Assembly: GCA_021324945.1 (NCBI GenBank)
Contig: JAJPID010000025.1
Coordinates: forward strand, 13,898 to 77,897
Source of the DNA: Lysobacterales bacterium
GTDB taxonomy: Bacteria; Pseudomonadota; Gammaproteobacteria; Xanthomonadales; Rhodanobacteraceae
Reading direction: 5' to 3'
DNA: 64,000 bases
A program made the position numbers and the translations under genes. Within the stretch, counting starts at the first letter, position 1; each line of letters starts with the position of its first letter. Positions 1-64,000 of the stretch are shown here, one piece after another. The notes below the pieces were generated by a model. The model worked only from the letters and a program-made list of their open reading frames with translations. It had not been told where the DNA came from and ran no database searches.

Positions 1-2063
1 CCAGCGCGTGGGAATTGACCTCGCTGCGCGTCACGCCGGAGTTTTTCGCGCAACACACGGTTTCCGAATTGCGTGACTGGAGCGACCACGACCTGGAACA
101 GGCGGGTCGCTTGACGCATCCGATGCGCTACGACCACGCAAGCGACAAATACGTCGCCTGCGAATGGGAAGAAGCGTTCGCGGCGATCGGCGAAGAATTG
201 AAAAGACTGCGGGCGGATCCGAAATCGGTGGTGTTCTACGCCTCGGGCCGCGCGTCGCTGGAGACGAGTTATCTCTACGCGTTGTTCGCGCGGCTGTACG
301 GCAACAACAATCTGCCCGATTCGTCCAACATGTGCCACGAGCCGACGGGAGTGGCGTTGCGCCAATGCATCGGCACTTCGGTCGGCACCGTGGTGCTGGA
401 TGATTTCGAACACACCGATTGCATCTTCTTCTTCGGCCAAAACGCGGGCGTCAACAGCCCGCGCATGCTGCATGACCTGCAGAAGGCGGCGAAGCGCGGC
501 GTTCCAATTATCGTTTTCAATCCGCTGCACGAGCGCGGGCTGGAGCGTTTCACGAATCCGCAAAGTCCGGGCGAGATGTTGACTGGCCACGAGACCCCGC
601 TAGCCACGCAATATCACCAAGTGAAAGTCGGCGGCGACATCGCCGCGATTGCGGGCCTGTGCAAGTCACTGCTGGCGCTGGACGATCAAGCACAGAGGAG
701 TGGTGCGGCGCGCGTTATAGATCAGGAATTCATAACCCGGAATTGCCACGGCTTCGAGGAATTTGACGCCTGGCTTCGCGCGCTGTCCTGGGCCGACATA
801 GAGGCCGCCTCGGGTCTGGCGCGCGCCGCGTTGGAAAGCGCAGCGCACGTGTACGCCAAGGCGAACGCGGTGATCGGCGTGTACGGCATGGGCCTGACGC
901 AGCACGTGCTCGGTGAGTTCAACATCTTCATGGTGGCCAATCTGCTGCTGATGCGAGGCAACATCGGCAAGCGCGGCGCAGGGATCTGTCCGGTGCGCGG
1001 GCATTCCAACGTGCAGGGCCAGCGCACGGTCGGGATCGCCGATGATCCCAAGCTGGTGCCACTGGATCGTCTGGCCAAACAATACGGTTTCGAGCCGCCG
1101 CGCGAAAAAGGTTTGAGCACCGTCGACACCTGCGAGGGCGTGATGAATGGCACGGTGCGCGGTTTCATCGGGCTGGGCGGCAATTTCCTGCGCGCGGTGC
1201 CGGATCAGGAGCGCGTCCAGGCAGCGTGGAAGAATCTGCGGCTGACGGTGCAAATCGCCACCAAGTTGAACCGCTCGCACCTGATCAACGGGGACATCGC
1301 GTACCTGCTGCCGTGTCTCGGGCGCATCGAGCGCGTGATCGAAAACGGCAAACCGCAGGTTCTTTCAACCGAGGACTCCACCAGTTGCATTCATGCTTCG
1401 GTCGGCAAGGCTGAGCCCGCCAGCCAGGATTTGAAATCCGAAACGCGCATAGTGGCGGAACTTGCGAAAGCCACGCTGCCGCCCAATCCGCAAGTACCGT
1501 GGGATACGTGGACCAACGATTTCGCCACGATCCGCGACGCGATAGAGCAGACCTTTCCCGAGCAGTTCAAGGATTTCAACAGGCGCATGTGGCAGCCGGG
1601 CGGGTTCCATCGCCCGAATCCAGCGCGCGAGCGCGTGTGGAAGACCGACACCGGCAAGGCCAACTTCATCGTGCCGCCATCGTTGACCGCCACCGGCTTC
1701 GCGGATGCGCCGGACCGTTTTTGTCTGATGACCCTGCGTTCCAACGATCAGTTCAACACTACGGTCTACGGTTATGACGACCGCTTCCGCGGCATCCGCG
1801 GCACACGCGAGGTAGTGCTGATGAACGCTCACGACGTCGCGCGTCTGGGTTTGCGCGATGGACAATTGGTGAGCCTCGTCGCGGACGCGGACGATGGCGT
1901 GCGGCGCGAGGTGCGTGGCCTGCGCGTGGTCAGTTACGACATCCCGCGCGGCTGCGTCGGCGGCTATTACCCCGAATGCAATCCATTGATCGCGCTGTCG
2001 CACTATGCTCTGCAGAGCAAGACGCCGGCGGCCAAGTCGGTGCCGGTGCGGATCGTGACCTGA
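1..2063 (+). CDS. Molybdopterin oxidoreductase alpha subunit, FdhF/YdeP-like (5' end outside window)
   Basis: The reading frame is open from the window edge. The listed ORF starts at a TTG at 15, but upstream codons are in frame. The 682-aa product looks like a formate-dehydrogenase-type molybdopterin oxidoreductase (SSNMCHEPTG, FFFGQNAGVNSPR, C-terminal barrel ...VSYDIPRGCVGGYYPECNPL). Confidence 0.75.
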   Translation, partial: SAWELTSLRVTPEFFAQHTVSELRDWSDHDLEQAGRLTHPMRYDHASDKYVACEWEEAFAAIGEELKRLRADPKSVVFYASGRASLETSYLYALFARLYGNNNLPDSSNMCHEPTGVALRQCIGTSVGTVVLDDFEHTDCIFFFGQNAGVNSPRMLHDLQKAAKRGVPIIVFNPLHERGLERFTNPQSPGEMLTGHETPLATQYHQVKVGGDIAAIAGLCKSLLALDDQAQRSGAARVIDQEFITRNCHGFEEFDAWLRALSWADIEAASGLARAALESAAHVYAKANAVIGVYGMGLTQHVLGEFNIFMVANLLLMRGNIGKRGAGICPVRGHSNVQGQRTVGIADDPKLVPLDRLAKQYGFEPPREKGLSTVDTCEGVMNGTVRGFIGLGGNFLRAVPDQERVQAAWKNLRLTVQIATKLNRSHLINGDIAYLLPCLGRIERVIENGKPQVLSTEDSTSCIHASVGKAEPASQDLKSETRIVAELAKATLPPNPQVPWDTWTNDFATIRDAIEQTFPEQFKDFNRRMWQPGGFHRPNPARERVWKTDTGKANFIVPPSLTATGFADAPDRFCLMTLRSNDQFNTTVYGYDDRFRGIRGTREVVLMNAHDVARLGLRDGQLVSLVADADDGVRREVRGLRVVSYDIPRGCVGGYYPECNPLIALSHYALQSKTPAAKSVPVRIVT

Positions 2064-2154
2064 GAAATCCATCCGCGCGTCACCTGGCCGCCCACCATTC
2101 GCCACGAATTGTGGCGATACTGCGTACCATCCATCGGGGGGGGAGGGGACTTCC

Positions 2155-5100
2155 ATGTTGCACTCGTCGTGCTTCAGCGCCCTGCGCCGCGGCGGTTGGA
2201 TTCTGCTCGTCTGCGGTTTTCTGCTGACCGGCTGCGGTCACAATGAATCCGCTACGCCCGTTCTGCAAGGCGCGTTGACCGCAAGCTCCAGCGGCAAACC
2301 GCACAAGGCCACGTTCGGCCTGGCCTCGGCCGGTTCGGAGGTGCGCGACAACCAGACCGCACTGGTCTTGCGCTTCAATGCGCCGCTGGCCGCCGCGCAA
2401 TCGTTCGACAATCAGGTTGCGGTCGCCGGCCCTAACGGCGAGGCGGTGAGCGGAAGCTGGAGTCTGGACGACGACAACAAGACATTGCGCTTTCCGTTCG
2501 TGCAACCGGATCAGCATTACGTGGTGACGTTGCATGCCCAGTTGCTGGCCGCCGACGGCCGTACATTGGGTCGCGATATCAAACAGGATGTCTATTCCGG
2601 CAGCGTGCCGCCGGCGATCGGCTTCGCCTCGCACGGCAGCGTGTTGCCCGCGCGCGGCACGCGTGGACTGCCGCTGGTTTCGGTGAACGTGCACGACGCC
2701 GACATCGAATTCTTCAAGGTGCACGACGACGCGCTCTCCGATCTGTATTGCGCGTATCCGCAGAACAAGCACCGCGACTCATACGAACTCGATCACGAGA
2801 TCAGTACTTGGGACACCTGCGGCATGGGTCGCGTCAAGCGGCCGATCACCGAGATGGCCGATTCGGTCTACGCCAATCACTACACGCTGGGCGGAGCGGA
2901 TAACGAGCGCACCGTCACCTACATCCCGGTGCAGAACGTCAAGCAGTTGTCGGCGCCAGGCGTGTACATGGCGGTGGTGAAAGCCGGCGGTACCTTCAAG
3001 GGCAGTTACGACACCGCGATCTTCTTCGTCAGCGATCTTGGCCTGCATCTGCGCGTGTATCGTGACAACTCGCTGTTGCATGTTGCGTCGCTGCGCGACG
3101 GTTCGCCGGTCGCTGAGGTCGCGATCGAAATCGACGACGCGAGCGGAGCCGCGAAACTGAAAGCCACCACCGACGCCGGCGGCAACGCGCTGATCGCGTA
3201 CACCGTGAAACAGGACGACGTGCTGATCGCGCGCCATGGCGGCGATGTGTCGGTGCTGCCGTTCAACCGTCCCGCGCTGGACATTTCCAACTTCGACGTG
3301 ACCGGCCGCAAGCAGGCGCCGTTCGAGGTGTACGCCTGGTCGGGCCGCGATTTGTACCGGCCGGGCGAGACATTGCGTGTTTCGGCATTGCTGCGCGATT
3401 ACGACGGCAAGCCGATGAAGCCGCAGTCGCTGTTTGTGCGCATGAAGCAGCCGGATGGTCGCGCGCTTCCAGATCAAAGATTGGAACCTTCAAAACTGAA
3501 CTACTTCGAATTGACGCAGGCGATTCCGGCCGACGCACCGACCGGCTCATGGCAACTGGAATTCCGCCTCGATCCGGCATCAAAGAAATCCGTGCAGGCG
3601 TTTCCATACCATGTCGAGGAGTTTCTGCCCGAGCGTTTGAAACTCGCGCTGCAAAGTCCGCAAGCACGCCTGGTCCCGGACGAACCACTGAAATTGGAGG
3701 TGGCCGCGAGTTACCTGTATGGCGCACCCGCCGATGGCAATCGTTTCACCGCTAAATTGCTGGTCGCGCCGGAAGTGCATCCGCTCGACAACCTGAAGGA
3801 CACCTTCTTCGGCGATCCCACGCTCGACTTGCCGAAAGCAGCGAGCGACATCATCGACACCAAGCTCGACGCGCAAGGCGCATTGCAGCAGGACGTGAAC
3901 CTGCCCGATGACGTGAAACCGGTCGCGCCGCTGGCGGTAACATTGTCCGGCAGCGTGTACGAAACCGGCGGCCGCGCGGTGACGCGCACCTTGAAGCGCG
4001 TGTATTGGCCGGCGTCGCAACTGGTCGGCGTACGACCGCTGTTCGATCCGAAGCAGGGCGCAGAAAGCGAAGGCCAGGCGGCGTTCGAAATCGTGCGTGC
4101 CGACGTCGATGGCAAACTCGTTGCCGGCACGCATTTGAGGGTGCGCCTGCAACGCGAGCTGCGAGATTTCTACTGGCTGTACGAACACGGCGACAGTTGG
4201 AAATCGGACGCCAATCAGCATCTGCAATTGATCGCGGAGAAGGAGATCGACGTCGCCGCGGGCGGCCGCGTGCATGTGGAATTTCCGGTGGAGTGGGGCG
4301 GTTATCGCGTCGAGGTGTACGACCCGGGGACGAAACTCACCACGGTGTTTCCCTTCTTCGCCGGCTGGAGTTGGGAAGACGAGAATCTCGGCAAGGAAGC
4401 GCGGCCGGACAAGGTGAAGTTGCAACTGGACAAGGCGCGCTATCGCGCGGGCGACACGATGAAAGTGACGGTGACGCCGCCGCATGACGGCCCCGGCGTG
4501 CTGCTGGTGGAATCCGATCATCTCCTCTATCTGAAAGACATCGACGCCAAAACCGGAAGCACGTTCGAGATTCCGGTGACGAAGGATTGGGAACGCCACG
4601 ACGTCTATGTGTCGGCGCTGGTGTTCCGCGGCGGCGCAGCGGACGAGCACACCACGCCGGCGCGTGCGCTGGGCATCGAGCATGTGGTGATGGAGCGCGA
4701 CGATCGCCGCGTCCCGCTGACATTGTCCGCGCCTGATCTGATGCGTCCGGGCAATCCGTTGAACGTCACGGTGCAGGCGAAAGGGCTAGCGGGCACGCAA
4801 GCGTTCGTCACCTTGTCGGCGGTGGATCAGGGCGTGATCGATATCACTGACTATCCGGTGCCGGATGCGTGGGCGTGGATGTTCGCGCAGCGCGCCCTGA
4901 GCGTGGACGCCTACGATCTCTACAGCCGCATCATCGAGGCGATGGACGGCGCGGAAGCCACGCTCCGCTACGGCGGCGACATGGCGGCCCAACCGCTGCC
5001 GCATGCGACGCGTCTGAATCCCAACGTCAAAATCGTGGACTTGTTCGCCGAGCCGGTGCAATTCGACGCACAAGGCCGCGCGACATTGCGCGTGGACGTG

Positions 5101-7128
5101 CCGGATTTCAACGGCTCGCTGCGATTGAGCGCGCTCGCCTGGAGCGCCGACAAATTCGGCAACGCCGATGGTGCGATCACCGTGCGCGCGCCGCTGGTGG
5201 TGGAGCCCAGCACGCCGCGCGTGATGGCCGCGGGCGACAGCGCGCAGATCAGCCTCGATCTGAAAAATCTTTCGGGCAATGACGGCGTGGCGAAGGTTTC
5301 GGTGAAAGCCGACGGACCGATCAGCGTCACGAATGCCACGCGTTCGGTTGCGTTGAAGGATGGCGCGGGCACCACGCTGATCGTGCCCGTGACCGCGCAG
5401 AGCGGCGCGGCGGTCGCAAAACTCGACATCCACGCCGAATTGAATGATTACACCGCGAATCGGCATTTTGAATTCGCGGTGCGCCCGGCGTGGCCGGAGC
5501 AGTTGATGACCAAACCCTACGCGATCGAAAACGGCAAGCCGCTGCAACTGGACGCCGCCGAGGCGAACGGCCTGTTCGCGTCCACCGTGCACGCGCAACT
5601 CACATTGAGCACGCTGCCGCCGCTGCCGTATCACTCGGCCTTGCGCGGCCTGCTCGATTACCCGTATGGCTGCGTCGAACAGACCACCAGCAAAGGCTAC
5701 GCCGCGTTGATCCTCGATCCCGCAACGGCGAAAGCGCTGGGCTTCACCGTGACCGATGCCACGCGGCAGGCCATGGTCGAAGGCGCGTTGGCGCGGCTGG
5801 CTTCTTTCCAGGCCAGCAACGGGCATTTCAGTTTCTGGGGCGGCACGAGCCCGATCGAAACCTCCATTACGCCGTATGTCGTCGACTTCATGCTGGATGC
5901 GCGCGAAGCAGGTTTCGCCGTGCCGCAGGAGGTGTTGCAGAAGGCGTTGAAGACCCTCAACGACGATCTGCTGGGGGGCGGCCATCCGTATTTCGACTAT
6001 GAGCATCACGACCACATGCGCATCGCGGACGAAGCGTATTCCGGTTTCGTGCTGGCGCGCGTCAACCGCGCGCCGCTCGGTACGCTGCGCGCGATCTTCG
6101 ACAACGATCGCGGCAAGCTGGTCGCGCCGCTGCCGCTGGTACACCTTGGGCTGGCGTTGAAATTGATGGGCGACAATGAGCGCGCCCGACAGGCGATCGA
6201 CGAGGCCTTCGCGTGGAAGAAGGAGCGTCCGTTGTACGTGGGCGATTATGGTTCCGATCTGCGCGATCTTGCCTTGATGGTGGCGTTGACGCATCGCTTC
6301 GGCATGAACAAGCCGGAATACGACGCCAAGCTGATCGACTGGGCGCGCAACGCGACGGCACTGGAAGCCTCGACTCATGAAAAGATGCCGTATTACCACT
6401 GGTCGTGGTCGTACCTCAGCACACAGGAGCAGAACGCGATCGCACAGGTGGCGCGCGCTTTCGGCGCTGGCAGCGGCGCGCCGCTGGTGGCGAACGTGAA
6501 GATCGGCGGCGAGAGCGAACCCGCGCCGGCGAATGCGCATCTGTGGTCGCGCGACTTGACGCTCGCGGAATTGCAGAGCGGCGTCAGTGTCCAGCCTGCC
6601 GGCAACTCCACGATCTTCGCGTCGCTGGATGTCGCCGGCATTCCGCAGAAAGCGCCTGAACCGGATGCGAGCGCGATCGACATCCGTCGCATGTGGTACA
6701 CCACTGATGGCAAGCCGTGGAACGGTGACACATTGAAGGAAGGCGACAGTCTGATCGCGGAGCTCACCATCGAAGCCAAGGACGACTTGCCCGATGCGCT
6801 CGTCACCGATCTGCTGCCGGGTGGATTGGAGGTTGAGAACCTGAACCTCGGCGGCGTGCAGCAATGGGAAGGTGTGGTGGTAGACGGCATCCAGATGGAC
6901 CAGCACACCAATGCCGCCGACATCGTGCACGAGGAATATCGCGACGACCGCTACGCGGCGGCGCTGAAGCTGCGTCGCGGCGAAGCTTCGCACCTGTTCT
7001 ATCTGGTGCGCGCGGTGACACCCGGGCACTACACCGTGCCGCCGCCTCTGGCCGAGGACATGTACCGGCCCGCCTTGCGCGGCGTCGGCAAGGCCGTGCC
7101 GGAAAAGGTGACGGTGGCGGAGCCGTAA
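2155..7128 (+). CDS. yfhM: Alpha-2-macroglobulin family lipoprotein (YfhM-like)
   Basis: 1657 aa. ATG at 2155 is preceded by GGGAGGGG. Lipobox LLTGC sits near the N-terminus. Thioester motif GCVEQ is encoded at 5671-5682 (YPYGCVEQTTSKGY). Followed directly by pbpC, the classical pairing. Confidence 0.9.
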   Translation: MLHSSCFSALRRGGWILLVCGFLLTGCGHNESATPVLQGALTASSSGKPHKATFGLASAGSEVRDNQTALVLRFNAPLAAAQSFDNQVAVAGPNGEAVSGSWSLDDDNKTLRFPFVQPDQHYVVTLHAQLLAADGRTLGRDIKQDVYSGSVPPAIGFASHGSVLPARGTRGLPLVSVNVHDADIEFFKVHDDALSDLYCAYPQNKHRDSYELDHEISTWDTCGMGRVKRPITEMADSVYANHYTLGGADNERTVTYIPVQNVKQLSAPGVYMAVVKAGGTFKGSYDTAIFFVSDLGLHLRVYRDNSLLHVASLRDGSPVAEVAIEIDDASGAAKLKATTDAGGNALIAYTVKQDDVLIARHGGDVSVLPFNRPALDISNFDVTGRKQAPFEVYAWSGRDLYRPGETLRVSALLRDYDGKPMKPQSLFVRMKQPDGRALPDQRLEPSKLNYFELTQAIPADAPTGSWQLEFRLDPASKKSVQAFPYHVEEFLPERLKLALQSPQARLVPDEPLKLEVAASYLYGAPADGNRFTAKLLVAPEVHPLDNLKDTFFGDPTLDLPKAASDIIDTKLDAQGALQQDVNLPDDVKPVAPLAVTLSGSVYETGGRAVTRTLKRVYWPASQLVGVRPLFDPKQGAESEGQAAFEIVRADVDGKLVAGTHLRVRLQRELRDFYWLYEHGDSWKSDANQHLQLIAEKEIDVAAGGRVHVEFPVEWGGYRVEVYDPGTKLTTVFPFFAGWSWEDENLGKEARPDKVKLQLDKARYRAGDTMKVTVTPPHDGPGVLLVESDHLLYLKDIDAKTGSTFEIPVTKDWERHDVYVSALVFRGGAADEHTTPARALGIEHVVMERDDRRVPLTLSAPDLMRPGNPLNVTVQAKGLAGTQAFVTLSAVDQGVIDITDYPVPDAWAWMFAQRALSVDAYDLYSRIIEAMDGAEATLRYGGDMAAQPLPHATRLNPNVKIVDLFAEPVQFDAQGRATLRVDVPDFNGSLRLSALAWSADKFGNADGAITVRAPLVVEPSTPRVMAAGDSAQISLDLKNLSGNDGVAKVSVKADGPISVTNATRSVALKDGAGTTLIVPVTAQSGAAVAKLDIHAELNDYTANRHFEFAVRPAWPEQLMTKPYAIENGKPLQLDAAEANGLFASTVHAQLTLSTLPPLPYHSALRGLLDYPYGCVEQTTSKGYAALILDPATAKALGFTVTDATRQAMVEGALARLASFQASNGHFSFWGGTSPIETSITPYVVDFMLDAREAGFAVPQEVLQKALKTLNDDLLGGGHPYFDYEHHDHMRIADEAYSGFVLARVNRAPLGTLRAIFDNDRGKLVAPLPLVHLGLALKLMGDNERARQAIDEAFAWKKERPLYVGDYGSDLRDLALMVALTHRFGMNKPEYDAKLIDWARNATALEASTHEKMPYYHWSWSYLSTQEQNAIAQVARAFGAGSGAPLVANVKIGGESEPAPANAHLWSRDLTLAELQSGVSVQPAGNSTIFASLDVAGIPQKAPEPDASAIDIRRMWYTTDGKPWNGDTLKEGDSLIAELTIEAKDDLPDALVTDLLPGGLEVENLNLGGVQQWEGVVVDGIQMDQHTNAADIVHEEYRDDRYAAALKLRRGEASHLFYLVRAVTPGHYTVPPPLAEDMYRPALRGVGKAVPEKVTVAEP

Positions 7129-7130
7129 AG

Positions 7131-9485
7131 GTGCGCAGACGCTTGCGCTGCGGATTGTTTGCATGCGCGCTCGCGCTGGTGTTCCTGCTGCTCACCGCCG
7201 TCGTCCTCGATCGCGTGTTCCCGCCGCCGCTGCCGAAATCCGGCGGCGGCAGCACGGTGGTGCTGGCGCGCGACGGCACGCCGCTGCGCGCGTTCGCCGA
7301 TGCCGATGGCGTGTGGCGTTACCCAATCACAGCGAAGCAGGTTTCGCCGTTGTACCTGCAAGCGCTGCTGACTTACGAAGACCGCTGGTTCTGGAAACAT
7401 CCGGGCGTCAATCCCTATGCACTGGCGCGCGGATTGTTGGGCGGCCTGCTGCACGGACATGTCGTTTCCGGCGGTTCGACGTTGACGATGCAGGTCGCGC
7501 GCATCATCGAACCGATCCCGCACACTTTCCGCGGCAAGTGCATACAGATATTGCGCGCGCTGCAACTTGAAGCGCATCTGTCGAAAGCGCAGATTCTGGA
7601 CATCTATCTCAACCGCGCGCCGTTCGGCGGCAACATTGAGGGCGTGGAAGCCGCCTCGTGGGCGTATCTCGGAAAAAGTTCCGCGCATCTCTCCCGCGCG
7701 GAAGCGGCATTGCTGGCGGTACTGCCTCAGTCGCCCAGCCGCCTACGCCCGGATCGCAACCCGCAACTCGCGCGTGCGGCGCGCGACAAGGTGCTGCGCC
7801 GCATGCGCGACTCGCAGGTGTGGAATGCGACAGAAGTGAATGCGGCGACGATGGAGCCGGTCTCGGCGCGTTCATTGCGCGCGCCGATGAACGCCGCGTT
7901 GCTCGCTCAACGTTTGCACGACGCGAGGCCGGACGCGCGGCGCATCGTCACCCCCATCGACGCCGAGATGCAGCGCGCTGCTGAGGCGCGCGTGGCCGAT
8001 TACCTCGCGCGCCTGCCCCCGCGCAGTTCAGTCGCGGTGCTGGCCGTGGAGAACGCATCACTCGAAGCGCGCATCTACATCGGCACCGGCGCATTCGCCG
8101 ATCCCGAACGCGCCGGACACGTGGACATGGTGCGCGCGCCGCGTTCGCCTGGTTCCACGTTGAAACCTTTTCTCTACGGCCTCGCACTCGACGACGGATT
8201 GATCGAATCGCAAAGCTTGCTGGTGGACGCGCCGCAGGATTTCGATGGCTATCGGCCGGGCAATTTCGACGAGGCGTTCAACGGGCCGGTGAGCGTCACC
8301 GAAGCCCTGCAGCGTTCGCTCAACGTGCCGGCGGTGGACCTGCTGGATCGCGTTGGCCCCGCGCGCTTCGCCGCGCGCTTGCAGAACGGCGGGGTAGATC
8401 TACAACTGCCCGAAGGCGCGAAGCCGAATCTTTCGATCATCCTCGGCGGTGCCGCGACCAAGCTCGAGGATCTGGTTGGCGCCTACACCGCATTTGCGAA
8501 TGCGGGTGTGGCGGGCGCGCCGCGGTACACGTCGGAACAGAAACCACGACGGCGCAGACTGCTTTCCCCCGGAGCGGCGTGGATCGTGCGCGACATCCTC
8601 TCCAACAATCCCGCCGATGTGGAAGGCGCGCCGATCGCGGGCACAACCGATCATGCCAACCTCGCCTGGAAGACCGGCACCAGTTACGGCTATCGCGACG
8701 CCTGGGCGGTCGGCGTCAACGACCGCTGGACCATCGGCGTGTGGATCGGCCGTCCCGACGGCACACCATCGCCCGGTCAGTACGGTGCGGTGACGGCATT
8801 GCCATTGTTGTTTCAGATGGCCGACATGCTGCCCGCGCGCGGTGGCTTGCACCAGCCGAAACCGATGGCGGTGCGTGGGGTTGATATCTGCTGGCCACTC
8901 GGTGGCGCGGCCGAGCAAACCGATCCTTCGCTGTGCCGGCAGCGCCGTCATGCCTGGGTGTTGAACGATGCCCTGCCGCCAACGTTTCCAGATCGCGGCA
9001 ACGGCGCGTGGATGGATCCGCGCCTGGTCTTGCGTGTGGATGGGCAGGGACATCGCCTGAGCGCGGGGTGTCACGGCAAAGGCGAACATACGATCACGGT
9101 CGCGCGTTGGCCGGCGCTGGTAACGCCGTGGCTGAGCGTGGATGACCGCGAAAAGGAAACGCTTCCCGCCTTGGCCGCCGGTTGCTCTTCGGATGCGCTG
9201 GAGCGCGCCGGCGTGATCCGCATCACCGGATTGAACGAAGATGCCGTGCTGCGGCGCGCGCCGAATTCCGGCAAGCCGTTGCGCGTCACGCTGCACGCGC
9301 TCGGCGCGCAGGCTCCGGTGCAGTGGTTGATGGATGGGCGCCTGCAGGCAAGCGCCGTGGGCAACGCGCCGGTCACGCTCAGCTTCGATCAGCCCGGCGC
9401 ACATCGCCTCACCGCGCTGACGAACGATGGCGCATGGGACAGCGTGGCGTTTTCGGTGCTCGGTACGCAGACCGTGCGGCATTGA
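7131..9485 (+). CDS. pbpC: Penicillin-binding protein 1C (glycosyltransferase/transpeptidase)
   Basis: GTG at 7131 lies 2 nt after the yfhM stop, with GGAG 8 nt upstream. An N-terminal TM helix is followed by GT51 motifs (EDRWFWKHPGVNP, GGSTLTMQ) and transpeptidase motifs (SPGSTLKPF, KTGTS). The track start at 6864 overlaps yfhM and was rejected. Confidence 0.9.
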   Translation: MRRRLRCGLFACALALVFLLLTAVVLDRVFPPPLPKSGGGSTVVLARDGTPLRAFADADGVWRYPITAKQVSPLYLQALLTYEDRWFWKHPGVNPYALARGLLGGLLHGHVVSGGSTLTMQVARIIEPIPHTFRGKCIQILRALQLEAHLSKAQILDIYLNRAPFGGNIEGVEAASWAYLGKSSAHLSRAEAALLAVLPQSPSRLRPDRNPQLARAARDKVLRRMRDSQVWNATEVNAATMEPVSARSLRAPMNAALLAQRLHDARPDARRIVTPIDAEMQRAAEARVADYLARLPPRSSVAVLAVENASLEARIYIGTGAFADPERAGHVDMVRAPRSPGSTLKPFLYGLALDDGLIESQSLLVDAPQDFDGYRPGNFDEAFNGPVSVTEALQRSLNVPAVDLLDRVGPARFAARLQNGGVDLQLPEGAKPNLSIILGGAATKLEDLVGAYTAFANAGVAGAPRYTSEQKPRRRRLLSPGAAWIVRDILSNNPADVEGAPIAGTTDHANLAWKTGTSYGYRDAWAVGVNDRWTIGVWIGRPDGTPSPGQYGAVTALPLLFQMADMLPARGGLHQPKPMAVRGVDICWPLGGAAEQTDPSLCRQRRHAWVLNDALPPTFPDRGNGAWMDPRLVLRVDGQGHRLSAGCHGKGEHTITVARWPALVTPWLSVDDREKETLPALAAGCSSDALERAGVIRITGLNEDAVLRRAPNSGKPLRVTLHALGAQAPVQWLMDGRLQASAVGNAPVTLSFDQPGAHRLTALTNDGAWDSVAFSVLGTQTVRH

Positions 9486-9752
9486 AGAGCCGGATCACGC
9501 TGCTTCGCGAGCCCCGGATTCGATCAGTCGATACGCGCGCTGCAACGCGGTCTCGCGCTGCTCGGCGCCAAAGTTCAAGCCTTCCGCGCGGACGATTTCG
9601 ATATCGCCGATGCCGATGAAGCCGAACACGTGACGCAGATATTTTTCCTGGAAATCGGCGGCGGCTCCGCCCTGATAGGCGCCGCCGCGCGCGGAGGCCA
9701 CGATCACGCGCTTGCCGCCGGCCAGGCCTTCGGGGCCGTGTTCGGTGTACCG

Positions 9753-9760
9753 AAACGTTT
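9753..9760. repeat. Target-site duplication, left copy (AAACGTTT)
   Basis: The same 8-mer flanks the element at 12145-12152. The sequence is palindromic, so the IR/TSD boundary is formally ambiguous. Confidence 0.8.
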
Positions 9761-9776
9761 CGGAAGTATGTACTTG
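9761..9776. repeat. IS terminal inverted repeat (left)
   Basis: CGGAAGTATGTACTTG. Its exact reverse complement is at 12129-12144. Confidence 0.85.
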
Positions 9777-9808
9777 GCTAAAGCCTAGACCGATTGCCGC
9801 ACAAGAGA

Positions 9809-9829
9809 AAGCCCGCACTACGCGGGCTT
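9809..9829. terminator. Hairpin terminator inside the IS, downstream of the cargo ORFs
   Basis: AAGCCCGC-actac-GCGGGCTT, an 8-bp stem. It is followed by TCTTCTTTTT on the + strand and TTTCTCTT on the - strand, so it could act bidirectionally. Confidence 0.55.
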
Positions 9830-9982
9830 CTTCTTTTTCGGCTTCGGTTTTGGATCGTCAGGCCATCCTTCTGCCGGGCGCTCTTTCTTGAGAGCGTCGC
9901 CGATGGCCTTCTCCCATGGCTTGTTGAGCTTGACGCGCTCAGGCTCGGGGCCAGACTTATTCTTCCGTTTCTGGCTTGCCAT
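9818..9982 (-). CDS. Candidate small basic ORF (54 aa), or a frameshifted C-terminal extension of the cargo ORF
   Basis: ATG at 9982, TAG at 9820-9818 inside the terminator stem. Product: MASQKRKNKSGPEPERVKLNKPWEKAIGDALKKERPAEGWPDDPKPKPKKKKPA. It is below the 60-aa cutoff of the track, has no clear SD, and overlaps the 3' end of the 257-aa ORF in the +1 frame. Confidence 0.2.
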   Translation of the reverse strand: MASQKRKNKSGPEPERVKLNKPWEKAIGDALKKERPAEGWPDDPKPKPKKKKPA

Positions 9983-10730
9983 CGGTATCTGGCTTCTGGA
10001 CGGATCGGCTGATCTTACGCTTCACGATGGTTAGCCAGTCCTCAATGTCCTTGAGAGAGTCCGGACTCAAGAGCGCGGGCCATTCAATGGTCACAGCTCC
10101 TTCCTCGATTGAAAAAACATCTTGCCGCATAGGAGTCTCACTATTTGCAGACCGTCGCTGCATACCTCGCTGGGGTGACGGTTGCTGATCCGAATCAATA
10201 TTGGACGCGCCCGTTTCACTCTCATGACCATTAGGCGATTCACGCCCAGATGCGAGGTCATCATATAACTTCTTGGCTTCCGTGACCAGCTCCATTGTTT
10301 CACGATAGGCGCGGATGGGGGCGTCCACGGTGGAAGGCGAGAACCCGCGCTTCAGGAGGTAGGCACGTATGTTTTCATCACTAGGAACCGTTTCCCCGTA
10401 GTGTTCCTTGAGTTCTGAGAACAAGCTGGGGCTGAAAGCTGCGGCCACTACCAACTTCGCGCGATCCTTTGAATCCCTCGGTTCTACAAGGATCGCCAGA
10501 GCCTCAGGGCTTATCTTGAGCTGCTTACCTTCGTCCAAAAGCAGACCGTACTTCTTAAGCGCAGACAGCGCCGTAGCTGACGCGCCGTTTATACCGCTGT
10601 AGCCAAGGGCCTTGGCCATCACTTCGGGGTCTGCCTTATGCGTGTGCTCTTTCTCATAGATTTTCCGGGCGGCCTCAATCGAAGCCGGCAGACTCATTGC
10701 TGGGTAATTCGGACTGCGAACACGGGCCAT
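9957..10730 (-). CDS. IS cargo ORF, hypothetical protein (257 aa)
   Basis: ATG at 10730 has AGGAGA 7 nt upstream. The track ORF extends to 11036, but that extension has no SD. The product has a helical N-terminal ~150 aa (MARVRSPNYPAMSLPASIEAARKIYEKEH...), a Ser/Gln/Glu-rich linker and a ~45-aa C-terminal domain with an acidic tail. I recognise no family. Sampled 60-nt lines are ~45-50% GC. Confidence 0.65.
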   Translation of the reverse strand: MARVRSPNYPAMSLPASIEAARKIYEKEHTHKADPEVMAKALGYSGINGASATALSALKKYGLLLDEGKQLKISPEALAILVEPRDSKDRAKLVVAAAFSPSLFSELKEHYGETVPSDENIRAYLLKRGFSPSTVDAPIRAYRETMELVTEAKKLYDDLASGRESPNGHESETGASNIDSDQQPSPQRGMQRRSANSETPMRQDVFSIEEGAVTIEWPALLSPDSLKDIEDWLTIVKRKISRSVQKPDTDGKPETEE

Positions 10731-10759
10731 GACGGCGTCTCCTGTTTCTACGGAGACAG

Positions 10760-10789
10760 ACGATACAAGATATCCCAGTATCACGTCAA
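10760..10789 (-). promoter_or_regulatory. Candidate sigma70 promoter for the cargo ORF
   Basis: The minus strand reads TTGACG (10789-10784), N18, TATCGT (10765-10760). This lies 29 nt upstream of the ATG at 10730. Confidence 0.3.
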
Positions 10790-10823
10790 GGAGTCGCGAT
10801 ATTTCTCGCGTTAGTGACGATAG

Positions 10824-10852
10824 TTGACAACAGTTTATCGCGCGAGGAGAAT
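10824..10852 (+). promoter_or_regulatory. Candidate plus-strand promoter pointing toward the tRNA-like gene
   Basis: TTGACA (10824-10829), N17, GAGAAT (10847-10852). The -10 is weak and the region is AT-richer, so a chance match is possible. Confidence 0.2.
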
Positions 10853-10943
10853 GCACCCATGGTCGCAAGAGGCACCCGAATGAGGAGAGCTTGAGCCGCT
10901 GCATTCCGTCCAGCTTGGACGGCAGTGTCGCCGAGTGCAGCGG

Positions 10944-10984
10944 CCAAAAAGAAGGCCCGGCAAGCTGGCTAGAGCTTCCGGGCC
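10944..10984 (-). terminator. Rho-independent terminator (minus strand), probable transposase terminator
   Basis: The minus strand reads GGCCCGGAAGCT-ctagcc-AGCTTgCCGGGCC followed by TTCTTTTTGG. Located 130 nt downstream of the transposase stop. Confidence 0.55.
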
Positions 10985-11010
10985 GTGGTGACAAGCCGTC
11001 CACCTTGTGT

Positions 11011-11109
11011 GCCGACGTGGTGGAAATGGTAGACACGCGGACCTAGGAAGTCCGTGGGCGCCGTTGCTAGCGGAGTACGCCCGTGCCGGTTCGATCCTGG
11101 CCGTCGGCA
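11011..11109 (+). tRNA. tRNA-like gene: class II, Leu-like body, anticodon AGG by manual fold, 30-nt variable arm
   Basis: Acceptor stem GCCGACG/CGTCGGC is 7/7 paired, with discriminator A. U8 is present. The D arm GTGG-AAATGGTAGA-CAC is the Leu-type TGGTAGAC signature with G18G19. The anticodon stem CGGAC/GTCCG is 5/5 paired, with loop CTAGGAA (U33, A37). The variable arm GGGCGCCG-ttgctag-CGG-agta-CGCCC is 30 nt. The T arm is GCCGG-TTCGATC-CTGGC (T54 T55 C56 A58 C61 present). No CCA is encoded. The 3' end lies 4 nt from the convergent transposase stop. Confidence 0.55.
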
Positions 11110-11113
11110 GTTT

Positions 11114-12079
11114 TCATTCTACAGCAGAAGCAGGTGTGCGATACGTGAGCCGTTTCCCTTCTGCGGCCTGTATTGCGGCTGTCGTCCGTTCGCCATCTTC
11201 AAGATGGCGATTGTTGTAGCGGAACTCAAACTCAGCCATGTAGCGGTGCAAATGCTCCTTGCTGACCGCGTGGTAGATGCCATTGATCCCGCGCTTCACT
11301 ATCGAGAAGAACCCCTCTATGGTGTTGCTGTGAACGTCGCCGCGCACATATTCTCGGGCGCTGTGGCAAACGGTTTGGTGTCCACCCGCGAACTCCGCGC
11401 CGATACCCGTGTAGGCGCTGTTTTCGTCGGTGATGATGCGAGCCGACGCATGCACGTCCTCTCGGATGGCGTCCTTCAAGGTCTTGCCGGTCACGTTCGC
11501 GATAGGGCGCGTCTTGACCCGTCCGCCGCGCTCGACCATCGCCAGCACACACTGCTTCTTGGTGCCGCGCCCGCGCTTGCTGACGCCCTTGTAGCGCGGC
11601 TTGCCGCCCACATAAGTTTCATCCACCTCAACTTCACCGCCGAGAGGACCGACTACAGAATCCGCCATGGCGAACCGGATGCGGTGAAGCATGAAAAGTG
11701 AAGACTTGTAACTAAGCCCCGTCTGGCGATGAATCTCCAAGGCACTAACGCCCTTCTTTGAAGTGGCGGCGCGCCAGAACGCAAAGCACCAGTGGCGAAG
11801 CTCCGCGCGGCTATCTTCAAACACGGTGCCAGTCCGAACGGTGAATTGCTGGCTCGGATGCTTTTCGCGGCAGCGCCAACGATAATCGGCTTGACGCTCG
11901 CCAGTCCTGCTGTCGCGCATCTGGTACACGTTCAAGCTGCCGCAGCGCGGGCAGGCTGGATGCGCGCCCCAACGCTGCTTTTCCATGAACTCGACCGCTG
12001 CCGCTTCATCCGCGCACGCCAGAGGGATCGCTTCAAGCGTCGGATCGTTCTTCGTTGAGCGGTTTTGAACCTTTGCCAT
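11114..12079 (-). CDS. IS1595-family (ISXO2-like) DDE transposase
   Basis: 321 aa. ATG at 12079 has AGGAGA upstream. N-terminal zinc ribbon (CPRCGS...RWRCREKH). Catalytic-region motifs VEVDETYVGGK, IITDENSAY and HSNTIEGFFSIVKRGI..H..RY..EFEFRYN are typical of the IS1595/ISXO2 transposase domain. Confidence 0.9.
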   Translation of the reverse strand: MAKVQNRSTKNDPTLEAIPLACADEAAAVEFMEKQRWGAHPACPRCGSLNVYQMRDSRTGERQADYRWRCREKHPSQQFTVRTGTVFEDSRAELRHWCFAFWRAATSKKGVSALEIHRQTGLSYKSSLFMLHRIRFAMADSVVGPLGGEVEVDETYVGGKPRYKGVSKRGRGTKKQCVLAMVERGGRVKTRPIANVTGKTLKDAIREDVHASARIITDENSAYTGIGAEFAGGHQTVCHSAREYVRGDVHSNTIEGFFSIVKRGINGIYHAVSKEHLHRYMAEFEFRYNNRHLEDGERTTAAIQAAEGKRLTYRTPASAVE

Positions 12080-12108
12080 GACGTTCTCCTACCTTGGAGA
12101 ACATTTTA

Positions 12109-13531
<1,423 letters not shown>

Positions 13532-13584
13532 GGAGCAGGCTGCGTGCTAGCATTCCACCTCTTCCGCACGCTGACGGAACGCCG

Positions 13585-14730
13585 ATGCAGATCGAGACCA
13601 AGCTGCCGAAAGTCGGAACGACCATTTTCACCGTGATGAGTCAGCTCGCGCTGGAGCACAAGGCGGTGAATCTCGGGCAAGGTTTTCCGGATTTCGATCC
13701 GCCGCCGAACCTGCGCGACGCGCTGGCGCGCGCGATGAACGAGGGGCGCAATCAATATGCGCCGATGAGCGGTATTCCGAAATTGCGCGAACAGATCGCA
13801 CTGGCGACCGAGCGCGACTATGGCCGCCGCGTCAGCGCGGACACCGAGGTCACCGTGACATCCGGCGCGACCGAAGCGATCTTCGCCGCAATCGCAGCAA
13901 CCGTGCACGCGGGCGACGAGGTGATCGTGCTCGACCCCTGCTACGACTGCTACGAACCTGCGATCGCGCTGGCCCGCGCGCAAACCGTGCACGTACCACT
14001 GCGCCTGCCGGATTTCTCCGTGGACTGGCAGCGTGTGCGCGACGAAATCACGCCGAAGACGCGGCTGATTATCGTCAACACGCCGCACAATCCATCTGGC
14101 GCGATCTTCGAGCAACGCGATCTGGATACGCTGGCGGAAATCGCGACGCAACACGGCCTGTTGGTGTTGTCCGACGAAGTGTACGAACACATTGTTTTTG
14201 ATGGCGCGCAGCACATGAGCGTGCTGCGCAAACCGGAACTGGCCGAGCGAAGCCTGGTGGTGAGTTCCTTCGGCAAGACCTGGCACTGCACGGGATGGAA
14301 GGTCGGCTACTGTGTGGCGCCGAAACTGCTGACCGCGGAATTCCGCAAGGTGCATCAATATCTGACGTTCTGCACCTTCCAGCCGGCGCAATGGGCATTC
14401 GCGGAAGTGATGGAGAGCGACCCCCAGCACGTGGCAGATCTGGCGCCGTTCTATCAATCCAAGCGCGACCGTTTCCGCGAACTGCTTGCGGGCTCAAAAT
14501 TCAAATTGCCGCCCGTGCGCGGCAGTTACTTCCAGCTCGCGGACTATTCGGCCATCCGCGACACCGATGATCTGAATTTCTGCGAATGGCTGGTACGCGA
14601 AGCGGGCGTGGCGGCGATTCCGGTTTCCGCGTTCTATGAAACCGCGCCGGAGGCGAAGCTGATCCGCTTCTGCTTTGCCAAGAGCGATGAAACGCTGGTC
14701 GCGGCGGCGGAGCGCCTATGCAAGCTCTGA
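13585..14730 (+). CDS. ybdL: PLP-dependent aminotransferase, methionine/glutamine aminotransferase YbdL-like
   Basis: Start taken at MQIETKLPKVGTTIFTVMS, which aligns with the E. coli YbdL N-terminus (..KLPQLGTTIFTQMS). Conserved NLGQGFPDF, NQYAPM, SSFGKTWHCTGWKVGY and KVHQYLTF. The track start at 13201 overlaps the LysR gene and was rejected. Confidence 0.85.
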   Translation: MQIETKLPKVGTTIFTVMSQLALEHKAVNLGQGFPDFDPPPNLRDALARAMNEGRNQYAPMSGIPKLREQIALATERDYGRRVSADTEVTVTSGATEAIFAAIAATVHAGDEVIVLDPCYDCYEPAIALARAQTVHVPLRLPDFSVDWQRVRDEITPKTRLIIVNTPHNPSGAIFEQRDLDTLAEIATQHGLLVLSDEVYEHIVFDGAQHMSVLRKPELAERSLVVSSFGKTWHCTGWKVGYCVAPKLLTAEFRKVHQYLTFCTFQPAQWAFAEVMESDPQHVADLAPFYQSKRDRFRELLAGSKFKLPPVRGSYFQLADYSAIRDTDDLNFCEWLVREAGVAAIPVSAFYETAPEAKLIRFCFAKSDETLVAAAERLCKL

Positions 14731-15512
14731 ACGTTTCGCTGGTGCAGGGCAATACGCGCTGGCACGATCCAGCCGGCAATCGGGAATACTACGGTTCACT
14801 GATCGCGCCGCTGCACGGCCGCACCGATCTGATCGTGCTGCCGGAAACTTTCACCAGCGGTTTCTCCAACGAGGCGATCGCGCAAGCCGAAACGATGGAC
14901 GGGCCGACGGTCGCCTGGCTGCGCAAGCAGTCGAAAACACTGGATGCAGCGATCACCGGCAGTGTGCAGTTGCGTGCGGATGACAAAGTGTTCAATCGCT
15001 TGTTGTTCGTTACGCCTGACGGCGAAGTGCGGCATTACGACAAGCGGCATCTGTTCCGCTACGCCGATGAGCACAAGCGCTACGCGGCGGGGCGCGAGCG
15101 GCTGATCGTGCAATGGCGCGGCTGGAAGATCTGTCCGCTGGTCTGCTACGACCTGCGCTTTCCGGTGTACTCGCGCAACCGTCACAATCCGCAGCATGGT
15201 TTCGATTACGACCTCTTGATCTACGTCGCCAACTGGCCTTCGCCGCGCGCGTATGCCTGGAGCACCTTGTTGCGCGCGCGCGCAATCGAGAATCTCTGCT
15301 ACGTCGCCGCCGTCAATCGCGTCGGTGTCGATGGCAACGGCCATGAATACGCCGGCGCCAGCGCGGTGCTCGATTTTCTCGGCCAGCCGTTGTCACAGGA
15401 CAGCGATCAGGAACTGGTAACGACGACCACGCTATCCATGCCAGAACTCGCGGCTTATCGCGAGCGTTTTCCGGCGTGGATGGATGCGGACGCTTTTACA
15501 CTGAGCGACTGA
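14718..15512 (+). CDS. yafV: Carbon-nitrogen hydrolase, omega-amidase YafV-like
   Basis: 264 aa. LPETFTSGF, YDKRHLFRYADE, CPLVCYDLRFPV, YVANWPSPR and FPAWMDADAF closely match E. coli YafV. Overlaps the ybdL stop by 13 nt. Confidence 0.85.
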   Translation: MQALNVSLVQGNTRWHDPAGNREYYGSLIAPLHGRTDLIVLPETFTSGFSNEAIAQAETMDGPTVAWLRKQSKTLDAAITGSVQLRADDKVFNRLLFVTPDGEVRHYDKRHLFRYADEHKRYAAGRERLIVQWRGWKICPLVCYDLRFPVYSRNRHNPQHGFDYDLLIYVANWPSPRAYAWSTLLRARAIENLCYVAAVNRVGVDGNGHEYAGASAVLDFLGQPLSQDSDQELVTTTTLSMPELAAYRERFPAWMDADAFTLSD

Positions 15513-15866
15513 TTACAGAATCGTGAGCACCGCTTTCGGCGGTCTTCCGATCGCGGCCCTGCCGTTGGCGAACACGATCGGCCGCTGGATCAAGACCGAA
15601 TGTTTGGCCATCGCGGCGATCAACTGCCGGCGGGTGAGCTTCGGATCATCCAGCCCGAGGCGGGCGTATTCGGCTTCGTCGCGGCGCATCAGTTCGCGCG
15701 GCTCTAGTTTCAGCAGATCGAGAACACGCGAGAGTTCGCGCGCATCCGGCGGATGCCTCTGATAATCGACGACGATCGGCTCGATGCCGCGTTCGCGCAA
15801 CAGTTCCAGCGTGCCGCGCGATTTGGAACAGCGCGGGTTGTGCCAGATGGTGACTCGCGCGGCCAC
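15513..15866 (-). CDS. arsC: Arsenate reductase (glutaredoxin-type ArsC family)
   Basis: TIWHNPRCSKSRGTLELL...LIQRPIV...IGRPPKAVLTIL matches the ArsC/Spx fold. Start taken at GTG 15866, by N-terminal alignment to E. coli ArsC. The track start (GTG 15914) would overlap rluB. Confidence 0.75.
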   Translation of the reverse strand: MAARVTIWHNPRCSKSRGTLELLRERGIEPIVVDYQRHPPDARELSRVLDLLKLEPRELMRRDEAEYARLGLDDPKLTRRQLIAAMAKHSVLIQRPIVFANGRAAIGRPPKAVLTIL

Positions 15867-15867
15867 C

Positions 15868-17091
15868 TCAGCGGTCGCGGTGCGGACGGTTGCCACGATG
15901 CGGACCGCGGCCACGTCCTCCGTCGCGCGAACCGCCCGGCCCGGAGCCGCGAGCGTCGTTACGGTTTTCGCCGGCGAACCAGGTGCGCACCGAGGGCAGT
16001 TCCTGACCGGGTGCCACGCCGCGGCGTTTCTTCTTGCGTTTGCGTTGCGGAGTTTCCGGGCGCGCGATGTTGCCGTTCACTTCGCCGCGCGGCGGACCGC
16101 GTCGGCGCTTGCCACGGCCGGGCGCAAAATCATCCGGACGCACGCGGTCGAACGCGGTCAGTTCGCGCGCTTCGTGGTGGTGCACGCCGGTCCACGCCTT
16201 GGGCGCGTGTTCGGCGGGGCGCACCTCGGTGACCATGCGCCGCGCGTTGCGTTGATGCAGCACGGGTTTCAGGGTGAGCGTGGGTTGCGGCTCGCTGATG
16301 CCGGCCAATTCGCGCAGGTCGCGCACGCTTTCCGGCGACAGCATTTCGTGCGCGCCGGGCCGCAGGCTGCGTGGCAATTCGATGTTGCCGTAGCGGATGC
16401 GTTTTAACCGGCTGACTGGAAATCCCTGCGAATCCCAGAGACGCCGCACTTCGCGGTTACGACCTTCGTGCAGCACCACGCGGAACCATTGATGGCTGCC
16501 GTCGCCGCGGTTGACCACATGGATCTCGTCGAACTTCGCGGGACCGTCTTCGAGTTGCACACCGGCTTTCAACTTCGCCAGCGTTTCATCCGGCACTTCG
16601 CCGTGCACGCGGCAGAGGTATTCGCGCGCGATTTCATTGGACGGATGCATCAGCGCGTTGGCAAGTTCACCGTCGGTGGTCAGCAGCAGCAGCCCGGTGG
16701 TATTGGTGTCGAGGCGACCGACGGCGATCCAGCGCGCGCCACGCAAGTGCGGCAAATTCTCGAACACCGTCGGGCGCCCTTCGGGATCGTCTCGCGTTGT
16801 GAGCTCGCCCTCGGGCTTGTGATAGATCATCACCTCGGCCTCAAGGCGGCGTTCGCTTGCGACCACGAACTGCTTGCGATCGACCTCCACTCGATCGCCC
16901 GCGCGCACGCTGGAGCCGGTTTGCGCGGCCACGCCGTTGACCAGCACTTCACCTGCGGCGATGCGCTCTTCCAGCATGCGGCGCGAACCGAGGCCCGCGT
17001 TCGCCAGCACCTTGTGCAGGCGCTCTTCCAGTGCGCCACCGTTGGGCGCTTCGCTGCGTTTCAGGCTCAGCACGCCGCGGGGCGAGTTCAT
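15868..17091 (-). CDS. rluB: 23S rRNA pseudouridine synthase RluB
   Basis: ATG at 17091 overlaps the scpB stop (ATGA). S4 domain (ERLHKVLANAGLGSRR) plus RsuA/RluB catalytic motif (VGRLDTNTTGLLLLT). Long Arg/Gly/Lys-rich C-terminal tail. Confidence 0.9.
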   Translation of the reverse strand: MNSPRGVLSLKRSEAPNGGALEERLHKVLANAGLGSRRMLEERIAAGEVLVNGVAAQTGSSVRAGDRVEVDRKQFVVASERRLEAEVMIYHKPEGELTTRDDPEGRPTVFENLPHLRGARWIAVGRLDTNTTGLLLLTTDGELANALMHPSNEIAREYLCRVHGEVPDETLAKLKAGVQLEDGPAKFDEIHVVNRGDGSHQWFRVVLHEGRNREVRRLWDSQGFPVSRLKRIRYGNIELPRSLRPGAHEMLSPESVRDLRELAGISEPQPTLTLKPVLHQRNARRMVTEVRPAEHAPKAWTGVHHHEARELTAFDRVRPDDFAPGRGKRRRGPPRGEVNGNIARPETPQRKRKKKRRGVAPGQELPSVRTWFAGENRNDARGSGPGGSRDGGRGRGPHRGNRPHRDR

Positions 17092-17753
17092 GCGCGGTTC
17101 TCCGCACGCTCGATTTCTGTTGCAGTGTCGGCCATTTCGGATTCGCTCTGTGTGTCTTCGGGTTCGGCGTGTTGTACACCGTCGGTATCGACGCCGGCCA
17201 CCAGCGTCAGTTGCGGTTCGATGTCTTCCAGATCGCGGATTTCCGCCAATGTCGGCAACTGATCCAGGGATTTCAGATTGAAATAGTCGAGGAACATGCG
17301 AGTGGTGCCGAACAACGCCGGTTTGCCGGGCACGTCGCGATAACCGACCACGCGGATCCATTCGCGTTCTTCCAGCGTGCGCATGATGCTTTGCGCCACG
17401 GACACACCGCGGATCTGCTCGATCTCGCCACGCGTGATGGGCTGCCGGTAGGCGATCAATGCCAAAGTCTCTAGCAACGCGCGCGAATACTTCGTCTGCC
17501 GTTCCGTCCACAGCCGCGCGACCCATGGGTGCACTGCTTCGCGCACCTGGTAGCGGAAACCGGACGCCACTTCGACCAGTTCCACGCCGCGGCCCTCGCA
17601 TTCGCCCTGCAATGCGGTCAATGCCTGCGCCAGATCGGCATTGCTCACCGCTTCCTCTTCGGCGAACAGTGCGGCCAGCATCGGCAGCGTCAGCGGTTGC
17701 TGGGCAGCGAGCAGGGCGGCCTCGACGATGTTCTTCAATTTGTCCTGTTCCAC
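17088..17753 (-). CDS. scpB: Segregation and condensation protein B
   Basis: GTG at 17753 has GAGG 5 nt upstream and gives VEQDKLKNIVEAALLAAQQPLTL..., the typical ScpB N-terminus. The track start at 17885 (also GTG) adds 44 non-conserved residues. Confidence 0.8.
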   Translation of the reverse strand: MEQDKLKNIVEAALLAAQQPLTLPMLAALFAEEEAVSNADLAQALTALQGECEGRGVELVEVASGFRYQVREAVHPWVARLWTERQTKYSRALLETLALIAYRQPITRGEIEQIRGVSVAQSIMRTLEEREWIRVVGYRDVPGKPALFGTTRMFLDYFNLKSLDQLPTLAEIRDLEDIEPQLTLVAGVDTDGVQHAEPEDTQSESEMADTATEIERAENRA

Positions 17754-17901
17754 TTGCGCCTCATTTTGAGAGCTCTGAACGACTCCATACAGAATTTGCC
17801 TTGAACAGACTTGAATTGACGCACACCCGAATTCAAGCTCCGCAGCAGCACCTGAAAACAAAGGCGTGTTTGCTGCGTGCGGCACATCCCAAGTGCCGCA
17901 T

Positions 17902-17927
17902 GGAAACTCTGATGGATCAGAGTTTCC
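17902..17927. terminator. Perfect 12-bp palindromic hairpin abutting the scpA stop
   Basis: GGAAACTCTGAT-gg-ATCAGAGTTTCC. No U-tract, so function is uncertain (terminator, processing site or protein-binding site). Confidence 0.3.
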
Positions 17928-18790
17928 TAAGCTTCAGTCGCGCGCGCCTTCAAATAGATCGTCGCCAGTGGCTGTTCCTGCACGATCTCGATCAGCCGGT
18001 CCTTGGCCAGTTCCAGCAGCGACAGAAAAGTCACCACTACGCCCATGCGTCCTTCGCTCACATCGAACAACGACTCGAAACGATGGAACGCGCCGTCGTT
18101 CAGACTGCGCAGGACCTCGCCCATGCGCTGCCGCACCGACAGCGGTTCGCGCGCGACCGCGTGATGGCCGTACAGCTCAGCGCGCTTCAGCACGTCGCGC
18201 AACGCGAGCAGCATTTCGCGCAGGTCCACTGGCGGCGGCAACTTGACGACTTGCCGGTCCGGCACGAAAGCATTGGCGACATCGATGTCGCGCTCCAGCC
18301 GCGGCAGTGCATCGATGTCCTCCGCCGCCTTTTTGAAACGCTCGTACTCTTGCAAGCGCCGCACCAGCTCGGCGCGCGGGTCTTCCTCGGCGCCTTCCTC
18401 TGCCGGAGGCCGCGGCAGCAGCAGGCGTGACTTGATCTCGGCCAGGATCGCCGCCATCACCAGATATTCGGCCGCGAGCTCCAGCCGCAGCTCGCGCATC
18501 ACCTCGATGTATTCCATGTATTGCCGGGTGATCTCGGCGACCGGGATGTCGAGTATGTCCAGATTCTGCCGCCGGATCAGGTACAGCAACAGATCCAGCG
18601 GTCCCTCGAAAGCTTCGAGAATGACTTCCAGCGCATCCGGCGGGATGTACAAATCCTGTGGCATTTGCACGATCGGCTGGCCGCGCACCACCGCCAGCGG
18701 CATTTCCTGCTGCTGCGGCGTGTGCGAAGACGGGGCGATCAATTCGCCCGCTTGCGGCGCTGCGCTGGTCTGCGCTGATTCGGTGCTCAT
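17927..18790 (-). CDS. scpA: Segregation and condensation protein A
   Basis: 287 aa. FEGPLDLLLYLIRRQNLDILDIPVAEITRQY and LAAEYLVMAAILAEIKSRLLLP are characteristic ScpA motifs. Confidence 0.9.
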   Translation of the reverse strand: MSTESAQTSAAPQAGELIAPSSHTPQQQEMPLAVVRGQPIVQMPQDLYIPPDALEVILEAFEGPLDLLLYLIRRQNLDILDIPVAEITRQYMEYIEVMRELRLELAAEYLVMAAILAEIKSRLLLPRPPAEEGAEEDPRAELVRRLQEYERFKKAAEDIDALPRLERDIDVANAFVPDRQVVKLPPPVDLREMLLALRDVLKRAELYGHHAVAREPLSVRQRMGEVLRSLNDGAFHRFESLFDVSEGRMGVVVTFLSLLELAKDRLIEIVQEQPLATIYLKARATEA

Positions 18791-19112
18791 GCGGATGGTT
18801 CTGTCGGATCGCGCGGGCAGGAAAGATCACTTCCCGCGTGCGCGATCCGAGCGATCGCAAAACAATACGCCGAAATGGAAGTTCGGCAGGAGGCTTCGAC
18901 TGATCGGGCCGCATAGGCGGCGGGATGGAAGCGTGCGGGCGGCAGATGCCTGCGTACTGCCCCAATTGCCGCTCGCAGGAATAGGGTACGAGGATGCGGG
19001 GTGCAAGTCCAGTCGTGCATGGGGATGTAGCCGTGCAAGGCGCTTTGTTGGAAGTTTGCCACCCACCGCAAGGATGCCATCCGTGGCGGAAACGGTCCGC
19101 CAAGACGCCATC

Positions 19113-19568
19113 ATGGAGAGCCTGGTGGCCCGCGATTTGCTTGTGTTTCGAAAACAGGGGTGGGAGATGCAGTCAACGATGGCAGCCGAGGAAGAATCGG
19201 AGCAGAACTCGCGGGCGGAGGGGTTCGGCGGTTTGCGCCATGCGCGCATGAAACGGCAGACGGCTGTGCTGATGAGCCGCCGCGGCGACGTGTGGACGAC
19301 CGAACTGGAAGACATTTCCGCCACCGGAGCGTTGCTCGCGCGACCTGATCGCTGGCAGGGCGAGCCCGGCGATCTGTGGGTGCTCGACATGCTGTTTCAC
19401 GACAATCTCAATATCCACCTGGAAGCGCGTGTGGCGCGGTTGTCGCAGCAGCGAATCGGCTTCGAGTTCGCGCGCATCCCGGAGGACAAGCAGGCGCCGC
19501 TATGGAATCTGCTCGGGGGTTACGCCGATACGCTGGAACCCTGGGGCGATGAAGAAGTAGAGGATTGA
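19113..19568 (+). CDS. PilZ-domain-like small protein
   Basis: The C-terminal part of the track ORF is coherent: ...RHARMKRQTAVLMSRRGDVWTTELEDISATGALL... with a DxSxxG motif. The start is uncertain (ATG 19113 or ATG 19167). The upstream part of the track ORF is antisense to scpA. Confidence 0.55.
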   Translation: MESLVARDLLVFRKQGWEMQSTMAAEEESEQNSRAEGFGGLRHARMKRQTAVLMSRRGDVWTTELEDISATGALLARPDRWQGEPGDLWVLDMLFHDNLNIHLEARVARLSQQRIGFEFARIPEDKQAPLWNLLGGYADTLEPWGDEEVED

Positions 19569-19599
19569 GCGGCGTCCACGCGTTTTCACGAACCGGTAC

Positions 19600-19627
19600 G
19601 TTGCCGGAGGCGAGCGCCTCCGGCAAC
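19600..19627. terminator. Bidirectional hairpin between convergent genes
   Basis: GTTGCCGGAGGC-gagc-GCCTCCGGCAAC, a 12-bp stem. It lies between the PilZ-like gene stop (19568) and the YXWGXW gene stop (19644). Confidence 0.5.
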
Positions 19628-19643
19628 GCGGACTTCCCTGCTG

Positions 19644-20735
19644 TCAATGCGGGTGATCGTGGTCGTCGCGGCGGTCACGCGGCGCGGGGGCCGGTGGACG
19701 AGGTTGCGCCGCACGATTCATCGTGTGCATCTGTGGCGGGGCATGGTTTTGGTGCGGCATCTCGTATTGTGCGTTCGGTTCGCGCGGCATCTGCGGTGTG
19801 GCTTGACTGCGCTCGAACTGGCCGCGTTGCGGCGCCATGTTTGCGCGTTCGGGTGCAAAACCGCGTTCGCTTGATTGCATGCGCTCCGGCGGCATGCCGT
19901 CGTTGGCGCGGGGCGCGTGCACGAAACCATCCGGTCGCGCCATCGCCGCATTGTGCGGAGCCATCGCAGCCGCGTGCGGCGCGCTCATCGCGGTTTCATT
20001 GCGAACCACGTGCGGTGAGGCGAAGTTACCGGGGCGCGGCGTGGCCAGGATGCCCGGGTTGCCGTGATTGACCGAGAACCGTTGCTCCGGATTGCGCATG
20101 GCCAGATCGCGCTGGCGCAGTTGCGCCGGGGTCGGATCGAAATGGCGTTCATTGGCTGCGGCGAGCTGCTGGGGCGTCGGCCTCGCTTCGATGCCGCCGC
20201 GGCCACCGTTGTAGCTGACGCGATTGACCGTGCTGTTGTTGTAGTTGTTGACGACCGTTTTATCGACGTACACGTTTCGGATATTGGTTACGTTGATGTT
20301 GTTGACTGCGCGGTTGTAATAGAAATCGCGTCCGTGCCAGTAGCCGCCGACGTAGCCGACGCCGAAGTAGCCGAAACCGTAATTGATGCCGCCGTAGAAG
20401 CCCACGCGCGGCCCCCAGTAGCCCGGATGCCAGCGGTAGAAACCTGCATCCCAACCCCACCAGCCCGGCGTCCACAGCACTCCAACTTCGGGTGGCAGCA
20501 CCCAAGTGCCCGGCACCCAGTAATACTCGGTTCCGTCCCACGCCCAGTAGCCGGGCGTCCAGATGTAACCGGGGCCTGGCGCGACCGGCTGCACATAAAC
20601 CGGCAGCGGAGGCGGCGCGATGCCGACGGAAATGCCGATGCTGACGAACGCGGCGGCAGGCAATGGGGCGGACAGTAGCGGCGCACCCAGCAGGCCGGTG
20701 AGCATCGCGCTTTTCAACAAGGTGGTGCGAAACAT
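19644..20735 (-). CDS. Secreted YXWGXW-repeat protein
   Basis: Start at MFRTTLLKSAMLTGLLGAPLLSAPLPAAA (signal peptide). Repeats follow: GYIWTPGYWAW, YYWVPGTWV, LWTPGWWGW, YRWHPGYWGP. The C-terminal half is low-complexity, rich in Pro/His/Met/Gln/Ala. Confidence 0.75.
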   Translation of the reverse strand: MFRTTLLKSAMLTGLLGAPLLSAPLPAAAFVSIGISVGIAPPPLPVYVQPVAPGPGYIWTPGYWAWDGTEYYWVPGTWVLPPEVGVLWTPGWWGWDAGFYRWHPGYWGPRVGFYGGINYGFGYFGVGYVGGYWHGRDFYYNRAVNNINVTNIRNVYVDKTVVNNYNNSTVNRVSYNGGRGGIEARPTPQQLAAANERHFDPTPAQLRQRDLAMRNPEQRFSVNHGNPGILATPRPGNFASPHVVRNETAMSAPHAAAMAPHNAAMARPDGFVHAPRANDGMPPERMQSSERGFAPERANMAPQRGQFERSQATPQMPREPNAQYEMPHQNHAPPQMHTMNRAAQPRPPAPAPRDRRDDHDHPH

Positions 20736-20845
20736 GGGCTTCTCCCGTAGTGGACCCATTGCCAAAACGCGGCGGGGATCGAGCATGTTGACGAGCCCCT
20801 GACAGGCGCTTAGCGGGCATTCAATGATGCACCCCGGGAGATGAA

Positions 20846-21331
20846 TCAACGGTTTCTCGGGTAGGGCCTGCCATCCCTGTGTGTGTATCCGGCTTCTCGG
20901 CCAGGTCCGATATGCATGTCGATATCGGGATACTCGCAAACGTCTTGATCCGGCTTGCGCGAGCCGATTTCCAGGCAACGCGCGACCTCACCCGTGCGAT
21001 TGATGAAGTGATGACCGTTGCCGTCGTTTTTCGGGAAGGCCGCGCAGTCCCCCGCGCGCAAGACATGCTCGCCGCTGTCATCGATCAGGATCAGTTCGCC
21101 TTCCAGCACCCAGACGAATTCGTCTTCCAACGAGTGCCAATGCCGCTGGCTGGACCATGCGCCCGGCGGAAGTTCGAGCAGATTCACACCGAAGTCGGTC
21201 AGACCGCCGGCGTCGCCCAGGCGTTGGCGTACGCGCGTCGAGCAGGGTTCATCGAACGGCGCCGGATAAGACGACCCTACGCGACGCAGCACGGATTCAA
21301 TATCAATCTTTGGCACGCGCCTTCTCCGCAT
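20846..21331 (-). CDS. Cupin-domain protein
   Basis: 161 aa with cupin motifs ([35 protein letters not shown]). ATG 21331 overlaps the fadD 3' end by 29 nt. GTG 21316 is an alternative start. Confidence 0.8.
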
Positions 21332-22997
21332 CGCGCAATTCGCGCCGCAGGATCTTGCCGACGTTGCTCTTGGGCAGCGAGTCGCGGAACTCGATGTATT
21401 TGGGACGCTTGTACCCGGTCAGTTCGTCGTGGCAATACTGCTTCAGTGCCTCCACAGTCAGCGCGGGATCCTTCTTCACCACGAACAATTTGACCACCTC
21501 GCCGGAGTGCTCGTCCGGTACACCGATTGCGGCGACTTCCAGCACGCCAGGATAGCGCGCCACCACGTCTTCGATCTCGTTGGGATAGACGTTGAAGCCG
21601 GAGACCAGGATCATGTCCTTCTTGCGATCCACGATGTAGAAGAAACCTCGTTCGTCCATGCGTGCAATATCGCCGGTACGCAGCCAACCGCCGTCCGTCA
21701 GCACCTTCGCGGTTTCGTCCGGGCGATTCCAGTAGCCCTTCATCACCTGCGGGCCGCGCACCACCAGTTCGCCGGTTTCGCCGACCGGTTGCGGCTGGTC
21801 GTCTTCGGACCAGATCGCGACATCCGTGCTCGGCAGAGGCAGACCGATCGCGCCGTTGTAGTCCTTCAGATCGGGCGGGTTGATGCACACACCCGGCGAG
21901 GTTTCCGTCAAGCCGTAGGCTTCCAGCAGCGTGCAGCCGGTGACGCGTTTCCATTTTTCAGCGACCGCACGCTGCACCGCCATGCCGCCGCCCAGCGAAA
22001 TGCGCAGGTGCGAAAAATCGACTTGCTCGAAACCAGGCGTGTGCAGCAGGCCGTTGAACAAGGTATTGACGCCCGGCAGGATCGAAAATGGAACCGACTT
22101 CAACGTCTTGACGAAACTTCGCATGTCGCGCGGATTCGTGATCAGGACGGTGTTCGCGCCCAGCCGCATGAACACCATGACGCACGCGGTCAGCGAGAAG
22201 ATGTGATACATCGGCAGTGCCGCGATCGCGACCTCCTTGCCTGGCTGCAGCCAGTGGCCGATCCACGCGTGAACCTGCAGCATGTTGGCGACCATGTTGC
22301 CGTGCGTGAGCATCGCGCCCTTGGCCACGCCGGTGGTACCGCCGGTGTACTGCAGAAAGGCGAGGTCGCCGTGATCGAGCGCGGTCCTCGGGGTCTGCAG
22401 CCTTGCGCCGCGTTTCAGGGCATCGCTGAAGCACACGTGATCTGGGATGTTCCAGCGCGGCACCATCTTCTTGACGTGCTTCACCGCGAGGCTCATCAAA
22501 GGGCCCTTCGGAAAACCGAGCAGATCACCAAGCGACGTCACGATCACGTGCGCGACATCGGTATGGCTGCGCACTTCCGCCAGCGTGGCGGCGAAATTCT
22601 CCAGCACCACGATGGCCTTCGCGCCCGAGTCGCGCAACTGGTGCTCCAGTTCGCGCGCGGTGTAGAGCGGATTGACGTTGACGACGGTGAGGCCCGCGCG
22701 CAGCGCGCCGAACAGCGCCACCGGATACTGCAACAGGTTCGGCATCATGATGGCGATGCGGTCGCCCTTGCCGAGTTTCAGTTCGTAGCACAGGTATGCC
22801 GCGAAAGCGGCGCTGCGCGCATCCAGCTCGGCATAGCGCATGGAAACGCCGAAGCTGCTGAAGGCCGGCTGTTGCGCGAACCGAGCGCAGGATTCTTCGA
22901 ACATCGTCACCACCGAGGGGTAGGCGCCGAGATCGATTTCTTGCGGAACGCCCGCCGGATAATGCGCCAGCCACGGACGCTCGCTGTCGTTGCCCAT
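21303..22997 (-). CDS. fadD: Long-chain-fatty-acid--CoA ligase
   Basis: Start at [21 protein letters not shown] (GGGGA SD upstream), which aligns with E. coli FadD (..WLNRYPADVPTEI). AMP-binding motifs are present: [23 protein letters not shown] and [13 protein letters not shown]. Confidence 0.9.
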
Positions 22998-23083
22998 CGT
23001 TTCCCCCGTGCGTCGGTCGATCGTGGTGCTCATCGCCGCGATTGGAACACGCAAGAACCCGCCGACGCCATGCCAGGCGAGCA

Positions 23084-23213
23084 GCGTTGCGGAGCAACCC
23101 GAAGGGCCGTGGCCCTCTGTCCGCATGGCGGCGTCATCGCTCGTCTATACATCGGTGTACCTCTTCCTCACTCTTCCTTGCCCTGCAGGCAAAGGGCCGA
23201 CTACGCGGCGGTC
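23084..23213 (-). repeat. Copy A of a ~125-nt repeated intergenic element (oriented toward fadD)
   Basis: Shares with 61175-61300 a 27/27-nt core (minus strand CTGCAGGGCAAGGAAGAGTGAGGAAGA = 23188-23162), then a 25-nt spacer, a 13/13-nt block (TGACGCCGCCATG = 23136-23124), and a further ~40 nt of partial identity. Confidence 0.7.
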
Positions 23214-23240
23214 TGGCATAGTGTTGGCAGACTCCAATAA

Positions 23241-23753
23241 ATGGCAAGCTGCAATGCAGCGAGCAGAAGGGATGGATGCGTGAAGACGGCAAGAGAGGCG
23301 AAACTTTTTCTCTCAGGTGCACGCTTGCCTGCCGCTCTTGCGTTCGTGCTGATTTTGCTCTCGCTGATCGCCGCCTGCCATCGCACGCTGGATGAGGAAC
23401 AGGTACGACAGGCAATCGCATCCGCCGCGACCGACGCGCGCAACAACGATGCCGACGGCGTGCTTGCGGTGGTCAGTAATGATTTCTTGGGCAATGACGG
23501 CGAGCTGGACCGACACGCTCTGAAACAGATGCTGGTGCTGCGGGCATTTCGCAAGGACAGTACTGGCGTGCTGATCGGGCCGATTTCAGTCCAACGTCAA
23601 GGCGATCGGTTGATCGCGACCTTCACCCTCACGCTCACCGGCGGAAAAGCTGACAGCCTGTTGCCCGATCAAGCCGACGTGTTCGCGATGACGACTGCAT
23701 GGAAGCGCGAGGACGGTCGCTGGCGCTGCTACAGCGCGAACTGGCGGCGCTGA
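23241..23753 (+). CDS. Hypothetical lipoprotein
   Basis: Signal peptide with lipobox LSLIAAC. The mature part (~125 aa) ends ...TTAWKREDGRWRCYSANW, which looks like an NTF2/SnoaL-type fold (inference). The start is uncertain (ATG 23241 or GTG 23280). Confidence 0.55.
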   Translation: MASCNAASRRDGCVKTAREAKLFLSGARLPAALAFVLILLSLIAACHRTLDEEQVRQAIASAATDARNNDADGVLAVVSNDFLGNDGELDRHALKQMLVLRAFRKDSTGVLIGPISVQRQGDRLIATFTLTLTGGKADSLLPDQADVFAMTTAWKREDGRWRCYSANWRR

Positions 23754-23818
23754 AAAATCTGCAACCCTTCTTAACGTCGCGGCTGGCTATCCTCGCGAAG
23801 GACGAGGGAGGGAGCAGA

Positions 23819-24748
23819 ATGCAACGTGTTTTCGTCGTCGGTTGCCCGCGTTCGGGCACCACGATCGTCCAGGCCATGCTTGCGCGGCATCCACGCGTGT
23901 ATTCGCTCGAGGAGACGTATTTCTTCTCGGCCCTGCTTGGCAATGCCGATATGCGCTGGGGAGATCGCGGAGCCCGCAAGCTGGAGCGTTGGTATCACCG
24001 GGCAGGCATGGCGAGATCGTCTGCACGTCGCCGGCTGCGCGAGCTCGAACACATCTACGAACCGCAAAGCCGACATGCGCGCTCTTTGTTTCGCGCCAGC
24101 ACATGCGTGCGGCATTATATCGCCTTGCTCGACTGCCTCGCGGAGGCGCAATGCAAGTCGCATTGGGTCGAGAAAACGCCGGATCACCTCGTTTATATCG
24201 AAGAGATCGCGCGGGAAGTGCCCAATGCGCGTTTCGTGCACGTGCTGCGCAATGGTCTGGATGTAATCGCTTCCATTACCGATGCCGATCTGCATCATTA
24301 CACCGCCGGCTTCCGCGGCGGCGTCAGGATGTGGGCGGCGCGCTGGAATCGCGCGATGACATTGCATCTCGCCAAGGCGGGCGACCCGGGGCATCATCTG
24401 GTCTGTCTGGAGGACCTGGTGGCGGATCCGTGCGCGGAATGGGAACGGCTGTGTGCATTTCTCGGTTTGGAGGCGGACGCGGTCCTGGAGGCGCGCCCCA
24501 GCCCTGCGGTGGTGAATTCTCGTGTCGAGCCATGGAAGAGCGGGGCAGCGGCCGGGACGGTGGAGCATCCTCGACACAAGGCGCGCTCCCTGTTTGGACC
24601 GCGCATGCTCTCGTGGCTGGAATCGCATCTGACCGATTACCATGCAGTTCGTGCCGCGATCGAGTGCAACCGCAGGATTGGCGCGCAAACCGAACGGCAC
24701 GGCGGGACATCAGGACGATCGGCAGTTCGACGCGCTGCGCATCATTGA
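23819..24748 (+). CDS. Sulfotransferase-family protein
   Basis: Start at MQRVFVVGCPRSGTT (PAPS 5'-phosphosulfate-binding loop), with GAGGGAGGGAG upstream. RFVHVLRNGLDV resembles the 3'-phosphate-binding motif. Confidence 0.7.
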   Translation: MQRVFVVGCPRSGTTIVQAMLARHPRVYSLEETYFFSALLGNADMRWGDRGARKLERWYHRAGMARSSARRRLRELEHIYEPQSRHARSLFRASTCVRHYIALLDCLAEAQCKSHWVEKTPDHLVYIEEIAREVPNARFVHVLRNGLDVIASITDADLHHYTAGFRGGVRMWAARWNRAMTLHLAKAGDPGHHLVCLEDLVADPCAEWERLCAFLGLEADAVLEARPSPAVVNSRVEPWKSGAAAGTVEHPRHKARSLFGPRMLSWLESHLTDYHAVRAAIECNRRIGAQTERHGGTSGRSAVRRAAHH

Positions 24749-24969
24749 GCTTTCGTTACACGCCATCCTTGGGTCACCGCCAGATGTATGGCGCTTCGGG
24801 CGGGAGAGAAGAGCCGTAAAGTCGTGCTTCGCAGGAGATTGCGGCGCGAGGACGAAACGGGATCGTCGTGGGACATGGGGGGGCCCCTTTGTGCGCGTAG
24901 GCCACTGTGCCTCCGCGCCGGTGCGGCCGTGTGTAAATCGGGTCGAATGTTTCAAAAGGCGAATCACGA

Positions 24970-24995
24970 CGCTCGCGCGTCAGCACGCGCGAGCG
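24970..24995 (-). terminator. Hairpin downstream of acnA
   Basis: CGCTCGCGCG-tcagca-CGCGCGAGCG, a 10-bp stem. On the minus strand it is followed by a partly T-rich tract (TCGTGATTCGCCTTTTG). Confidence 0.45.
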
Positions 24996-25013
24996 CCATT
25001 GATGACTTGGCGC

Positions 25014-27755
25014 TTACGCGGCTTTCGCCAGATCTCGCAGCACGTATTGCAGGATGCCGCCGTGCCGGTAGAACTCCCGTTCCTTCGGCGTCAGCAGCAT
25101 CACGTGTACCTTGAACTTCCTCTCGCCACCGTTCGCATCCCGCGCAATGACCTGGGCGATGCGCGCGTTGCCGCCCTCCAGTCCGGTGATGGAAAACGTT
25201 TCCTTGCCGGTGAAGCCCAGCGTCTGCGCGTTCTCACCTTCCATGAAGGTCAGCGGCAATACGCCCATGCCGACCAGATTTGAGCGATGGATGCGTTCGA
25301 AACTCTCGGCGATCACGGCTTTCACGCCCAGCAGCAGCGTGCCTTTCGCCGCCCAATCGCGCGATGAGCCGGTGCCGTATTCCTTGCCGGCGATCACGAC
25401 CAGCGGCGTGTTCTCGCTCTTGTATTTCATCGCCGCGTCGTAGATCGCCAATTGTTCGCCGCTCGGCACGTGCAGGGTGTAACCGCCTTCCACGCCGTCC
25501 AGCATCTTGTTCTTGATGCGGATGTTGGCGAAGGTGCCGCGCACCATTACGTCGTCGTTGCCGCGCCGCGATCCATAGGAATTGAAATCCTTCGGTTCAA
25601 CGCCGCGCGCCATCAGGTATTTGCCCGCCGGCGAATCCTTCTTGATGGAACCCGCGGGGGAGATGTGGTCGGTGGTGATCGAATCGCCGAACAGCGCGAG
25701 GCAGCGCGCGCCGGAAATATCCGAAGTCGGCAGCGGCTCGCGCGTCATGCCTTCGAAGTAGGGCGGATTCTTGATGTAAGTGGAAGATTCGTCCCACGCG
25801 TACTGATCGCCCTCCGGCGCTTGTACCGTGTTCCAGCGCGCATCGCCCTTAAACACGTCGGCGTAGCTCTGCTTGAACATCTGCGCATCGACGGCCTTGG
25901 CGATCAGGTCGCCGATGTCCTTGTTGCTCGGCCAGATGTCTTTCAGATAGACCTCTTCACCGCCGTTGCCCTTGCCGATCGGATCCTTCGCCAGATCGAT
26001 GTCCAGCGTGCCGGCCAGCGCATAAGCCACCACCAGCGGCGGCGAGGCGAGGTAATTCATCTTGACGTCCGGATGGATGCGGCCTTCGAAGTTGCGGTTG
26101 CCCGACAACACTGCTGCTGCGGCGAGATCGCGGTCGTTGATCGCCTTGCTGATCGGCTCAGCCAGCGGGCCGGAATTGCCAATGCAGGTGGTGCAGCCGT
26201 AACCGACCAGGTAAAAACCGAGTTTCTCCAGATCGTCGAGTAGACCGGCCTTCTTCAAATAATCGGTGACGACCTGCGAACCGGGCGCGAGAGAAGTCTT
26301 GACCCACGGCTTGGCCTTCAGGCCTTTCGCGACTGCGTTGCGCGCGAGCAGACCCGCGCCCAGCATCACCGCGGGATTGGACGTATTAGTGCAGGAGGTG
26401 ATCGCCGCGATCACCACCGCGCCGTCCTTCAGATCGAAACGCGCATTGCCGTACTCGATCGGCGGATTCTCCGCCACGCTCTCGTCGTGTCCTACCGCAG
26501 TGCTGCCGCCTTCGTTGAGGAAACGCTCGATGCCGCCGTTCCTCTGTTTGCGGTTCGCGGTGAGCACAGCGACGCTCTCGCGGTAGTTGTTCTGCATCTC
26601 CGACAATAGCACGCGATCCTGCGGACGCTTGGGTCCGGCCATCGACGGCTTCACGTCCGCGAGATCCAGTTCCAGCACCGCGCTGTAATCGGAATGTTTC
26701 TGGCCGGGCTCGTGCCACATACCTTGATGCTTGGCGTATGCTTCGATCAGTGTGATCTGCTCTTCGCTGCGGCCGGTGAGTTTCAAGTAATCCAGCACTT
26801 CCTTGTCGATCGGGAAAATGCCGCAGGTGGCGCCGTATTCGGGCGCCATGTTGCCGATGGTGGCGCGATCGGCCAGCGGCAGATGCTGCAACCCATCTCC
26901 GAAGAATTCCACGAACTTGCCGACGACACCCAGCTTGCGCAGCATCTGCGTCACGGTGAGCACGAGGTCGGTCGCGGTGGCGCCCTCCGGCAATTTGCCG
27001 GAAAGTTTGAAACCGATTACCTGCGGAATCAGCATCGACGAAGGTTGGCCCAGCATCGCCGCCTCCGCCTCGATGCCGCCCACGCCCCAGCCCAGCACGC
27101 CCAGACCATTCACCATCGTGGTGTGCGAATCGGTGCCGAGCACGGTGTCGGGGTATGCCCACAACTCGCCGTCGCGCTGCGCGGCCATTACCACGCGCGC
27201 GAGATATTCCAGGTTCACCTGGTGCACGATACCGGTGCGGGGCGGCACCACCGCGAAATTATCCAGGGCCTTCTGGCCCCAACGCAGAAAGGCATAACGC
27301 TCGCGATTGCGTTCGAACTCGATGCGCGCGTTCTCTTCCAGCGCATCGGGTTCGCCGTACACGTCTACCTGCACCGAGTGGTCGATCACCAGTTCGGCCG
27401 GTGAAAGCGGATTGATCCTCTTCGGGTCGCCGCCCAGCGCGACCATTGCGTCGCGCATCGCAGCGAGATCGACCACACAGGGCACGCCGGTAAAATCCTG
27501 CAAGACCACGCGCGCGGGCAGGAAGGAAATCTCGGTATCCGATTCCGTCTTTGGATCCCACTTCGCCACCGCTTCGATCTGCTTCGCCGTGACCTCGGAG
27601 CCATCCTCGTACCGCAGCAGATTCTCCAGCAGCACCTTGATCGAATAGGGCAGGCGGGCAAGATCGAATTGCTTGCCGAGTTTGGCGAGGCTCGCTATGC
27701 GGTACTCCTTGCCATTGACTTTCAAGGTGTCGCGAACGCTGAAGGTGTCTTTCAC
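25014..27755 (-). CDS. acnA: Aconitate hydratase A
   Basis: GTG at 27755 has AAGGAGA upstream. The N-terminus ([18 protein letters not shown]...[14 protein letters not shown]) parallels E. coli AcnA. Fe-S ligand regions are present ([22 protein letters not shown]). Confidence 0.95.
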
Positions 27756-27983
27756 GCGGTTTCTCCTTGTGCAACCGCGCGAACGCGGCGTGGTCAGCCG
27801 CCAATTATCGCGCAAACCCTCACCGTCCGCGAATCGCAAATGTTTGCAGCCTGCCTGTGATCCACTTCAAGTCTGAGGGAAACTCTGATCTCTCGGAGTT
27901 CTCGCGGCACAGGGATGTGCTCTGACCAATCCCGGCTGGATTTGTTCAGAGCTTTCCCGAGTAAGGGGCTTCCGGAGTTGGGC

Positions 27984-28607
27984 TCAAATACCATCCAGTG
28001 TGCAGCGCGTCAGCATGCCGCGCGCCAGCATGACCTCACGACGCGGGCGCATCAGCAGATGCCAGCGGCGGCCGCCGAGCTGGCGCCACAATACCGCCGC
28101 GCGCAATGCCGACAGGAGCAGGGCGCGGATGCGCTGCACCTGCACCGGCTGATGCAGATACAGCGGACTGCCGACCACCATCACGCGTGGCCTCAAATTG
28201 GAAAGATTCTCGGCATACAAATCGGCCACACGCGCGACAACCGTCGGATGAGTGGGGCCGAAATGCAGCAGTTGCCGCTGCATGCCTCGCAAGCCTTGTC
28301 GCAGCGACTGCACGGCCGCGGGATGCCTGCCCAGCGAGCGCTCCAGTCGTAGGATCGCGAACACGATCCGCAGCAGTGCCGGATCGCGCACCTTTCCATC
28401 GATCTGCGCAACCAGCATGCGCAAGCCATCGCTGACGTTGACTACGCCACCGTACACCTCCGCGACGCTGTCGCTTTCCAGCTTGAACACACTCGACATG
28501 CACGTCTCGAACGCCGCGCAGTCGCAATCCCCTTCCGTCGCCAGCGAACGCACCAGCGACACGGCCTGGAACAGGCCGCCGAGAGCGATCACGCGGGCTT
28601 CGTTCAT
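27984..28607 (-). CDS. hflD: High-frequency-of-lysogenization protein HflD
   Basis: Start at MNEARVIALGGLFQAVSLV. Overlaps the mnmA stop by 4 nt, the conserved mnmA-hflD pair. Confidence 0.85.
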   Translation of the reverse strand: MNEARVIALGGLFQAVSLVRSLATEGDCDCAAFETCMSSVFKLESDSVAEVYGGVVNVSDGLRMLVAQIDGKVRDPALLRIVFAILRLERSLGRHPAAVQSLRQGLRGMQRQLLHFGPTHPTVVARVADLYAENLSNLRPRVMVVGSPLYLHQPVQVQRIRALLLSALRAAVLWRQLGGRRWHLLMRPRREVMLARGMLTRCTLDGI

Positions 28608-29695
28608 GGCGTGATCTCCGGCGCATCCGTGGAGGCGATAACGCCGCCGCCCAGACATTCGTCGCCCGCGTAGAACACCACCGACTGCCCTGGCGCCACC
28701 GCGCGCTGCACTTCGTCAAAACGGACGTTTATGCCTTTATCCGCCCATTCGATTTCGCAGGTTTGAGGAGTTTGCCGATAGCGCACCATCGCTTCGCAAC
28801 GGAGGGGCAGGGAAGGTTTCACGCCGGCGATCCAGTGGACTTTTTGCGCGCGCAAATTTTGCGACATCAGCCAGCGATTCTGCGTGCCCTGCGCCACGTA
28901 CACGACATTCATCCCGATGTCCTTACCGACCACGTACCATGGTCCGCCAGCGCTGCCCGCACGACCGCCAATCCGCAACCCGGCGCGCTGGCCGAGGGTG
29001 TAAAACATCGCGCCATGATGTTCGCCCAGCACTTCACCTTCCGGGGTGCGCAGCTCGCCGGGTTGCGCCGGCAGATATTTCGAGAGAAACGCGCGGAAAT
29101 CGCGTTCACCGATGAAGCAGATGCCGGTGGAATCCTTCTTGTCGTGCACGGCGAAACCGGCTTCACGCGCAAGCGCGCGGACCTGCGGCTTGCGCAGTCC
29201 GCCTAGCGGAAACACTGCCGCGCCCAGTTGTTCCTGATCCAGCGCGTGCAGGAAATAAGTTTGGTCTTTTTCGATATCCAGCGCGCGCAGCAGCTTGTAG
29301 CGGCCATCTTCATGCGTCGTGCGTGCGTAATGGCCCGTCGCGATCTTCTCGGCGCCCAGTTCGCGCGCGGCATCCAGAAAAGTGCGGAACTTGATCTCGC
29401 GATTGCACAGCACGTCCGGGTTGGGCGTACGGCCGGAGCGATATTCCGAGAGAAAATGCGCGAAGACGCGCTCGCGGTATTCGCTCGCGAAATCGCGTGC
29501 ATGGAAGGGAATCCCGAGTTTCGCGCAGACCGCCAGCGCATCTTTGCGATCCTCGTCGGCGCGGCAAGCGGAGTCCGGCTCGTCGTCTTCCCAGTTCTGC
29601 ATGAACATGCCGGCAATGTCATCACCGTTGCGTTTCAGCAACAGCGCTGCGACCGCGGAATCCACGCCGCCGGAAAGCCCGACCACCGCCCGCAT
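28604..29695 (-). CDS. mnmA: tRNA 2-thiouridine(34) synthase
   Basis: Start at MRAVVGLSGGVDSAVAALLL (PP-loop SGGVDS). Conserved KDQTYFL and DSTGICFIGE. Confidence 0.95.
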   Translation of the reverse strand: MRAVVGLSGGVDSAVAALLLKRNGDDIAGMFMQNWEDDEPDSACRADEDRKDALAVCAKLGIPFHARDFASEYRERVFAHFLSEYRSGRTPNPDVLCNREIKFRTFLDAARELGAEKIATGHYARTTHEDGRYKLLRALDIEKDQTYFLHALDQEQLGAAVFPLGGLRKPQVRALAREAGFAVHDKKDSTGICFIGERDFRAFLSKYLPAQPGELRTPEGEVLGEHHGAMFYTLGQRAGLRIGGRAGSAGGPWYVVGKDIGMNVVYVAQGTQNRWLMSQNLRAQKVHWIAGVKPSLPLRCEAMVRYRQTPQTCEIEWADKGINVRFDEVQRAVAPGQSVVFYAGDECLGGGVIASTDAPEITP

Positions 29696-29697
29696 GA

Positions 29698-30177
29698 TCA
29701 ATCTGCTCCGCCAACCAGCGACAGCGGCCAGCGCGCACCGGCCAGCCAGTCGTCCAGCGTCGTCAGCACCAGCGGGCTGCGCAGGCGCTCGCCGAGTTCC
29801 GCGATCTGCCCGTACTCCAACCAGTGCGCGCGCAGCACGCCCTGATCCAGCCTGCACTCGGCATGATGATGCAGCGGTTGTGCGGCGAAGGTGAAGCGCA
29901 CGAGCTGCGCGCCGTGCTCGGGGCTGAAATACTGGTGCACGCCGATGAACGACTGCGGCTCGATTTCCCAGCCGGTTTCCTCCAGCGTTTCGCGGCGCGC
30001 TGCATCGAGCAGGGTTTCACCGTCTTCGAGATGCCCTGCCGGCTGATTGAAGCGCACTTCGCCGCGCACGTCTTCCTCGACCATCAGGAAGCGGCCGTTC
30101 CGATGCACCACACAAGCGACGGTCACGTGCGGACGCCAGATGTCCTCGGCGGTTTCGGAGTCGGGCATGAAAGACAT
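29698..30177 (-). CDS. NUDIX hydrolase
   Basis: Nudix box GHLEDGETLLDAARRETLEETG. Start taken at MSFMPDS (ATG 30177). Confidence 0.8.
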   Translation of the reverse strand: MSFMPDSETAEDIWRPHVTVACVVHRNGRFLMVEEDVRGEVRFNQPAGHLEDGETLLDAARRETLEETGWEIEPQSFIGVHQYFSPEHGAQLVRFTFAAQPLHHHAECRLDQGVLRAHWLEYGQIAELGERLRSPLVLTTLDDWLAGARWPLSLVGGAD

Positions 30178-30277
30178 TTCTGCAACAAGTTGAATCCTTC
30201 GCATTGTGCCATCACTTCGCGGGGTTCACTCGCCGTTTCGAAGCGTATACTTCGACCAGAATCGAACCTTTGTGGCC

Positions 30278-30610
30278 ATGGCCCCGACCAAACGACGCGA
30301 TTCCGAAACCGAACCCGAACACGGCGTGGCAGTGGAGACCGCCAAGCCGGAAACTGCGCGGCCGCCGCTGTATCAGGTGGTACTGATCAACGACGATTAC
30401 ACGCCGATGGAGTTCGTGGTGGCAGTGCTGGAAACCTTCTTCAACATGAACCGCGAGAAAGCCACCCAGATCATGTTGCACGTGCATACCCGCGGCAAGG
30501 GCGTGTGCGGCGTGTTCACACGCGAGGTCGCTGAAAGCAAGGTCACCCAGGTCAACGAATTTTCACGCGCGCATCAGCACCCCTTGTTGTGCACCATGGA
30601 AAAGTTGTAG
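30278..30610 (+). CDS. clpS: ATP-dependent Clp protease adaptor ClpS
   Basis: [27 protein letters not shown]...[17 protein letters not shown] is the canonical ClpS core. Start at ATG 30278. Confidence 0.9.
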
Positions 30611-30779
30611 GCGATCCCCATATTTGGTCCAGGACAAGCCATCCATGGCTTGCCCGGACAAGCCGATTCCGGCACAGGTCCGGACTCGGCTTCGCGAGTT
30701 CAAGCGAAAAATACGCTTGTCTCGCGGGCGAGCCGTCCTTGGCTCCCCGTGCTTCGACGAAGGCTCAAGAGAGACCAGG

Positions 30780-33047
<2,268 letters not shown>

Positions 33048-33070
33048 CCGCTCCACGCAAGATGCAAACG

Positions 33071-33104
33071 AAAAAACGGCAGCCGGTGGCTGCCGTTTTC
33101 TTTT
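33071..33104. terminator. Bidirectional rho-independent terminator between clpA and infA
   Basis: AAAAAACGGCAGCC-ggt-GGCTGCCGTTTTCTTTT: a 9-bp stem flanked by an A-run and a T-run. Confidence 0.75.
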
Positions 33105-33231
33105 CGTCATTCCGGGGCCATCGCCGGCTGTCCAGGCAATGGAACGAGGGGTCTGCTGTTCAACACACAAGAGCAGTTTCGGGATCGCGGATCCGCCGCG
33201 TCCGGAATGACGGTGATCTAGTTCGACCGTT

Positions 33232-33450
33232 TTACCGGCTGCGGAACGTGATCCGCCCCTTGCTGAGGTCGTAAGGCGTCAGTTCCACCTTGACCTTGTC
33301 GCCGGTGATGATGCGGATGTAATGCTTGCGCATGCGACCCGAGATGTGCGCGATGACGACGTGGCCGTTTTCCAGCTGGACGCGAAACATGGTGTTGGGC
33401 AGCGTTTCCAGCACCGTGCCTTCCATTTCGATGACGTCGTCTTTGGCCAT
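33232..33450 (-). CDS. infA: Translation initiation factor IF-1
   Basis: 72 aa, [72 protein letters not shown]. Confidence 0.97.
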
Positions 33451-33527
33451 GTGTTCCGCAAAGCAGGGCGGCAACGCGCCGCACAATCGCGACATTCTGC
33501 CATGAGCAGGGGCTGCGCGGAAGCGTA

Positions 33528-33803
33528 TCAGCCGAAATGCTGGTCGAGTTGACGGAGGATCTCGTCTTCGATGGTGCCTTTCAACATGCCGTACATCAGG
33601 CCCAGCCGCGCACGAACGCGCACCTCGTCTTCGGTTACTGCGATCTCGCCATCCACACCGCTGCGGTGGATCAGAAAACGGTCGCCCTCCCAAATGCCTT
33701 GCAGCGAGAGGCGCTGTGACAACTTGTCGATGATTTCCTGCGCCACGGCGCGCGCGCGTTCGCGGCCGAGCTGATGCCTGCGGGTAATGTCGATGTGGGC
33801 CAT
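33528..33803 (-). CDS. Putative polyhydroxyalkanoic acid system protein (small, PHA-granule-region family)
   Basis: 91 aa. The pattern ...[53 protein letters not shown] matches that small-protein family as I recall it. Confidence 0.65.
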
Positions 33804-33865
33804 CTGCGCTCCAGATGCGGCAATGCGTCATGCTACAGTGCGTGGCTTCGGGCCGACCACTCCGC

Positions 33866-34618
33866 ATGCGCATCGCCTTCGTCCATTCCTCACGCGAGAC
33901 GTTCCGCAGTGCGGGCGGGCGCGTGCGCATCGGTAGCTGTGCGGAAAACGATCTCGCATTGTCCGGGTCAGGTATCGCGCAAAGGCATCTTATGATCTTA
34001 GAAGACCGCCGCGGCCTGGTGCTGGAAGTGCTGCCCGGCGCGCCACATGTGTACGTCAACGCGCGCCCGGTGCGCGAGCGTGGGCTGCTGCGTCATGGCG
34101 ATCATTTGAGTATCGGGCCCTGCAAATTGCTGTTGCTGCCTGACGTGGAGCCGGCGGAAGTTGCGCCGCTCTCGATGGCATCGGCTTCATGCACACCGCG
34201 TCCCGGTTTCGCCGCACTGCGCGCGGTTTCCGGCGCCTTGTCCGGAAAATTGCTGACGGTCGAAAACAGATTGTTGCTGGGCGGCCGCGGACCGCTGCTG
34301 GCCGGTGCGCCCACGTGTTCCGTGCAGGTTTGCGGCGAGGACTTGGTGCTCGATGCGAGCGAGGCTGAAGTGCCTGTAAATGGCGTTCCGCGCAAGCGCG
34401 TGAAGCTCGCATCCGGCGATCAGGTGACGCTGGGCGAACATCGTTTCGTCGTGGAAGCACCTGGATTGCAGGATGGAACAGATGCCGCGGAAGCGCCGCC
34501 AGATCCCTACCCGCCGCGGGAGGAAGCGCGCGCCACGCGCGCGGAATTCGGCTGGCTGCTCGGCACCGCGGCGCTGCTCGCGGCGATCATCGCTTTATTG
34601 CTCTGGTGGAGACATTGA
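33866..34618 (+). CDS. Membrane-anchored protein with two FHA-like domains
   Basis: Start at MRIAFVHSS. Two FHA-like segments ([12 protein letters not shown]...QRHLMI...NARPV...[13 protein letters not shown] and ...LLLGGRG...[26 protein letters not shown]). C-terminal TM helix ([19 protein letters not shown]). Confidence 0.65.
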
Positions 34619-34621
34619 TCT

Positions 34622-35701
34622 ATGCGTGGTTGGAATTTCAGCGCCGGTCCCGCGGCGCTGCCGGAAGCGGTGTTGCGCCACGCGCAAGAGGAACTGCTGG
34701 AATGGGGTGACGCGCGCGCTTCGGTCATGGAGGTGAGCCATCGCGGCAAGGCGTTCGAAGCGGTGGCGGCGCAGGCCGAACGCGATCTGCGCGGGTTGCT
34801 CGGCATTCCTGAAAACTACAAGGTGCTGTTCCTGCAAGGCGGCGCCACGCAACACTTCGCGCAGATCCCGATGAATTTCTGCGTGGACGGACAGCGCGCC
34901 GACTACATCGTCACCGGCCACTGGGGCGAGAAGGCCGTGAAGGAGGCGGCGCCGTATGCGAAGCCGCATGTCGCCGCGAGTTCAGCTGATTCGAATTACA
35001 CGGTGATTCCGCCGCGCGACTCGTGGGATCTCGACTCGGAAGCCGCGTACGTGCATTACACGCCCAACGAAACCATCCACGGCGTGGAGTTCCATGAAGT
35101 CCCCGATGTCGGCGGCGTGCCGCTGGTCGCGGACATGTCATCCGACATTCTTTCACGGCCGATCGACGTATCGCGTTTCGGCCTGATCTACGCCGGCGCG
35201 CAGAAGAACATCGGCCCTTCCGGGCTGGTCGTGCTGATCGTGCGCGACGATCTTTTGCAGCGCAACCCGCGGCCATTGCCGAAGATCTTCCGCTACGCCG
35301 AACACGCCGCGCAGAATTCGATGCTCAACACGCCCAACACCTGGGGCTGGTATCTCGCCGGACTGACGTTCCAGTGGCTGAGGGAGCAGGGCGGACTGGC
35401 TGCCATGGAGCGGCGCAATCGCGAAAAGGCCGACCTGATGTACGAGGCAATCGATTTGTCTGGCGGCTACTATCGTAATCCGGTCGAACCTTCCGCGCGT
35501 TCGCGCATGAACGTGCCATTCACGCTGCACGACTCGGCGCTCGACGCGCTGTTCTTGAAGGAATCCGAAGCCGCAGGCCTGCTGGCGTTGAAAGGCCACC
35601 GCGCGGTGGGTGGCATGCGCGCTTCGCTCTACAACGCACTGCCGGTCGAAGGCGTGCGTGCGCTCGCTGATTTCATGCGCGATTTCGCGCAGAGGCACTA
35701 G
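34622..35701 (+). CDS. serC: Phosphoserine aminotransferase
   Basis: 359 aa. [27 protein letters not shown] and [10 protein letters not shown] are the SerC signature. Confidence 0.95.
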
Positions 35702-35704
35702 CGC

Positions 35705-36871
35705 ATGTTCGATATCCTGACACTCAACAACATCGCCGCCAGTGGCCTGGCGCGTTTGCCGAAAGAGCAGTATCGAATCAGCAACGATGTGACCGAACCC
35801 GACGCGATCCTGCTGCGCAGCGCCGATCTGCATGCGCGGCCAATTCCGCGGAGCGCGCTAGCCATCGCGCGCGCGGGTGCCGGCACCAACAACATTCCCG
35901 TTGCGGAAATGTCGAAGCGTGGCGTGCCGGTGTTCAACGCGCCCGGCGCCAATGCCAACGCGGTGAAAGAGTTGGTCATTGCGGGCATGCTGCTGGCTGC
36001 GCGCAATCTGCCCGATGCGCTGACATTCGCGTCCTCGATCGCCGCCGAAGCCGACGCGCACGCGAAAATGGAAGCGGAGAAGAAACGTTTCGCCGGTTCC
36101 GAATTGGCCGGCAAGACATTGGGCGTGGTGGGCCTGGGTGCGATCGGCGTGCGCGTGGCCAATGCAGCGTTCGGATTGGGGATGCGCGTGATCGGCTTCG
36201 ATCCGCACATGACCGTGGAAGGCGCGTGGCAATTGTCTTCGAGCGTGCAGCGTGCCAATTCACTGGAAGAACTTTACGGCGCATCCGATTACGTCACGAT
36301 CCACGTGCCGCTCACCGATGGCACGCGCGGTTTGTTCGGCGCGAAGGCCGTCGCGGCCTCGAAGCCGGGACTGGTGTTGCTGAACTTCGCGCGCGAGGGG
36401 GTGATCGACGCGGCGGCGGTGCGCAAAGGCCTGGACGAAGGCAAGCTCGGCCGCTATGTCAGCGATTTTCCGGTTGCGGAGTTCGCCGGCCATCCGCGCT
36501 CGATCGCATTACCGCATCTGGGAGCGTCCACCGCGGAGGCAGAAGAAAATTGCGCGGTGATGGTCGCCGATCAGTTGCGCGAATTCCTCGAGAACGGCAA
36601 CGTACAGCACTCGGTGAATTTTCCTAACACGCGCATGGCGCGCGCCGGCCGTGCGCGGCTGTGCATCGCCAACGCCAATCGGCCCAACATGATCGGACAG
36701 TTGTCGCACGTGCTCGGCGAAGCTGGCTTGAACATCGCGCAGATGCACAACGCCTCGCGGAGCGATCTGGCTTACAACTTGATCGACGTGGATGCGCCGG
36801 TTCCGGAATCGCTGGTGCAGGCGATCAACGCCATCGACGGCATTCTTTCCGTGCGCGTCATTGGCGCTTGA
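35705..36871 (+). CDS. serA: D-3-phosphoglycerate dehydrogenase (short type with C-terminal ACT domain)
   Basis: 388 aa. 2-hydroxyacid dehydrogenase NAD-binding motif (GVVGLGAIGVRVA) and catalytic region (LLNFAREGV, HLGASTAEA). ACT-like tail (RLCIANANRPNMIGQLSHVLGEAGLNI). Confidence 0.75.
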   Translation: MFDILTLNNIAASGLARLPKEQYRISNDVTEPDAILLRSADLHARPIPRSALAIARAGAGTNNIPVAEMSKRGVPVFNAPGANANAVKELVIAGMLLAARNLPDALTFASSIAAEADAHAKMEAEKKRFAGSELAGKTLGVVGLGAIGVRVANAAFGLGMRVIGFDPHMTVEGAWQLSSSVQRANSLEELYGASDYVTIHVPLTDGTRGLFGAKAVAASKPGLVLLNFAREGVIDAAAVRKGLDEGKLGRYVSDFPVAEFAGHPRSIALPHLGASTAEAEENCAVMVADQLREFLENGNVQHSVNFPNTRMARAGRARLCIANANRPNMIGQLSHVLGEAGLNIAQMHNASRSDLAYNLIDVDAPVPESLVQAINAIDGILSVRVIGA

Positions 36872-36883
36872 ATCGAAGCAGCG

Positions 36884-37996
36884 ATGAGCAACGGCTTTGA
36901 CGCGACGCGATTGGCCAATTCCGCAACGCGCGCGTTGCGCGCTTACGATCCAGGCCACGACCTGCCGGCCTTGCGCAAACACTTCGGCGCGCAGATCGCG
37001 GAACTCGGTTCAAATGAGAATCCGTTGGGCCCGAGCCCGCGAGCGCTGGAAGCGATGCGCAATGCGCTGAAGGAAAGTTTTCGCTATCCCGATCCTCGCG
37101 GCTTGGCGCTGAAAACCGCACTGGCTGAGCATCTGGGCGTCGATGTCGAGCGAATCGCGCTGGGCAACGGTTCGCATGAATTGCTGATATTGCTGGCGCA
37201 ATGCTTCGCGGACGCGGCGCATTCGATCGTCTATTCGCAATTCGGCTTTGCGGTGTTTCCGATTGCGACCGCCGCCGCAGGCGCGCAACCCATCTGCGTG
37301 CCGGCACTCCCTCACGATCACGCGCGCGCCCCGTATGGCCACGATTTATCGACGATGTTAGGTGCGATCCATCCTGACACGCGCATCGTGTACCTGGCCA
37401 ATCCCAACAATCCCACCGGCACGTGGTTCGAAGATACCGCACTTGCGGAATTTCTCGCGAATGCTTCACGCGATGTTCTAGTTGTCGTGGATGAGGCCTA
37501 TCACGAATATGTCGATGCGCCAGGGTTGAGCAGCGCGTTGCGATTTTCGGACGAACATCCCAATCTGATCGTCACACGCACGTTCTCCAAGGCTTACGGT
37601 TTGGCGGGTTTGCGCGTCGGTTATCTGATCGCGCACGCAAGCGTGGTCGCAGTGGTGGAGCGGCTGCGCGAATCGTTCAATGTCAACAACGTCGCGCTCG
37701 CGGGCGCGGAGGCGGCGCTCGCCGATGGCGAACATTTGCAGCATTCGCGCGAATTCAACAACGCCGAGCGCGAATGGCTGCGCGGCAAATTGGAATCGCG
37801 CGGCTACCGCTGCCTGCCGTCGCAAACCAATTTCCTGATGATCGATCTGGGCGGTGATGCGTCGGCGCTGGAGCGGCGTTTGTTCGAACGCGGCGTGATC
37901 GTGCGTCCGATGGGCGGGTACGGTCTGCCGCAGACATTGCGGATCAGCATCGGCAGCCGCGACGAGAACGAACGTTTGCTGCAAGCGCTACCGTGA
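36884..37996 (+). CDS. hisC: Histidinol-phosphate aminotransferase family protein
   Basis: 370 aa. LGSNENPLGPSP, NPNNPTG and RTFSKAYGLAGLRVGY (PLP lysine). Its position in an aromatic amino-acid cluster suggests a possible aromatic aminotransferase role (inference). Confidence 0.85.
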   Translation: MSNGFDATRLANSATRALRAYDPGHDLPALRKHFGAQIAELGSNENPLGPSPRALEAMRNALKESFRYPDPRGLALKTALAEHLGVDVERIALGNGSHELLILLAQCFADAAHSIVYSQFGFAVFPIATAAAGAQPICVPALPHDHARAPYGHDLSTMLGAIHPDTRIVYLANPNNPTGTWFEDTALAEFLANASRDVLVVVDEAYHEYVDAPGLSSALRFSDEHPNLIVTRTFSKAYGLAGLRVGYLIAHASVVAVVERLRESFNVNNVALAGAEAALADGEHLQHSREFNNAEREWLRGKLESRGYRCLPSQTNFLMIDLGGDASALERRLFERGVIVRPMGGYGLPQTLRISIGSRDENERLLQALP

Positions 37997-39300
37997 CCAT
38001 GAGCATGGACTGGATCAGCTCGCCCGCAGGCGCACTTCACGGCGAGGTTGCCATTCCAGGCGACAAATCCGTTTCGCATCGCGCGTTGATGCTCGGCGCG
38101 ATCGCGGAGGGCGCGACGCATATCCGCGGTTTTTTGGAAAGCGCCGACACACACGCGACCGAAAACATCCTGCGCGCAATGGACGTGCGCATCGATATGC
38201 CCGTCAGAGATGAACGCATCGTGCATGGCGTGGGTTTGCACGGACTACGCGCACCGGGTGGCGAACTCGATTGCGGCAATTCCGGCACGGCGATGCGTCT
38301 GCTCGCCGGTCTGCTCGCGGGTCAAAGGTTCGACTCGGTTCTGACAGGTGATGCATCCTTGTCGCGCCGACCGATGCGCCGCTTGATCGAACCATTGACC
38401 GCGATGGGCGCAAGCGTCACGGCGAAAAACAGCGACCTGCCGCCGCTCCGCATCACCGGTGGCCAGACGCTGCGCGGCATCGACTTCCGTTCGCCGATCG
38501 CCAGTGCACAGGTGAAGTCCGCGATTCTGCTGGCAGGCTTGTACGCGCGGGGCGAAACGCAGGTGCGCGAGCCGCAACCGACGCGCGATTACACCGAGCG
38601 CATGTTGGCCGCATTCGGATGCCGAATCGAATTCGAGCCGGGCAAGGCGAGGCTCCATGGCGATCACACATTGCGTGCCACCGATGTGAGCGTACCCGCT
38701 GACTTTTCTTCCGCCGCGTTTTTCATTGTGGCAGCAACGCTGCTGCCCGGCAGCGAACTGCGCCTGATGCAGGTGGGCTTGAACCCGCGCCGCATTGGCC
38801 TGCTGCGCATACTGCGTGCTATGGGGGCGGACATTGTCGAGGAGGACACGCTGAAATCCGGTGGCGAGCATGTTGCCGATCTGATCGTACGGCATGCACC
38901 GCTGCGCGGTATCGAGGTGCCGGCCGAATACGTGGCAGACATGATCGACGAATTTCCGATCCTGTTCGTGGCAGCCGCCTCTGCGCAGGGAATAACCACG
39001 ATCCGCGGCGCGGGCGAATTGCGCGTCAAGGAATCAGACCGTATCGCGGTGATGACGACAGGCCTGCGCGCGCTCGGCATCCAAGTCGAGGAAACACCGG
39101 ATGGCGCGATGATCGAAGGCGGCGCTTTGCGCGGCGGCGAAGTCGATGCGCAAGGCGATCATCGCTGCGCGATGGCGTTTGCTGTGGCTGGCGCGATGGC
39201 GGACGGCCCCGTGCGTGTCCGCGATTGCGCCAACGTCATCACGTCCTTTCCCGCCTTTCCCACACTCGCGAACCGCTGCGGCTTCCGACTCTCGGCCTGA
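37993..39300 (+). CDS. aroA: 3-phosphoshikimate 1-carboxyvinyltransferase (EPSP synthase)
   Basis: 435 aa. PGDKSVSHRALMLGA, LDCGNSGTAMRLLAG and RVKESDR. GTG 37993 overlaps the hisC stop. ATG 37999 is an alternative start. Confidence 0.95.
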   Translation: MTMSMDWISSPAGALHGEVAIPGDKSVSHRALMLGAIAEGATHIRGFLESADTHATENILRAMDVRIDMPVRDERIVHGVGLHGLRAPGGELDCGNSGTAMRLLAGLLAGQRFDSVLTGDASLSRRPMRRLIEPLTAMGASVTAKNSDLPPLRITGGQTLRGIDFRSPIASAQVKSAILLAGLYARGETQVREPQPTRDYTERMLAAFGCRIEFEPGKARLHGDHTLRATDVSVPADFSSAAFFIVAATLLPGSELRLMQVGLNPRRIGLLRILRAMGADIVEEDTLKSGGEHVADLIVRHAPLRGIEVPAEYVADMIDEFPILFVAAASAQGITTIRGAGELRVKESDRIAVMTTGLRALGIQVEETPDGAMIEGGALRGGEVDAQGDHRCAMAFAVAGAMADGPVRVRDCANVITSFPAFPTLANRCGFRLSA

Positions 39301-39387
39301 ACCGACGCGGGGCCTTGTAGAATGTGCATGAGTACAGATTCAGAAATCACCTGCGGAATTTCATTCAATCCTATGTTCTGATTGAAA

Positions 39388-40062
39388 ATGAGTGCGGCTG
39401 TCCACATTCTAACTCTTGACGGCCCCTCCGGCTCCGGCAAAGGCACCATCGCCCGTGCCGTAGCCGACAAGCTGGGTTGGCACCTGCTGGATTCGGGCGC
39501 CTTGTATCGCGCGGTCGGTTATGCCGCAGCCATGGCCGGTCTGGATCTGTCGGATGCCGAGGCGGTGACCCGTTGCGCGCAGCAAATCAAGATCGCTTTC
39601 CGCGATCCTAAGGATGGCGGCGAGACTCGTGTGATCGTCAACGGCGTGGATGCCACCGACGAGCTGCGCACCGAGACCGCCGGTGCGGCGGCTTCGGCCA
39701 TCGCGGCGATCCCTGCGGTGCGGCAGGCGCTGGTCGACTTGCAGTGGTCGTTTCGCAAGCCACCTGGCTTGGTGGCAGACGGCCGTGACATGGGCACGGT
39801 GATCTTCCCGGACGCGCCCTATAAGGTGTTTCTCACCGCCTCGGCCGCCGAGCGCGCGAAAAGACGCTATAAACAGTTGAAGGAAAAGGGACTCAACGTT
39901 ACACTAGCCAGCCTTTTGCGCGAGATCGAGGCGCGCGATGCACGTGATGCGTCGCGCGCCGTTGCGCCGTTGAAGCCTGCAAACGACGCAGTTCTGCTCG
40001 ATACGACCGGGATGTCGATCGAGCAGGTCGTGGCCAAGGTGCTGTCGCTGGTGCAAGCCTGA
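39388..40062 (+). CDS. cmk: (d)CMP kinase
   Basis: ATG 39388 gives [20 protein letters not shown] (P-loop). The track start at 39382 is a TTG two codons upstream. Confidence 0.95.
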
Positions 40063-40318
40063 TTGCGCAACGAAGTCCTCGCAGCACATGGATGTGCTGC
40101 ACGCAATCAAACACGCTGTGGGTTCATGTGTTTGATTGACAAAGCCGAGCCCGGATACGTGCCGAACTCGGCGTGCTCTGGCGAATTCGGGACAGATTTG
40201 TCCAGAGCAAAAAAGTCCTCACCACGGCGCTCGCGCGCCCCCAACCGGCGGACCGCCGCCAGAGAAACATTGCATGAACTTCGAGGTCGACGCGGTCCAT
40301 TCCTCCACTGGAAACCCC

Positions 40319-41989
40319 ATGAACGAAAGTTTTGCCGAGCTGTTTGAACAGAGCCAGTCGCTCAACAAATTGAAACCCGGATCGATCGTATCCGGCATTG
40401 TCGTGGACATCCGTTCCGACGTAGTGGTCATCAACGCGGGCCTGAAATCCGAGGGCATTGTGCCCATCGAACAATTCCGTGAGGAAGACGGCACGCTGGA
40501 AATCCACATCGGCGACGAGGTGAAGCTCGCGCTGGACGCGATCGAAGACGGTTTCGGCGAAACCAAGCTCTCGCGCGAAAAGGCCAAGCGCGCACTGGTG
40601 TGGGACGAGCTGGAAAGCGCGTTCGAGAAGAGCGAGGCGATCACCGGCCGCATCAGCGGCAAGGTCAAGGGCGGTTTCACCGTCGACATCAAGGACGTAC
40701 GCGCGTTCCTGCCCGGTTCGCTGGTGGACGTGCGTCCGGTGCGCGATCCGGGCTATCTGGAAGGCAAGGATCTCGAGTTCAAGATCATCAAGCTCGACCG
40801 CAAGCGCAACAACGTGGTGGTGTCGCGGCGCGCGGTCGTGGAGAGCGAGCACTCGGAAGAGCGCGAGCAGTTGCTGGAGAAACTGCAGGAGGGCGCGGTG
40901 CTGAAGGGTGTGGTGAAGAACCTCACGGACTACGGCGCCTTCGTGGATCTGGGTGGCATCGACGGCCTGCTGCACATCACCGACATGGCGTGGAAGCGCG
41001 TGCGGCATCCATCCGAAGTCGTCAACGTCGGCGACGAACTGGACGTGCGCGTGCTGAAGTTCGACCGCGAGCGCAACCGCGTTTCGCTCGGCTTGAAGCA
41101 GCTCGGCGACGATCCCTGGGTCAATATCGCTCGCCGTTATCCGTCGGGTACGCGCCTGTTCGGAAAGGTTTCCAACGTCACCGATTACGGTTGCTTCGTG
41201 GAGCTGGAGCCGGGCGTGGAAGGTTTGGTGCACGTCTCCGAAATGGACTGGACCAACAAGAACGTCAACCCGGCCAAGATGGTGCAGGTCGGCGACGAAG
41301 TGGAAGTGATGGTGCTGGACGTCGATGAAGAGCGTCGCCGCATTTCACTCGGCATCAAGCAAACTCAGGCCAATCCCTGGGAAGCGTTCGCGGCCACCTA
41401 CAAGAAGGGTGACAAGGTCAAGGGCAACATCAAGTCGATTACCGATTTCGGCATCTTCGTCGGCCTGGAAGGCGGCATCGACGGACTGGTGCACCTGTCC
41501 GACATCTCCTGGCAGACGCCGGGCGAGGAACTGGTACGCAACTTCAAGAAGGGCGACGAGGTTGAGGCGGTGGTACTGGCGGTCGATCCTGAACGAGAGC
41601 GCATCAGCCTCGGCATCAAGCAGCTCGAGCAGGATCCCTTCGGTCAGTTCATGGCCAACCATCCGCGCGGTTCGATCGTCAACGGCAGTGTCAAGGAAGT
41701 GGACGCACGCGGTGCGGTCGTCGATCTGGGCGATGGAGTCGAGGGTTATCTCGCCGCGCGCGATGTGGCCAAGGAACGCGTCGACGATGTCGGCCAGCAT
41801 TTCAAGGTCGGCGACAAGGTGGAAGCCAAGTTCATCGGCATGGACCGCAAGGGTCGCATGCTGCAACTTTCCATCCGCGCCAAGGACGAGGACGAGCTGG
41901 CCGAAACGCTTTCGGATTACCAGGACGCCGGCAGCGGCACGACTAAGCTGGGCGCGCTGTTGAAAGAGCAGATGAACAAATCGGAGTAA
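40319..41989 (+). CDS. rpsA: 30S ribosomal protein S1
   Basis: Start at [12 protein letters not shown]. Six S1 repeats. 556 aa. Confidence 0.97.
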
Positions 41990-42001
41990 GGCTCAAGCGA
42001 G

Positions 42002-42033
42002 CCGGAGGCGCGGGGTTCTGCCCACGCCTCCGG
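42002..42033 (+). terminator. Hairpin between rpsA and ihfB (terminator/attenuator)
   Basis: CCGGAGGCG-N14-CGCCTCCGG, a 9-bp stem starting 13 nt after the rpsA stop. The following T tract is weak. Confidence 0.4.
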
Positions 42034-42047
42034 TTCAGGACCTCGCG

Positions 42048-42422
42048 ATGAATGTTCAACAATTGCCAGCAAACGTCGAAGCCGCGATGCCGGAACCCAA
42101 GGGCCAGCATTCCATCACCAAGTCCGAACTGATCGAAGCGCTCGCCGCGCGCCAGACGCACCTCGCGTTCGCCGATGTGGAACTGGCCGTGCGCAACGTG
42201 ATCGAGCAGATGAGCAGCGCCCTCGCCAACGGTGAACGCATCGAAGTGCGCGGCTTCGGCAGTTTCTCGCTGCACTACCGGCCGCCGCGCACCGGTCGCA
42301 ATCCCAAGACCGGCACTGCGGTGGCGTTGCCGGGCAAATATGTGCCGCATTTCAAGCCGGGCAAGGAACTGCGCGAGCGCGTCAAGGGCGATGCGCGGTC
42401 GGATGATCCGTCGTCCGATTGA
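42048..42422 (+). CDS. ihfB: Integration host factor subunit beta
   Basis: [17 protein letters not shown]...[26 protein letters not shown]...[14 protein letters not shown]. The start may be ATG 42048 or ATG 42087. Confidence 0.9.
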
Positions 42423-42509
42423 TGCGCCCCTGATCGAAGCGGGTGTGTGCGGCGCCGGCACGTCGATCGGTTACATTGAGCACCGGCCGGTCTGCGGAAA
42501 TTTTCCAAC

Positions 42510-42746
42510 ATGCGCGCGCTGATCGCGATATTTGTGGTGTTGTTCTTGATTGCGGGCGTGCTCTTCGGCGCGCTGAATCCGCAGCGCGTGCATTACGACT
42601 TCCTGTTCGCGCATTTTGAAATTTCCAAGGGCATTGCCTTGCTGATCGCGCTGCTGATCGGCTGGCTGCTGGGCGGCGCGCTGTGCTGGGCGGGATCGAG
42701 CCTGGCGCGCAGAAATCCGCGCAAATCCGACGGTCAGCGCGCATGA
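42510..42746 (+). CDS. lapA: Lipopolysaccharide assembly protein LapA (DUF1049)
   Basis: 78 aa with two TM helices, immediately upstream of lapB and overlapping it (ATGA). Confidence 0.75.
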   Translation: MRALIAIFVVLFLIAGVLFGALNPQRVHYDFLFAHFEISKGIALLIALLIGWLLGGALCWAGSSLARRNPRKSDGQRA

Positions 42747-43930
42747 CCACGTTCCTGCTGCACCCGCTATATCTATTGTTCCTGCTGCTGCCGGTGGCGG
42801 CGTGGTCGGGTTGGCTGATCGGCCGCCACGCCAGCGCGCGACGATCCGGGGCGCGCACGCGCGAGTTGTCGTCGAGCTATTTCCGCGGCCTGAATTATCT
42901 GCTCAACGAACAGCCGGACAAGGCGATCGAAGTCTTCATGAAGCTCGCCGAGTTCAACCGAGATACGGTGGAAACGCATCTCGCGCTCGGCAATCTGTTC
43001 CGTCGTCGAGGCGAGGTCGATCGCGCGATTCGCGTGCACCAGCATCTGGTGGGCCGCCAGAACCTGAGCGAAGACGAGAAGACCGTCGCCTTGCTGGAGC
43101 TGGGCGAGGACTACATGCGCGCAGGTTTGCTCGATCGCGCCGAAGCCCTGTTCGACGATCTGGTCGCGATGAACGCGCATGCGCCATCTGCGCTGCGGCA
43201 TCTGATCGCGATCTACCAGCACGAGCGTGACTGGCACAAGGCGATCGAACACGCGCGCCGGCTGGAAGCGATGACCGGCGAATCGGAAAGCTCGACCATC
43301 GCGCAGTTTTATTGCGAGCTGGCCGACCAGTCGCGCGCGCACGGCGCACGCGACGAGGCGCGCGATTATCTGGATCACGCCTTTGCCTGCGAACCTGAGT
43401 GCGTGCGCGCGCACATGATTGCGGGGCATCTGCTGGCCGAAGCCGGCGATCACCCAGGCGCGGTGGAAGCCTTTGAGCGCGCAGCGCGGGCGGATGTCGA
43501 TTTCGTACCGGAAATCTTGCCGCCGTTGCTGGACAACTACGCACGTTCGCAGCAGATGGACCGTGCCGAACGGTTTCTCACCGATGTGATCCGCCGCTAT
43601 CAGGGCATCTCGCCGGTACTGGCGCTGATGCGGCTGTACGCCAAGCGCGAAGGCGAACGCGCGGCGGTGGATTTTCTCACGCGGCAATTGCGGCAGCGTC
43701 CCTCGGTGCGCGGTCTGATGGCGCTGATCGACGCCACGCTCGACAAGACCGAAGGCGAGGCACGCGAGAATTTCCTGATCCTGCGCGATCTCACACGCAA
43801 ATTGCTCGAGGGCCAGGCGATGTATCGCTGCAGCCGTTGCGGTTTCGGTGCCAAGGCCCACCACTGGCAATGTCCGAGTTGCAAGAACTGGGGCACGGTC
43901 AGGCCCATTCACGGTGTAGTTAACGAATGA
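42743..43930 (+). CDS. lapB: Lipopolysaccharide assembly protein LapB
   Basis: N-terminal TM helix, TPR repeats and a C-terminal rubredoxin-like metal site (YRCSRCGF...WQCPSCKNWG). Confidence 0.9.
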   Translation: MTTFLLHPLYLLFLLLPVAAWSGWLIGRHASARRSGARTRELSSSYFRGLNYLLNEQPDKAIEVFMKLAEFNRDTVETHLALGNLFRRRGEVDRAIRVHQHLVGRQNLSEDEKTVALLELGEDYMRAGLLDRAEALFDDLVAMNAHAPSALRHLIAIYQHERDWHKAIEHARRLEAMTGESESSTIAQFYCELADQSRAHGARDEARDYLDHAFACEPECVRAHMIAGHLLAEAGDHPGAVEAFERAARADVDFVPEILPPLLDNYARSQQMDRAERFLTDVIRRYQGISPVLALMRLYAKREGERAAVDFLTRQLRQRPSVRGLMALIDATLDKTEGEARENFLILRDLTRKLLEGQAMYRCSRCGFGAKAHHWQCPSCKNWGTVRPIHGVVNE

Positions 43931-44967
43931 GTGTGGCGGCGGTACTCATCGTTCCGGCGCTTTGCGCGTTCGCCATTTCCATCGTCGTGGTCGTCGCAAG
44001 CCTTGCCTACGCGCATCGGCGCGGGCTGCTGGATCAGCCGGGCCAGCGGCGTTCGCACGCGCAGCCTACGCCGCGAGGTGGCGGCGTCGGCATCGTGATC
44101 GCGGTCCTGCTCTGCGCGATGCCGTGGCTGACGGTGCTGCCGGGCGGCTGGCCGCCTGCAAACGTGATCGTACTGTCCTTGGCGTTACTGGCGGTGGCCG
44201 CGGTCGGCTGGCGCGACGATCACGGCGGCTTGCCGGCCTTGCCGCGTTTCGCCGTGCACCTCCTTGCATCCATCGCGGTCGGCGCGGTGCTGTTATGGCC
44301 GTTCGCACAGGTGGATCCAAAGGCATGGGCGTGGCTGATCGCGATCGCGCTGGTTTTTACCGGCAGTATCAACGCACACAATTTCATGGACGGCATCGAT
44401 GCGATCCTTTCGCTACAGGCGCTGTTCGTGTTGAGCGGATATGCGCTGCTGGCGCACGATCTCGGCGCAACGGCATTGACGGCAGCCTGCCTGGCGTCCG
44501 CAGCCGCGTGCCTCGGCTTCCTGCTGTTCAACCTGCCGCCCGCGCGCATCTTCATGGGCGATGTGGGCAGCGGCACGCTGGGGTTGCTGATCGCGACACT
44601 GGCGGGATTGCTGGTGCAGCGAGCACCTGCATTGCTCTGGCCGTGCGCGATCCTGGCCTCGGCATTCGTCGCCGACGCTGCGATGACGCTGGCCTCACGC
44701 GTGCTGGCGCAAAAGCGTTGGTACACTGCGCATCGCGAGCACCTGTACCAGTGGCTGGCGCGCGCAGGAGGCAGTCATGCGAAAACTGACGGTGCGTACG
44801 TGCTCTGGAACCTGATCATCGTGGCTCCCGCGGCCTGGGCGGCGGCGCGCTGGTCCGCGTATGGACTGGTCTTGTGCGCTGCCGTCTACGCGCTGAGCGC
44901 GGCGACGTGGTGGTTCGGCAAGCGTGCTTGTCTGCACGCGATGCGGGATGCTCGTCATGCTGCGTAA
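43927..44967 (+). CDS. Glycosyltransferase family 4 (WecA/WbpL/MraY-like polyprenyl-phosphate sugar-1-P transferase)
   Basis: 346 aa polytopic membrane protein with NAHNFMDGIDA and FMGDVGS motifs. Confidence 0.8.
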   Translation: MSVAAVLIVPALCAFAISIVVVVASLAYAHRRGLLDQPGQRRSHAQPTPRGGGVGIVIAVLLCAMPWLTVLPGGWPPANVIVLSLALLAVAAVGWRDDHGGLPALPRFAVHLLASIAVGAVLLWPFAQVDPKAWAWLIAIALVFTGSINAHNFMDGIDAILSLQALFVLSGYALLAHDLGATALTAACLASAAACLGFLLFNLPPARIFMGDVGSGTLGLLIATLAGLLVQRAPALLWPCAILASAFVADAAMTLASRVLAQKRWYTAHREHLYQWLARAGGSHAKTDGAYVLWNLIIVAPAAWAAARWSAYGLVLCAAVYALSAATWWFGKRACLHAMRDARHAA

Positions 44968-46849
44968 GCTGATCAGCCGGGTGCACCCGCGCGCCGCGGT
45001 GGTCACGCACGATCTGCTGATGACTGCGATCGCCTGGTCGGTGGCCGATACCTTGCGCTATGCGCTGCTGCCCCAGCCGGTTTCAGTCGATATCTTCACG
45101 CCGGAGCTGCTGATCGTACTGGCGGTGCAGGGCGCGATCTTCTACTGGACGGGTCTGTACAAGGGCCTGTGGCGTTTCGCCAGCCTACCGGACTTGTGGA
45201 ACATCCTGCGCGCCAGCGTGGTCGGCGCGTTGGCCATCGGTTTGGCTCTCTTTCTGTATAGCCGTCTGAATGGAATTCCGCGTTCGGTACTGCTGATCTA
45301 TCCCGGATTGCTGTGCGTGCTGCTCGGATTGCCGCGGCTCGCTTACCGCTACTGGAAGGACAGCCGTGTCGATCTCTTCCACGCCAAGCACAGCAAGCGG
45401 GTCTTGGTAATCGGCGCGGGACGGGCGGGCGAGGCGCTGGTGCGCGACCTGCGCCGCGACGCGAGTTATCACGCCGCCGGTTTCATCGACGACAGTCCCG
45501 AATTACGCGGCGCGCGCGTACACGGCATTCCGGTGCTGGGCCGGCTGGAGAAGATGCCCGAATTGGCGCGCGAAGCCGGTGCAGAAATGCTGCTGATCGC
45601 CATGCCCTCAGCCGACAAGGCCCAGATGCGGCGCGTGGTGGAATTGTGCGAACAAACCGGCCTGCCGTTCCGCACCGTGCCGCGGCTGGACGATGTGGTC
45701 GCCGGTCGCGCGCAGTTTAATGAATTGAAAGAGGTCGCGATCGAGGATCTGCTCGGGCGCGAACCGGTGAAGTTGGATTGGAGCGCGATCCGCCAGGGTT
45801 TGACCGGCAAGCACGTGCTGGTGACTGGCGGTGGCGGCTCGATCGGTTCGGAACTGTGCCGACAGATCGCGCGGCTGGGCGCGGCTTCGCTGACCGTGAT
45901 CGAGATCTCCGAATACAACTTGTATCGCATCGAGCAGGAATTGCGCGCGCAGTATCCAGAACTGCTGTTACGCGGACTGATCGGCGACTGCGGAGATCCC
46001 GGCACGTGCGCCAACGCTTTCGCGCAGGCGCGGCCGAATGTCGTGTTCCATGCCGCGGCCTACAAGCACGTGCCGCTGTTACAGGAGCAGTTGCGGGAAG
46101 CGTTCCGCAACAACGTGCTGGCGACGCGCGAGGTGGCGAACGCGGCCGCGCAGCACGGAGCGGAGAGCTTCGTGCTGATTTCCAGCGACAAGGCTGTCAA
46201 TCCGACCAGCGTAATGGGCGCCTGCAAGCGCATCGCCGAAATCGTCTGTCAGGCGGTGGCGCCGGCGAGCAACACGCGCTTCATCACGGTGCGGTTCGGC
46301 AATGTGCTGGATTCGGCGGGATCGGTGGTGCCGTTGTTCCGCGAACAAATCCGCAACGGCGGTCCGGTGACGGTGACGCATCCGGAGATCTCACGCTACT
46401 TCATGACCATTCCGGAGGCCTGCCAGTTGATCCTGCAGGCCACCGCGATGGGCGAGGGTGGTGAAACCTTCGCGCTGGACATGGGCGAGCCGGTGCGCAT
46501 CCGCGATCTGGCCGAACAGATGATCAGGCTGGCGGGCAAGCAGCCGGGTCGCGATATCGCGATCGTCTATACCGGCTTGCGGCCGGGCGAGAAGTTGTTC
46601 GAGGAATTGTTCCATCCGCTGGAGAACTACGCCAGCACTGCGCATCCCAAGATCTTCCGCGCGGCGCAGCGCGAGTTCTCCGCGGCGCTCGCGCTGGCGC
46701 AGATTGAGCGTGGCGCGCACGCGAGCGCCGAGTTCGACGAAGAGGCGCTGCGTGCCTGCGTCGCGGCGCTGCTCCCCGGCTATCGCTGGCAGACGGGTGA
46801 ACCTTCGGAAAACGCGGAAGTCTTGCCGTTGCACAAGGACAGCGCATGA
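44957..46849 (+). CDS. Polysaccharide biosynthesis protein, CapD/WbpM-like NDP-sugar 4,6-dehydratase
   Basis: N-terminal TM helices followed by two Rossmann regions (VLVIGAGRAG, VLVTGGGGSIGSEL) and YKHVPL...SSDKAVNPTSVMGACKR. Confidence 0.85.
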   Translation: MLRKLISRVHPRAAVVTHDLLMTAIAWSVADTLRYALLPQPVSVDIFTPELLIVLAVQGAIFYWTGLYKGLWRFASLPDLWNILRASVVGALAIGLALFLYSRLNGIPRSVLLIYPGLLCVLLGLPRLAYRYWKDSRVDLFHAKHSKRVLVIGAGRAGEALVRDLRRDASYHAAGFIDDSPELRGARVHGIPVLGRLEKMPELAREAGAEMLLIAMPSADKAQMRRVVELCEQTGLPFRTVPRLDDVVAGRAQFNELKEVAIEDLLGREPVKLDWSAIRQGLTGKHVLVTGGGGSIGSELCRQIARLGAASLTVIEISEYNLYRIEQELRAQYPELLLRGLIGDCGDPGTCANAFAQARPNVVFHAAAYKHVPLLQEQLREAFRNNVLATREVANAAAQHGAESFVLISSDKAVNPTSVMGACKRIAEIVCQAVAPASNTRFITVRFGNVLDSAGSVVPLFREQIRNGGPVTVTHPEISRYFMTIPEACQLILQATAMGEGGETFALDMGEPVRIRDLAEQMIRLAGKQPGRDIAIVYTGLRPGEKLFEELFHPLENYASTAHPKIFRAAQREFSAALALAQIERGAHASAEFDEEALRACVAALLPGYRWQTGEPSENAEVLPLHKDSA

Positions 46850-46859
46850 GGAGACAACG

Positions 46860-47738
46860 ATGAATTCCGCAGGGACGCAGAAGCGGTTGCGCAAGGTGGT
46901 GTTTCCCGTTGCGGGTCTGGGCACACGTTTCCTTCCTGCGACGAAAGTGGTCGCCAAGGAAATGCTGCCCGTCCTCGATCGTCCTCTGATCCAGTACGCG
47001 GTGGACGAAGCGGTGGATGCCGGTGCCGACACGCTGGTGTTCGTCACCAATCGCTACAAGCACGCAATCGCGGATTATTTCGATTCCGCCTACGAGCTGG
47101 AGGAAACGCTGGAACGCGCCGGCAAGCACGAACTGTTGGCGACGGTACAAGGCTTGCTGCCGCCGCACGTGCGCTGTGTCTACGTCACGCAGGAACAAGC
47201 GCTCGGGCTGGGCCACGCGGTATTGTGCGCCAAGCCGGTGATCGGCGATGAACCGTTCGGTGTAATTCTTCCGGATGATCTGATCGTCAACAAGGGCAAA
47301 AGTGCATTGGCGCAGATGGCCGAGCTGGCCGCGCGCGAAGATGCCGGCGTGCTGGCCGTGGAAGAAGTGCCGCGCGATCAAACCAACAAATACGGCATCG
47401 TGGACGTGAGCGGTGCGGACGAACCCGCCGCGCGCATTGGGCACGTCGTCGAAAAACCCGACCCAGCGGATGCGCCGTCCAATCTGGCGATCGTGGGGCG
47501 CTATGTGCTGCCCGCGCGCATTTTTGAATTGCTGGAAAGCACGCGGCCCGGTGCAGGCGGCGAAATCCAGTTGACAGACGCGATCGAATCGTTGATCGCG
47601 GAATCGAAGGTACTGGCCTGCAGGTTCCAGGGAGTGCGCTTCGACTGCGGCAACAAGGTCGGGCTGGTACGCGCCACGCTGCACTTCGCGATGCAGGACC
47701 CGGCCCTCGCGAAAGTCGCGCGCGAATTTCTCTCCTGA
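46860..47738 (+). CDS. galU: UTP--glucose-1-phosphate uridylyltransferase
   Basis: Start at MNSAGTQKRLRKVVFPVAGLGTRFLPATKVVAKEMLPV, the canonical GalU N-terminus. Confidence 0.95.
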   Translation: MNSAGTQKRLRKVVFPVAGLGTRFLPATKVVAKEMLPVLDRPLIQYAVDEAVDAGADTLVFVTNRYKHAIADYFDSAYELEETLERAGKHELLATVQGLLPPHVRCVYVTQEQALGLGHAVLCAKPVIGDEPFGVILPDDLIVNKGKSALAQMAELAAREDAGVLAVEEVPRDQTNKYGIVDVSGADEPAARIGHVVEKPDPADAPSNLAIVGRYVLPARIFELLESTRPGAGGEIQLTDAIESLIAESKVLACRFQGVRFDCGNKVGLVRATLHFAMQDPALAKVAREFLS

Positions 47739-47743
47739 GCACG

Positions 47744-48919
47744 ATGGACATCGACTGGATCCTCACCCACCTCGGCGAGGAGCGCGCCCGGTATTTCAAT
47801 GCCGTCGCGCCGCCGGTCATCCAGACTTCGATCTTCTGTTTCGATAGTGTTGCGCAAATGCGTGAACTCGAACAGGACGAGTACGCGCAGCATTGCTACA
47901 CGCGCGGCAACAATCCGACCGTCGAGATCCTGCGCAAGAAAATCGCCGCGTTGGAGGGGGCGGAGGACTGTCTGATGTTCTCGTCCGGCGCGGCGGCGAT
48001 TTCGGCAGCGGTGGTCGCGAGCGTGTCCGGCGGCGATCACATCGTCTGCGTGAACAAGCCGTACAGCTGGACGCACAAGCTGCTGGCATCCCTGCTGCCG
48101 CGCTTCGGCGTGCGCACCGCATTCGTAGATGGAACGGACGTCGCCAACATCGAAGCGGCGTTGGAACCGGCGACGAAGTTAATCGTGCTGGAATCGCCCA
48201 ATTCGCTGACCTTCGAGTTGCAGGATCTCGCCGCGGTGGCGCAACTCACCAAGACACGCGGCATTCGTACGTTGTGCGACAACAGCTATTCCAGTCCGCT
48301 GAACCAGTCGCCGATTGCGTTAGGCATCGATCTGGTCGCGCACTCGGCTACTAAATACATCAACGGCCACAGCGACGTCGTCGCAGGTGCGCTGTGCGGA
48401 CCGCAAACCATCCTGCGTGATGTATTCAGGGGACCATTCATGACCTTCGGCGCCGCGCCATCGCCGCACGACGCCTGGCTGATCCTGCGCGGCCTGCGCA
48501 CATTGCGCTTGCGCGTGGAGCGCAGCGGTGCGAGCGCATTGAAGATCGCGCAGTGGCTGGCTGCGCATCCGAAAGTCGAACGCGTCTGGTACCCCCATCT
48601 GCCCTCGCATCCGCAGCACGCACTGGCACTGAAACAAATGCGCGCGCCGGGCGGGTTGCTGTCGTTCGCGCCGCGTTGCAGCGACACCAGTGCGATCGAG
48701 AAGCTGTGCGATTCGCTGCGACGTTTTCTACTGAGTGTGTCCTGGGGCGGCTACGAATCGCTGGCGTGTCCCACAGCGGCGTTTTTCCCGCCTGCCACGC
48801 CCGTGCCTGCGGACGAAAAGCCTCACAGTGCGCCGCCACATTTGATCCGCCTCTCGATCGGCTTGGAAGATCCCGACGTGCTGATCGCAGACCTGGAGCA
48901 GGCGCTGGCGCGCATCTGA
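47744..48919 (+). CDS. Cys/Met-metabolism PLP-dependent enzyme (cystathionine beta-lyase / gamma-synthase family)
   Basis: 391 aa. YTRGNNPT and HSATKYINGHSDVVAG (PLP-lysine motif). Confidence 0.8.
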   Translation: MDIDWILTHLGEERARYFNAVAPPVIQTSIFCFDSVAQMRELEQDEYAQHCYTRGNNPTVEILRKKIAALEGAEDCLMFSSGAAAISAAVVASVSGGDHIVCVNKPYSWTHKLLASLLPRFGVRTAFVDGTDVANIEAALEPATKLIVLESPNSLTFELQDLAAVAQLTKTRGIRTLCDNSYSSPLNQSPIALGIDLVAHSATKYINGHSDVVAGALCGPQTILRDVFRGPFMTFGAAPSPHDAWLILRGLRTLRLRVERSGASALKIAQWLAAHPKVERVWYPHLPSHPQHALALKQMRAPGGLLSFAPRCSDTSAIEKLCDSLRRFLLSVSWGGYESLACPTAAFFPPATPVPADEKPHSAPPHLIRLSIGLEDPDVLIADLEQALARI

Positions 48920-48966
48920 CTTCCCGCAGGGGCCGGGCTTCGGCGCGTGCGCTATGCTCGCGCGCC

Positions 48967-50250
48967 GTGACCGACACCCAAACCTACTATCGAACCACCG
49001 CGAATCCACGCGAACCGTTCGCGCCACTGAGCGGCACGAGCGAAGCTCGCATCGCGATCGTCGGCGGGGGCTACGCCGGCGTGAACCTTGCGCTGAGTTT
49101 GGCCGAGCGCGGCATCAAGGACGTTGTGCTGCTGGAAAGCGAAATCATCGGCCACGGCGCCTCCGGCCGCAACGGCGGTTTCGTATTCGCCGGCTACTCG
49201 TTGGGCGAACAATCGCTGCTGGATCAACTGGGCGAACAACGCGCGCGGGCCTTGTACGCACGCACGATCAATGCGGTGAACCTGATCCGCTCGCGCATCG
49301 TGCGCTACGCGATCGAGTGCGGGATGACCGATGCCGGCGTGATCTGGGCGAACTGGTTCCGCGATCCGCACGTGCTGCGCGAGCGTCAGCGATTGCTGGC
49401 GGAACGCTATGGCGTGCATTGGGAATGGTGGCCGCGCGAGCGGGTGCGCGAGGCAATCCTCAGCGCGCGTTATTCGGATGCGCTGTTCGAACGCAATGCG
49501 CTGCACCTGCACCCGCTGAATTACGTCACTGGTCTCGCGTGCGCGGCCGCCGAACAGGGCGTTCGCGTGCACGAACACAGCCGCGTGCGCAGCCTGCGGC
49601 GCGAAGCGAACGCCTGGCGCATCCGCACGCACGGCGGCGAACTGCGCGCGCCGATCGTGGTGCTGGCCTGCGGCGGCTATCTCGCGCACCTGAAACGCGA
49701 GATCGATCGCGCGGTTCTGCCGATCGCAACGTACGTGATGGTGACCGAGCCTTTGGGCCAACGCATGGAAGAGTGTCTGCGCACGCAGGCCGCGATCTAC
49801 GACACGCGCTTCGCCTTCGACTATTACCGCGCCTTGCCCGATACGCGGCTGCTGTGGGGCGGCCGCATTTCGGTGCGCGATCGCTCCCCGCGTGCGGTCC
49901 GGAAAGTGCTGATGCGCGACCTGCTGCGCGTGTTCCCGCAACTGAAAGGCGTGCGCATCGATTACGCCTGGTCTGGCTTGATGAGTTACGCGCGTCACCA
50001 GATGCCGCAACTGGGCACGCGCGGCAACGGGCTATGGTGGATGCAGGCGTTCGGCGGCCACGGTGCCGCGCCGACCTGCGCCGCTGGCGAAATGCTGGCC
50101 GATGCACTCACGCGCAATGACGAGAGCTGGCGCGAATTGTCGCGCTACGGTTTGAGCCGGACTTTCCGGCCGGTCGGCTATCTCGCCGCGCAGACGAACT
50201 ACTGGTGGCTGGAAGGCAAGGATCGCCTCAAGGAAATGCTGGAAGGGTGA
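48967..50250 (+). CDS. FAD-dependent oxidoreductase (DAO family, gamma-glutamylputrescine-oxidase-like)
   Basis: GTG 48967 is the first plausible start after the upstream stop. Dinucleotide fold IAIVGGGYAGVNLALSLAERG. 427 aa. Confidence 0.75.
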   Translation: MTDTQTYYRTTANPREPFAPLSGTSEARIAIVGGGYAGVNLALSLAERGIKDVVLLESEIIGHGASGRNGGFVFAGYSLGEQSLLDQLGEQRARALYARTINAVNLIRSRIVRYAIECGMTDAGVIWANWFRDPHVLRERQRLLAERYGVHWEWWPRERVREAILSARYSDALFERNALHLHPLNYVTGLACAAAEQGVRVHEHSRVRSLRREANAWRIRTHGGELRAPIVVLACGGYLAHLKREIDRAVLPIATYVMVTEPLGQRMEECLRTQAAIYDTRFAFDYYRALPDTRLLWGGRISVRDRSPRAVRKVLMRDLLRVFPQLKGVRIDYAWSGLMSYARHQMPQLGTRGNGLWWMQAFGGHGAAPTCAAGEMLADALTRNDESWRELSRYGLSRTFRPVGYLAAQTNYWWLEGKDRLKEMLEG

Positions 50251-50256
50251 GCCGGG

Positions 50257-50291
50257 GCGCTTAGCCGATGCCACAAAGGCATCGGCTGCGC
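50257..50291 (+). terminator. Strong hairpin just after the FAD oxidoreductase stop
   Basis: GCGC-tt-AGCCGATGCC-acaaa-GGCATCGGCT-GCGC: a 10-bp perfect stem plus a 4-bp extension. No U tract. Confidence 0.4.
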
Positions 50292-50471
50292 CGGTGAACC
50301 CCGAGGCAGGAAGCCGAGGGCAGGGTTGCTTAGCGAGCGCAGGATGCGCGAGCTTAGCAACAGCCGACGCATTCGACCGATGTCGCAACCCAACTCCGGA
50401 TGGTGTTCTTCCTTTCGTGGCCGGTACTGTCAGCGGGTCCGCACCCGCGCAGCCAGCTCGAGGAGGAGATC

Positions 50472-51245
50472 ATGCGCGGGTTCGTGGCGTTATTGTACGG
50501 TTCGGTGTGCTACCTGATTTTCTTCGTGACGTTTCTGTACGCGATCGCTTTCGTCGCGGACGTTCCATTCGTTCCGCATACGGTCGATCGCGGTTTCGCT
50601 TCGGCGAGCGTTATGCACGCGCTGGTGATCGATGCCGCCCTGCTGGGCGTTTTCGCGGTCCAGCACAGCGGCATGGCCCGGCGTGGTTTCAAGCGTTGGC
50701 TGACGAGCTGGCTGCCGCAAGCCATCGAGCGCAGTACCTTCGTGTTACTGGCCAGCGCGGCGTTGATTCTGCTGTTCTGGCAATGGCGGCCGCTGCCGGG
50801 CCTGATCTGGAGCTTGCAAGCGTCTTGGGCGGTCTATCTGTTGTACGCGTTGGCAGCGCTGGGTTGGCTGCTGGTCCTGTCCAGCACCTTCGTAATTGAT
50901 CATTTCGATCTGTTCGGCCTGCGCCAGGTCTGGGCTGCCTTGCCCGGCAAGCGCTACGCACCGCCCGAGTTCAAGAACCATTTCTACTACCGGATGGTGC
51001 GGCACCCGCTGTATCTCGGCTTCGTGATCGCGTTCTGGGCAACCCCGACGATGAGTTCCGGGCACTTACTGTTCGCCGTTGCCACGACCGGTTACATCCT
51101 GCTCGCGATCCAGTTCGAGGAGCGGGACCTCGTCGCGGAGCACGGCGAGAACTATCGTCGATACCGCGAAAAGGTGCCGATGATCTGCCCATGGCCGCGG
51201 CCGCACACAAAAACGGCCGCACAACCGCAAGGACAAACCAGATGA
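50472..51245 (+). CDS. Membrane methyltransferase of the ICMT/MddA (methanethiol S-methyltransferase-like) family
   Basis: ATG 50472 has GAGGAGGAG upstream. Polytopic. The C-terminal motif RHPLYLGFVIAFW...EERDLVAEHGENYRRYREKVPM is typical of isoprenylcysteine-carboxyl/MddA-type methyltransferases. Confidence 0.65.
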   Translation: MRGFVALLYGSVCYLIFFVTFLYAIAFVADVPFVPHTVDRGFASASVMHALVIDAALLGVFAVQHSGMARRGFKRWLTSWLPQAIERSTFVLLASAALILLFWQWRPLPGLIWSLQASWAVYLLYALAALGWLLVLSSTFVIDHFDLFGLRQVWAALPGKRYAPPEFKNHFYYRMVRHPLYLGFVIAFWATPTMSSGHLLFAVATTGYILLAIQFEERDLVAEHGENYRRYREKVPMICPWPRPHTKTAAQPQGQTR

Positions 51246-51664
51246 GTACTCACACCGCGCGCTGCTTTTGCGGCGCCGTCGAAGTCGAATTGAGCGGCTC
51301 GCCCGCGGCGATGGGTTATTGCCATTGCGAATCGTGCCGGCGCTGGTCGGCGGGACCGATCAACGCCTTCAGTCTGTGGCCGAAAGACGCGGTGCGCATC
51401 GTCAAGGGTGAGGAACGGCTCGGCAGCTTTTCGAAGAACCCAACCAGTATCCGTCAATGGTGCAAACGCTGCGGCGGTCACGTGCTCACCGATCATCCGC
51501 ACTGGGGGCTGGTGGATGTGTACGCGGCGGTGATCGAGGATTTCGATTTCAAACCCGGCGTGCACGTGAACTATCAGGAAACCGCGCTGCCCATGACCGA
51601 TAGCATCACGAAGATGAAAGATCTGCCGAAGGAGATGGGCGGTTCCGGCGTCGTAATGACTTAG
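51242..51664 (+). CDS. GFA-family (CENP-V/glutathione-dependent formaldehyde-activating-like) zinc protein
   Basis: MSTHTARCFCGAVEVEL...GYCHCESCRRWS...WCKRCGGHV. The start overlaps the upstream stop (ATGA). Confidence 0.8.
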   Translation: MSTHTARCFCGAVEVELSGSPAAMGYCHCESCRRWSAGPINAFSLWPKDAVRIVKGEERLGSFSKNPTSIRQWCKRCGGHVLTDHPHWGLVDVYAAVIEDFDFKPGVHVNYQETALPMTDSITKMKDLPKEMGGSGVVMT

Positions 51665-51711
51665 CAATCGCTTCGAGGTCGCCAGAGAATCGCGTCGGAT
51701 CATCGGCGCGG

Positions 51712-52215
51712 TTGGGCTATCCTGCCGGCGTGGACCTCGCCATTGTCTGGTACATCATTGCCGGCATTTTGATCTTGATCGGGCTCGCGGGCACGGTTCT
51801 GCCGGTCTTGCCCGGCGTTCCGATCATGTATGCCGGCATGTTCCTGGCCGCATGGGCAGGCCACTTCGCGCGCGTGGGCGCGGCGACGTTGATCCTGCTG
51901 GCGGTACTCGCCACGATTTCCATTGCGCTGGATTTCATCGCCGGCGCGCTCGGCGCAAAACGCGTCGGCGCGAGCCCTCATGCTCAATGGGGCGCATTCT
52001 TCGGCGCCATCGTCGGCATCCTCTTCGGCATACCGGGCTTGATACTCGGTCCGTTCATCGGCGCGCTGGTCGGCCAGTTCATGAGCGGCAGCGGCGTTTC
52101 GCACTCCACCCGTGTCGGCATCGCGACCTGGATCGGGCTGCTGTTCGGCACGATCGCGAAACTCGCAATCTCGTTCACCATGCTCGGCATCTTCGTGTTG
52201 ATGCTGGTGTTTTAA
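51712..52215 (+). CDS. DUF456-family membrane protein
   Basis: Four hydrophobic helices, with GLAGTVLPVLPGVPIMYAG typical of DUF456. The start is uncertain (TTG 51712 in the track; GTG 51730 would give MDLAIVWYII). Confidence 0.7.
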   Translation: MGYPAGVDLAIVWYIIAGILILIGLAGTVLPVLPGVPIMYAGMFLAAWAGHFARVGAATLILLAVLATISIALDFIAGALGAKRVGASPHAQWGAFFGAIVGILFGIPGLILGPFIGALVGQFMSGSGVSHSTRVGIATWIGLLFGTIAKLAISFTMLGIFVLMLVF

Positions 52216-53408
52216 ACCGCCTCGAAAACCCCTGCCGCGCCCATTCCCGTGCCGATGCACATCGTCACCATGCCGTACTTCAGCTTGCGGCGGCGCAGAC
52301 CATGCACGAGCGTGGCCACGCGGATCGCGCCGGTGGCGCCGAGCGGATGACCCAGCGCGATCGCACCGCCGAGTGGATTGACTTTCGACGGATCGAGACT
52401 GAGATCCTTGATGACCGCGAGCGATTGCGCGGCGAATGCTTCGTTCAATTCGATCCAATCCAGATCGTCCTGCTTGATGCCGGTTGCTTTGAGCGCTTTC
52501 GGAATCGCTTCCTTCGGGCCGATGCCCATGATGCGCGGCGGCACGCCCGCCACCGAATAACCGACGAAGCGCGCCAGCGGCGTCAAACCGTAATCCTTGA
52601 CCGCCTGTTCGCTGGCGAGCAGCACCGCGCCGGCGCCGTCGGATGTCTGCGATGAGTTGCCGGCGGTGACGCTGCCGTTGGCCTTGAACACCGGGCGCAA
52701 TTTCGCCAACGCTTCCGCGCTGGTATCGCGGCGCGGGCCTTCGTCTTGCGAGATCACGCGCCTGTCCTCGATCACGCCGCGCGTGGCGAGATCGGGATAG
52801 CGATCATCGAGCGGGTAGGGTGCAATCTCGTCATTGAACTCGCCCGCATCCTGCGCGGCCAGCGCGCGCTGATGGCTCTGCAGCGCGAAAGCATCTTGCT
52901 GCTCGCGCGAGATCTTCCATTCGCTCGCGACATTTTCCGCCGTGATGCCCATGCCGTAAGCGATGCCGATGTTCTCGTCGGTGAAGATTTCCGGATTCAT
53001 CACCGGATGGAAGCCCATCATCGGCACCATGCTCATCGATTCGGTGCCGCCGGCCAGCATCAAATCCGCTTCGCCGAGACGAATGCGATCGGCCGCAGTC
53101 GCCACCGCCTGCACGCCTGACGAACAGAAGCGGTTGAGCGTCATCGCCGGCACACTGTCGGGAATACCGGCCAGCAGCGAAGCGACGCGCGCAACGTTCA
53201 TGCCTTGCTCGGCTTCCGGCATCGCGCAGCCGATGACCACGTCTGAAATGCGCGCGGGATCGACCGCCGCGCATTGATCCAGCACCTCGCGCAGCACGTG
53301 CGCCAACAGGTCGTCCGGACGGGTATTGCGGAACACGCCGCGTGGCGCCTTGCCGACCGGCGTGCGCAGCGCGGCGACGATGTAGGCGTCTTGAGTTTGT
53401 TTGGTCAT
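52212..53408 (-). CDS. fadA: Acetyl-CoA C-acyltransferase (3-ketoacyl-CoA thiolase)
   Basis: 398 aa. Active-site regions LNRFCSSGVQA, NEAFA and GGAIALGHPLGATG...CIGTGMG. Confidence 0.92.
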   Translation of the reverse strand: MTKQTQDAYIVAALRTPVGKAPRGVFRNTRPDDLLAHVLREVLDQCAAVDPARISDVVIGCAMPEAEQGMNVARVASLLAGIPDSVPAMTLNRFCSSGVQAVATAADRIRLGEADLMLAGGTESMSMVPMMGFHPVMNPEIFTDENIGIAYGMGITAENVASEWKISREQQDAFALQSHQRALAAQDAGEFNDEIAPYPLDDRYPDLATRGVIEDRRVISQDEGPRRDTSAEALAKLRPVFKANGSVTAGNSSQTSDGAGAVLLASEQAVKDYGLTPLARFVGYSVAGVPPRIMGIGPKEAIPKALKATGIKQDDLDWIELNEAFAAQSLAVIKDLSLDPSKVNPLGGAIALGHPLGATGAIRVATLVHGLRRRKLKYGMVTMCIGTGMGAAGVFEAV

Positions 53409-53519
53409 GTCTTGTTCCTCTAATTCAACACCAGGGAGCGGAGAGCGGGAGCTGGGAAGAGCGTTCGCTACGAGTACCGAGCACGCTTGTCCCTGCGACC
53501 TGCGCCCTTTTCCTGCTTC

Positions 53520-55898
53520 CTAGTTCCTGAGCGGTTTCCCCGTCGCCATCGTGTGTGCAATCCGTTCCTGCGTCTTGGGCATCTGCGCCAGTTCCATGAA
53601 GTGGTGGCGCTCCAGATCCAGCAGCCACTGCGCATCGACTTTCGAGCCGCGTTCTATCCTGCCTCCGCACAGTGTGTCGGCGATGCGGAGGGCAATCTCC
53701 ATGTCGTGATCGGAAATGAAGTTGCCGGCGCGCATGTTCACCAGTTGCGCCTTGATCGTGGCGGTGCCGACGTCGCCGGCGACGGGAATGGCGCGCGCCG
53801 GAAGGGGCGGCCGCCAGCCGGATTCGGCCAATGACGATGCAACGTTCTTCGCCACATACAGCAATTCGAAGGCGTTGAACACCACCACGTCCGAATCGCG
53901 CAACAGACCCAACTTTTTGGCTTCCAGCGCGCTGGTCGAGGTCTTCGCCATCGCGACGACTTCGAAATATCGTTTGATCTGGTCGAAGGGATCGTCGGTC
54001 AACGACGCGCGCGCGCAACGTTCGGCGATTTCCTTCAGGCCGCCGCCGGCCGGCAGCAGACCCACGCCGGCCTCGACCAGACCAATGTAACTTTCCAGCG
54101 CGGCGACCGTGCGTGCGCTGTGCATCTGGAATTCGCAACCGCCGCCCAAGCACAGGCCGCGCACCGCCGCGACCACCGGCACCAGCGAGTGTTTCATGCG
54201 CATGCTGGTCCGCTGGAAATTGGCGATCATGGCCTCCAGTTGCGCGATCTTGCCTTCTTTCAGCAGACCCAATGCACCTTTCAGATCGGCACCGGCAGAA
54301 AAGGCCTTGTCACTGGTCTGCCAAATCACCATCGCCTTGAGCTGCTTCTCGCTTTCCTCGACCGCGCGCTGCAAGCCATCCAGCACGAAATCGTTGACGG
54401 TGTTCATCTTGGTCTTGAACGAGACGATGCCGACGTCGTCATCGCCCAGTGTCCATAGCCGCACGCCGTCGTTCTCCCAGACAGTCTTGCCTTGGTCGAA
54501 CTTCTCGCCGAGCAGCGGATCGGGGAACAGTTGCCGCTTGTAAACCGGTGCGGTCGAGCGGGGCAGAGGCTTATTCGATTTCGGTGAATACGCACCCTCG
54601 GCCGTATAAACGCCTTTACGTCCATCAGTTGCCCATACCGGCAACGGTGCATCGCTCATCGCCTTGCCGGCTTTGATGTCCTCCTCGATCCATTGCGCGA
54701 CCTGCTGCCAGCCAGCTGCTTGCCAGGTTTCGAACGGACCCATCTTCCAGCCGTAGCCCCAGCGGATCGCGAAGTCCACGTCGCGCACGCTGTCGGCGAT
54801 TTCCGCCAGGTGGTAGGCGCTGTAGTGGAACAGATCGCGGAAACTCGCCCAGAGGAACTGCGCCTGTGGATCATCGCTTGCGCGCAGCCTGGCGAATTGC
54901 TCGGTCGGATTCTTGATCGCAAGGATCGCAGCGATTTGATCGGATGCCCTCTGCTCGGCTGGCCGGTAATCCCGTTTCTGCACATCGAGAACGAGGATGT
55001 CTTTGCCGGCCTTGCGATACACGCCCGCGCCGGTCTTCTGGCCCAGGGCGCCTTTTTCAATCAACGCAGTGAGCCACGGCGGCGACTTGAAATGTGCGTG
55101 CCAGGGATCATTCGGCAGCGTGTCGGCCATGGTCTTGATGACATGCGCCATGGTGTCGAGACCGACCACGTCGGCAGTTCGATACGTCGCCGATTTCGGG
55201 CGGCCGATCGCCGGGCCGGTCAACGCGTCCACCGTGTCGAAACCCAGCTTGAACTGCGCGGTGTGGTGCATCGCCGCCAGCATCGAGAACACACCGATGC
55301 GATTACCAATAAAATTGGGTGTGTCCTTGGCGTACACCACGCCCTTGCCCAATGCGGTGACGAGAAACGCCTCAAGCCCTTTCAACACCACTGGATCGGT
55401 GGACCTGCCCGGAATCAATTCCACCAGATGCATGTAGCGCGGCGGGTTGAAGAAGTGCACGCCGCAGAAGCGCACGCGCAGGTTCTCCGGCAGCGCTTCG
55501 GCCAGCGTATTGATCGAAAGCCCGGAGGTGTTCGATGCCAGAATCGCGCGCTCGCCGAGATGCGGCGCGATGCGCTTGTAAAGATCCCGCTTCCAGTCCA
55601 TCCGCTCGGCGATCGCTTCGATCACCAAGTCGCAATTCTTCAGCGTGTCCAGGTTCTGGTCGTAATCGGCCGGAATGATCGACGTACCCAGCGACTTCAA
55701 CGCCAGTGGTGCGGGCGAAAGCTTGCCGAGATTGGCGATGGCCTTCAGCGCGATGCCATTCTTCGGCCCGTCTTTAGCGGCGAGATCGAACAACACGGTT
55801 TCCACGCCGGCGTTGGTCAAGTGCGCGGCGATCTGTGCACCCATCACGCCGGCGCCCAGCACGGCCGCTTTGCGGATCAGAAGTTTCTCGGATGACAT
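53520..55898 (-). CDS. Bifunctional 3-hydroxyacyl-CoA dehydrogenase / enoyl-CoA hydratase (dehydrogenase domain N-terminal, FadN-like order)
   Basis: ATG 55898 has GGAGA upstream. KAAVLGAGVMGAQIAAH NAD fold at the N-terminus and a crotonase fold in the C-terminal third (FSAGADL). Upstream of fadA in the same orientation. Confidence 0.9.
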   Translation of the reverse strand: MSSEKLLIRKAAVLGAGVMGAQIAAHLTNAGVETVLFDLAAKDGPKNGIALKAIANLGKLSPAPLALKSLGTSIIPADYDQNLDTLKNCDLVIEAIAERMDWKRDLYKRIAPHLGERAILASNTSGLSINTLAEALPENLRVRFCGVHFFNPPRYMHLVELIPGRSTDPVVLKGLEAFLVTALGKGVVYAKDTPNFIGNRIGVFSMLAAMHHTAQFKLGFDTVDALTGPAIGRPKSATYRTADVVGLDTMAHVIKTMADTLPNDPWHAHFKSPPWLTALIEKGALGQKTGAGVYRKAGKDILVLDVQKRDYRPAEQRASDQIAAILAIKNPTEQFARLRASDDPQAQFLWASFRDLFHYSAYHLAEIADSVRDVDFAIRWGYGWKMGPFETWQAAGWQQVAQWIEEDIKAGKAMSDAPLPVWATDGRKGVYTAEGAYSPKSNKPLPRSTAPVYKRQLFPDPLLGEKFDQGKTVWENDGVRLWTLGDDDVGIVSFKTKMNTVNDFVLDGLQRAVEESEKQLKAMVIWQTSDKAFSAGADLKGALGLLKEGKIAQLEAMIANFQRTSMRMKHSLVPVVAAVRGLCLGGGCEFQMHSARTVAALESYIGLVEAGVGLLPAGGGLKEIAERCARASLTDDPFDQIKRYFEVVAMAKTSTSALEAKKLGLLRDSDVVVFNAFELLYVAKNVASSLAESGWRPPLPARAIPVAGDVGTATIKAQLVNMRAGNFISDHDMEIALRIADTLCGGRIERGSKVDAQWLLDLERHHFMELAQMPKTQERIAHTMATGKPLRN

Positions 55899-55944
55899 GG
55901 ATTCTCCGGTAATCATGCAAGGGGATCAGGGACGAGAAGCGAGG

Positions 55945-55968
55945 GCGCAAAGAACGGTTCTTTTGCGC
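55945..55968. promoter_or_regulatory. Palindrome in the fatty-acid-oxidation operon leader (candidate operator)
   Basis: GCGC-AAAGAAC-g-GTTCTTT-t-GCGC, 47 nt upstream of the start codon at 55898. The 1-nt centre makes a DNA-binding dyad more plausible than an RNA hairpin. Confidence 0.3.
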
Positions 55969-56072
55969 AAGTTTTCATATAGCAGCAGCGCGGCATCGCG
56001 CCTGTCGATCATCCCTTTCTTGGCAGAAGCTTGAGCCATTGCGCCCCCGCTACTCATCCCTGGTCCCTCGCT

Positions 56073-56690
56073 TCACTCGCGTAATCCGGCCGCCGCAAAC
56101 CGGATCAAATGCTCGGCCGCGCGCTCGCGGAACTCGCGCTCGGACTGGCCACTGCGGCGCTTGATCACGCCGAAGTCCGCCATGGCGTAAGTGACGGCGC
56201 CGGCCACGATATCCAGCCGCCAGTACAATTCTTCCTTGTCCAAGTGCGGCAGCAGTTTGGCGAACGCGGCGGCGAATTCCTTCAGCACGTGGCCGTAGTT
56301 GTCGGAAAGGAACTTGCGCAGGCGCTCGTTGTGCTCGGCATAGGCGCGCGCCAGCACCCGCACGAAGGCAGCACCACCTTCCTTGTCCAAGCACAGTTCC
56401 AAGGCGGGGTTGATGAAGGCCGCCAGCACGTCTTCCAGTTCCGGCCTGGGGTTGGCCAACGCGCGTTTCAGCGCGGCCAGCCGCCCCGCGTTCAATTCGT
56501 CCAGCCGACGCCTGAAGACTTCCTCGATAAGGCGGTCCTTGGAACCGAAATGATAATTGACCGCCGCAAGATTGACCTTGGCGGCAGAGGTGACCTGACG
56601 CAGCGAAGCGCCCGCGAACCCGCGGCGGGCGAACAGATCCTCGGCGGCCCCGAGGATGCGCTGTTTGGTCGAGAACCTCGGATCCGTCAT
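56073..56690 (-). CDS. TetR/AcrR-family transcriptional regulator (PsrA-like by context)
   Basis: 205 aa. N-terminal HTH RILGAAEDLFARRGFAGASLRQVTSAAKVNLAAVNYHFGSK. Sits directly upstream of the fad operon. Confidence 0.85.
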   Translation of the reverse strand: MTDPRFSTKQRILGAAEDLFARRGFAGASLRQVTSAAKVNLAAVNYHFGSKDRLIEEVFRRRLDELNAGRLAALKRALANPRPELEDVLAAFINPALELCLDKEGGAAFVRVLARAYAEHNERLRKFLSDNYGHVLKEFAAAFAKLLPHLDKEELYWRLDIVAGAVTYAMADFGVIKRRSGQSEREFRERAAEHLIRFAAAGLRE

Positions 56691-56701
56691 CGTGGCAACG
56701 C

Positions 56702-56719
56702 TTCAAACAAACGTTTGAA
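56702..56719. promoter_or_regulatory. Candidate autoregulatory operator of the TetR gene
   Basis: TTCAAAC-aaac-GTTTGAA with perfect 7-bp arms, 12 nt upstream of the TetR ATG. It fits the (G/C)AAAC-N2-4-GTTTG(G/C) pattern described for Pseudomonas PsrA. Confidence 0.45.
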
Positions 56720-56927
56720 TTCTAGGCGGCGACGGCACCGGGGTCAAACTGCTGCGACGGGCTGTCATCGGCCGCGCGCATGCTCTAGAATCGACCCATA
56801 TTTTGTGAGCTAACTCTGCATTTGGCCGCGTATTTGGCCTTACTGTGACGTCTCGGGGATCACGGCGCGCAGGGACGCCGGAGCGCCGGCTCACAACGGC
56901 ATACAACCACACCATCGCGAGGAACGC

Positions 56928-57356
56928 ATGGCGCTCGAGCGCACCTTGTCCATTGTCAAACCCGATGCCGTGGCGAAAAACGTCATCGGCGAAATCTATT
57001 CGCGTTTCGAAAAGGCCGGATTGAAAATCGTCGCGGCAAAAATGAAACAGTTGTCGCGGCGCGAGGCGGAAGGCTTCTACGCGGTGCACCGCGAGCGGCC
57101 GTTCTTCAAGCCGCTGGTCGAATTCATGGTCTCCGGGCCGGTAATGATCCAGGTGCTGGAGGGCGAGAACGCGATCGCGAAGAACCGCGAACTGATGGGA
57201 GCCACCAATCCGAAGGATGCGGCGCCCGGAACGATCCGCGCGGATTTCGCGCAGAGCATCGATGCCAATGCGGTGCACGGTTCGGACGCGCCGGAAACCG
57301 CGAAGTTCGAGATCGGTTATTTCTTTTCGGAGAGTGATTTGTGCAGTCGTCCGTGA
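56928..57356 (+). CDS. ndk: Nucleoside-diphosphate kinase
   Basis: [15 protein letters not shown]...NAVHGSD. 142 aa. Confidence 0.97.
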
Positions 57357-57399
57357 CTGCGAGGATCAAAAGGTGGACATCCATGTCCACACTTTTCAA

Positions 57400-58557
57400 A
57401 TGAAGCACGACATGACCAGCGTTGCGGACAAGACCAATCTCCTCGATCTCGATCGGGAGGGCTTGCGCGCATTCTTCGCCGATATCGGCGAGAAGCCTTA
57501 TCGCGCCGATCAGGTGATGAAGTGGATGTATCACCGTCTCGAAGACGATTTCGAGGCGATGACGGATCTGGGCAAATCGCTGCGCGCAAAGCTTGCCGAA
57601 ACCGCATTCGTCGGACCGCCGAAAACCTTGCTGGACAAGACATCCAGTGATGGCACGAGGAAGTGGCTGTTGGCCATGGATAGCTCGCTCGGCAAACCAC
57701 AGGCCGGCGGCAACGCGGTGGAAACCGTGTACATCCCGGAACCTTCACGCGGCACGCTGTGCGTGTCCTCGCAGGTCGGCTGCGCGTTGAATTGCACGTT
57801 CTGTTCCACCGCCACGCAGGGCTTCAATCGCAATCTTTCCTGCGCCGAAATCATCGGACAGGTATGGGTGGCCGCGAAACACCTTGGCAACGTCACGCAC
57901 CAGCAGCGTCGCATCACCAACGTGGTGATGATGGGCATGGGCGAGCCGCTCGCCAATTTCGACAACGTCGTGCGCGCGATGCACCTGATGCGCGACGATC
58001 TCGGTTTCGGCCTGGCCAGCAAGCGCGTCACCCTGTCCACCGCCGGCATGGTGCCCATGATCGACAAGCTCGGCGAGGTGGCCGATGTGTCGCTGGCGGT
58101 TTCGCTGCACGCACCAAACGACGAGCTTCGCACGCAACTGGTTCCGCTCAACAGGAAGTATGCAATCCACGAATTGCTCGACGCCTGCGCGCGTTATGCC
58201 GCGCGCCGTCCGCGCACCACGATCACGTTCGAATACACGCTGATGCAAGGCATCAACGATTCGCCCTTGCTCGCGAAGCAACTGGTGAAGCTGATGCGCC
58301 GCCTGCCGGCGAAGGTCAATCTGATTCCGTTCAATCCGTTCCCCGGCACGCAGTACCAGCGTTCGGACGAAGACACGATTCGCGCGTTCCAGAAAATCCT
58401 GCTGGATGCCGGCGTGCAGGCGATGGTCCGGCGCACGCGCGGCGACGATATCGACGCGGCTTGCGGGCAGTTGAAAGGGCAGGTGCTGGATCGCACGCGC
58501 CGCAATGCGCAGTTCCGCCGGCGAGTGGAAATGCAGGAGCGCGCCCATGCTGCCTGA
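57400..58557 (+). CDS. rlmN: 23S rRNA/tRNA (adenine-C2)-methyltransferase RlmN
   Basis: Radical-SAM cluster [28 protein letters not shown] at the N-terminus. ATG 57400 (or ATG 57412). Confidence 0.95.
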
Positions 58558-59407
58558 TTGCGTGCGTTCCTTCCTGAGCGCGAAGATCAAAAAGCGGCCG
58601 TCCGTGACCGCCCTTCTCAAGGCAGCCTTCCTGATTGGGACGTTGTTGTTCGCCAGTGCCTGCAATCGCAACCAGATCATCAAGGTCAACAACGGCGCGG
58701 GCGACCTGAAGAACGCGCCGGAAGAAAGCAGACAGGACGAGAAGCTGGACGCCGCGCAGATCCAGACGCAACTCGCCGCCGCACTGATGCAGCAGAACAA
58801 CATGAAGGAAGCCTACGATCACCTGCAGAAGGCGATCCAGTTCGACGGCCACTACACGCCCGCGCACACGTTGCTGGCGATCCTCTACGAACGCACGAAC
58901 CAGATTCCGCAGGCCGAGAGGGAATACCGCGCGGCCTTGTCGATCGATCCCAAGAGCGGCGACACCAACAACAATCTCGGGTTTTTTCTGTGCCATCACG
59001 GCCGCGGCCGCGACGGGATGGAATATCTGAGGCGCGCGCTGGCCGATCCGTTCTACAAGACTCCGGCGATGGCCAACACCAATGCGGGCGCCTGCCTGCT
59101 CGAGATGGGCGACCGCGCGGGCGCAGAAGCATATCTGCGCAAGGCGCTGGAGATCGATTCCAATTATCCCGACGCGCTCTATGAAATGGCGCGCGTGCTG
59201 TATGCCGACGGCGACGCCTTCCGCGCGCGCGGTTTCCTGCAACGCTTCGAGGCGCAGGGGCAGGCCACGCCCGATGCGCTGCTTCTCGGCTATCAGATCG
59301 AATCCCGCCTGGGCGATGCAGATGCCGCCCGGAATTACGCCAATCGTCTCAGCACCCAGTTCCCGGATTCGGAACAGGCGCGGACTTTTGCCGGCCGCTC
59401 GCAATGA
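58547..59407 (+). CDS. pilW: Type IV pilus biogenesis/stability TPR lipoprotein PilW (PilF-like)
   Basis: ATG 58547. Lipobox LLFASAC followed by TPR repeats. Conserved position after rlmN. Confidence 0.8.
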
Positions 59408-60375
59408 AGACTCCTGACCAACACGACGATCTGTTCTCCAACTCCGGCGCACGCCCTGACGCGTCGAATGAAATCCGTTTCCACGCCGAGGATGTCGCGT
59501 GTGAGCCATTGCCCGTGCATTCTGTGCGCTCCCTGGGCGCACGCCTGCGCGCCGCGCGCGAAGCGAAAGGCATGCCACTGGCCGAATGCGGACGCGCGCT
59601 GAAATTGCCCCTCCGCGTGCTGGAACGCCTGGAGGCGGGCGAATTCGGCGGCGCCGACGAGTATGTGTTCGTGCGCGGCGCGTTGTACAGCTATGCGCGG
59701 CTCGCCGGCGTGTCGGTGTTGGAAGTCGAAAACGCGCTGCGCGCGGTCGCTCCCCCGGGACAACCCGCGCTGGTACCCACCGGCAATGCGCTACGGGCGC
59801 CGTGGCTGCAACGTTACGGTGCTGCGGCGACCTACATCGTGTTGACCGCCACCGTCGCAGTGCCGCTGGTATGGCTCGGCCTGCGCGGCGGCCTGGACAA
59901 TCAATTGACACGCATCGCACCGCTCGACAGTGCGCCGCCAGTGGCGAGCGCGCCGACGCAACGCGCAACCGGCGACAAATCCGCACCCGTCGCAACGCCG
60001 CCGGCGCGGCAGGAAATTCCTTTGCAGGCCTCCATGACGCCGTTTTCGGCGATGCAGATCGAAGATGACGCCGCATCTTCCCCACAACCTGCAGCGTCGG
60101 CAGCGGCGGACCCGAGTGTCCACGTGCTCAGCCTGAACGTGCGCGCAGACAGCTGGGTCGAGGTTGTCGACGCCGATGGCAAGACGTTGGAGTCGGGTAT
60201 CCTGCATGCGGGTGATCGGCGCACGTACCGCAGCGCCACACCGCTGAACGTCACCGTGGGCAATGCCGACGGTGTGGACGTGCAGAGCGACGGCAAGTCG
60301 CTCTCGCTCGCCCCTTACCGCCGTGCCAACGTGGCACGATTCAAGGCGTTCGACGGCAACACAGGAAACGATTGA
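59404..60375 (+). CDS. rodZ: Cytoskeleton protein RodZ-like (HTH + TM + DUF4115)
   Basis: HTH segment LGARLRAAREAKGMPLAECGRALKLPLRVLERLE, a central TM helix, and a C-terminal beta domain (...ADSWVEVVDADGKTL..GILHAGDRRTY...TVGNADGV). Confidence 0.8.
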   Translation: MKTPDQHDDLFSNSGARPDASNEIRFHAEDVACEPLPVHSVRSLGARLRAAREAKGMPLAECGRALKLPLRVLERLEAGEFGGADEYVFVRGALYSYARLAGVSVLEVENALRAVAPPGQPALVPTGNALRAPWLQRYGAAATYIVLTATVAVPLVWLGLRGGLDNQLTRIAPLDSAPPVASAPTQRATGDKSAPVATPPARQEIPLQASMTPFSAMQIEDDAASSPQPAASAAADPSVHVLSLNVRADSWVEVVDADGKTLESGILHAGDRRTYRSATPLNVTVGNADGVDVQSDGKSLSLAPYRRANVARFKAFDGNTGND

Positions 60376-60464
60376 CTTTTGGCGGGCCGAGCCCCGCTGC
60401 ATGACTTCGGTTATCCTTGTCCGCCGCGCTGCGGGGCGTGGCGGTTCTTGTCTGCGGGTAATGC

Positions 60465-61151
60465 ATGGCTTTTGAAGATTACGACGAGTACGAACAGAGC
60501 GAACAGGTCCGCAAATGGCTGCGCGAGAACGGTCTGTCGGTCGTGATCGGCGTGATGCTGGCGCTGGCGCTGATCTTCGGCTGGCGTCAGTGGCAGGCGC
60601 ACCGCGCGAGTCATCATGCGCAGGCGGCCGAGAAGTTCGCGGCGCTGCAATCCGCGCTGTTGACGGGCAATTCCGCGCAGTTGGACAAGGACGCCGATGT
60701 GCTGGAAAAGGATTATTCGGATACCCCCTACGCGGCCTTGGCGGCCGCAGCGCGCGCCAACCTTGCAGTCGGCCAGAACAACCTGCAGGAAGCGGGCAAA
60801 GCGCTGCAATGGGCGATCGACCACAGCTCCACACCGGCGTTGCATTCGCTCTATCAATTGCGGCTGGCACGCGTGCAGCTCGCGCAGGATCAGGCGAAGC
60901 AGGCGCTGGACACGCTGGATAGGGTGCCGGCCGCCGACTATCCACCATTGCGCCAGGAACTCCGCGGCGATGCGCTGCTCAAACTCGGTCGTGCGTCGGA
61001 TGCACGCGCGGCTTATGCGCAGGCGCTGGCAGCGTTACCCGCTGATGCTGCGCCGGGCGAGCGTCAGGACTTGCAGATGAAACTGGACGATCTTGCGCGC
61101 GCAAACGGCGCGCCGACCGCGGCAAACGTGGCGACATCAACGGCTCATTAG
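60465..61151 (+). CDS. yfgM: YfgM-family membrane-anchored TPR-like protein
   Basis: MAFEDYDEYEQSEQVRKWLRENG followed by a TM helix and a helical-repeat domain. Position upstream of bamB. Confidence 0.75.
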   Translation: MAFEDYDEYEQSEQVRKWLRENGLSVVIGVMLALALIFGWRQWQAHRASHHAQAAEKFAALQSALLTGNSAQLDKDADVLEKDYSDTPYAALAAAARANLAVGQNNLQEAGKALQWAIDHSSTPALHSLYQLRLARVQLAQDQAKQALDTLDRVPAADYPPLRQELRGDALLKLGRASDARAAYAQALAALPADAAPGERQDLQMKLDDLARANGAPTAANVATSTAH

Positions 61152-61174
61152 GGTCGGATGGCCGTTACCCAGAT

Positions 61175-61300
61175 GACTCCGCCGCCGAGCCTTGTCTGCA
61201 GGGCAAGGAAGAGTGAGGAAGATGTATGTTGATACACAAACTAAGCGTGACGCCGCCATGTGGGCAAACGGCCACGATCCCTCGGATTGCTTCGCAGCGG
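61175..61300 (+). repeat. Copy B of the ~125-nt repeated intergenic element (oriented toward bamB)
   Basis: Core CTGCAGGGCAAGGAAGAGTGAGGAAGA at 61196-61222 (27/27 identical to copy A), a 25-nt spacer, then TGACGCCGCCATG at 61248-61260 (13/13). Partial identity continues to ~61300. Confidence 0.7.
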
Positions 61301-61433
61301 CCACCCTACTGTGTTGCGCGCCTTGACCATAGAATGGCTACGGCGCTGCGGCGCGCGGCTTGTCTGGCAACCGTCGCGGAAGCAACGCGGCTCACCTGAG
61401 CGAAGGTCAATAGACCCTAAGGAAACAGGGCAC

Positions 61434-62666
61434 ATGAAGTCACGTCATCTTCTCGCGTTGTCGCTGCTCGCGCTGCTCCCCGCGTTCTCCGGATGCAGTC
61501 TCTTCAACAAGATCGTCACCGGCATCAGCGGCAAGGACAACGTGCAGCCGCCGCGCGAGCTGACCGAGTTCACGCCCGCCGTGCAGGTGCAGCGGCTGTG
61601 GAAGGAAAGCGTGGGCGATGGCTCGGGACGCTCGGGCATCCGTCTGCGCCCGGCTTATGCCGATGGCAGACTGTTTGTCGCCAGCGTCGGCGGCCAATTG
61701 ACGGCGCTGGACGCCAATACCGGCAAAACGATCTGGCGCGACGACACGCGCACACACGGCAGGTTCGGCTTCGGCAAGAAGAAGCACTATCCCGACGCGT
61801 TGTACGCCGGTGGCCCGTCGGTGAACGGCGATCTCCTGGTGGTCGGCACGCTCGACGGACACGTGTATGGTCTGGATGCGGCGACCGGCAAGCAGCGCTG
61901 GGCGGCGGAAGTGTCCGATGAAGTGGTGAGCGCGCCGACGATCGACGAGGGCGTGGTCTACGCACGCACCAACGATGGACGCGTCTATGCGTTGGATGCC
62001 GTGACCGGGCAACGCAAATGGGTCAACGATCAGGCCGACGTGCCGCTGCTGTCCTTGCGCGGCAACGGCGCCTTGTTGATTTCGCACGGCGTGGTGTTCT
62101 ACGGCAGCGACGACGGCAAGATCGTGGCCTTGCGCAGCGACACCGGCAGCACGCAGTGGCGGCAGCCGATCGCCAAGGGCGAAGGCCGCAGCGACATAGA
62201 GAAACTCGACGACGCCGACGGTTCGCTACAACTCGACGGCACCACGCTGTACGCCACCGCCTATCACGGCAATCTGGTTTCGATCGACGCACCGGACGGC
62301 AAGGTCAACTGGAACCGTCCGTTCTCTAGCTATGTCGGCGTGGCCGTGGCCGGCAAGCAACTGATCGGTGTCGATGAAGACTCGGTGGTGTGGGCCTTCG
62401 ATTCGTCCACCGGCGGCGACATGTGGAAGCAGGATGGCCTGCAATACCGTTGGCTCACGGGGCCGGCGGTGCAGGGCAATTACGTGGTGCTTGGCGATCT
62501 GCAAGGCTATGTGCACTGGTTGAGTCTCAGCGACGGCAAATTCGCCGCGCGCCAGCGGCTGTCCAAGGATCCGATCCGCGCGCGTCCGCTGGTGGTGGGC
62601 GATACCGTCTTCGTCACGGACGAGAAGGGCACCGTGGGCGCGTATCGCATCGCGGGTTCGCAGTGA
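61434..62666 (+). CDS. bamB: Outer membrane protein assembly factor BamB
   Basis: Start at MKSRHLLALSLLALLPAFSGC (lipobox), followed by PQQ-like beta-propeller repeats. Confidence 0.92.
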   Translation: MKSRHLLALSLLALLPAFSGCSLFNKIVTGISGKDNVQPPRELTEFTPAVQVQRLWKESVGDGSGRSGIRLRPAYADGRLFVASVGGQLTALDANTGKTIWRDDTRTHGRFGFGKKKHYPDALYAGGPSVNGDLLVVGTLDGHVYGLDAATGKQRWAAEVSDEVVSAPTIDEGVVYARTNDGRVYALDAVTGQRKWVNDQADVPLLSLRGNGALLISHGVVFYGSDDGKIVALRSDTGSTQWRQPIAKGEGRSDIEKLDDADGSLQLDGTTLYATAYHGNLVSIDAPDGKVNWNRPFSSYVGVAVAGKQLIGVDEDSVVWAFDSSTGGDMWKQDGLQYRWLTGPAVQGNYVVLGDLQGYVHWLSLSDGKFAARQRLSKDPIRARPLVVGDTVFVTDEKGTVGAYRIAGSQ

Positions 62667-62718
62667 ATCACAGCGTTCGTGGTGAGATATCCAACCACGA
62701 ACGGCTGGCATTCCGATC

Positions 62719-64000
62719 ATGCTACCGGTAGTCGCCCTCGTCGGTCGCCCCAACGTCGGCAAGTCCACGCTGTTCAACGTGCTGACGCGCACGCGCGACG
62801 CCCTGGTCGCCGACCTGCCCGGCGTCACGCGCGATCGACATTACGGCGTGTGCCGATTGGGCGAACGTCCTTTCGTCGTCGTGGATACCGGAGGCTTGTC
62901 GGGTGAAGACGCCGACATCGATGTGCTGACTGCGCGGCAGGTGCGGCTGGCGATCGACGAAGCACAAGCGTGCTTGCTGATGGTCGATGCGCGCGACGGT
63001 TTGCTGCCGCAGGATCACGCCATCCTCGACGAACTGCGCCGCACCGCCAAACCCGTCGCGCTGGCAATCAACAAGACCGACGGACTGGATGCCAGCATCG
63101 TGCTGGCAGAATTTTCCTCGCTGGGCGTCGCTGCGATGCTGCCGATCGCGGCTTCACATGCGCGCGGTGTGGGAGATCTGGTCGCTCAAGTATTGCCGCT
63201 GCTGCCGCGCGATGACGAACCCGACGCCGATGTCGAAAATGAAAACACCGGAACGCGCGTCGCCATCGTCGGCCGTCCCAATGTCGGCAAGTCCACGCTG
63301 GTCAATCGCCTGTTCGGCGAGGAGCGTGTCGTCGTTTCCGACGTCGCCGGCACCACGCGCGATTCGATCCACGTGCCGCTGGAGCGCGACGGCAGACGCT
63401 ACACGCTGATAGACACCGCCGGCGTGCGCCGCCGCGGACGCGTCGATGACGCGCTGGAGAAATTTTCCGCGATCAAGACCTTGCAATCGATCGCCGCAGC
63501 ACAGGTCGTGATCGTGCTGCTGGACGCCAGCGAAGGCGTGGCCGAGCAGGATCTCACGCTGATCGGACAGGTGCTGGACGCCGGGCGCGCGCTGGTGATC
63601 GCGGCCAACAAGTGGGACGGACTTTCCGCTTACGAGCGCGAGCGTGTCCGCGAGGGTCTCGATCGCAAGCTGAATTTCGTCGCCTGGGCCACGCCGGTTT
63701 TCATTTCGGCGAAACACGGCTCGGGTTTGCGCGAGCTGATGCGCAGCGTGGACCGCGCGCATCTCTCCGCCACGCGTGAGCTCAGCACATCCGATCTGAC
63801 TCGTGCGCTGGAACAGGCTATCGCTACGCATCAACCACCGCTGGTACGGGGGCATGCGCCGAGACTGCGCTTCGCGCATCCGGGCGGCCACAATCCGCCA
63901 ACGATCGTGATCCACGGCACGCGCACCCGGCATATTGCCGACAGCTATCGCCGCTATCTGGAAAATTTCTTCCGCAAACGTTACAAGCTGGAAGGCACGC
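62719..64000 (+). CDS. der: Ribosome-associated GTPase Der/EngA (3' end outside window)
   Basis: Not in the ORF track because no stop falls inside the window. ATG 62719 gives MLPVVALVGRPNVGKSTLFN. A second G domain follows (VAIVGRPNVGKSTLVN). The frame stays open to 64000. Confidence 0.95.
   Translation, partial: MLPVVALVGRPNVGKSTLFNVLTRTRDALVADLPGVTRDRHYGVCRLGERPFVVVDTGGLSGEDADIDVLTARQVRLAIDEAQACLLMVDARDGLLPQDHAILDELRRTAKPVALAINKTDGLDASIVLAEFSSLGVAAMLPIAASHARGVGDLVAQVLPLLPRDDEPDADVENENTGTRVAIVGRPNVGKSTLVNRLFGEERVVVSDVAGTTRDSIHVPLERDGRRYTLIDTAGVRRRGRVDDALEKFSAIKTLQSIAAAQVVIVLLDASEGVAEQDLTLIGQVLDAGRALVIAANKWDGLSAYERERVREGLDRKLNFVAWATPVFISAKHGSGLRELMRSVDRAHLSATRELSTSDLTRALEQAIATHQPPLVRGHAPRLRFAHPGGHNPPTIVIHGTRTRHIADSYRRYLENFFRKRYKLEGT

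Follow-up and report, generated by a model that had tools for sequence, protein, structure and literature searches.

Natural tRNAs whose anticodon does not match their expected amino acid, and mobile elements that recode their own genes, have been described in several settings. The crAss-like and Lak phages carry suppressor tRNAs, which recode a stop codon in late genes in competition with the release factor (bioRxiv 10.1101/2021.08.26.457843, PMC9523058). The nev-tRNAs of nematodes are class II, Leu-type tRNAs with A73 and the anticodons of other amino acids, namely Gly(CCC) or Ile(UAU), and they are leucylated, as LeuRS ignores the anticodon (PMC3333845, PMC4300185). Bacterial allo-tRNAs combine long variable arms and an 8/4 or 9/3 acceptor/T-stem with a serine identity that disagrees with their anticodon, and some of them are located near transposon or toxin-antitoxin genes (PMC5389517). 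In Streptomyces, tRNAProX has Pro identity and Ala, Thr or Asn anticodons, and is served by a dedicated synthetase paralogue, ProRSx (PMC10404621). Finally, the insertion sequences IS1 and IS3 limit the yield of active transposase by -1 frameshifting at slippery sequences read by host tRNAs (reviewed in PMC5009743). In the literature we searched, which was not exhaustive, there was no prior report of a Leu-type tRNA with a proline anticodon carried by an insertion sequence (IS).

Here, we analyzed such a gene in a stretch of 64,000 nucleotides of bacterial DNA, referred to in full as the window. At 11011-11109 (plus strand), sequence, MFE fold, the model RF00005, our family model R1 and covariation identify a class II, Leu-type tRNA gene with the anticodon AGG. 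All 7/7 positions of the acceptor stem (GCCGACG/CGUCGGC) are paired; the D arm reads GUGG-AAAUGGUAGA-CAC, the anticodon stem CGGAC/GUCCG and the T arm GCCGG-UUCGAUC-CUGGC, with a U directly 5' of the T stem. The anticodon (11045-11047, plus strand) lies in the 7-nt loop CUAGGAA (11043-11049), which differs from the family consensus YUUGGAA at the single position 34. The discriminator is A73, CCA is not encoded, and GTTTTC follows on the 3' side. The variable region (11055-11084, plus strand) comprises 30 nt, compared with 14-50 nt in relatives, and its loop and bulge are the sites of both substitutions seen in close relatives. A previous sequence-only reading had proposed a complete class II Leu-type cloverleaf with A73 and AGG, and this description held. 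For the variable arm, the length and the 4-nt bulge were confirmed, but the proposed 5+3 bp with a 7-nt loop had to be corrected to 5+5 bp with a 3-nt loop.

The MFE structure of the tRNA sequence is the cloverleaf. Its folding energy is unexceptional (z = -1.09, single sequence) and by itself no proof; it was therefore left out of the evidence, and the proof is comparative. A search of 11005-11115 with RF00005 gave 44.7 bits (gathering score 29, E = 5e-9) and covered the full model, while family model R1 gave 72.4 bits. The gene was called neither by ARAGORN on the native sequence nor by a whole-window Rfam run at gathering thresholds. We consider both misses false negatives, caused by the 30-nt variable arm and by speed filters; ARAGORN calls tRNA-Pro(agg) after in-silico shortening of this arm. 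No second copy exists within the window, and a weak second model match at 59704-59785 was rejected as not being a tRNA.

The same kind of tRNA is carried by about 45 related elements from several phyla. Among 16 homologues, 99.4 % of the cloverleaf cells are paired, compared with about 40 % when the partners are slid by 1-3 columns, and 17 of the 20 cloverleaf pairs show double-sided changes. None of the shuffles (0/500) matched the observed pairing and covariation values. The relatives' tRNAs score 52-60 bits with RF00005 and have class II bodies of 83-120 nt. A73 is invariant across the family, and a 7-nt loop with U33 and a purine at position 37 is conserved together with the G18G19/T-loop. 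C72 occurs in every copy except that of L037, A15:U48 is also found, A37 is present in the window and most copies, and CCA is encoded in about one third of them. The anticodon always belongs to the Pro box: UGG in most elements, AGG in the lineage of the window, and GGG in L014 and L166, which are not sisters. We conclude that AGG is a derived variant within a UGG family. Across three lineages, the AGG tRNA shows only 2-5 differences per 99 nt, one of which is a compensatory A:U->G:C pair, while four-fold (neutral) sites have diverged by 33-40 % (P ~ 6e-11 under neutrality); despite this divergence, AGG is kept in L201-L205.

These data bear on the possibility, already raised by the sequence-only reading, that the gene is a captured host tRNA-Leu with a mutated anticodon that is now decaying. 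In favor of this view, UAG->UGG and U34->A are each single-base changes, and the window copy escaped ARAGORN and the first Rfam pass. However, all stems are perfect, the RF00005 score exceeds the gathering threshold, and the segment is kept in homologous elements across phyla with compensatory changes and with far fewer differences than neutral sites. The decaying remnant has thus failed as an explanation and is all but excluded. The segment at 11011-11109 is a genuine tRNA gene under strong selection, located within an IS.

With respect to its distribution, the tRNA is found at almost every locus whose transposase shares at least ~47 % identity with that of the window and is absent from L039-L080. 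A pattern scan of metagenomes, blind to the transposase, recovered 15 family tRNAs, 11 of which share a contig with the transposase or the small ORF described below. On viral contigs, two UGG tRNAs of the family type lack an IS1595 transposase in the surrounding ~4-5 kb, and family tRNAs occasionally lie beside toxin-antitoxin or integrase genes without a transposase. The distances of tRNA and transposase are uncorrelated (Mantel r = 0.10, p = 0.23). A co-phylogeny of the two is therefore not supported, and we conclude that the module has been shuffled between elements rather than strictly co-inherited. The variants in L017, L030 and L035 have anticodon loops unfit for decoding. We also looked for special codons matching the Ser-type(CAA) tRNA of L019, the class II(UUA) tRNA of L024 and the Leu-type(UGC) tRNA of L022, and none were found.

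The tRNA-bearing element is an IS of the IS1595 family with a size of 2,384 bp (9761-12144), bounded by terminal inverted repeats (CGGAAGTATGTACTTG...), with the 8-bp duplicated target AAACGTTT on either side (9753-9760 and 12145-12152). Target duplications of 8 bp are a general trait of the IS1595 family as listed in ISfinder. The IS interrupts an azoreductase-like (AzoR-like) gene, and its in-silico excision gives back an intact ORF. In at least 17 relatives, transposase and tRNA are enclosed by homologous inverted repeats. The transposase gene (11114-12079, minus strand) encodes 321 aa with a Zn-ribbon and a DDE domain (Pfam PF12762, E = 6e-43; PF12760; NCBIfam NF033547, 190.9 bits against a cut-off of 75). 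Its AlphaFold model has a pLDDT of 81; solved structures do not exist. Besides transposase and tRNA, the conserved core of the IS includes a basic protein of 54 aa (9818-9982, minus strand) with the motif GPxPxRxK...W..A...AL.K.RP..GWP, which co-occurs with the tRNA across the clade and has tblastn matches in ~33 loci. Its function is unknown: Pfam and NCBIfam searches gave no match, each of its at least 687 database relatives is labelled hypothetical, and the structure model consists of one helix and disorder. Outside the conserved core, a variable passenger ORF of 257 aa and unknown function (9957-10730, minus strand) has homologues only in L001, L019 and L032. In a plasmid collection, no DNA match to the element was obtained; protein matches were at most 43 % identical and represent the outgroup, without any annotated example of the tRNA-bearing clade.

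The tRNA gene is convergent with the transposase gene and lies 4 nt from its stop codon. The intrinsic terminator of the transposase transcript (10944-10984, minus strand), a 12-bp GC-rich hairpin followed by UUCUUUUU, sits beyond the tRNA antisense, and equivalent hairpins occur in many relatives. The same hairpin is one of three in a structured leader 5' of the tRNA (10893-11010, plus strand; MFE -72.5 kcal/mol, z = -3.9), which was identified by conservation and folding. This leader is nearly invariant in L201 and L204, and L003 keeps its architecture with compensatory changes. Sequence scans found a sigma-70-like promoter directed toward leader and tRNA (TTGACA-17-GAGAAT, 10824-10852, plus strand) and a sigma-70-like promoter of the transposase, located partly inside the right inverted repeat (TTGACG-17-TAAAAT, 12103-12131, minus strand). 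A promoter-like site is present at the place equivalent to the former in L201 and L204, though the surrounding DNA has diverged. When the regions 5' of the family tRNAs were all scanned for sigma-70 promoters, the results did not agree between phyla, and they are informative only among close relatives. We also considered an internal promoter formed by TTGAC in the variable arm together with the T loop, but abandoned this idea, as inspection of the family sequences showed an inconsistent spacing. The location inside an IS, the convergent arrangement and the minus-strand terminator had all been noted before and held; the antisense coupling with the transposase mRNA suggested at that time remains plausible, since the layout recurs, but is inferred from this layout.

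Such an arrangement might also point to a non-translational tRNA-like RNA that never enters the ribosome and regulates the convergent transposase by antisense pairing or transcriptional interference, signals processing by RNase P/Z or serves as a protein-binding scaffold. The recurrence of the convergent layout with the terminator beyond the tRNA, the strongly conserved structured leader and the three variants with loops unfit for decoding speak for this idea. On the other hand, all features of aminoacylation and decoding are conserved, and the tRNA is also found upstream of the transposase, on either strand, in some elements, so that antisense pairing cannot be its general role. In addition, the in-frame covariation between codons and anticodon reported below is hard to explain without decoding. 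We therefore regard a purely non-translational function as very unlikely.

Next, we considered which amino acid the tRNA would carry. In a test restricted to the sequence level, the window tRNA shows the Leu-type features A73, A15-U48, a G18G19/A20a D loop, the tertiary pairs between D and T loop and a long variable arm. Applied to genuine tRNAs, the family model scores tRNA-Leu at 66-72 bits, tRNA-Ser at 38-47 bits and class I tRNAs at no more than 35 bits. In E. coli, the determinants of LeuRS are A73 and hinge elements, with no role for the anticodon (PMC9976931). Since LeuRS ignores the anticodon, leucine is the amino acid expected on the window tRNA, an inference drawn from the identity rules of E. 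coli and A. aeolicus in the absence of aminoacylation data. A Leu anticodon (NAG or NAA) is not present, with AGG here and UGG or GGG in relatives, and in terms of decoding the window tRNA is not a tRNA-Leu. The determinants of bacterial ProRS include G35, G36 and A73, but also G72, G15:C48 and G37 (PMC9976931). Of these, the IS tRNA has the first three. The remaining ones and the class I body of ~77 nt are not met, and C72, A15:U48, A37 and a class II body are found instead. Some prolylation via A73, G35 and G36 is possible and cannot be excluded.

A second identity is suggested by four elements of Phycisphaerales (L020, L026, L030 and L035), which carry an Ala-type tRNA-like gene with G3:U70, A73 and a CUGG loop. 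While other acceptor pairs vary among them, G3:U70 and A73 are found in all four, and these elements have CCA at columns 19 and/or 316 of the transposase. We infer that this subclade represents a second anticodon-blind identity, charged by AlaRS, which has not been shown experimentally. The D arms of these variants are non-canonical and two of them have 10-nt loops, so that their competence in decoding is doubtful.

The comparison of transposases pointed to four columns, corresponding to window codons 19, 145, 192 and 316, which we refer to as private codons. In the window, all of them are CCT: codon 19 at 12023-12025, codon 145 at 11645-11647, codon 192 at 11504-11506 and codon 316 at 11132-11134 (all minus strand). 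In elements with a UGG tRNA, the codon is CCA in 20/22 at column 19 and, among those with Pro at the respective site, in 10/11 at column 145, 7/8 at column 192 and 16/16 at column 316. Pooled over the four columns, 53/57 codons are CCA, compared with 45/189 among the remaining Pro codons (p = 9e-22). In transposases of elements lacking the tRNA, the corresponding residues are I/V/M/F, K, V and L. The outgroup shows I/V/M/F at column 19, Val at column 192 in 26 of 38 sequences (as in the rest of the ingroup) and Leu at column 316 in 32 of 38 (motif RLTYxEL), a position where Q, S or A is tolerated in some elements. Column 145 alternates between CCA and the Leu codons CTG/TTG, with K, M or Q in further elements. 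For example, L022, an ingroup member without the family tRNA, has K, V and Leu-CTG (CTG at 316) at private columns.

Where the anticodon has changed, the private codons have changed as well. CCT occupies the four columns in 9/9 cases in the non-U34 elements (the window and the two GGG elements) versus 4/82 in U34 elements (p = 9e-10), and counted by element the figures are 3/3 versus 0/33 (p = 1.4e-4). The cognate private codon is found in 40/40 cases with the tRNA present versus 1/6 (p = 4e-6). Close relatives keep all four CCT codons, whereas their ordinary Pro codons 13, 41, 44 and 75 flip; taken by itself, this frozen-codon test is only marginal (P = 0.055). Altogether, these results show that the tRNA anticodon co-varies with site-specific codons of the transposase. 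The derivation of AGG from a UGG family, the likely targets in the element's own transposase and the Ala-type subclade all go beyond the sequence-only reading.

The association is not absolute. In a small number of UGG elements, private columns are occupied by CCT, CCC or CCG, and the GGG elements use CCU there and not their Watson-Crick cognate CCC. Conserved Pro columns of the transposase use CCG/CCC, and CCA is depleted at ordinary Pro columns, yet not absent. The small ORF uses CCA freely, including 13/21 at its invariant Pro, and two of its conserved Pro sites are CCT in the window copy. If recoding occurs, it can thus only be partial or ambiguous, or else be tolerated in this protein, and a full codon reassignment was rejected given the private codon in the small ORF and at some ordinary Pro columns. 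Extended pairing between the mRNA around the private codons and the anticodon loop was rejected as well, as the flanking bases are not conserved, and none of the private codons was seen in a slippery or frameshift context.

One alternative reading of this pattern is a faithful supply tRNA, which would be charged with proline via G35, G36 and A73 despite its Leu-like body and would help to translate the rare Pro codons of the element's genes, much as the tRNAs of phages are matched to phage codon usage. The presence of these three ProRS determinants, the constant Pro-box anticodon and the enrichment of the cognate rare codon in IS genes, including true Pro sites of the small ORF, are in line with this explanation. 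However, G72, G15:C48 and G37 are absent, and what is conserved are the LeuRS determinants. The host tRNA-Pro(UGG) already reads CCA, so that a proline-charged copy would give no selection for one codon at four columns. Moreover, elements that lack the tRNA have hydrophobic residues, or Leu, at these columns, and one subclade swaps the Leu body for an Ala-type and not a Pro-type tRNA. Overall, we consider faithful supply unlikely.

A further alternative accepts leucine charging but sees the tRNA as a general mistranslation device, selected because it makes Pro->Leu decoding ambiguous throughout the proteome, whether to respond to stress, to act in a toxin-like or addiction manner or to benefit the host, while the transposase codons merely drifted. 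The identity arguments apply here in the same way as in our main model; natural precedents exist in tRNAProX (PMC10404621), nev-tRNA (PMC3333845) and allo-tRNA (PMC5389517), and the occasional family tRNAs near toxin-antitoxin or integrase genes without a transposase would fit. Drift, however, explains neither the 93 % CCA at four columns nor the joint change to CCT that accompanies three independent anticodon switches. Furthermore, the codons in question are the rarest Pro codons of the host (CCA and CCT at 3.6 per 1000 codons each in host genes), which would minimize rather than maximize any proteome-wide effect. This explanation also appears unlikely.

On balance, we favor a private recoding, with moderate confidence. 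In this model, a synthetase that is blind to the anticodon (LeuRS, or AlaRS for the G3:U70 variant) charges the IS tRNA, which inserts a residue other than proline at private rare Pro codons, so that the active transposase depends on the element's own tRNA. The two to four private codons per transposase gene are exact Watson-Crick cognates, CCA for UGG and CCU for AGG as in the window. Decoding by the IS tRNA would insert leucine and yield a functional, ancestral-like transposase. Decoding by the host tRNA-Pro would instead place proline in a helix (residue 19, predicted helix 13-23) and in a beta-strand (residue 192, predicted strand 188-193; both from the AlphaFold model), probably impairing the product. 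Full activity would then be limited to molecules in which the IS tRNA has read every private codon, and the relative amounts of IS tRNA and host tRNA-Pro would both determine and restrain transposition. In the usual convergent layout, the tRNA antisense in the 3' UTR of the transposase could add negative feedback. The likely targets would be a few codons set aside in the transposase of the element itself rather than the host proteome at large, and the rarity of CCA/CCU in the host might limit collateral mistranslation. The earlier proposal of a mobile Leu-type tRNA with a Pro anticodon that would mis-assign CCU is thereby supported by comparative evidence, namely the conserved body and the codon covariation. 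Expression, leucine charging, the consequence of having Pro or Leu for transposase activity, and the logic of regulation are inferred, and there are no proteomic data.

A bolder reading, which we regard as slightly more likely than not, is that of an IS family with a private genetic code. Here, anticodon-independent charging (Leu-type, and Ala-type in one subclade) would reassign one rare Pro codon to a hydrophobic residue at essential positions of the transposase, and competition between element and host tRNAs would gate its activity, possibly in response to the charging status of proline or leucine.

If such a private code is true, it would be the first case in nature of a transposon that gives a sense codon another sense meaning, and it would introduce a new principle of transposase control. 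It would also mean that a mobile element of ~2 kb can keep a code-altering tRNA as a core gene, that the meaning of a sense codon can be locally and deliberately ambiguous in bacteria of several phyla, and that missense suppression can gate the activity of a transposase. In this case, the transposase sequences given by gene callers and protein databases would be wrong, with Pro in place of the Leu or Ala that is made. Tools for tRNA detection miss many genes of the family because the variable arms reach 50 nt. For synthetic biology, the family would offer compact natural recoding tRNAs for Pro->Leu and Pro->Ala, and with one tRNA, four codons and transposition as a read-out, sense-codon ambiguity as a regulatory device becomes testable.

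Among the closest parallels are the phage suppressor tRNAs, with which the IS family shares a tRNA of a mobile element that alters the meaning of a codon, the in-frame use of this codon in the element's own genes, a host with the standard code and a potential for self-regulation. Judged as a code-changing tRNA, the window gene thus meets the requirements of being element-encoded and of having in-frame cognate codons in a gene of the same element, but not that of a stop-reading anticodon. In the IS family, a sense codon (Pro CCA/CCU) would acquire another sense meaning, the carrier is an IS of 2-4 kb rather than a phage, and the competitor would be a host tRNA at 2-4 codons in a single gene. 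The nev-tRNAs resemble the IS tRNA in their class II Leu-type body with A73 and a foreign anticodon, but they are chromosomal genes of eukaryotes and are not known to be linked to mobile elements or to have dedicated target codons. As for the allo-tRNAs, the likeness lies in the bacterial origin, the long variable arms and the mismatch of identity and anticodon. The window tRNA is nevertheless not an allo-tRNA, given its 7-bp acceptor stem, 5-bp T stem, A73 and Leu-type D arm; the canonical 7/5 arrangement holds for the IS family, and codon co-adaptation has not been reported for allo-tRNAs. The tRNAProX system likewise is a naturally maintained bacterial mismatch, but it runs in the reverse direction and is chromosomal and not IS-borne. 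The frameshifting of IS1/IS3, finally, is also a translational recoding that restricts active transposase, though it involves no tRNA of the element and no amino-acid substitution, whereas the IS described here carries its own tRNA together with the in-frame codons that match it.

The tRNA gene of the element (11011-11109, +) reads GCCGACG-UG-GUGG-AAAUGGUAGA-CAC-G-CGGAC-CUAGGAA-GUCCG-[30-nt variable region]-GCCGG-UUCGAUC-CUGGC-CGUCGGC-A, with the anticodon AGG (11045-11047, +) in the loop CUAGGAA. A sequence-only reading had drawn a complete cloverleaf with this anticodon by hand and placed it inside an insertion sequence (IS); this observation is confirmed, and the drawing matches the minimum-free-energy fold of 11011-11109, whose folding energy by itself is ordinary (z = -1.09). 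ARAGORN reported no tRNA at 11011-11109 in the window, an Rfam scan of the whole window reported nothing, and a 300-nt scan gave just a weak tRNA-Sec match. These results are false negatives, since the general tRNA model RF00005 scored 44.7 bits on 11005-11115 (threshold 29, E = 5e-9, full model length covered) and ARAGORN called a tRNA-Pro(agg), though only after the variable arm had been shortened in silico.

The tRNA-bearing element comprises 2,384 bp (9761-12144), and has a lower GC content than its surroundings. Its ends are inverted repeats (CGGAAGTATGTACTTG...), and the target site AAACGTTT (8 bp) is duplicated. In silico excision of the element and one repeat yields an intact AzoR-like flavodoxin-fold gene, and the two halves of this split FMN-dependent reductase gene lie at 9495-9760 and 12153-12771 (-). 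The perfect target duplication and the intact state of both halves indicate a recent insertion. The IS1595-family transposase gene (11114-12079, -; Pfam PF12762 and PF12760, NCBIfam NF033547) is convergent with the tRNA gene, which ends 4 nt from the transposase stop codon. Seen from the transposase, its terminator (10984->10944, -) follows only after the tRNA; this anatomy had been described correctly in the same reading. Immediately upstream of the tRNA, a leader of ~120 nt (10893-11010, +) forms three hairpins (MFE -72.5 kcal/mol, z = -3.9), one of which also serves as the transposase terminator. The leader is nearly unchanged between lineages diverged at 33-40% of neutral sites, and at the related locus L003 its architecture is kept with compensatory changes.

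In addition, the element encodes a small basic ORF of 54 aa (9818-9982, -) with the motif GPxPxRxK...W..A...AL.K.RP..GWP. An ORF of this kind (~50 aa) is conserved in ~33 loci and accompanies the tRNA across the whole clade. The small protein has no match in Pfam or NCBIfam and at least 687 database relatives, every one labelled 'hypothetical'; its predicted structure is a single short helix with disorder on either side. It might assist the tRNA/transposase system as an accessory factor. A passenger ORF of 257 aa (9957-10730, -), without Pfam or NCBIfam match, has homologues in just three related elements (L001, L019, L032), and in the close relatives L201 and L204 its place is taken by another passenger, of 311-314 aa.

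Searching species-representative genomes with the transposase gave 80 loci at 36-86% identity, and near many of them ARAGORN found 'tRNA-Pro(tgg)' genes of 85-96 nt. A family covariance model built from 16 tRNA copies detected a tRNA (83-120 nt, variable arm 14-50 nt) in nearly every locus where the transposase shares ~47% identity or more with that of the window, and no copy in 42 more distant loci. In at least 17 loci, homologous terminal repeats flank transposase and tRNA together; the elements span 2.0-3.9 kb, the smallest consisting of transposase, tRNA and small ORF only. A metagenome scan by tRNA pattern alone (Leu-type D arm, UGG loop, T loop), without use of the transposase, returned 15 genuine members, 11 of them with transposase or small ORF on the same contig.

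An alternative raised in the sequence-only reading, a captured and decaying tRNA-Leu remnant, is refuted by this conserved family, its compensatory changes and the RF00005 score of the window copy. The cloverleaf has strong support: across 16 homologues, 99.4% of its cells are paired, compared to ~40% with partners slid; 17/20 pairs show compensatory double changes, and 0/500 shuffles matched the observed support. The close relatives L201-L205 differ from the window element at 33-40% of four-fold sites, while their tRNAs differ at 2-5 of 99 positions, one change being a compensatory A:U->G:C pair, and all retain the anticodon AGG.

The tRNA and transposase trees disagree, which implies module exchange between elements. 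For example, the transposase nearest to that of the window belongs to L001 (85%), yet the L001 tRNA is different and differently placed, and it is the tRNA of L013 that is similar to the one in the window. On viral contigs, two family tRNAs lack a neighbouring IS1595 transposase. Family-type UGG tRNAs without such a transposase on the fetched DNA were also observed at L102 (1542-2876), L113 (1574-2295), L243 (2685-4949) and L225 (10930-11014); one of them neighbours a Panacea/SocA-like toxin-antitoxin pair, another an NYN-domain gene and a third a tyrosine integrase, while the remaining one lies on a phage-like contig. Rfam gathering-level matches in or beside L026 (2764-2828, -), L010 (4921-5013, -) and L001 (4367-4477, -) to DUF3800-IX RNA, anti-hemB and sX13 probably have no relation to the tRNA and reflect features of the host or the flanks.

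Common to all class II members are the D arm GUGGCGAAAYUGGUAGACGC, A15 paired with U48, a canonical T loop and A73. Under the family model, genuine tRNA-Leu genes reach 66-72 bits, whereas tRNA-Ser reaches 38-47 and class I tRNAs no more than 35. Leucine identity in E. coli rests on A73 and hinge elements, not on the anticodon or variable arm (PMC9976931). Among bacterial ProRS determinants, G35, G36 and A73 are present, but G72, G15:C48 and G37 are absent. The anticodon always belongs to the proline box and is mostly UGG; the window lineage has AGG, whereas L014 and L166 have GGG. Some tRNAs are unusual: that of L017 (5605-5715, -) has a ~30-nt insertion with its own hairpin in the anticodon loop, so that its effective anticodon is not readable, and the L017 transposase has CCG at the special columns described below. 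In L019 (2672-2759), a tRNA of Ser type has the anticodon CAA of Leu and stands in tandem with a UGG tRNA; in L024 (5216-5307), the anticodon of a class II tRNA is UUA (ochre); and in L022 (930-1017), a tRNA of Leu type has the anticodon UGC of Ala. No codon pattern matching these three anticodons was found in the respective transposases.

An alignment of 25 transposases from tRNA-bearing elements and 38 without tRNA separates two classes of proline codons. Ordinary columns (e.g. window residues 44 and 161) show mixed, GC-rich codons, with Pro or Ala in the outgroup of more distant transposases lacking a tRNA. At four special columns, matching window residues 19, 145, 192 and 316, elements with a UGG tRNA use CCA in 53/57 cases versus 45/189 elsewhere (p = 9e-22). 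The window transposase gene has four CCT codons in total, precisely at these columns. The outgroup residues there are I/V/M/F at 19, K at 145, V at 192 and L at 316 (Leu in 32/38, inside the motif RLTYxEL). In a blind test, CCT was noted at the special columns of L014 and L166, which are not sister lineages, before their anticodons were found to be GGG, which is unable to read CCA. Overall, CCT occupies 9/9 special positions in elements whose first anticodon base is not U, versus 4/82 in those with U34 (p = 9e-10); at the element level, the switch is seen in 3/3 versus 0/33 (p = 1.4e-4). Further observations support this link. In the window lineage, none of the four CCT codons has changed, in contrast to the ordinary proline codons 13, 41, 44 and 75, which have flipped. 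Those members of the tRNA-bearing clade in which no tRNA is detectable are mostly devoid of the private codon; the L022 transposase has Lys at 145, Val at 192 and, at 316, the genuine Leu codon CTG. Column 145 is CCA in some elements and CTG/TTG in others. The alignment revealed no conservation of bases next to the private codons; selection acts on the in-frame triplet only.

The pattern is not without exceptions. A few UGG elements use other codons than CCA at special columns, column 316 tolerates Q, S and A, and GGG elements use CCU rather than CCC. The small ORF has the private codon even at its own invariant proline, and therefore any recoding must be partial. Of the UGG elements, L001 and L206 are nearest to the window lineage; their column 19 is already CCT, but 192 and 316 are CCA, possibly an intermediate on the way to the AGG/CCT configuration.

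In four Phycisphaerales elements, the class II tRNA is absent and a tRNA-like gene of ~70 nt is found at the same place (L020, 2812-2887; L026, 4073-4141; L030, 2499-2569; L035, 3992-4062). All four contain the alanine identity set G3:U70 and A73, while other acceptor pairs vary, and their loops contain CUGG; the transposases have CCA at column 19, and also at 316 where the alignment extends there. Their D arms are non-canonical, two have 10-nt loops and the T loop of L035 is non-canonical. This Ala-type variant supports recoding, but is not conclusive. What stays constant across elements is the proline anticodon; what varies is which anticodon-blind synthetase would be involved.

The best-supported explanation, which we hold with moderate confidence, is a private Pro->Leu recoding of the transposase; expression and leucine charging are inferred, and biochemical proof is lacking. 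The main proposal of the earlier reading, a mobile Leu-type tRNA mis-assigning a proline codon, is thereby supported and extended. In the simplest account, the tRNA would insert Leu, or Ala, at the private, rare proline codons in the transposase gene of its own element. An AlphaFold model (pLDDT 81, pTM 0.80) places residue 19 in a helix (13-23), residue 192 in a strand (188-193), residue 145 in a loop and residue 316 in a low-confidence tail. A hydrophobic residue is ancestral at 19 and 192, and proline there would plausibly harm folding. CCA and CCU are the rarest proline codons of the host (3.6 per 1000 each), which would limit collateral damage. Because host tRNA-Pro would compete at the private codons, only part of the transposase molecules would be fully 'corrected', providing a putative built-in throttle. 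Where the two genes are convergent, as is common, the transposase transcript includes the antisense of the tRNA, which could add feedback. A single base change suffices to turn the anticodon of a tRNA-Leu from UAG into UGG, and another to turn a codon from CUA into CCA, which suggests, by inference, that such a system could arise easily in evolution.

A 2024 review of natural mistranslating tRNAs (PMC11415595) contains nothing similar, and we found no description of a comparable IS-borne tRNA system in the full-text literature searched. The IS tRNAs are not allo-tRNAs (PMC5389517), from which they differ in geometry and identity, nor do they correspond to tRNAProX/ProRSx (PMC10404621), where tRNAProX runs in the opposite direction and requires a dedicated synthetase. 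They resemble the nematode nev-tRNAs, class II tRNAs that are charged with Leu although their anticodons are foreign (PMC3333845), as far as the inferred leucine charging holds. The system is also reminiscent of phage suppressor tRNAs, through which stop codons within phage genes are recoded (10.1101/2021.08.26.457843; PMC9523058), but here one sense codon would take on another sense meaning, and the tRNA is carried by an IS.
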